Shown here: one piece after another, positions 1 to 32,000 of the stretch | Numbering within the stretch: position 1 is the stretch's first letter | Layout of the letters: every line of letters begins with the position of its first letter | NCBI RefSeq assembly: GCF_000039765.1 | Contig: NC_004459.3 | Span: forward strand, 1,860,001 to 1,892,000 | DNA from: Vibrio vulnificus CMCP6 | GTDB taxonomy: Bacteria > Pseudomonadota > Gammaproteobacteria > Enterobacterales > Vibrionaceae | Length of the DNA: 32,000 nucleotides | Direction of reading: 5' to 3' | Position numbers and translations under genes: made by a program | Notes under the pieces: model-generated | Databases searched by the model: none | What the model was told of the DNA's origin: nothing | Seen by the model: the letters and a program-made list of their open reading frames with translations, nothing else

Positions 1-343
1 CGTTAAAGCGGGTGTGAAACCGTTGGATTTCACACAAGTTGGCGAACTCACTTTCCTACAACCTGATTTTGAACGTTACCCGTGTTTGGCACTAGCGATT
101 GAGGCGTGTTACTTAGGTCAGCATGCGACAACGACGCTTAATGCTGCCAATGAAGTGGCGGTGGCGGCATTTCTTGCTCGCCAAATTAAATTTACAGATA
201 TCGCCAGGGTGAATGACTCAGTTTTAAACCAAGTATGTAAACAGTCGTTAGCATCCGGCCTAGATAGCTTGGAAAGCTTATTAGAGCTCGATAGAATGGC
301 AAGAACATTAGCCGATGAAGTTGTTAGAGAGCGTGCACAATGA
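1..343 (+). CDS. dxr: 1-deoxy-D-xylulose-5-phosphate reductoisomerase, C-terminal fragment (gene runs off the left edge; codon phase starts at nt 2)
   Basis: The frame is open to the window edge. NAANEVAVAAFLARQIKFTDIA matches the conserved C-terminal region of E. coli Dxr as I recall it. The stop overlaps the rseP start as ATGA (340-343). Confidence 0.85.
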   Translation, partial: VKAGVKPLDFTQVGELTFLQPDFERYPCLALAIEACYLGQHATTTLNAANEVAVAAFLARQIKFTDIARVNDSVLNQVCKQSLASGLDSLESLLELDRMARTLADEVVRERAQ

Positions 344-1698
344 CAGATATCTTGTGGAACCTAGTCTCCTTTATCGTTGCGCTGGGCATCTTGGTGGCCG
401 TGCACGAGTTTGGCCACTTTTGGGTCGCGCGCCGTTGTGGCGTGAAAGTAGAGAAGTTTTCAATTGGCTTCGGTAAATCCATTTGGAGTAAGGTCGGCCA
501 AGACGGCACCGAGTACAGTATTTCCGTGATCCCTTTAGGGGGCTACGTCAAAATGCTGGATGGACGTGTTGATGAACTCAATGACGATGACCGTCAATAT
601 GCTTTTGATAGCAAACCGTTATGGAAGCGTACTTCCATCGTCGCCGCAGGGCCGATATTTAACTTCTTGTTTGCGATTTTTGCCTACTGGTTAGTCTTTC
701 TCATCGGTATACCAGCCGTCAAACCTGTGATTGGCCCTGTGACCCCGCATTCTATTGTCGCTGAAGCGGGAATTGAAACCGGAATGGAACTAAAAGCCAT
801 TTCAGGTATCAAAACTCCCGATTGGGAATCGGTCAACATGCAGTTGATTTCTCATATTGGTGATGCCCAGATGGCGGTTACGGTAGCGCCTTCCGAGGAA
901 ATAGGCTCCGAACGCACGGTGATGTTGGATATTTCCAATTGGAAGTTTGACCCTGAAAAAGAGTCAGCGATGTTGTCACTCGGTTTTCGTCCTTTTTCGC
1001 CTGAGATCTTCACGCGTTTAGCTAATGTTTCTCAAGGTGGTGCAGGAGAAAAAGCGGGCTTAGTGAACGGTGACCGATTGGTGGCCATCGATCAACAACC
1101 AATTGAACAGTGGGATGATGTTGTAGAGTGGATTCGTTCGAATCCTTCTAAATCATTGTCTGTTGAAGTTGAGCGTGCTGGGCAGAGGCAAGTGCTCACA
1201 TTAACACCAGACAGCCGTTCGTTGTCTGATGGTAGTGTGATCGGTTTTGCAGGTATTGCTCCAGAAGTCGCAGAATGGCCGGAAAGTTATCGCTTCGATC
1301 TCCAATTTGGTGTATTCGAATCTGTAGCCAAAGCCGTTGAGAAAACTGGGCAAGTTATCGATCTGACCATTAGCATGCTGAAGAAGCTGATAACTGGTGA
1401 TGTGGGTTTAAATAACCTAAGCGGACCGATCTCTATTGCCAAAGGTGCAGGCGCCACAGCAGACTATGGCTTAGTCTACTTTCTTGGCTTTCTTGCCCTT
1501 ATCAGTATCAACTTAGGGATAATTAACTTAGTGCCACTTCCAATGTTAGATGGTGGACATCTGTTGTTTTTTGCCATTGAGGCAGTCATCCGACGTCCAG
1601 TGCCTGAGAAAATTCAGGAAATGGGATACCGCATCGGCGGTGCAGTGATTTTTTCACTGATGGCGTTGGCATTATTTAATGATTTTACTCGTCTGTGA
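340..1698 (+). CDS. rseP: RIP zinc metalloprotease RseP (site-2 protease, 452 aa)
   Basis: HEFGHFWVARRCGVKVEKFSIGFG is near-identical to the E. coli RseP N-terminus and contains the HExxH motif. PDZ-like middle region and C-terminal NLxPxxxLDGG motif are present. Length matches E. coli (about 450 aa). It lies directly upstream of bamA. Confidence 0.95.
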   Translation: MTDILWNLVSFIVALGILVAVHEFGHFWVARRCGVKVEKFSIGFGKSIWSKVGQDGTEYSISVIPLGGYVKMLDGRVDELNDDDRQYAFDSKPLWKRTSIVAAGPIFNFLFAIFAYWLVFLIGIPAVKPVIGPVTPHSIVAEAGIETGMELKAISGIKTPDWESVNMQLISHIGDAQMAVTVAPSEEIGSERTVMLDISNWKFDPEKESAMLSLGFRPFSPEIFTRLANVSQGGAGEKAGLVNGDRLVAIDQQPIEQWDDVVEWIRSNPSKSLSVEVERAGQRQVLTLTPDSRSLSDGSVIGFAGIAPEVAEWPESYRFDLQFGVFESVAKAVEKTGQVIDLTISMLKKLITGDVGLNNLSGPISIAKGAGATADYGLVYFLGFLALISINLGIINLVPLPMLDGGHLLFFAIEAVIRRPVPEKIQEMGYRIGGAVIFSLMALALFNDFTRL

Positions 1699-1743
1699 TG
1701 GTTCAGAGACAAAGAGCAGTAGCAAGGAATAATTAAAACAATT

Positions 1744-4158
1744 ATGGCGATCAAGCAGATTCTGTTCGCAACATTATTGGCAACCAGCGTGTCCGCAAAC
1801 GGAGCCCAAAACTTTGTTGTACAAGACATTAAAATTGAAGGACTACAGCGTGTAGCACTCGGTGCTGCATTGCTTAAAATGCCCGTCCGCGTGGGTGATA
1901 CGGTTGAACAAAAAGACGTATCGGCGATCATTAAGGCGTTATACGCATCAGGTAACTTTGAGGATGTCAAAGTTCTCCGTGATGGCGATGTGCTGATAGT
2001 GCAAGTGAAAGAGCGACCAACGATCGCAAGCATTTCGTTTTCTGGTAACAAAGCGATCAAAGAAGAACAGCTTCAACAGAACCTTGATGCTTCGGGTATT
2101 CGTGAGGGCGAGGCGCTTGATCGAACAACCATCAGCAATATTGAGAAAGGTCTCGAAGATTTCTATTACAGCGTGGGCAAATACAACGCAACAGTAAAAG
2201 CAGTTGTGACGCCATTACCACGTAATCGTGCAGACTTAAAATTTGTCTTCACCGAAGGCGTGTCTGCCAAAATTCAGCAAATCAACTTTATCGGCAATAC
2301 CGTTTACTCTGATGACGAGCTACTTTCTCGTTTTAACTTGAACGTGGATGTGCCTTGGTGGAATTTCCTTGCTGATGAGAAGTACCAGAAACAAGTGCTG
2401 TCTGGTGATATTGAAGCGTTGCGCTCTTTCTACCTTGACCGAGGTTACTTAAAGTTCAACGTGGAATCGACTCAAGTGGCTATTTCACCGGACAAGAAGG
2501 GTGTTTATATCACTCTCGTGCTGGATGAGGGCGAACCGTATAGCGTCAAAGAGGTTAACTTCCGTGGTGAACTGATTGGCAAAGAGGAAGAGTTTAAGGC
2601 TCTCGTGCCTTTCGAAGCGGGTGAAACGTATAACGGTTCTGCCGTCACTACGCTTGAAGAAAACATCAAACGTGTATTGGGTGAAGCAGGTTACGCTTAC
2701 CCTAAAGTGAGCACGATTCCTGAATTTGACGATGAGAACAAACAAGTTTCACTGGTTGTTCACGTTGAAGCTGGTAATCGTATCTATGTTCGTGATATCC
2801 GCTTTACTGGTAACAACTCAACACGTGATGAAGTGTTGCGTCGTGAAATGCGTCAAATGGAAGGTAGCTGGTTGAACTCAAAAGCGATTGAAACGGGTAA
2901 AACGCGTTTGAATCGTCTCGGTTTCTTTGAAACGGTGGATGTGCAAACCGTTCGTGTACCGGGCAGCGAAGACCAAGTAGACCTGGTTTACAACGTAAAA
3001 GAAGCAAACTCAGGTAGCGTGAACTTTGGTATTGGCTACGGTACTGAATCGGGCGTGAGCTTCCAGGTTGGTTTGCAGCAAGACAACTTCTTGGGTAGCG
3101 GAAACCGCGTTGGTATCAGCGCGATGATGAACGATTACCAAAAGAACGTGAGCTTAGATTATCGTGACCCATACTGGAACCTCGATGGTGTGAGCCTTGG
3201 CGGTAAGATCTTCTACAACGAGTTTGAAGCATCTGAAGCGGGCATTGTTGACTATACCAATGAAAGTTATGGTGCCAACTTGACATGGGGCTTTCCCTTC
3301 GATGAGTTGAACCGTTTTGAAATTGGTGTGGGTTATACCCACAACAAGATCGGTAACTTGTCACCTTACTTACAGGTAGAACAATTCCTACAAGCACAAG
3401 CGTCGAATATTGACTCTGATGGGGCTTTAAATACCAATGACTTTGATGTCACACTGTCGTGGACGCGTAACAACCTGAACCGTGGTTACTTCCCAACCGC
3501 AGGTAACCATCAGCGCGCATTTTACAAGATGACCGTACCTGGCTCTGACGTTCAGTACTTCAAAATGCAGTACGATGTGAGACAGTATGTTCCGTTAACG
3601 AAGAAACATGAGTTCACTTTGTTGTTCCGTGGTCGCTTGGGTTACGGTAATGGTTATGGTCAAACGGATGGCAATGACAACTTGTTCCCATTCTATGAAA
3701 ACTATTACGCAGGCGGTTTTACCACCTTACGTGGCTTCGGTTCGAACTCAGCAGGCCCGAAAGCGGTTTATCGTGACTACAGTGGTTCAAATAACGGTTC
3801 GGATACCGCGACGGATGACTCAGTGGGTGGTAATGCCATTGCACTGGCCAGTATTGAGTTGATCGTACCAACCCCATTTGCCTCTGATGAAGCACGTAGC
3901 CAAATCCGTACCAGTATTTTCTATGATATGGCGAGCGTTTGGGATACGGAATTTGACTACCGTAAGTCCGGTGCCGATTATGGCAATCAGTACTACTACG
4001 ATTACTCCGATCCAACCAATTACCGTTCATCTTACGGTGTGGCGTTGCAATGGATGTCACCGATGGGACCTTTGGTCTTCTCGTTAGCGAAACCTATTAA
4101 TATTTACGAAGGTGACGACGAAGAATTCTTCACTTTCACAATCGGCAGAACCTTCTAA
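1744..4158 (+). CDS. bamA: Outer membrane protein assembly factor BamA (804 aa)
   Basis: Signal peptide followed by FVVQDIKIEGLQRVALGAALLKMPVRVGDTV...VKERPTIASISFSGNK, which aligns with E. coli BamA POTRA1. C-terminal beta-barrel ends in an aromatic residue (...TFTIGRTF). Confidence 0.97.
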   Translation: MAIKQILFATLLATSVSANGAQNFVVQDIKIEGLQRVALGAALLKMPVRVGDTVEQKDVSAIIKALYASGNFEDVKVLRDGDVLIVQVKERPTIASISFSGNKAIKEEQLQQNLDASGIREGEALDRTTISNIEKGLEDFYYSVGKYNATVKAVVTPLPRNRADLKFVFTEGVSAKIQQINFIGNTVYSDDELLSRFNLNVDVPWWNFLADEKYQKQVLSGDIEALRSFYLDRGYLKFNVESTQVAISPDKKGVYITLVLDEGEPYSVKEVNFRGELIGKEEEFKALVPFEAGETYNGSAVTTLEENIKRVLGEAGYAYPKVSTIPEFDDENKQVSLVVHVEAGNRIYVRDIRFTGNNSTRDEVLRREMRQMEGSWLNSKAIETGKTRLNRLGFFETVDVQTVRVPGSEDQVDLVYNVKEANSGSVNFGIGYGTESGVSFQVGLQQDNFLGSGNRVGISAMMNDYQKNVSLDYRDPYWNLDGVSLGGKIFYNEFEASEAGIVDYTNESYGANLTWGFPFDELNRFEIGVGYTHNKIGNLSPYLQVEQFLQAQASNIDSDGALNTNDFDVTLSWTRNNLNRGYFPTAGNHQRAFYKMTVPGSDVQYFKMQYDVRQYVPLTKKHEFTLLFRGRLGYGNGYGQTDGNDNLFPFYENYYAGGFTTLRGFGSNSAGPKAVYRDYSGSNNGSDTATDDSVGGNAIALASIELIVPTPFASDEARSQIRTSIFYDMASVWDTEFDYRKSGADYGNQYYYDYSDPTNYRSSYGVALQWMSPMGPLVFSLAKPINIYEGDDEEFFTFTIGRTF

Positions 4159-4168
4159 AACAGAGGAA

Positions 4169-4684
4169 ATGATTTTGAACAAAATGATCAAAGCGGCTGG
4201 TGTTGGCCTTCTAGTACTAAGTTCTTCTATGTTTGCAACGGCAGCTGAAGCTGCGCAGAAAGTTGCTTACATCAACACAGCGCAAGTTTTCCAAGCATTG
4301 CCACAGCGTGAAGTGGTGTTGCAGAAGATGCAGGAAGAGTTCAAAGACAAAGCCGCTGAACTGCAAGCGATTCAGGCGGAAGCTAAGACTAAGATCGAAA
4401 AGCTAAAACGCGATGGCGAGCTGTTAGGTCAAGAAGAAGTTGAAAAACTGCGAATCGAGATTGGTCAGCTAGACAGCAAGTACAAGATCAAAGCACAAGC
4501 ACTAGAGCAAGCGAGCGCGCGTCGCGAAGCGGAAGAGAAACAAAAACTGTTTAAAGTGATTCAAGACGCCGTCAAAGTGGTTGCAGAGAAAGAAGGCTAC
4601 GACATGGTCATCGACATCACTGCACTACAATATGGTAAGCCTGAGTACAATATCTCTGAGAAAGTGATTAAATCCATTAAATAA
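4169..4684 (+). CDS. skp: Periplasmic chaperone Skp/OmpH (start uncertain: ATG 4169, TTG 4175 or ATG 4184, all in frame)
   Basis: Signal peptide ([21 protein letters not shown]) followed by a coiled-coil K/E/Q-rich body typical of Skp. It sits between bamA and lpxD. The ORF-track start at 4112 overlaps bamA and lacks a signal-peptide context. GAGGA at 4163-4167 is a candidate SD. Confidence 0.85.
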
Positions 4685-4692
4685 TTATTCTT

Positions 4693-5724
4693 ATGATGAC
4701 ACTGACATTAGCTGAATTAGCAAAAATTACCGGGGGAGAGTTGCACGGAGATGAAACGGTTTGCGTTTCGCGTGTGGCTCCAATGGATAAAGCGGGTGAA
4801 GGAGACGTCACGTTTCTTTCTAATCCAAAATACGCAGTACATTTAGCCGAGTGTAAGGCGACGGTTGTGATGCTGAAGGCGGAACAACGTAAGCATTGCT
4901 CTGGTCACGTTCTCGTGGTCGACGACCCTTATGTTGCTTTTGCTAAAGTGGCGCAAGCGTTAGACACAACACCAAAACCAGCGGATGGCATTGCGCCATC
5001 CGCAGTGATCGCCTCTGATGCGATATTGGGACAGAACGTTTCGATTGGCGCAAATGCAGTGATCGAAACAGGTGTGACGCTTGGTGATAATGTTGTCATC
5101 GGTGCGGGTTGCTTTATCGGTAAAAATGCCGCAATAGGTCAAAATACCAAGTTGTGGGCTAATGTCACCATCTACCATCAAGTTCAAATTGGTGCGGATT
5201 GTTTAATCCAAGCGGGCACCGTGATTGGTTCGGATGGTTTTGGTTATGCGAATGACCGTGGTGAGTGGATCAAAATCCCACAGTTGGGTTCCGTGCGTAT
5301 CGGAAACCGTGTGGAGATTGGTGCATGTACCACCATCGACCGCGGTGCGCTTGATGATACGATCATCGAAGACAACGTGGTGTTGGATAACCAACTGCAA
5401 ATCGCACACAACGTGCACATCGGATATGGTACCGTGATGCCTGGTGGTACAGTAGTCGCTGGCAGTACTACCATTGGTAAGTATTGCGCGATTGGTGGAG
5501 CATCGGTGATCAACGGTCACATTACCATTGCTGACGGTGTCAATATCACCGGTATGGGCATGGTGATGCGCAGCATCGAAGAAAAAGGTGTCTATTCTTC
5601 AGGTATTCCGTTGCAAACCAATAAAGAGTGGCGTAAAACCGCAGCTCGCGTCCATCGCATTGAAGAAATGAATAAGCGTTTGAAGGCGATTGAGAAAATC
5701 GTCGAGCAGAAAAAGGAAGATTAA
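4693..5724 (+). CDS. lpxD: UDP-3-O-(3-hydroxyacyl)glucosamine N-acyltransferase LpxD (343 aa)
   Basis: N-terminal domain plus a long left-handed beta-helix hexapeptide-repeat region (IGxNxxIxxxxxIG periodicity) and a C-terminal helix. The skp-lpxD-fabZ-lpxA order is conserved. Confidence 0.95.
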
Positions 5725-5742
5725 TTCCAATTTCTTGCAAAA

Positions 5743-5766
5743 GGCTCGCCAACAGCGAGTCTTTTT
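5743..5766 (+). terminator. Weak rho-independent terminator or attenuator after lpxD
   Basis: Stem GGCTCGC (5743-5749) pairs with GCGAGTC (5755-5761), 7 bp with one G-U. Loop CAACA, then TTTTT (5762-5766). Confidence 0.45.
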
Positions 5767-5816
5767 CTTCTATAATGACGCGCTATATTTCCAAGAATTA
5801 ATATAGGAATAAGACT

Positions 5817-6269
5817 TTGACTACTGAAAAGAAAACGATGAATATCTCTGAAATTCAAGAGCTACTTCCTCATCGCTACCCATTCTTGCTGATCGACCGT
5901 GTCGTAGATTTCCAAGAAGAAAAATATCTTCATGCGATTAAAAATGTGTCGGTTAACGAGCCTCAGTTTACAGGTCATTTCCCGCAACTTCCGGTCTTCC
6001 CTGGTGTTCTGATTCTTGAAGCCATGGCTCAGGCAACCGGTTTATTGGCATTTAAATCGTTTGGTGCTCCTTCTGAGAACGAACTGTATTACTTCGCCAG
6101 TGTGGATGGTGCTAAGTTCCGTAAACCAGTTGTACCCGGTGACCAACTTATCATCGAAGTCGAATTCATTAAAGAGCGTCGCGGTATTGCCGCTTTCACC
6201 GGTGTGGCAAAAGTGGATGGTGACGTTGTTTGTTCTGCTGAACTGAAATGTGCTCGTAGAGAGTTTTAA
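5817..6269 (+). CDS. fabZ: 3-hydroxyacyl-ACP dehydratase FabZ (150 aa, TTG start)
   Basis: MTTEKKT...[14 protein letters not shown]...[10 protein letters not shown]...[14 protein letters not shown] is close to E. coli FabZ. The E. coli gene also uses a TTG start. Confidence 0.95.
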
Positions 6270-6270
6270 T

Positions 6271-7059
6271 ATGATTGATGCAACTGCGCAAATCCACCCA
6301 ACAGCGGTGGTAGAAGAAGGCGCTGTGATAGGTGCCAACGTTAAAATTGGTCCTTTTTGCTATGTGGATAGCAAAGTTGAAATTGGCGAAGGCACGGAAC
6401 TGCTTTCTCATGTTGTGGTGAAAGGACCAACCAAAATTGGTAAAGAAAACCGCATTTTCCAGTTTGCATCTATCGGTGAACAATGTCAGGACCTTAAATA
6501 CGCAGGCGAAGACACTCAGCTCGTGATTGGTGATCGCAATACCATCCGTGAAAGCGTCACTATGCACCGTGGTACGGTTCAAGACAAAGGTATTACTATC
6601 GTTGGTAGTGATAACCTATTTATGATCAATGCTCACGTTGCCCATGATTGTGTGATTGGTGATCGCTGTATTTTTGCCAACAATGCTACCCTCGCTGGGC
6701 ACGTCAAAGTCGGTAACCAAGCGATTGTCGGTGGTATGTCTGCGATTCACCAGTTCTGCCATATCGGTGATCACTGTATGCTGGGTGGCGGTTCTATTGT
6801 GGTTCAAGATGTGCCTCCTTACGTGATGGCACAAGGCAATCACTGCGCACCGTTTGGCATCAATGTGGAAGGTTTGAAGCGTCGCGGTTTCGAGAAGAAA
6901 GAAATTCTTGCTATTCGCCGTGCATACAAAACGCTTTACCGCAGTGGTTTAACCCTAGAAGCGGCAAAAGAAGAAATCGCGAAAGAGACGGAAGCGTTTC
7001 CTGCGGTTAAGCTGTTTTTGGAGTTTTTGGAAAAATCACAGCGTGGCATTATTCGCTAA
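6271..7059 (+). CDS. lpxA: Acyl-ACP--UDP-GlcNAc O-acyltransferase LpxA (262 aa)
   Basis: [30 protein letters not shown] aligns with the E. coli LpxA N-terminus (MIDKSAFVHPTAIVEEGA...), giving the same 262-aa length. I prefer ATG 6271, 1 nt after the fabZ stop, over the ORF-track GTG at 6250. Confidence 0.95.
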
Positions 7060-7087
7060 TCGCTCGGATTTGACATACTGTACAAAA

Positions 7088-7123
7088 GATCGCCGTCTCT
7101 GATGGCGGTCTTTTTGTGTTTTT
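7088..7123 (+). terminator. Rho-independent terminator after lpxA
   Basis: Stem GATCGCC (7088-7094) pairs with GGCGGTC (7104-7110). 9-nt loop, then TTTTTGTGTTTTT. Confidence 0.6.
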
Positions 7124-7151
7124 AGCGTGGAACAAAAAAGGTCTGTAAACC

Positions 7152-8294
7152 ATGAGCAACAAGCCATTGCGTATTGGAATTGTCGCTGGAGAGCTCTCTG
7201 GTGATACGCTAGGTGAAGGCTTTATTAAAGCAATCAAAGCCGTTCATCCTGATGCAGAATTTGTTGGTATCGGTGGGCCAAAGATGATCGCTCTAGGCTG
7301 CCAGTCGCTGTTTGATATGGAAGAGTTGGCGGTGATGGGGCTGGTGGAAGTCTTGGGACGCTTACCTCGCTTACTGAAAGTGAAAGCGGAACTGGTGCGT
7401 TACTTTACCGAAAATCCCCCCGATGTATTTGTCGGTATTGACGCGCCAGACTTTAACTTACGCCTTGAGTTAGATCTGAAAAACGCCGGAATTAAAACGG
7501 TGCATTATGTGAGTCCTTCGGTTTGGGCTTGGCGTCAGAAACGCATTTTCAAAATCGCGAAAGCCACCCACTTAGTATTGGCATTTCTGCCCTTCGAAAA
7601 AGCGTTTTACGACAAATTTAATGTCCCTTGTGAGTTTATTGGCCATACTCTCGCCGATGCTATTCCGTTGGAATCAGACAAAGCGCCAGCTCGTGAGTTG
7701 CTTGGGTTGGAACAAGACAAGCAATGGTTGGCAGTGCTGCCGGGCAGCCGCGGTAGTGAGTTGAAAATGCTGTCGCAACCATTCATTGAAACGTGTAAGA
7801 AACTGCAGCAGGCATTCCCAGAACTGGGGTTTGTTGTCGCGTTAGTCAACCAAAAACGGCGCGAGCAGTTTGAACAAGCGTGGAAAGAATACGCGCCAGA
7901 GTTGGATTTCAAACTGGTGGATGATACCGCGCGAAATGTCATTACAGCCTCAGATGCGGTCATGCTTGCCTCGGGTACCGTGGCACTCGAATGCATGTTA
8001 CTTAAGCGTCCAATGGTGGTGGGCTATCGTGTCAATGCAGTGACGGCTTTCCTCGCTAAGCGCCTGCTTAAAACCCAATACGTCTCGTTGCCAAACATTC
8101 TGGCCGACACCGAGTTGGTAAAAGAATATCTTCAAGATGACTGCACGCCAGACAATTTGTTTGGCGAGGTATCTCGCTTGTTAGAAGGTGACAACCACCA
8201 AATGTTGGATAAGTTCACCGAGATGCATCATTGGATCCGCAAAGATGCCGACCAACAAGCGGCTAATGCAGTGTTAAAGTTGATTGAGAAATAG
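7152..8294 (+). CDS. lpxB: Lipid-A-disaccharide synthase LpxB (380 aa)
   Basis: [42 protein letters not shown] and [18 protein letters not shown] are near-identical to E. coli LpxB blocks. Confidence 0.95.
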
Positions 8295-8297
8295 AAG

Positions 8298-8921
8298 ATG
8301 GCAGCAAAAGAAACCAAAGAATTACCTCCTTTTGAATATCCTCAGGGCTATCACTGCATTGCGGGGGTGGATGAAGTGGGGCGAGGTCCACTGGTGGGGG
8401 ATGTCGTCACCGCAGCGGTGATTTTAGATCCGAACAATCCGATAGAAGGGTTGAACGATTCAAAAAAACTGAGCGAAAAAAAACGCTTAGCCTTGTTGCC
8501 AGAAATTCAAGAGAAAGCGCTGGCGTGGGCTGTTGGCCGCTGTTCGCCAGAAGAAATCGACCAGTTGAACATCTTGCAAGCCACCATGGTGGCGATGCAA
8601 CGCGCGGTTGAAGGACTGGCTGTTAAGCCTGATCTGGTGCTTATTGACGGCAACCGTTGCCCAGCTTTACCAATGGACAGTCAAGCGGTGGTCAAAGGTG
8701 ACTTACGCGTAGCTCAAATCAGTGCGGCTTCTATCATTGCCAAAGTCGTACGTGACCAAGAGATGGAAGAGCTCGACAAGCAGTACCCACAATTTGGCTT
8801 TGCTCAGCACAAAGGCTACCCAACCAAAGCGCATTTTGATGCAATCGAAAAGCACGGTGTGATTGAGCAACACCGCAAAAGTTTCAAGCCGGTTAAGAAA
8901 GCACTAGGCATTGAAGAGTAA
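8298..8921 (+). CDS. rnhB: Ribonuclease HII (207 aa)
   Basis: The [21 protein letters not shown] catalytic DEDD N-terminal motif and KGYPT are present. The lpxB-rnhB-dnaE order is conserved. Confidence 0.95.
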
Positions 8922-9034
8922 CAAAGCAGCAGGCACTGCAAACTGCCTGATGTTACCCAGCGTAAAGGGTGTCACTTGTCCCTTTTCTTGGGGTAAAATC
9001 GGCACAAAACAGAAGTTAAAAACGGTATCACGTC

Positions 9035-12000
9035 ATGTCTGACCCAAAATTTGTTCACCTGCGAATACACAGTGATTTTTCAATGGTGGATGGCATCAAT
9101 AAAGTTCCGGCTCTGGTCAAACAGGTGGCGGCGCTCGGTATGCCTGCAATGGCGCTGACAGACTTTACCAACCTATGTGGCTTGGTGAAATTTTATGGCG
9201 CAGCCCATGGTAACGGCATTAAGCCTATCATTGGTGCTGATTTCAAAATGCAATCGCCCGAATTTGGCGACGAACTCACCCAGCTAACCGTCTTGGCGGC
9301 AGATAATACCGGCTACAAAAACCTGACCCTGCTGATTTCCAAAGCCTACTTGCGAGGTCATGTTCAACATCAACCTGTCATCGATAAAGAGTGGTTGATT
9401 GAGCTATCAGAAGGATTGATCATCCTTTCAGGTGCACGTAACGGTGAAATAGGTAAAGCACTGCTGAAAGGCAATCAAAAATTGGTCGAAAGCTGTGTTG
9501 ATTTTTATCAGCAACATTTTGCCGATCGCTTTTATGTGGAGTTGATCCGTACCGGTCGTTCTGACGAAGAAACCTACCTGCATTTTGCCATCGAACTGGC
9601 AGAGCAATACGATCTCCCTGTGGTGGCCACTAACGAAGTAGTCTTTATTGGACAAGAGCTGTTCGACGCTCACGAAATTCGCGTTGCGATTCATGATGGC
9701 TATACGTTAGAAGATCCACGTCGCCCTAAAAATTACAGCCCTCAGCAATATTTACGCACCGAAGAAGAGATGTGCGAGCTGTTTGCCGATATTCCTGAAG
9801 CGCTTGAAAACAGTGTTGAGATCGCCAAGCGCTGCAACGTTACTGTGCGTCTTTGGGAATATTTCCTTCCTGCGTTTCCAACCGAAGGGATGGCAGAAAC
9901 CGAGTTCTTGGTGATGAAATCCAAAGAGGGCTTGGAAGAGCGTCTCGAGTTTCTTTTCCCTGATCCTGAGATTCGCGCGCAACGTCGTCCTGAGTATGAC
10001 GAACGTTTGCAGGTCGAACTCGATGTGATTAACCAAATGGGCTTCCCGGGTTACTTCCTGATCGTAATGGAGTTTATCCAGTGGTCGAAAGACAACGGTA
10101 TTCCTGTTGGCCCTGGCCGTGGTTCTGGTGCGGGTTCGCTGGTGGCCTACGCATTGAAAATCACCGACCTTGATCCGTTGGAATATGATCTGCTGTTCGA
10201 ACGTTTCTTGAACCCAGAACGTGTATCCATGCCCGATTTCGACGTCGACTTCTGTATGGATAAACGTGACCAAGTGATTGACCACGTGGCCGAAATGTAT
10301 GGCCGAGATGCGGTATCACAGATCATCACTTTCGGGACCATGGCAGCCAAAGCTGTTATTCGCGATGTGGGCCGAGTACTTGGCCACCCGTTTGGTTTTG
10401 TTGATCGCATTTCAAAATTGGTGCCACCCGATCCAGGTATGACGCTGGAAAAAGCATTTAAGGCGGAACCTGCATTACCTGAGCTGTATGAAGCTGATGA
10501 GGAAGTGAAAGAGCTCATCGACATGTGCCGCATTTTGGAAGGCTGTACACGAAATGCCGGTAAGCACGCGGGTGGGGTGGTGATCTCTCCAACCACGATC
10601 ACCGATTTTGCGCCGATTTACGCCGATGCAGAAGGTAACTTCCCCGTTACTCAGTTTGACAAAAACGACGTTGAAACCGCCGGTTTGGTTAAGTTTGACT
10701 TCTTGGGACTGCGCACGTTAACCATTATTGACTGGGCGTTAGGTTTGATTAACCCGCGCTTAGAGCGTGAAGGCAAAGCGCCAGTTCGCATCGAGTCGAT
10801 CCCGCTCGACGATCCGGCATCGTTCCGTATATTGCAAAACTCGGAAACGACAGCGGTTTTCCAGCTTGAATCGCGCGGCATGAAAGAGCTGATCAAACGC
10901 CTTCAGCCGGACTGTTTTGAAGACATCATCGCACTGGTGGCGCTGTTCCGTCCGGGGCCGTTGCAATCGGGCATGGTAGATAACTTTATCGACCGTAAAC
11001 ATGGCCGAGAAGCCATCTCTTACCCGGATGAGAAGTGGCAACATGAGTCGTTAAAAGAGATTCTTGACCCAACCTACGGCATCATCCTGTATCAAGAACA
11101 GGTTATGCAAATCGCTCAGGTACTCTCTGGGTATACCCTTGGTGGTGCGGACATGCTGCGCCGTGCTATGGGTAAGAAAAAACCAGAAGAGATGGCCAAG
11201 CAGCGCGCTACCTTTGAAGAAGGCGCGGTGAAAAATGGCATCGATGGCGAGTTGGCGATGAAAATCTTCGACTTGGTAGAGAAATTTGCGGGCTACGGTT
11301 TCAACAAATCGCACTCTGCTGCCTACGCTTTGGTGTCATATCAAACCCTTTGGCTGAAAACGCATTATCCAGCCGAGTTCATGGCCGCGGTAATGACCGC
11401 AGATATGGACAACACTGAAAAAGTGGTTGGCTTGGTGGACGAATGTTTCCGCATGAAACTCACGGTACTACCACCGGATATTAACTCAGGTCTGTACCGT
11501 TTCAACGTGGACGAAAATGGCGCAATTGTTTACGGTATTGGCGCGATCAAAGGGGTTGGTGAAGGCCCGATTGATGCGATTCTCGAAGCGCGTACCAAAG
11601 GTGGGCACTTCAAAGACTTGTTTGACTTCTGTGCGCGCATTGACTTGAAGAAAGTCAACAAGCGTGTGATTGAGAAACTGATTTACGCAGGTGCGTTGGA
11701 CCGACTTGGCCCGCATCGTGCTGCATTAATGGCGTCATTGGATGACGCGGTGAAAGCGGCGAGCCAACACCATCAAGCGGAAGCATTTGGCCAAGCCGAT
11801 ATGTTTGGTGTATTGACCGATGCGCCGGAAGAGGTGGAACACAAATACATTCAAGTGGAACCTTGGCCAGAAAAAGTGTGGCTTGAAGGGGAACGTGAAA
11901 CGCTGGGCCTTTATTTGACAGGGCACCCAGTTAATGCGTATCTCACGGAACTCAATAAGTACACCAGTTGTCGATTAAAAGACGCCACCCCAACGCGTCG

Positions 12001-12514
12001 TGATCAATCACTGACACTGGCTGGCTTAGTGATCGCCGCCCGTGTGATGACCACCAAGCGTGGTACGCGTATCGGTATCATGACATTGGATGATCGCAGC
12101 GGTCGTATGGAAGTGATGTTGTTCTCAGATGCGTTAGAACGGTATGCAGATCTACTGGAAAAAGATAAAATCTTGGTGGTTTCTGGACAGGTCAGCTTTG
12201 ATGACTTCAATGGTGGCCTTAAAATGACGGCTCGCGAAGTTATGGACCTCGGTTCTGCGCGTGAAAAATACGCCAGAGGGGTGTCTGTTTCGATTGCCGC
12301 ATCACAGATTGATGACCAGTTTTTTGAGCGCTTTAGTCGGATCTTAGAACCGCATAAAGCCGGAACGATTCCTGTCAATGTATACTACCAGCGTGCCGAC
12401 GCCAGAGCGCGGTTAACATTGGGCACGGAATGGCGAGTAACGCCTAGTGATACATTACTTGATGAATTAAAAATGTTGCTTGGTAAAGACCAGGTAGAAC
12501 TCGAATTTAACTAA
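9035..12514 (+). CDS. dnaE: DNA polymerase III alpha subunit DnaE (1159 aa)
   Basis: PHP domain start ([15 protein letters not shown]), polymerase core ([17 protein letters not shown]) and an OB-fold C-terminus. Length matches E. coli DnaE (1160 aa). Confidence 0.98.
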
Positions 12515-12551
12515 ATTTGGCTAACCGAGCCGAATCAACAAGGATTCATAG

Positions 12552-13511
12552 ATGAGCCTGAATTTTCTAGAATTTGAAAAGCCGATTGCTGAACTAGAAG
12601 CAAAAATTGAAGCCCTACGCGACGTCTCTCGTCATGGCGGAGATTCAGCTATTGACCTTGACAAAGAGATTGAACAGCTTGAAAAGAAGAGCCTCGAACT
12701 GAAGAAGAAAATTTTCAGTGATCTTGGTGCATGGGAAACGGCGCAGTTAGCTCGCCATCCTCAACGCCCTTATACGCTCGACTACGTCAAACACGTATTT
12801 GAAGAGTTTGATGAACTTGCGGGTGACCGTGCTTATGCCGATGACAAAGCGATCGTTGCAGGTATTGCCCGTTTAGAAGGTCGTCCTGTGATGATCATTG
12901 GCCACCAAAAAGGTCGTGAGACTCGTGAAAAAGTGAAGCGTAACTTTGGTATGCCAAAGCCAGAAGGCTACCGTAAAGCACTGCGCCTAATGAAAATGGC
13001 AGAGCGTTTCCAAATGCCAATCATCACTTTTATTGACACTGCTGGCGCATACCCTGGCGTCGGTGCGGAAGAGCGTGGTCAGTCAGAAGCGATCGCCACC
13101 AACCTAAAAGAGATGGCGGGTTTAACCGTGCCAGTGATCTGTAACGTGGTTGGTGAAGGTGGTTCTGGTGGCGCATTAGCCATTGGCGTGGGCGACTACG
13201 TGAACATGCTTCAATACTCGACTTACTCTGTTATTTCACCAGAAGGTTGTGCCTCTATTCTGTGGCGTGATTCTGACAAAGCCCCACAGGCTGCAGAAGC
13301 GATGGGCCTTGTGGCATCTCGCCTAAAAGAGCTTGAACTGATTGATGAAATCATCGAAGAACCACTTGGTGGTGCGCATCGCAACCATGTACAAATGGCA
13401 GCGAACATGAAAGCAACGCTACTACGTCAATTAGCGGAGCTGGAACAGTTCCCTCAAGACGTGTTGCTTGAGCGTCGTTACCAGCGCCTAATGAACTACG
13501 GATACTGCTAA
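12552..13511 (+). CDS. accA: Acetyl-CoA carboxylase carboxyltransferase alpha subunit AccA (319 aa)
   Basis: [20 protein letters not shown]..., [23 protein letters not shown] and [12 protein letters not shown] match E. coli AccA. Same 319-aa length. Confidence 0.97.
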
Positions 13512-13550
13512 ACCGTTGTTTTAGGTTACAAGACGCATCGTATACAATAA

Positions 13551-13581
13551 GGGGCTGAACCGTGTGTTCAGCCCCTTTTTT
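13551..13581 (+). terminator. Strong rho-independent terminator after accA
   Basis: Perfect 10-bp stem GGGGCTGAAC (13551-13560) pairs with GTTCAGCCCC (13566-13575). Loop CGTGT, then TTTTTT (13576-13581). Confidence 0.85.
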
Positions 13582-13595
13582 AATTTGGAGTCACT

Positions 13596-14906
13596 ATGGA
13601 CGCTCTCTATTCTCACTTCTCTCAAGTATTGGAACAACAACGTAAAGCGAACACTCGCTTAGTGGTTGCCTTTAGTGGAGGAGTAGATTCAAGGGTGCTG
13701 CTCGAGTTGGCTCATCGTTACGCTCAAGAGCATCTGTTGCCGTGCTGTGCGGTTCATGTGCACCATGGTTTGAGCCACAACGCAGATCAATGGGTCCAAA
13801 GCTGCGCAGCTTGGTGCCAAGAAAAAAATATTCCACTGACAGTGGAGCGAGTTCAATTGGATTTGACCCAAGGGAACAGCATCGAGGAAGAAGCGCGTAA
13901 CGCACGATACCAAGCTTTACGCGCGCATATTAACGCCGATGATCTTCTTCTCACCGGTCAGCACGCGGATGATCAGGTGGAAACCTTTCTGCTGGCGCTA
14001 AAACGAGGCAGTGGCCCCAAGGGACTGTCGTCCATGGCTCAGCAAATGCCCTTTTCTCAAGGGCGGTTGATTCGTCCACTGCTCGACGTTCGACGCCAAG
14101 AGATTGAACGATGTGCGCATGCCATCGGTTTACATTGGGTGGAAGATGAGAGCAATCAAGACACGCGGTATGACCGTAATTTTCTTCGCCAACAAATCCT
14201 TCCCGCGCTGTCTGAACGATGGCCAAGTTTTGCGGCGTCTGTTCAACGCAGTGCCACGCTCTGTGCGGAGCAAGAGGCGTTACTGGATGAGCTGCTGTTA
14301 CCGGTATTTGAGCAACTGTTTGGCGAAGACCAGAGCTTAGCTATCACGCTGTTGTCACAGCAAAGTGAGCTGGCTCGTTTCAAGTTGCTCAGAATGTGGC
14401 TGGCAAAGCTTGGGCATCCTATGCCAACGCGTCATCAGTTGTCACTCATTTGGCAGCAAGTCGCGCTTTCTCAAGCAGATGCCAATCCAATATTGCAACT
14501 GAGCCAAGGGCAAGTACGCCGTTTCAATCAGCGTCTTTATTTGGTTGCAGACAACCAGGATCTCTCTGCTTGGCATGCGCCGATCACGCTCAATACACCG
14601 CTTGCTTTACCTGATGGTTTAGGGACGATTGAGTTAACGGTAAGTCGTGGTTTCGGTCAAATCGCGCTTCCAGAGCAAAGTGAGGCGTTGTGGATAAGCT
14701 TTAACCCAGAGGGGCTAAGTGCCCATCCGGCGGAGCGAGGTCACAGTCGGAAGTTGAAAAAGCTGTTTCAAGAATACCAAGTACCAAGTTGGTTGCGCCG
14801 TCGCACGCCAATTTTGATGTATCACCAACAGGTTGTGGCGGTGGCGGGATTGTTTGTGGATCGCCAGTTTATTGGTCAAGATTGTGAGCTGTTTTGGCGC
14901 AAGTAA
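13596..14906 (+). CDS. tilS: tRNA(Ile)-lysidine synthetase TilS/MesJ (436 aa)
   Basis: The N-terminal PP-loop ATPase motif SGGVDS follows a beta strand (LVVAFSGGVDSRVLL). Length and position after accA match E. coli. Confidence 0.9.
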   Translation: MDALYSHFSQVLEQQRKANTRLVVAFSGGVDSRVLLELAHRYAQEHLLPCCAVHVHHGLSHNADQWVQSCAAWCQEKNIPLTVERVQLDLTQGNSIEEEARNARYQALRAHINADDLLLTGQHADDQVETFLLALKRGSGPKGLSSMAQQMPFSQGRLIRPLLDVRRQEIERCAHAIGLHWVEDESNQDTRYDRNFLRQQILPALSERWPSFAASVQRSATLCAEQEALLDELLLPVFEQLFGEDQSLAITLLSQQSELARFKLLRMWLAKLGHPMPTRHQLSLIWQQVALSQADANPILQLSQGQVRRFNQRLYLVADNQDLSAWHAPITLNTPLALPDGLGTIELTVSRGFGQIALPEQSEALWISFNPEGLSAHPAERGHSRKLKKLFQEYQVPSWLRRRTPILMYHQQVVAVAGLFVDRQFIGQDCELFWRK

Positions 14907-14969
14907 TCCAAATTCATGTAAAAATCGTATGGATATAATAACCATCATGGATATAAAAAAGGAAAAGCA

Positions 14970-15284
14970 ATGAAGAAAGTCGCTATTGGTTTGGCTCTAG
15001 GGTTAGGCCTGATGAGTGGAAGTGTTCTAGCTGCAGGTGATGTCGCTGCAGGGCAAGCAAAAGCTGCGGTTTGTGCCGCTTGTCATGGTGCGGATGGCAT
15101 GGCTACGATCCCGGGCTACCCAAATCTCAAAGGTCAAAATGAGCAGTATCTTGTCTCTGCTATCAAAGCGTACAAAAACAAAGAGCGTAACGGCGGCTTA
15201 GCGGTCGTGATGCAAGCGCAAGCGGCAATGCTAAATGATGCGGATATTGCTAATTTGGCCGCTTATTATGCGAGCCTGAAATAA
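14970..15284 (+). CDS. Small periplasmic class I c-type cytochrome (104 aa; c553/c554-like)
   Basis: Signal peptide ([23 protein letters not shown]), a single CAACH heme-binding motif, and a downstream Met ligand candidate (VVMQAQA). Confidence 0.8.
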
Positions 15285-15303
15285 TTAAATCGATTTGACG
15301 AAA

Positions 15304-15328
15304 GCCAGAGCCGTTGCTCTGGCTTTTT
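15304..15328 (+). terminator. Rho-independent terminator after the cytochrome c gene
   Basis: Stem GCCAGAGC (15304-15311) pairs with GCTCTGGC (15316-15323). Loop CGTT, then TTTTT. Confidence 0.8.
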
Positions 15329-15361
15329 CGTCTTATACAGGGAGAATAGGGCGGTTTGTGA

Positions 15362-15390
15362 TTGAATGTTGTCGATGGCTCACCGATAAT
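15362..15390 (+). promoter_or_regulatory. Candidate sigma70 promoter for glnB
   Basis: TTGAAT (15362-15367), a 17-nt spacer, then GATAAT (15385-15390), about 30 nt upstream of the glnB ATG. Sequence match only. Confidence 0.4.
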
Positions 15391-15412
15391 AGGTTAACAA
15401 ATTGAAGTTTAA

Positions 15413-15760
<348 letters not shown>

Positions 15761-15772
15761 TCACACAAAAAG

Positions 15773-15794
15773 GGAGCCTAAGGCTCCTTTTTTT
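15773..15794 (+). terminator. Rho-independent terminator after glnB
   Basis: Stem GGAGCC (15773-15778) pairs with GGCTCC (15782-15787). Loop TAA, then TTTTTTT. An A-run upstream makes it potentially bidirectional. Confidence 0.8.
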
Positions 15795-15823
15795 AGCGCT
15801 GACATTTAGTAGAGATTAAGAGA

Positions 15824-16678
15824 ATGAGAAAACGCATTTGGGTGGGGCTGCCATTGGCGTTGGTGTTTGGTGGGATATTTGCATTCCACACCGTTTTCCA
15901 CATCCCCGAACAGCCTGAAATGACCACTATCAGCGACGGTTCGTTTAACCAGCAACTGCATTGTTATGAAAGTTCAACGCGTGCCAGCATTGATCAAGAG
16001 GGGAGTCTGAACCTGTTGGTGTGGAATATTTACAAACAGAATCGCGCTAATTGGCAGTCTGTGCTGACCCAAATGAGTGCTGGGGCACAATTAATTCTGT
16101 TGCAAGAAGCCAGCTTAGAAGATGGGTTAAAACGCTGGATAGCCTCTGGTGGTTGGAGCGGTGAGCAAGTGAACGCGTTTAAAGCGTTTGATAAAGCCGC
16201 TGGCGTCTTGACATTAGGCTGGCGTAAGCCTCGCTTGGCGTGTGGCTACACCCAATTGGAGCCGTGGATTCGCTTGCCTAAATCGGGATTGTATTCGGAG
16301 TACCTGCTTTCCGATGGCCAAATGTTGATCGTGGTTAACCTGCATGCCGTCAATTTCACTTGGGGTGTGCAAGAATATCAGCAACAAGTCAATGACCTGA
16401 TTGCGGCGTTAAAAGAGCATCCAGGGCCTGCAATTGTCGCGGGTGATTTTAATACTTGGAGCGAAAAACGTTTGCAAGCGGTAACGGAACGATTGGAAAA
16501 CGCTGGGCTTATCGAAGTGGTGTTCTCACCTGATCAGCGAACTCGTTTTATCACAGGGCTGCCGCTTGATCATGTGTTTTACAAAGGCTTAGAAGTACAA
16601 AAAGCAGAGGCGCCTCAAACGGACGCCTCTGATCATAATCCACTGTTGGTCAGCTTTACATTACCAACAGATAAATAG
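15824..16678 (+). CDS. Endonuclease/exonuclease/phosphatase (EEP) family protein, YafD-like (284 aa)
   Basis: N-terminal TM/signal segment. EEP-type motifs are present: LLVWNIY, LLQE, GDFN and a C-terminal SDHNPL. Its position next to mltD/gloB recalls the E. coli yafD neighbourhood. Confidence 0.75.
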   Translation: MRKRIWVGLPLALVFGGIFAFHTVFHIPEQPEMTTISDGSFNQQLHCYESSTRASIDQEGSLNLLVWNIYKQNRANWQSVLTQMSAGAQLILLQEASLEDGLKRWIASGGWSGEQVNAFKAFDKAAGVLTLGWRKPRLACGYTQLEPWIRLPKSGLYSEYLLSDGQMLIVVNLHAVNFTWGVQEYQQQVNDLIAALKEHPGPAIVAGDFNTWSEKRLQAVTERLENAGLIEVVFSPDQRTRFITGLPLDHVFYKGLEVQKAEAPQTDASDHNPLLVSFTLPTDK

Positions 16679-17345
16679 CCCAAATCAGATAGTATCCCAC
16701 CCAAGGAAGGGCGGCGATCACCAAAGCTTGTCCACGTTCAAACTCTGTCCATGTCAGCACGGCTGCATAACCAAGCACAATGTACCAAGGAAGTAGCAAA
16801 GGCATTGAACTGGCAAACTGAGACCATTCGTTTGTCAATGGTAGCTTGATCAACCCATTGAGACTATTGAGATCGGCGGCGTAAATCACCACTTGACCAT
16901 GTTTCAATATCAAACTTGCATAGCTAGCGAAGTCGCCTAACACCGCTGGGAAGGTGATCACTGCGGCAGCGGCAAACCATTTCCAAAACCCGTGTTGATG
17001 CTGGCTGGGCTTGGTTGCCAGAGTGAACCAAAATGCCAACATCAAAATCGTCAAGGTTCGTCCAAACACATCGCTAATGATCTCACTCGCCATCAAGGTG
17101 TTTGGATCGTCCAAGAATTTTAATTGTTCTGGATTAATTTGTTGAAATTGAGGTGTTAAAATTTGGCTCAACCACTGGAAGTCCACATTAGAAAAATACG
17201 CTCCCCAAAACAGGAATGGGGTCAATATGAGAACGATGTACGGTTGCCAGCCCCAAGCACCACGCTGATAAAGCGCGAGAAAACATGAGGTTGGAGAGCG
17301 AAATATGTCAAGCATCATGACAAACGGGTTACTGGAAGGGGTCAT
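16656..17345 (-). CDS. Polytopic inner-membrane protein of unknown function (229 aa; possibly Yip1-like)
   Basis: About 5 hydrophobic segments. The start overlaps the mltD stop as ATGA (17342-17345). The family assignment is a guess. Confidence 0.6.
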   Translation of the reverse strand: MTPSSNPFVMMLDIFRSPTSCFLALYQRGAWGWQPYIVLILTPFLFWGAYFSNVDFQWLSQILTPQFQQINPEQLKFLDDPNTLMASEIISDVFGRTLTILMLAFWFTLATKPSQHQHGFWKWFAAAAVITFPAVLGDFASYASLILKHGQVVIYAADLNSLNGLIKLPLTNEWSQFASSMPLLLPWYIVLGYAAVLTWTEFERGQALVIAALPWVGYYLIWAIYLLVM

Positions 17346-18925
17346 ACACTTACCTTAGTTACATCCACGTAGAGTTTTAATTGTTGACCTGGTTTCAGGT
17401 ACTTTTGATTTTGTAGCGCGTTCCACTTCACAATGTCGTTGCTTTTGACTTTAAACTTGGTCGCGATGCCACTGATGGTGTCGCCTGAACGCACTTTATA
17501 GAAAACAGTACGGATAATGGCGCCTTCAGAGCTCTCTTTCCAAATCACCAGATCTTGCCCAATGCGCAATGTGTCACGTGGCCCCATGCCATTCCATTTC
17601 GCTAATGCTTGGTGATCCACTTTATTGGCTTTCGCAATGCTCCATAAGCTTTCGCCGGATTTAACGGTATGCGTCAGCTTATATTTACCGCGAGCAGTGG
17701 CTTGGGTCTTAGCCAAGCGGTTTGCTGCCGACAAGGTGTAAGCGCTGGCGTCTTTTTGCGATGTAGGGATCAGTAGGTACTGGCCGACACGAATGTTGTT
17801 ACCGTTCAAGCTATTGGCGGTACGGATCACTTCACTGGTGGTGTTATGTTTTTCAGCTAAGACGCTGAGCGTGTCGCCAGAGCGCACTTTGTAGCGCACC
17901 ATCTTCATGCCTTTGCCGCGATTTTCTTCTACTTTCGCGATGAACTGCTCTGCTTTATCGACAGGAATCAGCAGTTGGTAAGGACCATCTGGTGCCGTAG
18001 ACCACTGGTTGTAGGCCGGATTGTAGCTTTGCAGCTCTTTGACATTCAGCCCGGCGTATTGTGCAGCAATGGCGAGATCCAATTGCTCCTTAGGATCAAT
18101 CAGTGCCAACACGGGTTTGTTTGGAATCGCAGGGATCTCAATGCCGTATTTCTCTTGATTGGCGACAATATCGGCAAGGGCGAGCAGTTTTGGCACATAG
18201 CCACTGGTTTCTTTGGGTAAATCTAGTGAGAAAAAATCGATAGGTTTACCCAGTTTGTTGTTCTTACGGATCGCGCTCGATACACGGCCACCACCGCTGT
18301 TGTACGCCGCGATCGCGTGATTCCAGTCACCATCAAAACGTTTGTTGAGGTAGGTAAGATAATCGAGCGCAGCGTCGGTGGCGGCTGCCACGTCTCGGCG
18401 ACCGTCATACCAAAAATTTTGTTCTAGACCATACATTTTCCCAGTGCCCGGAACAAACTGCCATAAGCCTGCGGCACTGCCATGAGAGTAGGCAAATGGG
18501 TCGAATGAGCTTTCTACGACAGGTAACAATGCCAGCTCAAGAGGCAAATCACGCGCTTCAATTTTCTCAGTGATCAGATAGAGAAATGGGGTCGCACGTT
18601 GTGAGACGGTTTTAAGGTGATTAGGGTGTTTGAGGTACCAAGTGCGGTAATAATCGACCTTTTCATGATCGGGGACTTCCAGAGACAGTTGCATGGCGAT
18701 GCGTTGCCAAACGTCTTCCTGAGTTTGAGGTGTGACGACAGGTTGCTCTGGGGCAACGTTCTCAAGCGTTTTGTCACTTGGTTTTACTTTTTTCGCAGTT
18801 TGCTGCGACGATTTTGCTTGCGAGGCATTGGTCTCAGGCGCGGCACTGGTATTGCTCTCTGTTTGTAGGCTCTGACAGCCAGAAAGCAATAGTAGTGCAA
18901 ACACCCAACTAAACTTAAAACGCAT
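17342..18925 (-). CDS. mltD: Membrane-bound lytic murein transglycosylase D (lipoprotein, 527 aa from ATG 18925)
   Basis: Lipobox LLLSGC follows MRFKFSWVFA. SLT catalytic region (LPVVESSFDPFAYSHGSAAGLWQF). Three C-terminal LysM repeats (YKVRSGDTLSVLA, HTVKSGESLWSIA, YKVRSGDTISGIA). The ORF-track start at 18985 adds 20 non-signal residues, so I rejected it. Confidence 0.9.
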   Translation of the reverse strand: MRFKFSWVFALLLLSGCQSLQTESNTSAAPETNASQAKSSQQTAKKVKPSDKTLENVAPEQPVVTPQTQEDVWQRIAMQLSLEVPDHEKVDYYRTWYLKHPNHLKTVSQRATPFLYLITEKIEARDLPLELALLPVVESSFDPFAYSHGSAAGLWQFVPGTGKMYGLEQNFWYDGRRDVAAATDAALDYLTYLNKRFDGDWNHAIAAYNSGGGRVSSAIRKNNKLGKPIDFFSLDLPKETSGYVPKLLALADIVANQEKYGIEIPAIPNKPVLALIDPKEQLDLAIAAQYAGLNVKELQSYNPAYNQWSTAPDGPYQLLIPVDKAEQFIAKVEENRGKGMKMVRYKVRSGDTLSVLAEKHNTTSEVIRTANSLNGNNIRVGQYLLIPTSQKDASAYTLSAANRLAKTQATARGKYKLTHTVKSGESLWSIAKANKVDHQALAKWNGMGPRDTLRIGQDLVIWKESSEGAIIRTVFYKVRSGDTISGIATKFKVKSNDIVKWNALQNQKYLKPGQQLKLYVDVTKVSV

Positions 18926-18996
18926 GGTTCCAGCCTGTTTAACTTTGGGCTGCTGATAATACTTGCCTCCTTGGTCAGGAGACAAGCATCAAAAAG

Positions 18997-19755
18997 TTAA
19001 AATTCGTTCTTCCACTCACGTAATGCTGTAAAAACCGAGAGTGGATCGCTATTTTTCGTTCTGCTAGAAACCGAGTGAATAACACTGGGTTGCAGATATC
19101 GAAGAAATGGATTGATCCATTTTTCTTGTCTCAATGTGGTTGGAATGGTTGGCAGATTTTGCGCACGCAGTCGATTGACGGTATCACGGTATTGGTGAAG
19201 TAACTCGTTATCCGGTTCCACGGCTAAGGCGAAAGCAACGTTGCTGGCGGTATATTCATGAGCGCAGAACACTTCCGTTTCCTCAGGAAGGGCGAGAAGC
19301 TTGTTGAGTGAGTCAAACATTTGTTGCGCGGTACCTTCAAAAATACGACCACAGCCAGCAGAGAAGAGCACATCGCCACAAAACAGTTTGCCGTCGCCAA
19401 CATAACCAATATGACCCAAGGTATGCCCACCTAAACCTAACACTAAGAAGGTTTCGTCGAATAACTCAAGTCGGTCGCCATCTTCCACGGGGTGGGTGAG
19501 CGTTGGAATCGGTTCTGCTTTCGGCCCTACAACGTTAACGTTAGGAAAAGCGCGCACCAAATCGGCCACGCCGCCAATGTGATCATTGTGGTGGTGGGTG
19601 ATAAGAATCGCTTCTAAAGTTAACTGATGTTGCTCGATGTAGTGAAGGACAGGCTTGGCGTCGCCTGGGTCGACCACAGCACAACGCTGATCGCTATTTT
19701 GAATCAACCAGATGTAATTGTCGTTGAATGCAGGTATGCTTTTGATCTCTAACAC
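18997..19755 (-). CDS. gloB: Hydroxyacylglutathione hydrolase (glyoxalase II, 252 aa)
   Basis: Metallo-beta-lactamase motif [10 protein letters not shown] with downstream HTLGH and CAHEYT. It sits next to mltD. Confidence 0.93.
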
Positions 19756-19793
19756 GATGGATTCTCCGCTCGTTCGAACTAGTCAGGTGGTTA

Positions 19794-20561
19794 ATGAAGC
19801 CAGCACTAAGCAGTAAAGTTATCCAGCATCCCTACACATGGGAAGAAATGAACAACGGACAATGGGTTCGTGAATCGATTCAAACCCGTTTAGACGAATG
19901 GTGCCCGAAACTGTTTGGTTACCATTTGCTGAAACTGGGTGGGCTGAGCTGCGAGTTAACCAGTGCAATATGTAACATTCAACACCAAGTTAACTTAGAT
20001 ATCCAGAACCCTTTGCACAATGTCATCGCAGATGGTTACGAATTGCCCTTTCTCGAAAAAAGCTTTGATGCGGTGATCTTGGCGCATCAGTTGGATTACG
20101 CCAGTGATCCCCACCGATTACTGCGTGAAGTGGATCGAGTGATGATGGACGATGGCTATCTGGTGATTACGGGGTTTAATCCTGTGAGCTTCACCGGCCT
20201 GGCCAGTTTAATGCCTTGGCGAAAAAACAACTTGCCTTGGAGTGGACGAATGTTCACCACCAATCGAATTAAAGATTGGCTGGGAGTGTTGAATTATCAA
20301 GTCGTGCACTGCGATCGCTACGCACTGTTTCCGATGAAGAAATACCGAACCATGTGGACTTGGCTTGAAAACAGCCTTGGCGATTGGGCATCTCCCGCGG
20401 GCAGTCTCTATTTTATTGTCGCAAGAAAACGCACGTATCCGCTCAAACCCATCAAACCGCATTGGCAGTTAAAGCGTCGTTTATCTCCGCTCGGGGTAAT
20501 GAACCGACAGCGTGATTTACTGAGCAAGCGCAAAAGCTGCGCTTGCAGAGGAAGAGAGTAG
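19794..20561 (+). CDS. Class I SAM-dependent methyltransferase, YafS-like (255 aa)
   Basis: GYHLLKLGGLS, LPFLEKSFDAVILAHQLDYASDPHRLLREVDRVMMDDGYLVITGFNP and LYFIVARKRT align with E. coli YafS as I recall it. It is convergent with rnhA as in E. coli. Confidence 0.75.
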   Translation: MKPALSSKVIQHPYTWEEMNNGQWVRESIQTRLDEWCPKLFGYHLLKLGGLSCELTSAICNIQHQVNLDIQNPLHNVIADGYELPFLEKSFDAVILAHQLDYASDPHRLLREVDRVMMDDGYLVITGFNPVSFTGLASLMPWRKNNLPWSGRMFTTNRIKDWLGVLNYQVVHCDRYALFPMKKYRTMWTWLENSLGDWASPAGSLYFIVARKRTYPLKPIKPHWQLKRRLSPLGVMNRQRDLLSKRKSCACRGRE

Positions 20562-20562
20562 T

Positions 20563-21030
20563 TTACTCGGCAGGCTGATAACCGGTGTCGTCAAGGGTTG
20601 GGTTTTCGGCCGCGGCACGCGCCAACTCGTCACACATTTCGTTTTCACGATGGCCTGCGTGTCCTTTGACCCAACGCCAGTCAATCGTATGGCGAGTGGT
20701 TTCTTTATCAAGCGCTTGCCAAAGATCGGCATTTTTGACTGGTTTTTTATCGGCGGTTTTCCAACCGCGCTTTTTCCAATTGTGGATCCACTGAGTAATA
20801 CCTTGTCGAACATATTGGCTATCGGTTGTGAGAATCACATTGCAAGGTTCTTTCAAGGCCTGAAGAGCAACGATGGTGGCCATCATTTCCATTCGGTTGT
20901 TGGTGGTGAGTCTATAGCCTTGTGCTAAGGTTTTTTCGACCTGTTTGTAACGCAAGACGACACCGTAACCACCGGGTCCAGGATTACCGAGGCAAGAACC
21001 GTCAGTGAAAATTTCAACTTGTTTTGTCAT
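20563..21030 (-). CDS. rnhA: Ribonuclease HI (155 aa)
   Basis: [21 protein letters not shown]...[10 protein letters not shown]...[32 protein letters not shown] is near-identical to E. coli RNase HI. Confidence 0.97.
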
Positions 21031-21098
21031 GTTTTGGTACTATTAGCGAAAGCCATGTTTAAAGCATACGTTCTGCATAGTCTGACACACATATCATT

Positions 21099-21830
21099 AT
21101 GAATACCAGTAACAATTCTGAATACGATCGTATCGTCGTGCTCGATACGGAAACCACGGGTATGAACCGTGAAGGTGGCCCACACTATATGGGGCACAGA
21201 ATCATCGAAATCGGGGCGGTGGAGATCATCAACCGCAAGCTGACCGGGCGACATTTCCATGTTTACCTTAAGCCAGACCGTGAAATTCAACCCGATGCGA
21301 TCGATGTTCACGGTATTACCGATCAGTTTCTAGTTGATAAACCGGAGTATCGTCAAGTTCACCAAGAGTTCCTAGAGTTCATTAAAGGGGCTGAGCTGGT
21401 GGCTCATAACGCGCCCTTCGACGTGGGCTTTATGGATTATGAGTTCGGTAAACTCGACGCCGCCATCGGCAAAACCGATGACTACTGCAAGGTGACCGAT
21501 ACGCTGGCGATGGCGAAGAAGATCTTCCCTGGCAAGCGTAACAACCTAGACGTTTTGTGTGAACGCTACGGCATTGATAACTCACACCGAACGCTTCACG
21601 GGGCATTGCTCGATGCGGAGATTCTGGCTGATGTTTACCTGCTGATGACCGGTGGGCAAACCAGTTTGGAGTTCAACGCCAACTCGCAAGAAGGCGGTGG
21701 TGAAGACATTCGCCGAGTGGCGGGGCGAAAATCTCTTAAGGTTTTGCGTGCAACGGCCGATGAATTAGAAGCGCACCAATCTAGATTGGATATTGTAGAA
21801 AAAAGCGGAACTTGCCTCTGGCGTCAATAG
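21099..21830 (+). CDS. dnaQ: DNA polymerase III epsilon subunit (3'-5' proofreading exonuclease, 243 aa)
   Basis: ExoI VLDTETTG, ExoII AHNAPFDVGFM and ExoIII HGALLDAEILADVY. It is divergent from rnhA as in E. coli. Confidence 0.95.
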   Translation: MNTSNNSEYDRIVVLDTETTGMNREGGPHYMGHRIIEIGAVEIINRKLTGRHFHVYLKPDREIQPDAIDVHGITDQFLVDKPEYRQVHQEFLEFIKGAELVAHNAPFDVGFMDYEFGKLDAAIGKTDDYCKVTDTLAMAKKIFPGKRNNLDVLCERYGIDNSHRTLHGALLDAEILADVYLLMTGGQTSLEFNANSQEGGGEDIRRVAGRKSLKVLRATADELEAHQSRLDIVEKSGTCLWRQ

Positions 21831-21838
21831 GAGAATCT

Positions 21839-23089
21839 ATGTTGAGGACATTGTCAGTCGTATTATTGTTATTGGTTAGTTGTGTAAGCCATGCTGCGAC
21901 AGAGTCGACCATGTCCTTGCTGGATAACCGCTTTCGAGTGGATCCAACCATCGATCAAATCACTTTCTTGATTTATCGCGAAAATCCTTCTCAGCCCGTG
22001 GTGCTAGTGCGACCAGATGGTCGAAAATACTACGCCTTCAAAAGCTACCCCAACGTCCGCTGGTATCAAGAGTCAGCCATGGACATTATCTCTATCGACA
22101 ACCCAATGCCGGGCCCTTGGCAAGCCGTGGGAAAAGTGAGCCCCAAAAACAACATTCGGCTGATTTCTCACCTGACGCTTTCAACGGATCTCTTCCCCAG
22201 TCGTTTGTATCATGGCGAAGTGATGAAATTCACCGCAAGGCTCGCATCGGATGATAAGCCGTTAGTCCTGAGAGATTTCCTTGATCGCGTCAATCTAAAA
22301 GTGACTTTCACGAAGTTTGTTGAAAACGAGCAAGATTTAGTAAAAGAAGCGCGTCCAGTTCCCATTGTTATTGGTGATTTTAGCGATGATGGCACGGGCT
22401 TAGATGAACGAGCTGGCGATGGTGTGTTTACTGTGCAGTTGCCTATCGAAGTGGACCCGGGCAAGTATCGGGCGCGTATCACCTCAGGAAATGGCGTGTT
22501 CCTACGAGCCAAAGAACAGGAAGTGCTGGTCTATCCTAGCCCTGTTTCTACCACCTTCATTCAGTCACGTGATGAAGGCAAGCCACACAGTATTGTGGTT
22601 TCAGGCGAGCAAGGCATGGTGCAGCCTGGGTCTTTGGCGGTTCACATTGAGCAAAGTGCTCCGGATGATTTCGTCAATTATGTGCAAGGGCAGGCGGACA
22701 AAGAGAGCTTAAAAGTGTCGATGCTGCTCGATAGTAGTCAGATGATCGGCATTTATGGTTGGAAGGGTGAAGTGTTCGCCACTGACGCCGCAACACAGCG
22801 CCCATTGATGTTCCCCATCTCACAACAAACGTTCAGTGTTGTGAAAGAGGTGGATATTGAAGCCGCGCGCAAAGCCAAAGAAGCCGCGCTTGCAGAACAA
22901 CGCCGCATTGAAGAAGAACAACGACTTTTGGCGCAAAGAGAGGCCGATCGTAAACAAGCCATCATGATGATTGGTATTGGTAACGTGGTAGTCATCTTAC
23001 TCGGGCTGGTGGTGTGGTTCGTCTGGGGCAAGTTGCGAGCAAAACGCCAAGCCATTCCAGAGATGCAATTAGAAGTGCCGAAGAAATAA
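21839..23089 (+). CDS. Conserved exported, C-terminally membrane-anchored protein of unknown function (416 aa; possibly the TIGR03503 family, from memory only)
   Basis: AGGAGA SD 4 nt before ATG 21839. Signal peptide MLRTLSVVLLLLVSCVSHA. Beta-rich body, then a charged coiled coil (EAARKAKEAALAEQRRIEEEQRLLAQREADRKQ) and a TM anchor (AIMMIGIGNVVVILLGLVVWFVW). Confidence 0.6.
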   Translation: MLRTLSVVLLLLVSCVSHAATESTMSLLDNRFRVDPTIDQITFLIYRENPSQPVVLVRPDGRKYYAFKSYPNVRWYQESAMDIISIDNPMPGPWQAVGKVSPKNNIRLISHLTLSTDLFPSRLYHGEVMKFTARLASDDKPLVLRDFLDRVNLKVTFTKFVENEQDLVKEARPVPIVIGDFSDDGTGLDERAGDGVFTVQLPIEVDPGKYRARITSGNGVFLRAKEQEVLVYPSPVSTTFIQSRDEGKPHSIVVSGEQGMVQPGSLAVHIEQSAPDDFVNYVQGQADKESLKVSMLLDSSQMIGIYGWKGEVFATDAATQRPLMFPISQQTFSVVKEVDIEAARKAKEAALAEQRRIEEEQRLLAQREADRKQAIMMIGIGNVVVILLGLVVWFVWGKLRAKRQAIPEMQLEVPKK

Positions 23090-23160
23090 GTGGATAACTT
23101 CGGAATACCCGCCAACTCAGAGAGTTTTTGAGTTGGTGACGAAAAATGGACAAATAACCC

Positions 23161-23775
23161 ATGTCGAAGAACAAAGTTTTGGTGATTTATGCTCACCCGT
23201 CGCAACATCGCTCAGAGGTCAATGCGCCACTCTTTGCCGCAGCGCAAGCCGTTGACGGTGTCACGTGTGTCGATCTGTATGCCGAGTACCCTCAGTTCGA
23301 CATCAACATCGACAAAGAACAAGCTCGACTGCTGGAACATGATGTCATCGTGTTTCAGTTTCCTCTTTACTGGTATTCCACCCCTGCATTACTGAAAGAG
23401 TGGCAAGACTTGGTGCTGGAATACGGCTTTGCTTACGGGACAGATGGAACCGCTTTGAAAGACAAGCTGATGCTCTGTGTGGTTTCTGCAGGAGGCAAAG
23501 AAGAAGCATACAAAGCGGAGGGGTATAACCACTTTACCATTCGTCAATTGTTGGCACCGATTGAACAAATGGCCGCGCTAACCAGTATGCACTACCTACC
23601 ACCGTTTGCGATATTTGGTGCACGTACGGCGTTAGAGGAAAATCGTATTGATCAGCATGTCGAGCGCTACGCGACTTTGCTGCGTGCTTTAGTGGAAGAT
23701 CGAGTCAATATCCACGCCGCCAATCATTTGAACAAAATCACTCATGCCCTACCTCAAATCATCAAGGAAGCCTGA
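23161..23775 (+). CDS. Flavodoxin-like NAD(P)H quinone oxidoreductase, KefF/KefG-type ancillary subunit of the K+ efflux system (204 aa)
   Basis: KVLVIYAHP..., LYAEYPQFDINIDKEQ, VFQFPLYWYSTPALLKEW and LPPFAIFG align with both E. coli KefF and KefG. The stop overlaps the next start (TGATG at 23773-23777). Confidence 0.8.
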   Translation: MSKNKVLVIYAHPSQHRSEVNAPLFAAAQAVDGVTCVDLYAEYPQFDINIDKEQARLLEHDVIVFQFPLYWYSTPALLKEWQDLVLEYGFAYGTDGTALKDKLMLCVVSAGGKEEAYKAEGYNHFTIRQLLAPIEQMAALTSMHYLPPFAIFGARTALEENRIDQHVERYATLLRALVEDRVNIHAANHLNKITHALPQIIKEA

Positions 23776-25724
23776 TGACTCAAATATTTTTACAAGCCTT
23801 CATCTACCTGATTGCCGCAGTGATTGCCGTGCCATTAGCAAAACGCTTTGGCCTAGGTTCTGTGCTTGGGTACCTTATCGCTGGCGTGGTGATTGGCCCC
23901 ATCGTTGGTTTGGTCGGGGAAGAAACCACCACCATTCAGCATTTCGCCGAATTTGGTGTGGTGATGATGTTGTTTTTGGTCGGTTTAGAGCTTGAGCCTA
24001 AAATGCTTTGGGCAATGCGTAACCGCTTGTTGGGACTAGGCGGCTTACAAGTTGCGGGTACTGCTGGGATTATTGTGGCGATTGCTGTCTATTTCGGCCA
24101 AGTGTGGACCACGGCCTTAGCGATTGGATTGATTTTCGCCTTATCATCAACGGCGATCGTGTTGCAGACCTTTAACGAGAAGCGATTAAGCAAGACGGAA
24201 GGGGGTAAAAACGCGTTTTCTGTGTTGTTGTTCCAAGACATCGCGGTCATTCCGATGCTGGCTTTCATCCCACTGCTCGCCCTGCCTGAATTGGTCGAGC
24301 AAGCTCAGCAATCCATCCAATCGGCCTCGGAGCATCATGAACAGTTGAGCCTGGTTGCCGGCTTACCTGGCTGGGCCTATGGTATCGTCATTACACTTTC
24401 CATTGGCGTGGTGATCGTCGGTGGGCATTACCTCAGTCGCCCGATCTTTCGTTACGTGGCCGATTCCGGCTTAAGAGAAATTTTTACCGCAGCTGCATTG
24501 ATGCTGGTGATTGGTATTGCGGCGTTGATGAGTTTAGTTGGACTTTCTCCTGCGTTGGGCACATTTTTGGCGGGCGTCATGCTGGCAAACAGTGAGTTTC
24601 GTCATGAGCTCGAATCGAATATTGAGCCTTTCAAAGGGCTGCTTTTGGGCTTGTTTTTCATTACGGTCGGAGCGGGCATCGATTTTACCATTCTCTTCAA
24701 TAAGTTTGGCACCATCATCGGTTTGACGTTGGCGGTGATGCTCCTGAAAGCCTTGGTGTTACTGGCGCTGTCGTTTATTTTCCGCATAAAAGGCAGTGAT
24801 CGTTGGCTGTTTGCATTGAGCTTGGCGCAGGCGGGTGAATTTGGTTTTGTGCTGCTGAGTTTCTCAGTACAAAATCACGTGATATCGACGCCTCTCTCCC
24901 AGCAACTCTCACTGGTGGTGGCGATCTCCATGTTTCTCACTCCGGGTCTATTTATCCTCTTTGATCGAGTTATTTTGCCGAAGTTCGCCACTAAGTTTAA
25001 TGAAAGAGCCGATGATGACATTGATGAAAAAGGCACAGTGATCATCGCTGGTATTGGGCGCTTTGGACAGATAGTCAATCGCTTATTGTTGTCTAACGGA
25101 ATTAAAACCGTTGCACTTGATTACCAAGCAAATCAGGTAGATGTGATGCGACAGATTGGCACTCAAGCTTACTTTGGTGATGTGACTCGCCCCGATATTC
25201 TGCACACCGCGGGAATTGAAGAAGCGGCCGCGATTGTGGTCGCGATTGATAATCGCGATGCCAGTGTAGAGTTAGTCAAGCAGGTTAAGCACGCTTACCC
25301 TAGTGTGAAAGTCATCGCCAGAGCATTTGACCGTGGACACGGTTATCGTCTGCGCCAAGCCGGGGCGGATGTGATTGAGTCAGAGACTTATCATTCGGCA
25401 CTAGAAGTGGGCGGGCAAACCATGAAATTATTGGGGGTTCATCCGTTTTTTGTTGAGCAACAAAAGATGAGATACAAGCGCGTTGAAAATCGTAAGTCAG
25501 ATTCTTTGTACAGCGCTTGGTTAGACGATTCAGAAGGTGAGCGTTTTGATAACAACTACAGAAAGTTGTTTATGCAGCTTGAAGAAAAAATGATGTTGGA
25601 AATGCAAAAGGATCGCCATACCAATCTTTCTCGCTCCGAGCGGGGTTGGACACCGCCCCCCAAAGATTACGCGGACGATCTGCAAGAGCTCAACAATGAG
25701 GTAAATGATCTCAACTTCAAATAG
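23775..25724 (+). CDS. Glutathione-regulated K+ efflux / CPA2 monovalent cation:proton antiporter, KefB/KefC-type (649 aa)
   Basis: About 12 TM segments, then an RCK/TrkA-N Rossmann motif (VIIAGIGRFGQIV). It is coupled to the KefF/G-like gene upstream. Confidence 0.85.
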   Translation: MTQIFLQAFIYLIAAVIAVPLAKRFGLGSVLGYLIAGVVIGPIVGLVGEETTTIQHFAEFGVVMMLFLVGLELEPKMLWAMRNRLLGLGGLQVAGTAGIIVAIAVYFGQVWTTALAIGLIFALSSTAIVLQTFNEKRLSKTEGGKNAFSVLLFQDIAVIPMLAFIPLLALPELVEQAQQSIQSASEHHEQLSLVAGLPGWAYGIVITLSIGVVIVGGHYLSRPIFRYVADSGLREIFTAAALMLVIGIAALMSLVGLSPALGTFLAGVMLANSEFRHELESNIEPFKGLLLGLFFITVGAGIDFTILFNKFGTIIGLTLAVMLLKALVLLALSFIFRIKGSDRWLFALSLAQAGEFGFVLLSFSVQNHVISTPLSQQLSLVVAISMFLTPGLFILFDRVILPKFATKFNERADDDIDEKGTVIIAGIGRFGQIVNRLLLSNGIKTVALDYQANQVDVMRQIGTQAYFGDVTRPDILHTAGIEEAAAIVVAIDNRDASVELVKQVKHAYPSVKVIARAFDRGHGYRLRQAGADVIESETYHSALEVGGQTMKLLGVHPFFVEQQKMRYKRVENRKSDSLYSAWLDDSEGERFDNNYRKLFMQLEEKMMLEMQKDRHTNLSRSERGWTPPPKDYADDLQELNNEVNDLNFK

Positions 25725-25758
25725 TGTTATTTGATTTTTGTAAGACCAAGGTTGACTG

Positions 25759-25813
25759 AAGCCATTGCTATTCAGTGTGTCTTTTCGACGGGCATATTAT
25801 TGAGCAATGGCTT
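25759..25813. repeat. Inverted repeat between convergent kefB/C and immunity gene 2 (possible kefB/C terminator; left edge of the island)
   Basis: AAGCCATTGCT (25759-25769) pairs with AGCAATGGCTT (25803-25813), an 11-bp perfect stem with a 33-nt loop. It runs into a T-tract (25812-25816) on the plus strand. The immunity gene 2 stop codon (25815-25817) abuts it. Confidence 0.45.
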
Positions 25814-25814
25814 T

Positions 25815-26495
25815 TTAACATATCAGATTCCCATCGGCGTCGTATTCAGCGCGAGTGCCCATATCTTCTTGATATTCTTCAATTCGGGTAAAACGACAAT
25901 CAAGAGGTTGGTATTTTTCCATGATTTCTTTAACGGATTTATGTACGACGAGGCAATCCGTAAACTGCAAGTCATCCCAAATCAAGCGTTTTTCCAAGGG
26001 CACGGCAGCGAGTTTTTCTGGTGATAAGACGATTTTTTCGAAGGTGTAGAGCGGAGGCAGGTAGTCGGCAAAGACATCTTTTTCGTACTCGCTCTGGTCA
26101 AAATCAACGAAATCGTAATAGGCATAATCTCGGTCTACAGGATTTCGGAAAAAATTCAGGTAGTGGTAATCATCGTGGTAAGTGTCATCGTCATTGATGA
26201 TAACGGCTCTCAGCCATTGCGCTCCGGTGATATCGATATGGCGCAGTGCCAGATACAGCTCGCGTTTCACCATCATGTTTCTGCCGGACATATGTAAGTT
26301 ACACAACTGGTGGTGAATCCCCTGACTTACATCTTCATCCCTAAAGCCGTTTTCAAAGTAGAACCAGCGGTTGGTGTTTTCTTGAAACTGATTAAACGTA
26401 AGATCAGCTCCTGCATTTTTCTCATGACCAGTCAAAACCATAGCGTGCTCGCCCACGCGCTGGTAAACCACATAATAATCAGAAAACTTATTCAT
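25815..26495 (-). CDS. Putative nuclease-immunity protein, copy 2 (226 aa; acidic; possibly DUF1629/Imm11-like)
   Basis: Last gene of the PAAR/nuclease operon, with an ATGA overlap to copy 1. No signal peptide or TM segment. About 92% identical to copy 1. The family guess rests on size, context and a ...DDLQFTD.LVVHKSVKEIMEKY... block, not on a search. Confidence 0.6.
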   Translation of the reverse strand: MNKFSDYYVVYQRVGEHAMVLTGHEKNAGADLTFNQFQENTNRWFYFENGFRDEDVSQGIHHQLCNLHMSGRNMMVKRELYLALRHIDITGAQWLRAVIINDDDTYHDDYHYLNFFRNPVDRDYAYYDFVDFDQSEYEKDVFADYLPPLYTFEKIVLSPEKLAAVPLEKRLIWDDLQFTDCLVVHKSVKEIMEKYQPLDCRFTRIEEYQEDMGTRAEYDADGNLIC

Positions 26496-27179
26496 ATTAG
26501 ATTCCCATCGGCGTCGTATTCTGCGCGAGTACCCATGTTCTCTTTATGTTCCTCTATCCGAGTAAAACGACAGTCGAGAGGTTGGTATTTTTCCATGATT
26601 TCTTTAACGGATTTATGTACAACAAGTCGGTCAGTAAACTGCAAGTCATCCCAAATTAAGCGTTTTTCCAAGGGCACGGCAGCGAGTTTTTCTGGTGATA
26701 AGACGATTTTTTCGAAGGTGTAGAGCGGGGGCAGGTAATCAGCAAAGACATCTTTCTCGTACTCGCTCTGCTCAAAATCAACGAAATCGTAATAGGCGTA
26801 ATCTCGGTCTACAGGATTTCGAAAAAAATTCAGGTAGTGGTAATCATCGTGGTAAGTGTCATCGTCATTGATGATAACGGCTCTCAGCCATTGCGCTCCG
26901 GCGATTTCGATATGGCGCAGTGCCAGATACAGCTCGCGTTTCACCATCATGTTTCTGCCGGACATATGTAAGTTACACAACTGGTGGTGTATCCCCTGAC
27001 TTACATCTTCATCCCTAAAGCCATTTTCAAAGTAAAACCAGCGGTTGGTGTCTTCCTGGAAGTCATTACCCGTCAGGTCTCGTGGAACATCATTTTCATG
27101 CCCGACTAACACCATGGCGTGCTCGCCTACACGCTGGTAAACTACATAATAATCAGAAAACTTACTCATATCAGATTCC
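25819..27179. repeat. Tandem direct duplication, period exactly 674 bp (2 full units plus a 13-nt third junction copy)
   Basis: Unit A is 25819-26492, unit B is 26493-27166, and a partial third copy is 27167-27179. The junction motif CATATCAGATTCC occurs at 25819 and 27167, and as CATATTAGATTCC at 26493. The units are about 90% identical by hand alignment. Confidence 0.9.
26492..27169 (-). CDS. Putative nuclease-immunity protein, copy 1 (225 aa; acidic)
   Basis: Starts 1 nt after the nuclease stop, with an AAGGA SD 7 nt upstream. By hand count it has about 43 D/E versus about 25 K/R. That is typical of nuclease inhibitors paired with a basic toxin. Cytoplasmic (no signal or TM). Confidence 0.6.
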   Translation of the reverse strand: MSKFSDYYVVYQRVGEHAMVLVGHENDVPRDLTGNDFQEDTNRWFYFENGFRDEDVSQGIHHQLCNLHMSGRNMMVKRELYLALRHIEIAGAQWLRAVIINDDDTYHDDYHYLNFFRNPVDRDYAYYDFVDFEQSEYEKDVFADYLPPLYTFEKIVLSPEKLAAVPLEKRLIWDDLQFTDRLVVHKSVKEIMEKYQPLDCRFTRIEEHKENMGTRAEYDADGNLI

Positions 27180-28028
27180 TTGCTTTAATGTCCATTTATC
27201 ACCTTTGGGCCAGGTGATCACTCGGTTGTTCCAAATCGCATGTTCTTTGCTTAATTCAGGGCGTTTAAAGTTGTACTTTCGGTCGGTTTGGCCAAAATGG
27301 TTGCAGCCAACGGGGCAGCGTTCACTGGTTTCTCGAGCTTTTGTAATGTTGGTTTGGCCTCGGCATCCCACGTATGAAGAAAAATTGTTGGGGATATTGG
27401 TAAGAGCCACTTCACAAGATATGATTTGATCCAATAAACGTTTGCTTATTTTGTTTGTGATATCGTCGATATTAGGTGTTTTATCGCTTGCTTTTGTGTT
27501 AGGGGGACATCGTTTTAAATGTTCTTTGACCTTTTCAAGTTCATTTTTTACGGTGGTGTGATAGGCCTTACTTTCTACGGGCTTGTCTGGGTGTTCGCCT
27601 CGGTGTGCTTGCAAGCCTAAATGGCACGCCCCTGGCAAGGTTGCGGGCAAGCCGACTAAGTTGTCGAGGGTGTCGATGATATATCCAGCGTTGACTAACT
27701 TTTGAGCATTGCGTTTATCCAAATGCGCCCCTTTAGATGAGATTAAGTGATGGGTCTCCATATGAATGCCCAGAAAATAGGGGTGAGGCTCGCCATCCAC
27801 ATACCAGCGATTCGCGATCTGCGAGCGTTTATGCGCGGGGCGCAGCATGGCTTCTGCTTCGCTGGCCAGTTTCCAGTTGTACTTAGACCTGACATTGGCA
27901 ATCCACCGTTGTCGGTAGTCCATTTTTTCTAAGTTGCCCAATGTTTGTGGTGATTCTGAGTCATCCGAGCTTGGGTTGCCTAACGATGGCGAGGGTGAGT
28001 TTGTTCCGCTCGGTTTAATATTACGCAT
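27171..28028 (-). CDS. Putative HNH/EndoVII-fold (AHH-clade, THH variant) nuclease toxin, free-standing (285 aa)
   Basis: Motif string: HMETHHLIS (aa 89-97), GYIIDTLDNLVGLP (115-128), CHLGLQAHRGEHP (135-147) and AYHTTV (155-160). This fits the s-HH / N..LP / H....H.G.H..Y pattern of AHH-type His-Me finger toxins. Net basic. GGGAG SD 8 nt upstream of the ATG. Followed by acidic immunity-like genes. Confidence 0.7.
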   Translation of the reverse strand: MRNIKPSGTNSPSPSLGNPSSDDSESPQTLGNLEKMDYRQRWIANVRSKYNWKLASEAEAMLRPAHKRSQIANRWYVDGEPHPYFLGIHMETHHLISSKGAHLDKRNAQKLVNAGYIIDTLDNLVGLPATLPGACHLGLQAHRGEHPDKPVESKAYHTTVKNELEKVKEHLKRCPPNTKASDKTPNIDDITNKISKRLLDQIISCEVALTNIPNNFSSYVGCRGQTNITKARETSERCPVGCNHFGQTDRKYNFKRPELSKEHAIWNNRVITWPKGDKWTLKQGI

Positions 28029-30045
28029 AATTTAATCTCCCGGCTCTGACGGGCTTAGTATCGTGGCCTGTTTTTCCGCACACGCGACATCTTGGTGGTT
28101 TGTCATCACGTTTTGGCGTCGAAACGCTCTTTTTCACCGTTCGATTGGTCCAACCCGTGAATGTCGTTGATAGTGCTTTGGATCTTGCAATCGCGATTTT
28201 TTTCAGTTTTTCGAACAGTGCAAGAAGTTGCTCAAATGCACTCAAAACTGCGTTAAGTCCACTTCGCATGTTTTGTACCGCTTTGTTGTGGCTTACTGCC
28301 TTGGCAAACATATTTGAGTATTTCGCTACTTTTTGAGACGTTGCTGCGGCTTTGACGGCGGCTCCTGCTCCGACCGAGATCAGACCAAGTAGCAATACCA
28401 ACAAAACTTCGAGAGCGATGTAAATGCCAGCTTTTCCTAGACAGTAGGTATAAAAATTAGGTGGGATCTCTTCAAAAATACGCATGATGTAGTCGAGGTA
28501 AAGCAAGACACTGTCATCTTCTTCTAACAACGCAATGAACAAGTGGAAATCTGAACTGTTACGTAACTTTTGAGCTAAGTCTGGATCAATTTCGTCTAGT
28601 GTTGACTCTATAAATCGTTGGATTTCTTTCACTTTTCGTTGTCTGATATGGCCAATTAATGCAAATATCTCCTCTCTGTATTTTACGTAAACACTTAACT
28701 CTTCAGCGGAGTTGACGGCTTTGTTGTAAATATCGAGTGGGCTATGTTCAGCAAAGAAAATTTCTATCGAGTCAGGTACTAGTGGCTCAACAACAACATC
28801 ATAAGCAATGCCAGAATAAAGCTTGGTCATTTCTGTTACACCAATGGCGAAGACATGCGAGTCAGCTTGTAGTGTCTCCAGCCAGTTACTCTCTATCGCC
28901 TTACCGCGCTCATCATATTTTATTGCGCGGATTCCATTGATGATGTTTGTACGAGCCTGAATAAATCGGTGGTCAATTTTATTCTGTATGCTTGATGCAT
29001 ATTCGCCTAATGAATCCCAACCGCGTGACAACCCTTCGGATAAGGTATCGCCAAGTTCTCCCCAAAGCTCTGGTGTAAACAAATCCAGTTGATCAGAGCT
29101 CCATGCAACAGCACCATCGTAAACGCCGTCGGCAAGAGTTAGCCATCCTCGTTCTGCCCATGCTTCATTGAATGGTTTCATGCTGTCTGAGACCGATGTA
29201 AAGATACTATCGAGTTCTTTGTGTAACTCATCAGTTAACTGTTTTATTTCACTAGCAGAACCACTCTTCCCAAGCACATCAACAAGAACCTTGGTTTGTT
29301 CGAGAGGAATATTTTCAATAACGTGGACACCGGGTTCAAATTGTTCAGATTGTTTTGCTTCTTGTACTTCGTAATGGTCAGAGTTGCGTTTTGTGGTTCC
29401 CTTCGTGTGCTTTGTTGAAGCCTCTACTTCGTGAACGAGTTTCTGAGAGCCATCGCTGGACTCAGTGCTAATGACCGAGCTATAAAACGGAATCGCGGTA
29501 TTCCAAAGATCATCATATTCCAACCGGATCTTGACCCAACTGAACTCTTCTTTCTCTGCTTCTGTTGCAAAGCTTTCGCCGTCTGTTCTAGCCGTTATAT
29601 CTTCATGCTGTTGGAATTGATCAGATAGGGAAGATTGCAATAATGGTTGATGGCTTTGTGATGTAGCCAGCGAGCTTGCGCTCTCTGCGGTACTTTCTTT
29701 AGCAGATGTGGAAGAGCTTTTAGGCGCAGGAGAGGGTTGGACGACAATCCCTGCATCTCCGATAAGCACTGTTCCTGCACCGCTAATTATAACCCCGCCA
29801 TGGGATGAACTATCGCCCAGTCTTGCAGCGGGTTTACCGTTAATAAAAACTGACGATGATCCACCAGATATACTATCTGCTGGGCCTACACATACGATTG
29901 AATCGCCTTCACGCGCAGCTGGAAGCCCCTCAATGAACACATTTGGAGAGCCGTTAACGATTGGTCCCCCCACATGGGGCACTTTACCCGTCTTTTTAGG
30001 GCAGACGTGAAAATCGGAGATGCGTGCCGCTGGCTTTTTACTCAA
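28021..30045 (-). CDS. PAAR domain-containing protein with a long uncharacterised C-terminal extension (674 aa, TTG start); putative T6SS spike-tip carrier or effector
   Basis: Residues 5-96 carry three PAAR-type repeats (KPAARISDFHVCP...PHVGGPIV; GLPAAREGDSIVCVGP; GKPAARLGDSSSHGG), as in Rhs-type PAAR domains. An S/T/A/P-rich linker follows (about aa 101-165), then about 370 aa with no motif I recognise. One hydrophobic helix spans about aa 539-567, followed by a basic tail with CRVCGKTGH. TTG is the only possible start, because an in-frame stop lies 3 codons upstream. Confidence 0.85.
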   Translation of the reverse strand: MSKKPAARISDFHVCPKKTGKVPHVGGPIVNGSPNVFIEGLPAAREGDSIVCVGPADSISGGSSSVFINGKPAARLGDSSSHGGVIISGAGTVLIGDAGIVVQPSPAPKSSSTSAKESTAESASSLATSQSHQPLLQSSLSDQFQQHEDITARTDGESFATEAEKEEFSWVKIRLEYDDLWNTAIPFYSSVISTESSDGSQKLVHEVEASTKHTKGTTKRNSDHYEVQEAKQSEQFEPGVHVIENIPLEQTKVLVDVLGKSGSASEIKQLTDELHKELDSIFTSVSDSMKPFNEAWAERGWLTLADGVYDGAVAWSSDQLDLFTPELWGELGDTLSEGLSRGWDSLGEYASSIQNKIDHRFIQARTNIINGIRAIKYDERGKAIESNWLETLQADSHVFAIGVTEMTKLYSGIAYDVVVEPLVPDSIEIFFAEHSPLDIYNKAVNSAEELSVYVKYREEIFALIGHIRQRKVKEIQRFIESTLDEIDPDLAQKLRNSSDFHLFIALLEEDDSVLLYLDYIMRIFEEIPPNFYTYCLGKAGIYIALEVLLVLLLGLISVGAGAAVKAAATSQKVAKYSNMFAKAVSHNKAVQNMRSGLNAVLSAFEQLLALFEKLKKIAIARSKALSTTFTGWTNRTVKKSVSTPKRDDKPPRCRVCGKTGHDTKPVRAGRLNYA

Positions 30046-30079
30046 TGTGTTCTACCTACGTCATGGTTTGAATGGCGAG

Positions 30080-30109
30080 ATTATCAAGACCAAAGCAGTG
30101 AAGTAGCAA
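30080..30109 (-). promoter_or_regulatory. Candidate sigma70 promoter for the PAAR operon
   Basis: On the minus strand: TTGCTA (30109-30104), an 18-nt spacer, then GATAAT (30085-30080), about 35 nt upstream of the TTG start. Sequence match only, and several other weak matches exist in the AT-rich leader. Confidence 0.3.
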
Positions 30110-30267
30110 TGAAATATGGTCGGTTTTTGATTGGAATGCGAACGATAGCAACGATATATGTAACTGATAATTAAGTTTTTATTTCTAATTAAAACACGTA
30201 ACGCAACTTTGGTGTTTTTGCCGCTGAACAAGAGGTTTATTGAAAGGCGGTAAGAGTCTTTATACAT

Positions 30268-30291
30268 AAAAAAACGGGAGCTCGGCTCCCG
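30268..30291 (-). terminator. Rho-independent terminator of fadE
   Basis: The minus strand reads CGGGAGC-CGA-GCTCCCG followed by TTTTTTT (A-run 30268-30274 on the plus strand), 27 nt after the fadE stop. Confidence 0.85.
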
Positions 30292-30317
30292 TTGTACTTG
30301 TGATACTTTTGTGGTGA

Positions 30318-32000
30318 CTAAGCAACGTTATCCATCACATCGGTATGAGACTTTTTTGCCGCCAGATGCTCTGGCTCAAAGTCATCAACATTGATGGTGT
30401 ACAAACGATGTTGCTCCGCTTCTTTAAGCAAATCGGCTTCATCTTGAGAAATAATGCCTTGTGCTAGCCCCTCTTCTGCAATGGCATCCAAACGTAAGAA
30501 TGGGCGGCGTTTACCTTGTGCTTTACACACTTTGTCAAACACAGGTTCTGCTTGCAAAATCACAGACAGTGCTAGCTCAATCTTGCCTGCGGCGTTGTGT
30601 TCTGTTGGTTGCAAATACTGATTGCGACCAATGCGGCTACGTGTCGCGCTTGGGGTTTGTAGTATGCGTGCAACTTGACTATCGATTTTGTCGCTTGGTG
30701 CTTTGCGCACACGGCCAAATGGCATGATCAAGACGCGCAAGGCTTTACCGATAATGGGGTTCGGGAAGTTGGCAAGAAACTCATCAATGGCCACTTCCGT
30801 TTGCTTCAAGCTGTCTTGCAAACCCCAGTGAACCAAAGGCAGGTCTTCTACAGGGCGGCCATCTTGTTCAAAGCGTTTTAAGGTCGCTGAGCTCAAGTAA
30901 AGCTGACTGAGGATATCGCCTAAGCGAGCTGATAGACGCTCACGACGCTTCAATGAGCCACCCAGCACGGCCATTGAAATGTCTGACAATAATGCCATGT
31001 TGGCGCTATAGCGATTGAGCTTCTGGTAGTAACGTTTGGTGGCATCGTGAGTTGGGGCGTTCGAGCCAAAACCATCGGTCAAACCAAACCAAATGCTGCG
31101 CACAAGGTTGCTCATGGTAAAGCTGACGTGGCCAGCCAAGGCTGCATCGAACTGTTCTACCGCATCAGATTTGTCCGAGTAGGCGGCTTCCATCTCTTTT
31201 AGTACATAGGGATGGCAACGAATGGCGCCTTGACCATAGATGATCATTGAACGAGTGAGGATGTTTGCCCCTTCCACCGTGACGGCGATGGGTGAACCTT
31301 GGTAGCCACGAGCAAGGAAGTTGGAGGGGCCAAGGCAAATGCCTTTACCACCGACGATATCCATTGCATCGATGATGCTGCGTTGGCCACGGTGAGTACA
31401 ATGGTATTTTACAATCGCTGAGATGACCGATGGTTTCTCACCAAGGTCGATACCGGCAACGGTAAGGTTGCTTGCCGCGTCCATCACATACGCGTTACCA
31501 CCTAAGCGTGCTAGTGCTTCTTCTACGCCTTCGAGATGGCCGATAGGCTGTTTAAATTGGCGACGAATGCGCGAGTAAGCACCGGTTGCCAATGCAGCGG
31601 ATTTGATACCACCGGTTGAGTTTGAAGGCAGGGTAATACCGCGACCAACAGAGAGACATTCAACCAGCATGCGCCAGCCTTGGCCTGCCATTTTTTGGCC
31701 ACCGATAATGAAATCGATCGGTACGAAAATATCTTGGCCACGCGTTGGGCCGTTCTGGAAGGGGACATTGAGAGGGAAATGACGGTTGCCGATTTCAACC
31801 CCTTTAATGTCTGTTGGGATAAGCGCACAAGTAATACCAAGATCTTCTTGCTCGCCGAGTAAGCCTTCAGGATCGCGAAGTTTGAAAGCAAGGCCCAAAA
31901 CCGTTGCTACAGGGGCAAGGGTAATGTAGCGCTTGTTCCATGTTAGGCGCATGCCCAAGACTTCTTTGCCTTCCCATTCGCCTTTACACACCACACCGTC
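30318..32000 (-). CDS. fadE: Acyl-CoA dehydrogenase FadE, C-terminal ~560 aa (N-terminus lies beyond the right edge)
   Basis: [37 protein letters not shown] matches E. coli FadE. The frame stays open to nt 32000. The long C-terminal extension is typical of FadE. Confidence 0.9.

Follow-up and report, generated by a model that had tools for sequence, protein, structure and literature searches.

The window analysed, a 32-kb stretch of Vibrio vulnificus CMCP6 DNA, contains an operon of four minus-strand ORFs lying between the core genes kefC and fadE (Table 1). In the direction of transcription, the first two ORFs overlap by 8 nt, the next junction is a gap of 1 nt and the last two overlap by 4 nt; the four encode a PAAR protein with a long C-terminal extension, an AHH nuclease and two small proteins assigned to the Imm11 immunity family. 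The remaining genes of the window have housekeeping functions (rseP, bamA, skp, lpxD, lpxA, lpxB, rnhB, dnaE, accA, tilS and others), and neither a tRNA nor a vgrG, hcp or adaptor gene was found within these 32 kb. No mobility genes, integrases included, and no flanking repeats were found at the operon, the sole direct repeat of the window being the immunity genes themselves, duplicated in tandem over 674 nt. An earlier note on this DNA had described the same packing, terminator-like hairpins at both flanking core genes and the absence of an integrase, tRNA, flanking direct repeat, vgrG, hcp or adaptor gene, and on all these points the ORF coordinates, the terminators and the gene content agreed with it.

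Table 1. Features of the PAAR-AHH-Imm11 operon and its flanks (positions in the 32-kb window)
Feature	Position	Strand	Details
PAAR-carrier gene	28021..30045	-	ORF of 674 aa, TTG start; AAO10296 / WP_011079795, V. vulnificus CMCP6; Pfam PAAR_motif 84.8 bits
PAAR domain, aa 1-100	29746..30045	-	Pfam match aa 19-88
Ser/Ala/Gln low-complexity linker, aa ~101-160, and conserved ~100-aa module, aa ~161-261	29263..29745	-	From alignment
Carrier domain, aa 262-674	28024..29262	-	All-alpha; family search, AF2 model
Hydrophobic segment, aa ~533-569	28339..28449	-	Kyte-Doolittle 19-aa maximum 2.53
C-terminal Cys/His 'knuckle' and terminal motif	28024..28089	-	C653-R-V-C656-G-K-T-G-H661-D-T-K-P...G-R-L-N-Y-A-stop; signature in relatives
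AHH (HNH/EndoVII) nuclease gene	27171..28028	-	285 aa, pI 9.4; AAO10295; Pfam AHH 48.4 bits
AHH catalytic domain, aa 89-194	27447..27764	-	T92-H93-H94 in the A-H-H position; includes polymorphic r1 and r2
Imm11-family immunity gene 1	26492..27169	-	225 aa, pI 4.85; AAO10294; hhalign to Imm11-positive syntenic proteins
Imm11-family immunity gene 2	25815..26495	-	226 aa; AAO10293; 92% identical to gene 1
kefC	23775-25724	+	Flank of operon, convergent with immunity gene 2
kefC terminator hairpin and U-run	25751..25824	+	Between kefC and immunity gene 2; -31.5 kcal/mol, z = -3.56
fadE	from 30318	-	Other flank of operon
fadE terminator	30293-30273	-	9-bp, GC-rich, 3' of fadE
Intergenic and 5' region of operon	30046..30317	-	Holds fadE terminator and weak sigma-70-like site
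Weak sigma-70-like site	30109-30080	-	Within 30046..30317

The PAAR identity of the first product was borne out by the Pfam profile (PF05488), which it matched with 84.8 bits (cut-off 27), aa 19-88 covering profile positions 1-70 of 70. In the alignment, the putative metal-site residues at the cone tip (H13, C15, H24, C52 and H82) were invariant down to 35% identity, and the PAAR domain showed a dN of 0 among V. vulnificus alleles. It is followed by a linker under relaxed constraint (dN/dS 0.38) and by a module carrying the motif W-x-K-I-x(3)-Y-D-D-L-W-x-T-x(2)-P, which recurs in P0154, P0155 and P0219, relatives fused to PAAR-like or Rhs proteins. The rest of the protein, hereafter the carrier domain, had no relative in Pfam, NCBIfam or the PDB (best Foldseek E against the PDB, 0.25), and neither Pfam and NCBIfam nor Foldseek revealed a toxin family or fold in it. 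Its AF2 model is all-alpha (pLDDT 65, pTM 0.60), with the tail disordered in the monomer model. A near-invariant I/V-P-P-N-F-Y-x-Y-x(2)-G-K motif stands just before the hydrophobic segment, and no comparable segment occurs elsewhere in the protein, apart from a short peak of 1.6-1.85 at aa 83-85, within the PAAR domain. Among six V. vulnificus alleles, dN/dS was 0.18 for the whole PAAR-carrier gene, 0.11 for the carrier domain and as low as 0.06 for aa 527-674. The part described earlier as a PAAR carrier without toxin is not filler but contains a conserved, uncatalogued domain family (aa ~262-674) coupled specifically to AHH and Imm11, which had been missed.

The nuclease gene overlaps the PAAR-carrier gene through ATGCGTAA, an arrangement suggestive of translational coupling, and the AHH frame is closed by a stop codon two codons before its ATG, which makes a read-through fusion impossible. 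Its product, proposed earlier to be an AHH/HNH-like nuclease, matched the AHH profile (PF14412) over aa 89-194 with 48.4 bits, above the cut-off of 22.3. Threonine replaces alanine in the first position of the T92-H93-H94 triplet, which reads AHH in other members, and seven residues (H89, H93, H94, N123, H142, H146 and H157) were invariant down to 36% identity. The catalytic domain contains two polymorphic stretches, r1 (aa 100-117) and r2 (aa 158-172), and outside these the AHH gene showed a dN/dS of 0.09. For its relatives MXAN_0050 (PMC12077131) and V2a (10.1101/740209), DNase activity, and neutralisation of the toxicity by the downstream protein, are known.

The two small proteins scored only 13.9 (gene 1) and 15.6 bits against Pfam Imm11 (PF07791), below the cut-off of 22.1, so that their proposed role as immunity paralogues failed the direct profile check but stood in the remote-homology comparison: hhalign aligned them to the Imm11-positive syntenic family over 203 columns (99.6%, E = 1.4e-23). 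Six members of that family exceed the Pfam cut-off, and its profile matches PDB 6a4c/MXAN_0049 (E = 5e-4). By profile-profile comparison, both proteins are therefore members of the Imm11 family. Immunity gene 1 starts 1 nt after the AHH gene and encodes an acidic protein (pI ~4.8 versus 9.4 for AHH); it is presumably the cognate of the present AHH allele, while immunity gene 2 carries patch 1, 3 and 4 classes seen beside another AHH allele (P0124). Among six alleles of genes that are physically linked, the four classes of r1 matched immunity patch 1 perfectly, and the two classes of r2 matched patches 3 and 4 just as perfectly. These matches persist despite the position of r2 between r1 and the immunity gene and its independent reassortment.

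An exhaustive search gathered 86 representative proteins of the carrier family, in which the domain was found behind PAAR, behind Tox-PAAR-like domains, in fusion with VgrG, as the last part of an Rhs protein, or free-standing directly after a vgrG or PAAR-like gene. Extension, effector and immunity gene thus reappear as a unit behind a variety of spike or delivery domains. At the extreme C-terminus, 44 out of 85 representatives carried the signature C-[RK]-x-C-x(3-4)-H-x-T-P-x(3-6)-G-x-[VIL]-x-Y, with fragments accounting for many of the exceptions, and the 17 other carriers listed all had it; in nearly every carrier the chain stops 0-2 residues past the same tyrosine. AHH was the next gene after the carrier in 15 out of 15 other loci from more than ten genera (all 10 submitted to Pfam, plus 3 confirmed by translation and 2 by the [AT]HH motif), with a spacing of -8 to +34 nt. 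Imm11 followed AHH in 9 of the 10 loci tested, above the Pfam cut-off in 6 of them, and the carrier-AHH-Imm11 order was also kept in two divergent V. vulnificus-like loci, L013 (31% identity) and L014 (37%). In none of 18 loci was there a second immunity gene type, only Imm11 paralogues coming after AHH. Moreover, two natural carrier-AHH fusions (P0198 and P0218) are joined exactly between the carrier terminal motif and the AHH N-terminal motif; an AF2 model of such a fusion was unusable (pLDDT 39.5). Judged from sequence, this is a real, previously unnamed family, absent from Pfam and NCBIfam, and most likely a dedicated carrier of AHH.

We consider it probable, at roughly 70%, that the operon is an orphan T6SS effector module composed of a PAAR-carrier, a non-covalent AHH cargo and Imm11 immunity. 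An orphan effector-immunity module had been postulated before, and the profile matches, the Imm11 assignment and the lack of any spike or adaptor gene nearby speak for it; the T6SS that it demands of its host is also there, T6SS2 being found in all V. vulnificus strains studied, CMCP6 included (PMC5087951). The PAAR domain would cap a VgrG spike, in CMCP6 that of T6SS2, and the flexible linker would join it to the all-alpha carrier. AHH, a putative His-Me-finger DNase produced from the overlapping gene via translational coupling, would most likely bind the carrier non-covalently, the Cys/His knuckle and G-x-V-x-Y end meeting the conserved N-terminal Y-R-x-R helix of AHH, and would therefore ride the spike as cargo. 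The acidic Imm11 proteins would protect the producer and its kin by binding and neutralising AHH, and a second Imm11 copy, like the arrays found in other strains, may widen protection to other AHH alleles of the species. After firing, the single hydrophobic helix of the carrier may insert in the target inner membrane and aid entry of the nuclease into the cytoplasm, as suggested by one hydrophobic segment and by analogy. The first V. vulnificus study saw no antibacterial activity from T6SS2 (PMC5087951), although a later paper cites activity for both V. vulnificus systems (PMC13348674). In Myxococcus xanthus, single-domain PAAR proteins are enough to deliver AHH toxins (PMC12077131), and a large carrier is therefore not generally required.

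A more far-reaching possibility, which we regard as tentative and on balance doubtful, is that these ~410-aa carriers make up an undescribed, widespread T6SS domain family exclusive to AHH nucleases, in which the carrier is a dock with a built-in inner-membrane translocator (the buried hydrophobic helix, with the Cys/His knuckle completing or clamping the nuclease) and the Imm11 arrays are a combinatorial repertoire whose separate patches read separate variable regions of the toxin. If true, a colicin-like 'translocation domain + toxin' would be divided between two genes. In prePAAR/Eag effectors (e.g. Tse6; Quentin 2018; Ahmad 2020, as cited in PMC11883445), the transmembrane domains are N-terminal to PAAR, an adjacent DUF1795 chaperone is needed and the toxin is fused. 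The V. vulnificus protein resembles them in combining PAAR with a hydrophobic helix, which could by analogy carry a nuclease-type toxin across the inner membrane of the target, but its PAAR domain is complete at aa 19-88, its hydrophobic segment (aa 533-569) is C-terminal, no DUF1795 (Eag) chaperone gene neighbours it and the toxin is a separate protein.

Alternatively, the carrier might itself be toxic, as an alpha-helical pore-former that inserts into membranes, with AHH as an independent second effector in the same operon. An all-alpha bundle with a strongly hydrophobic segment of ~35 aa does recall the pore-forming colicins and the VasX/Tme-type T6SS effectors, and V. vulnificus also encodes a different PAAR protein that is joined to a VasX-like pore-former (PMC13348674). 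However, a membrane-located immunity protein normally accompanies pore-forming effectors, and the 18 loci contained only cytosolic, acidic Imm11 paralogues; Foldseek found no similarity to colicins or other pore-formers; and neither the strict 15/15 coupling to AHH nor the two fusions would be expected of an independent toxin. We therefore judge this alternative unlikely.

The earlier note read the operon as a horizontally acquired island in an otherwise empty site between adjacent core genes. The island is indeed the GC minimum of the window, but the contrast had been overstated, since the 60-nt lines sampled (37-42% inside versus 52-55% in the flanks) were unrepresentative: the island as a whole has 45.0% GC, compared with 47.5% over the window, 48.4% in kefC and 50.4% in the included part of fadE, a deficit of only ~2.5 points relative to the window. 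GC3 was low in the PAAR gene alone (0.39), that of the AHH and immunity genes (0.49) equalling fadE (0.50), and the compositional argument for acquisition is accordingly weak. Differences in the locus among strains and the patchy distribution of the carrier family across distant taxa would also suit a recent arrival. Nevertheless, no empty kefC-fadE site was found, every V. vulnificus genome examined holding Imm11 genes at this exact position. Most other V. vulnificus strains have neither the PAAR nor the AHH gene. The ten toxin-less genomes examined all bear the same scar, in which 23 nt from the start of the PAAR ORF and 15 nt from the end of the AHH ORF survive, indicating that the toxin-bearing form is the older and toxin loss derived; the region upstream of the CMCP6 operon (30046..30317) is 96.6-100% identical to that upstream of the immunity array in toxin-less strains. 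A 76%-identical homologue in another assembly likewise lies directly after fadE, and the absence of mobility genes, tRNA and flanking repeats tells the same way. On this comparative evidence the operon is not a recent insertion, and we hold that reading to be quite improbable; an ancient acquisition, before the species diversified, may be compatible with the data. That the PAAR and AHH genes are frameshift-broken halves of a specialised PAAR-AHH effector in a decaying operon can be practically discounted, since the 8-nt overlap in different frames, the fused carrier-AHH proteins, the disrupted PAAR gene of one strain (L032) and the loss of both genes from most strains are outweighed by a split that persists, both ORFs intact, down to 31-37% identity and in more than ten genera, by the shared carrier terminus, by purifying selection on both genes and by the stop codon that bars read-through.

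The combination had been thought undescribed, which does not hold. Orphan operons with a PAAR gene, a separate AHH and Imm11 have been validated experimentally in M. xanthus, where the PAAR gene is required for delivery of the separately encoded toxins (PMC12077131). Like the M. xanthus loci of PAAR, AHH (MXAN_0050) and Imm11 (MXAN_0049, PDB 6a4c), the present operon is an orphan away from the T6SS cluster (PMC12077131, PMC12077181), with a PAAR gene, a separate basic AHH nuclease and an acidic Imm11; those loci sometimes have one or two extra imm11 genes, likewise duplicated here, and related immunity proteins confer cross-immunity there (PMC12077131, PMC12077181). Unlike in four M. xanthus loci, whose PAAR proteins are single-domain, the V. 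vulnificus PAAR bears a ~575-aa extension with the carrier domain, and V. vulnificus strains carry up to 8 Imm11 genes, mostly without toxin. The layout of spike, C-terminal loading platform, cargo and immunity has also been published, for the RIX/PAAR/VgrG secreted-adaptor platforms (Kanarek et al. 2023, PMC10435454), which the present module resembles in setting extension, effector and immunity behind interchangeable spike or delivery domains and in having an extension apparently devoid of a toxin domain. Those platforms are TTR-like or other small domains, whereas the V. vulnificus carrier spans ~410 aa, is all-alpha, includes a hydrophobic helix and ends in a Cys/His tail; neither Pfam nor NCBIfam lists it, and AHH is the single toxin family to which it is tied. 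T6SS-delivered AHH domains on PAAR or PAAR-like proteins are further described for V. parahaemolyticus VP1415/VP1416, PAAR auxiliary modules (PMC9765294, PMC11883445) and the Agrobacterium tumefaciens V2a DUF4150-AHH protein (10.1101/740209). In those effectors the toxin is joined straight to the PAAR-like (PIPY/DUF4150) domain and the V. vulnificus carrier domain is lacking; nor is the latter among the domains named in the available portions of these sources. The V. parahaemolyticus pan-genome study also notes split versions of the PAAR/cargo-toxin module, with the toxin in a separate gene (PMC9765294). Orphan PAAR-AHH-Imm11 operons and loading-platform modules were thus known already, while the conserved AHH-coupled carrier domain is uncatalogued.

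Orphan immunity arrays were found in the ten toxin-less V. vulnificus genomes and not in the CMCP6 window. Behind the PAAR/AHH scar, at the same locus, these genomes carry 1-8 Imm11 copies, mosaic paralogues of one family that are 83-100% identical, and all 42 copies are intact (dN/dS 0.13). As in the orphan immunity arrays of V. cholerae (Kirchberger et al. 2017, PMC5361080), the effector has been lost, its remnants adjoin the array and array length varies by strain. The V. cholerae arrays comprise different immunity families, derived from sequential effector replacement; those of V. vulnificus, in contrast, are single-family, the effector having been removed once, with one scar in the ten toxin-less genomes examined.

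The locus between kefC and fadE, on V. vulnificus CMCP6 chromosome I, is a real orphan T6SS effector-immunity operon, known in kind but endowed with an undescribed carrier domain. The earlier note had read four packed minus-strand ORFs here, and they were recovered with an 8-nt overlap, a 1-nt gap and a 4-nt overlap between successive genes, as were the hairpin terminators that it placed after each flanking core gene, kefC being convergent with the island and fadE co-directional. Likewise, neither a tRNA in the whole window nor flanking direct repeats were detected, and the remaining 26 kb contained housekeeping genes only. The compositional contrast that had been claimed held in direction (island 45.0% GC, window 47.5%) but not in size, since the 2.5-point difference was far below the one proposed; GC3 equalled that of fadE in three of the four island genes. 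Horizontal transfer argued from so small a GC difference was rejected as weak. An accession search of the literature found no paper naming the CMCP6 proteins AAO10293-AAO10296.

Genes of the kefC-fadE island (window coordinates)
Feature	Coordinates	Strand	Basis
PAAR-carrier gene, 674 aa, TTG start, AAO10296	28021-30045	-	ORF, exact protein match
AHH nuclease gene, 285 aa, AAO10295	27171-28028	-	ORF, exact protein match
Immunity gene 1, 225 aa, AAO10294	26492-27169	-	ORF, exact protein match
Immunity gene 2, 226 aa, AAO10293	25815-26495	-	ORF, exact protein match

The proposed identities of the first two proteins were borne out by Pfam, which detected a complete PAAR domain in one (84.8 bits, cut-off 27) and an AHH nuclease domain in the other (48.4 bits, cut-off 22.3); the AHH residues T92-H93-H94, N123, H142, H146 and H157 were invariant down to 36% identity. 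Assignment of the two small proteins, both acidic, to Imm11 failed by direct Pfam search (13.9 and 15.6 bits, below the cut-off of 22.1) and succeeded by profile-profile comparison. The immunity family aligned over 203 columns with the products of the genes that follow AHH in other genera (99.6% probability, E = 1.4e-23); six of the latter exceed the Imm11 cut-off, and the profile of their family matches PDB 6a4c, which is MXAN_0049, the Imm11 prototype. UniRef names AAO10294 'Immunity protein 43 domain-containing protein', in contrast to the Imm11 of our scans, and weak secondary Imm43 matches in two syntenic homologues fit with Imm11 and Imm43 being related. Beyond the Pfam AHH domain, aa ~197-285 (window 27171-27440) conserve a G-C...C-x(3-5)-[ND]-H pattern and end in I-T-[YW]-x-K...[YW]-x-L-K, with equivalents in three comparison loci (L013, L016 and L018) and two homologous proteins (P0198 and P0218); this region may form an additional metal site or else a DNA-binding module. 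A 386-aa V. parahaemolyticus PAAR protein (P0005) was rejected as an AHH relative, no similarity being found.

Full-length relatives of the 674-aa protein were restricted to four clusters, all others matching at the PAAR end only. An exhaustive search with residues 160-674 as query found 86 representative proteins, and residues ~262-674, most strongly ~440-674, recurred as a C-terminal domain in proteins of many lengths. A near-invariant I/V-P-P-N-F-Y-x-Y-x(2)-G-K motif leads into aa ~533-569, the sole long strongly hydrophobic segment of the 674-aa protein (Kyte-Doolittle 2.53), and the basic tail carries the signature C-[RK]-x-C-x(3-4)-H-x-T-P-x(3-6)-G-x-[VIL]-x-Y, and translation stops 0-2 residues beyond it. 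No Pfam or NCBIfam model covers the carrier region. Its AF2 model, built from 24 sequences, is all-alpha (pLDDT 65, pTM 0.60), confident at aa 262-301 and ~441-626 and disordered in the tail, and a comparison with PDB gave nothing significant for it (best E = 0.25). Strong purifying selection on the carrier region is seen among six V. vulnificus alleles, with dN/dS of 0.11 overall and 0.06 for the helix and tail (PAAR dN = 0). Between the low-complexity linker and the carrier domain lies a ~100-aa module (aa ~161-261, window 29263-29565; W-x-K-I-x(3)-Y-D-D-L-W-x-T-x(2)-P...), which is kept in the PAAR-, PAAR-like- and Rhs-fused versions and is missing from free-standing carriers of ~400 aa.

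Besides following PAAR, as in the window, the carrier was found after Tox-PAAR-like/DUF4150, fused to full VgrG (loci L026 and L028), as the last part of an Rhs protein (P0219), and free-standing directly after vgrG (loci L017 and L018) or a PAAR-like gene (locus L022). In species-representative genomes, the gene next after the carrier was an AHH nuclease in 15/15 loci (from Alteromonadaceae, Reinekea, Chromobacterium, Duganella, Pseudoduganella, Pseudoalteromonas, Cellvibrionaceae, Enterovibrio, Saccharospirillum, Ketobacteraceae and one Lentisphaeria MAG), a call based on Pfam in 10 of the 10 tested, on translation in 3 and on the [AT]HH motif in 2. Carrier and AHH genes are spaced by -8 to +34 nt, and AHH is followed by one to six Imm11 genes; immunity genes of another kind were absent from every carrier locus examined. 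Two divergent relatives, with 31% and 37% identity to the V. vulnificus proteins, come from loci of the same gene order. Moreover, P0198 and P0218 are natural carrier-AHH fusions, joined exactly between the carrier terminal motif and the Y-[RK]-x-R helix that is conserved at the N-terminus of AHH; an AF2 model of P0198, made for tail-AHH packing, had a mean pLDDT of 39.5, too low for use. Given these contexts, the 15/15 synteny, the fusions, the selection and the lack of a second immunity type, the PAAR extension is most likely a dedicated partner of AHH. That it is an independent toxin is improbable, and it is neither filler nor a broken fusion. A frameshifted fused effector was rejected on two grounds: relatives of 31-37% identity and 15 other loci also have the two genes split, and the AHH frame has a stop ahead of its ATG. 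Tandem Imm11 arrays after a single AHH were also observed outside Vibrio, with six genes in Pseudoalteromonas maricaloris (L021:7385-11367) and four or five in a Cellvibrionaceae MAG (L022:7442-10420), so that array formation seems a general property of the carrier-AHH-Imm11 module.

In the mechanism that synteny, fusions and selection support, the carrier would dock the translationally coupled AHH DNase onto the PAAR tip, possibly assisting it across the target's inner membrane, and the Imm11 variants would neutralise AHH. How T6SS nucleases are loaded onto the spike and cross the inner membrane of the target is still poorly understood, and an AHH-accompanying domain found behind every spike type, with a hydrophobic helix, provides a concrete mutable handle on both steps.

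The layout 'spike + loading platform + cargo + immunity' is established (PMC10435454), and orphan PAAR / separate AHH / Imm11 operons have been experimentally validated in M. xanthus, where the PAAR gene is required and cross-immunity was shown (PMC12077131, PMC12077181). AHH is the commonest PAAR-associated toxin reported (PMC8651086); PAAR modules with the toxin as a separate gene are described for V. parahaemolyticus (PMC9765294), and V. cholerae is known to carry orphan immunity arrays (PMC5361080). T6SS2 is present in all V. vulnificus strains studied, CMCP6 having T6SS2 only (PMC5087951, PMC13348674). The carrier family and its exclusive AHH-Imm11 tie were not found in the domain libraries or literature searched, nor were single-family mosaic immunity arrays at the V. 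vulnificus kefC-fadE site or modular toxin-immunity covariation in that literature. The nearest same-species relatives of the window's PAAR domain are 1180-aa PAAR-VasX-like (PF20249) proteins at other V. vulnificus loci (P0006-P0060), which appear to be the PAAR-MIX pore-forming effector whose enrichment among clinical isolates has been reported (PMC13348674); PAAR-carrier and PAAR-VasX-like effectors may compete for the same VgrG tip.

At four patches (aa 22-41, 116-140, 174-183 and 207-211) the immunity proteins combine a small number of alternative cassettes in mosaic fashion, and AHH alleles are mosaics at two regions, r1 (aa 100-117) and r2 (aa 158-172). In the six AHH alleles compared, each of the four r1 classes goes with one of the four patch-1 classes of the adjacent immunity gene and with no other, and the two r2 classes correspond to two patch-3/4 classes; by our own count, random pairing would give this agreement with a probability of about 1/45 (r1) and 1/15 (r2), a result that linkage inflates. 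Region r2 is located between r1 and the immunity gene, yet reassorts independently. Positive selection was found neither on the immunity patches (dN/dS 0.17, dS 0.92) nor on the AHH variable regions (dN/dS 0.28, dS 0.84), and the very high dS combined with dN/dS < 0.3 suggests that the variable segments are old allelic classes shuffled by recombination, and not the outcome of recent positive or diversifying selection. Orphan arrays include copies with signature types found beside circulating AHH alleles, and immunity gene 2 of the window has the patch 1, 3 and 4 classes found beside the AHH allele P0124.

An exact match to the window's KefC sequence brought in ten further V. vulnificus genomes, YJ016 and MO6-24/O among them, a sampling that gives no estimate of frequency. 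Their kefC-fadE gap contains tandem 225-aa immunity genes alone, in 1, 3, 4, 5 or 8 copies; all 42 immunity copies examined were intact (33 distinct proteins, 83-100% identity, overall dN/dS 0.13). These toxin-less genomes keep the whole fadE-PAAR intergenic region (96.6-100% identity) and have a single common scar, formed by the first 23 nt of the PAAR ORF, ~80 nt of filler without match in any fetched locus, and, directly adjoining the first immunity gene, the final 15 nt of the AHH ORF. Five other AHH alleles were used to sample toxin-positive strains, and wherever the contig spans the whole array these invariably had the order fadE / PAAR-674 / AHH-285 / 2, 4 or 6 immunity genes / kefC, and a 76%-identical homologue in another assembly likewise adjoins fadE. 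From the common scar and this uniform layout, we infer that the four-gene state is older at this site than the immunity-only state, and that the ancestors of the sampled toxin-less genomes lost the toxin pair a single time and retained the immunity genes.

Within the scar filler, which precedes the first immunity gene in loci L003-L012 (for instance L007:14070-14190, minus strand), lies a 28-codon ORF, MSNQPFPKGSLVHRKPKPLTDITARNLI. Its stop codon shares bases with the start codon of that immunity gene (ATATGA), an arrangement also seen where one immunity gene meets the next, and the ORF may keep the orphan array translationally coupled. The carrier gene of one toxin-positive strain, GCA_030420785.1, is broken into ORFs of 468 and 203 aa (L032:4984-7008). 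Despite this split its AHH and two immunity genes are intact, and the strain may represent a stage on the way to toxin loss, or offer a natural experiment on whether AHH needs the carrier. Toxin-positive strains (at least six AHH alleles), toxin-less strains (1-8 immunity genes) and this broken carrier make up a natural series in which kin protection by orphan immunity arrays and the encoding of specificity can be tested.

Elsewhere in the window, a 425-aa ORF with a TTG start (21812-23089, plus strand; 416 aa in some genome annotations) lies between the RNase T gene and kefF. It has no Pfam match, is kept in all V. vulnificus loci seen, and combines an N-terminal hydrophobic stretch with a C-terminal charged coiled-coil followed by a hydrophobic helix.

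Follow-up and report, generated by a model that had tools for sequence, protein, structure and literature searches.

A PAAR protein of Vibrio vulnificus CMCP6 is likely to be a spike tip joined to a dedicated carrier (co-effector) module, with a separately encoded AHH DNase as its non-covalent cargo and a hydrophobic helix that possibly aids inner-membrane crossing. We analysed it within its window, a stretch of 32,000 nucleotides in which a cassette of four genes (carrier, AHH DNase and two immunity copies) appears to form an orphan antibacterial cassette outside T6SS clusters. At the level of sequence, the pairing of carrier and nuclease genes, the structure of the cassette, its association with T6SS and the lack of a known toxin fold in the carrier are established. 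The operon is preceded by a weak promoter-like site that lies downstream of the fadE terminator (30273-30293, a 9-pair hairpin with a T-run). The features of the cassette are as follows, in positions of the window.

30080-30109, minus strand: promoter-like site upstream of the four-gene operon (consensus scan, 9/12 matches; weak)
29749-30045, minus strand: PAAR domain, aa 1-99, predicted to serve spike-tip attachment (TTG start context read)
29551-29748, minus strand: S/T/A/P/Q-rich flexible linker, aa 100-165 (61% S/T/A/P/Q)
29275-29553, minus strand: beta-sandwich connector domain, aa 165-257, with the motif WVKIRLEYDDLWNTAIPFY (AF2 and Foldseek)
28441-29262, minus strand: acidic W-rich helical core of the module, aa 262-535 (conservation and AF2)
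28348-28440, minus strand: single very hydrophobic helix, aa 536-566 (hydropathy, conservation and AF2)
28111-28347, minus strand: basic helical region, aa 567-645 (charge and AF2)
28024-28110, minus strand: conserved C-terminal tail, aa 646-674, the proposed nuclease-docking element
27171-28028, minus strand: putative cargo toxin, a 285-aa AHH (here THH) His-Me-finger nuclease (PF14412)
26492-27169, minus strand: putative immunity copy 1, 225 aa, soluble and acidic (weak Imm11 match, E 0.034)
25815-26495, minus strand: putative immunity copy 2, 226 aa, paralogous to copy 1 and in tandem with it (92% identity)

The carrier is a 674-aa ORF with a TTG start (28021-30045, minus strand), consisting of PAAR and a long C-terminal extension. 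Pfam PF05488 (PAAR_motif) matches aa 19-88 (E 4.9e-24, score 84.8 against a cutoff of 27) and NCBIfam T6SS_PAAR_dom matches the N terminus (E 2.5e-15). A preliminary description of this DNA had distinguished four parts behind the PAAR domain, namely a linker, a middle region, a hydrophobic segment and a basic Cys/His tail, and all four lie where it placed them. The linker differs in length and sequence even in a 77%-identical relative (P0003), and the middle region (aa 166-535) holds 8 Trp and a net charge of -32. Within it, the connector comprises AF2 strands E4-13 to E86-93 (extension numbering; pLDDT ~69-95) and is matched locally by Foldseek to the Ig-like adhesin 4gpv (probability 0.99); among the examples read, it occurs where PAAR, DUF4150 or Rhs precedes the module and in some members with uncharacterised N termini, and it is absent from the stand-alone members of ~400 aa. 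The core that follows contains the block AWAERGW...ELWGELGD, a variable loop (aa 368-427) and PPNFY (aa 528-532, nt 28450-28464), with M289, W296, W328, D344, W388 and P528-Y532 near-invariant family-wide. AF2 renders it all-helical, and its low-confidence stretch (ext 204-263) largely overlaps a 42-aa in-frame deletion of P0002 (~aa 366-407).

The hydrophobic helix (AF2 H365-392 in extension numbering, pLDDT 75-93) carries an invariant Glu546 in alignments A3, A5 and A7 and ends in G-x-G-x-A-A-[RK]; its 19-residue Kyte-Doolittle mean peaks at 2.53 at aa 540-541, and the only other window above 1.4 in the 674-aa protein lies within the PAAR domain. Everything C-terminal of this helix (aa 567-674, including CRVCGKTGH) has a net charge of +17. 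AF2 models the basic region as helices H396-459 and then a beta-hairpin (pLDDT 68-96). The tail reads KRDDKPPR-C653-RV-C656-GKTG-H661-DTKPVRA-G669-RLN-Y673-A before the stop and follows the pattern C-x2-C-x4-H, then T-P-x4-G-x-[VIL]-x-Y, in which the two Cys and the His are invariant and T, P, G and Y reach 90% conservation or more. The AF2 model of the extension alone is a helical bundle (pTM 0.80) whose last 10 residues have a pLDDT of 46, indicating that they are disordered when modelled alone.

The preliminary description had recognised no toxin domain in the extension, and wider searches agree: the ~510 aa after the linker matched no known toxin family or solved fold. Pfam and NCBIfam returned nothing but PAAR in the 674-aa protein at E<=0.01; sequence searches of the PDB, first by the protein alone and then by a profile, gave no match (best E 0.19 and 0.065, coiled-coil noise); and Foldseek against the PDB gave no significant match to the extension (best E 0.069, TM<=0.17) and no likeness to known translocation or pore-forming domains. 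A specialised PAAR effector has its toxin domain in the same chain, and these profile and structure searches, which could have identified the extension as a known toxin, found none there. The reading of the extension as a carrier module, apparently without toxin function of its own, is supported.

The nuclease had been placed in a separate downstream ORF, and the 285-aa product indeed matches PF14412 (aa 89-194, E 1e-12, score 48.4 against a cutoff of 22.3). Among 43 nuclease homologues H93 and H94 are invariant, and the invariants of the subfamily further include H82, P83, C135, H142, H146, H157, C174, C222 and C238, with H244 at ~98%. Imm11 (PF07791) scores of the 225- and 226-aa ORFs (13.9 and 15.6) fall below the cutoff of 22.1; an immunity role is consistent with where they lie and with how they co-vary with the toxin, and another strain (L002) has three such copies.

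Exhaustive HMMER searching showed that the extension belongs to a family of 86 cluster representatives (50% identity clusters) at E<=1e-3, or 68 at E<=1e-10, drawn from beta- and gammaproteobacteria. Word-indexed protein searches missed nearly all of this family (3, 10 and 2 matches), HMMER alone having found it, and no Pfam or NCBIfam model exists for it. The W-rich block, PPNFY, the hydrophobic helix and the C-x2-C-x4-H tail are kept in relatives just 25-35% identical, indicating that these features of the extension are not due to chance. In nearly all HMMER matches the module is C-terminal, and it is found fused to PAAR, DUF4150 (PAAR-like), VgrG or Rhs, stand-alone directly 3' of a VgrG gene with DUF2345, and inside a T6SS cluster beside TssK and TssL. 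Across 45 representatives, the hydrophobic helix has a mean Kyte-Doolittle value of 2.21 (minimum 1.68), and mean charge is -18.6 on its N-side, +15 on its C-side and +6.4 for the toxin. Both the breadth of the family and the possible membrane-translocation role of the helix go beyond what the preliminary description expected.

Carrier and nuclease genes are paired in both directions. Of 43 genome loci, 41 have an AHH homologue of the 285-aa protein as the next gene after the module, and in the reverse test, seeded with the nuclease, the module lay just upstream in 40 of 43 metagenome loci, one of them fused. Natural single chains of module, CCH tail and AHH also occur (P0049 in three assemblies, P0096, P0068 and L055). 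Distances are correlated for carrier and toxin (r=0.80) and for toxin and immunity (r=0.90); co-inheritance alone could give the carrier-toxin value. Modules lacking the AHH-specific tail have other toxins fused directly, one of them an Ntox15 with Tdi1-type immunity downstream and another bearing a deaminase-like HAE...PGMCSGC motif (read by eye). The variant P0052 lacks the C-x2-C-x4-H knuckle and still has an AHH gene next to it, so the knuckle is not strictly required for pairing. An AF2 pseudo-fusion of carrier and nuclease reached a pLDDT of 58, with the nuclease half below 50; the nuclease alignment was too shallow for this model to say anything about an interface.

Of the two roles that the preliminary description offered for the extension, a platform carrying the separate nuclease as cargo and a second, membrane-acting toxin, comparative genomics supports the former, given the near-obligate pairing both ways, the natural fusions, the carrier-toxin correlation and a portable cassette on varied delivery domains. 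In the mechanism that we propose, the carrier would mount on the VgrG tip via its PAAR domain and its conserved C-terminal tail would clasp the separately translated nuclease non-covalently, so that carrier and toxin would be fired together. Judging from these comparisons, the tail quite probably binds the nuclease physically; zinc may take part, a suggestion that we make with some reserve.

Inner-membrane crossing by T6SS nucleases is still largely an open question (PMC9040868, PMC10240207). In the target periplasm, the hydrophobic helix, acidic on its N-side and basic on its C-side, may enter the inner membrane, and the basic tail and the basic nuclease cargo may then move toward the cytoplasm, the site of DNase action. 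We assign the helix such a translocation role tentatively. A fuller version, in which the module constitutes a hitherto overlooked device for moving T6SS nucleases across the inner membrane, is rather doubtful: the shielded helix with its invariant Glu would insert, the membrane potential would draw the basic tail across, and the DNase, clasped via the C-x2-C-x4-H knuckle and a terminal strand and possibly sharing a zinc, would be released into the cytoplasm without proteolysis. The membrane prediction is that of a hydropathy scale only. T6SS may also place some cargo straight in the cytoplasm, in which case no translocation module would be needed. Against the membrane step, too, the helix might be nothing more than the interior of a soluble bundle.

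This last point leads to an alternative that we consider unlikely, in which the module is a passive platform or stabiliser, its helix the core of a soluble bundle, and the nuclease enters the cytoplasm by another route. The pairing evidence fits it equally, AF2 packs the helix within a confidently modelled bundle that resembles no pore-forming or translocation domain, and the known RIX and PAAR loading platforms work without a membrane element (PMC10435454). However, the module's ~410 conserved residues far exceed known platforms (RIX adaptor truncations are ~134 aa; PMC10435454), Kyte-Doolittle values of 2.2-2.5 across ~30 residues are unusual in a soluble core helix, and the invariant Glu in the helix is kept along with the acidic-N/basic-C asymmetry in the 45 representatives. 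Moreover, the identifiable fused or neighbouring toxins all act on nucleic acids and must thus reach the cytoplasm.

That the extension is instead a membrane-disrupting or pore-forming toxin beside the nuclease, the second role that had been offered for it, is improbable. One conserved transmembrane-like helix near the C terminus does recall Tme-type effectors, and effectors with two toxic domains exist, WHIX effectors being an example. Against this, the sole conserved partner downstream of the nuclease is a soluble immunity homologue, present in 40 of 40 loci checked (maximum Kyte-Doolittle below ~1.75), with no conserved membrane-protein gene downstream in any of the 40, whereas Tme immunity proteins mostly have 3-6 TM helices; the argument made earlier from the lack of a membrane-type immunity gene at this one locus thus generalises. 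In addition, the module stands N-terminal to diverse fused toxins that each have a single immunity gene, and it matches no toxin family or fold.

The nuclease start and the carrier stop overlap by 8 nt (ATGCGTAA) in different frames, an arrangement that, with the single-chain fusions elsewhere and the single-chain form of the characterised T6SS AHH effectors VP1415 and V2a, might suggest one PAAR-AHH gene that is frameshifted or joined by programmed frameshifting, but this is exceedingly improbable, and a frameshift or pseudogene was rejected on the conserved stop position and the variable intergenic gaps: the stop nearly always falls 12-15 residues past the conserved His (~50 distant representatives and ~40 genome loci, the same position being kept in ~80 loci), the V. 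vulnificus protein cluster has 68 member sequences, the full-length homologues aligned end at the same residue, and carrier-nuclease gaps vary between -8 and +55 nt and in frame, with most toxin genes 3' of the carrier stop.

If the carrier-and-cargo reading holds, the module family would serve as a marker for T6SS effector cassettes, as MIX, FIX, RIX and WHIX do, and would account for proteins of Vibrio, Pseudoalteromonas, Chromobacterium, Duganella, Janthinobacterium and others that are labelled just 'PAAR domain-containing' or hypothetical. The two-polypeptide unit is also tractable: the toxin and the putative translocation or carrier part are separate molecules, and mutations could be made singly in the helix, its invariant Glu, the charged flanks or the Cys/His tail while the nuclease stays intact.

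Several known systems resemble this unit in part; membership of the WHIX, RIX, Tme and IMT groups was set aside on domain content or immunity type. T6SS AHH effectors are known as single chains, V. parahaemolyticus VP1415 (PAAR-AHH) and A. tumefaciens V2a (DUF4150-AHH), and the literature on a split AHH unit or on the module yielded single-chain AHH effectors only. These share with our cassette a PAAR or PAAR-like tip, an AHH DNase and an immunity gene downstream, but their toxin is covalently fused, whereas here it is a separate chain. No PAAR and AHH in one chain occurred among the 86 module relatives, from which we infer that VP1415 lacks the module.

Membrane-active elements are likewise familiar. 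Proposed devices for inner-membrane crossing include the transmembrane domains of prePAAR effectors, the Tde1 glycine zipper (PMC10240207) and IMT/Pyocin_S (PMC9040868), each, like the module, a conserved hydrophobic or membrane-active element N-terminal to or alongside a nuclease toxin that acts in the cytoplasm. Unlike in these, the toxin here is a separate polypeptide and the helix lies within a large bundle. The transmembrane helices of prePAAR effectors are N-terminal to PAAR, whereas the sole hydrophobic helix here (aa 536-566) is C-terminal to it; no Eag (DUF1795) chaperone gene is adjacent, as the interval from fadE to the PAAR gene is free of ORFs and the next three genes downstream encode the toxin and the two immunity copies, and Pyocin_S (PF06958) has no Pfam match in the carrier or the 285-aa protein. 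Tme effectors have at their C terminus a domain with a single predicted transmembrane helix, joined in different members to PAAR, MIX or VgrG (Fridman et al. 2020, PMC7046647), and their immunity proteins (Tmi), encoded immediately downstream, mostly have 3-6 TM helices (PMC7046647). The likeness extends to one transmembrane-like helix near the C terminus and varied delivery domains; in contrast to Tme, the gene next to the carrier encodes a nuclease and immunity is soluble, and the Tme DxxK motif was not noticed in an informal reading of the carrier.

The closest parallels are carriers with separate cargo. VP1388/VP1390 is a binary module of MIX co-effector and effector (Dar et al. 2021, PMC8728615) and resembles ours in having a non-toxic secreted partner and a toxin in one operon, delivered together (here, going by the genes); its effector hits the periplasm, whereas the nuclease here is a DNase, and no Pfam or NCBIfam family beyond PAAR matched the carrier at E<=1, in libraries whose inclusion of a MIX model is unconfirmed. 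RIX adaptors and PAAR- or VgrG-fused loading platforms precede a cargo effector and an immunity gene (Kanarek et al. 2023, PMC10435454). As in such carrier or loading-platform cassettes, we found an apparently non-toxic extension, cargo and immunity genes and a portable cassette; the likeness to RIX also takes in a presumably secreted carrier, a separate cargo toxin and varied T6SS delivery domains, including PAAR. The N terminus here, however, is PAAR without the arginine-rich RIX domain, and the RIX platform is a small TTR domain that completes a barrel, whereas ours is a helical module of ~410 aa that includes a transmembrane-like helix and bears a Cys/His tail. Unlike RIX, moreover, the module appears to go with a single AHH nuclease subfamily in both proteobacterial classes in which it occurs.

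The minus-strand ORF at 28021..30045 begins with TTG and encodes a 674-aa protein with a PAAR domain at aa 19-88 (Pfam, E = 4.9e-24), the rest of the chain having no further family match in Pfam or NCBIfam. A 97%-identical V. vulnificus counterpart is annotated merely as 'PAAR domain-containing protein'. The preliminary description divided the sequence downstream of PAAR into four parts, and computed composition, charge and hydropathy indicate that all four are real:

aa 100-165, minus strand: linker, 61% S/T/A/P/Q
aa 166-535, minus strand: acidic, Trp-rich region, net charge -32
aa 536-566, minus strand: single hydrophobic segment, 19-residue Kyte-Doolittle mean peaking at 2.53 near aa 540
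C-terminal end, minus strand: basic tail with CRVCGKTGH, net charge +17

For the extension beyond PAAR, word-indexed searches returned close relatives only; exhaustive HMMER searching of 1.84 billion cluster representatives recovered 86 relatives with E<=1e-3, 68 of them with E<=1e-10. Conservation is strongest in the region matching aa ~440-674, which is C-terminal in nearly all matches, and the alignment of longer members begins at aa ~165. The hallmarks of this module are as follows:

W-rich block, M..F...W...G...G...W..D...LF..E.W..LG
IDP.LA
PPNFY.Y..GK.G.Y
hydrophobic helix in which one Glu (E546 in the window protein) is invariant, ending G.G.AA[RK]
basic helical stretch
tail, [KR]R[DN]..-C-x2-C-x4-H-x-T-P-x4-G-x-[VIL]-x-Y-x-stop

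Across about 50 representatives with <50% mutual identity, the protein ends 12-15 residues past the His. The helix is conserved as a hydrophobic element (family mean Kyte-Doolittle 2.21, its membrane character being judged by hydropathy alone), with flanks of consistently opposite charge: the N-side is acidic (mean -18.6), the C-side basic (mean +15). E546 (window 28408-28410) sits mid-helix in otherwise hydrophobic surroundings and is unchanged in all aligned family members.

No Pfam family covers the extension region in any of the members scanned (85/85), and PDB sequence and profile searches found no relative. For aa 165-674, AlphaFold2 with a 47-sequence alignment gave a model (pLDDT 77.7, pTM 0.80) that starts with a beta-sandwich (aa 165-257) and continues as an all-helical bundle, of which the hydrophobic helix is part. 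Foldseek against the PDB gave no significant global match to the modelled extension (best E 0.069, TM<=0.17), the sole local match being an Ig-like fold for the beta-sandwich. The earlier proposal that the extension lacks a recognisable toxin domain thus holds for sequence and fold alike (Pfam, NCBIfam, PDB and Foldseek). P0002, a 632-aa V. vulnificus variant, has undergone a clean in-frame loss of 42 aa (aa ~366-407; window 28825-28950); this segment looks dispensable, because the deletion falls in the lowest-confidence stretch of the model (extension residues 204-263).

The stop codon of the 674-aa ORF overlaps by 8 nt the ATG of a 285-aa ORF (27171..28028, minus strand) encoding an AHH-family nuclease (PF14412, E 1e-12), and downstream lies a pair of soluble paralogues, 225 and 226 aa long and mutually 92% identical, with a weak Imm11 match. 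The same island is present in other strains, one of which has three immunity copies, and a more distant relative in another assembly (77% identical overall) has an AHH gene and the identical 8-nt overlap. The four genes are flanked by kefB and fadE, in a neighbourhood of housekeeping genes that includes rseP, bamA, lpx genes, dnaE, accA and tilS; T6SS structural genes are absent from the vicinity, and the ORF list around it holds no integrase, tRNA (judged from that list alone) or T6SS structural gene. Island GC (window 25815-30045) is lower, at 0.42-0.47, than in most of the window (mostly 0.45-0.51). The two immunity copies (window 25815-27169) show 17 differences, about half grouped at aa 22-40, and tandem arrays hold three copies in L002, another V. 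vulnificus strain, and two to three at many other loci, a pattern that suggests diversifying or accumulating immunity genes. A 425-aa ORF (window 21812-23089) lies between an RNase T-like gene and the flavodoxin-like/kefB pair; neither it nor its L002 counterpart has a Pfam match.

The pairing of module and nuclease held in both directions, with locus counts taken from pattern-seeded scans. In a forward test of 44 genome loci seeded with the module, every readable locus had the module stop at the conserved position and a 200-280-aa ORF beginning -8 to +55 nt after it. This ORF was a homologue of the window nuclease in 41/43 loci (phmmer E 5e-15 to 1e-36), and the gene after the nuclease was a homologue of the 225-aa protein in 40/40, frequently as tandem copies. 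Since the stop is conserved in position while the gaps vary, the reading as one frameshifted gene is effectively refuted. In the reverse test, metagenome contigs were seeded with a nuclease alignment, and the module lay immediately upstream in 40 of the 43 loci with usable upstream sequence (39 as a separate ORF, 1 fused). One inspected exception (L071 3980-8237) is an orphan AHH-immunity pair with no module upstream; the gene immediately behind it encodes a VgrG of 972 aa, which has the beta-domain motif of the module (WVQLAASYDDAWNTPWP) within its final ~40 residues and ends there. Pairwise distances of the carrier C-terminal domains correlate with those of the nucleases (r=0.80, Mantel p<=0.0005), and those of toxin and immunity proteins with each other (r = 0.90), which fits a cassette inherited as one unit; shared ancestry alone could suffice.

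As a genomic signature, Rosetta-stone fusions usually mark partners that interact physically. Module, C-x2-C-x4-H knuckle and AHH domain form a single chain in the relatives P0049, P0096 and P0068 and at locus L055; P0049 occurs in three independent assemblies, with VgrG upstream and a 210-aa ORF downstream in the immunity position. Where the Cys/His tail is missing, the member is fused to a different toxin: P0084 to Ntox15, with a Tdi1-type immunity gene downstream, and P0062 to a sequence with a deaminase-like HAE...PGMCSGC motif (read by eye), with its own small downstream ORF. Further downstream of P0062, a DUF4150-module protein, L054 7863-9507 contains a transposase fragment and, behind it, an AHH fragment of 126 aa and a 198-aa ORF lacking annotation, the last two looking like the displaced, orphaned remnant of an original toxin-immunity pair.

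The carrier tail would be the likely docking site for the nuclease, because it accompanies the AHH partner and disappears where a different toxin is fused, because it is the fusion point in single-chain forms, and because its last 10 residues are of low confidence when modelled alone (pLDDT 46, against about 77-80 for the knuckle). Only three ligands (C, C, H) are conserved in the knuckle, and in the nuclease subfamily C135, C174, C222 and C238 are invariant and H244 nearly so, so that a zinc site shared by carrier and nuclease is possible. P0052 lacks the knuckle, keeps a ...KKGTIEYV end and still precedes an AHH gene; the terminal strand may therefore outweigh the knuckle for pairing. The carrier end G-x-[ILV]-x-Y (28024-28045) also resembles G-[NT]-[ILV]-x-K-x3-Y near the nuclease N-terminus (27921-27944), as in GRLNY/GNLEKMDY, GTINY/GNIKKGTKY and GEIKY/GTIEKKGY (carrier/nuclease; window and L004, L006, L016), and single-chain fusions have one copy only; the likeness may stem from duplication of the junction when the gene was split, or the two may be matching strands.

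The module is a T6SS element whose mode of attachment is interchangeable; its N-terminal contexts were:

PAAR: window protein
PAAR-like DUF4150: 8 representatives
VgrG fusion: L038, L040
Rhs fusion: P0069
stand-alone, about 400 aa, encoded immediately behind a VgrG that ends in DUF2345: L006, L012, L027, L029

Among the DUF4150 representatives, L017 sits inside a T6SS cluster, with TssK and TssL immediately before it. Stand-alone forms begin near aa 262 of the window protein. The beta-sandwich is present behind PAAR, DUF4150 or Rhs and absent from stand-alone forms in the examples read, and we read it on that basis as a putative connector.

We regard as established that the cassette exists, that it is associated with the T6SS and that no known toxin fold is present; the remainder of the mechanism we infer. 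The identifiable fused or neighbouring toxins act on nucleic acids, and the nucleases are basic (mean charge +6.4; window nuclease +12). On the most economical reading, the module would help a cytoplasm-acting toxin cross the inner membrane. That it is instead a passive tether, its helix merely structural, is less likely. Less probable still is the proposal that the extension is itself a membrane-acting toxin: the preliminary description had argued against it from the missing membrane-type immunity gene, and indeed no membrane-protein gene is conserved after the immunity homologue in any of 40 loci, whereas the immunity proteins encoded after Tme toxins are mostly multi-TM.

For this proposed role in inner-membrane passage, prePAAR transmembrane domains, the Tde1 glycine zipper and the IMT domain are functional analogues, but the window module belongs to none of these families. 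The characterised T6SS AHH effectors VP1415, V2a, Txe2 and Le1893 are single chains, whereas the window nuclease is a separate chain, and our literature search found no description of the module or of a split AHH unit. Secreted carriers with separately encoded cargo are already known as a concept, from the MIX co-effector and from RIX adaptors or loading platforms, PAAR-fused ones included. Given these precedents, the module is a variation on a known theme: a large, unannotated family of putative carriers dedicated to nucleases, with a membrane-type helix.
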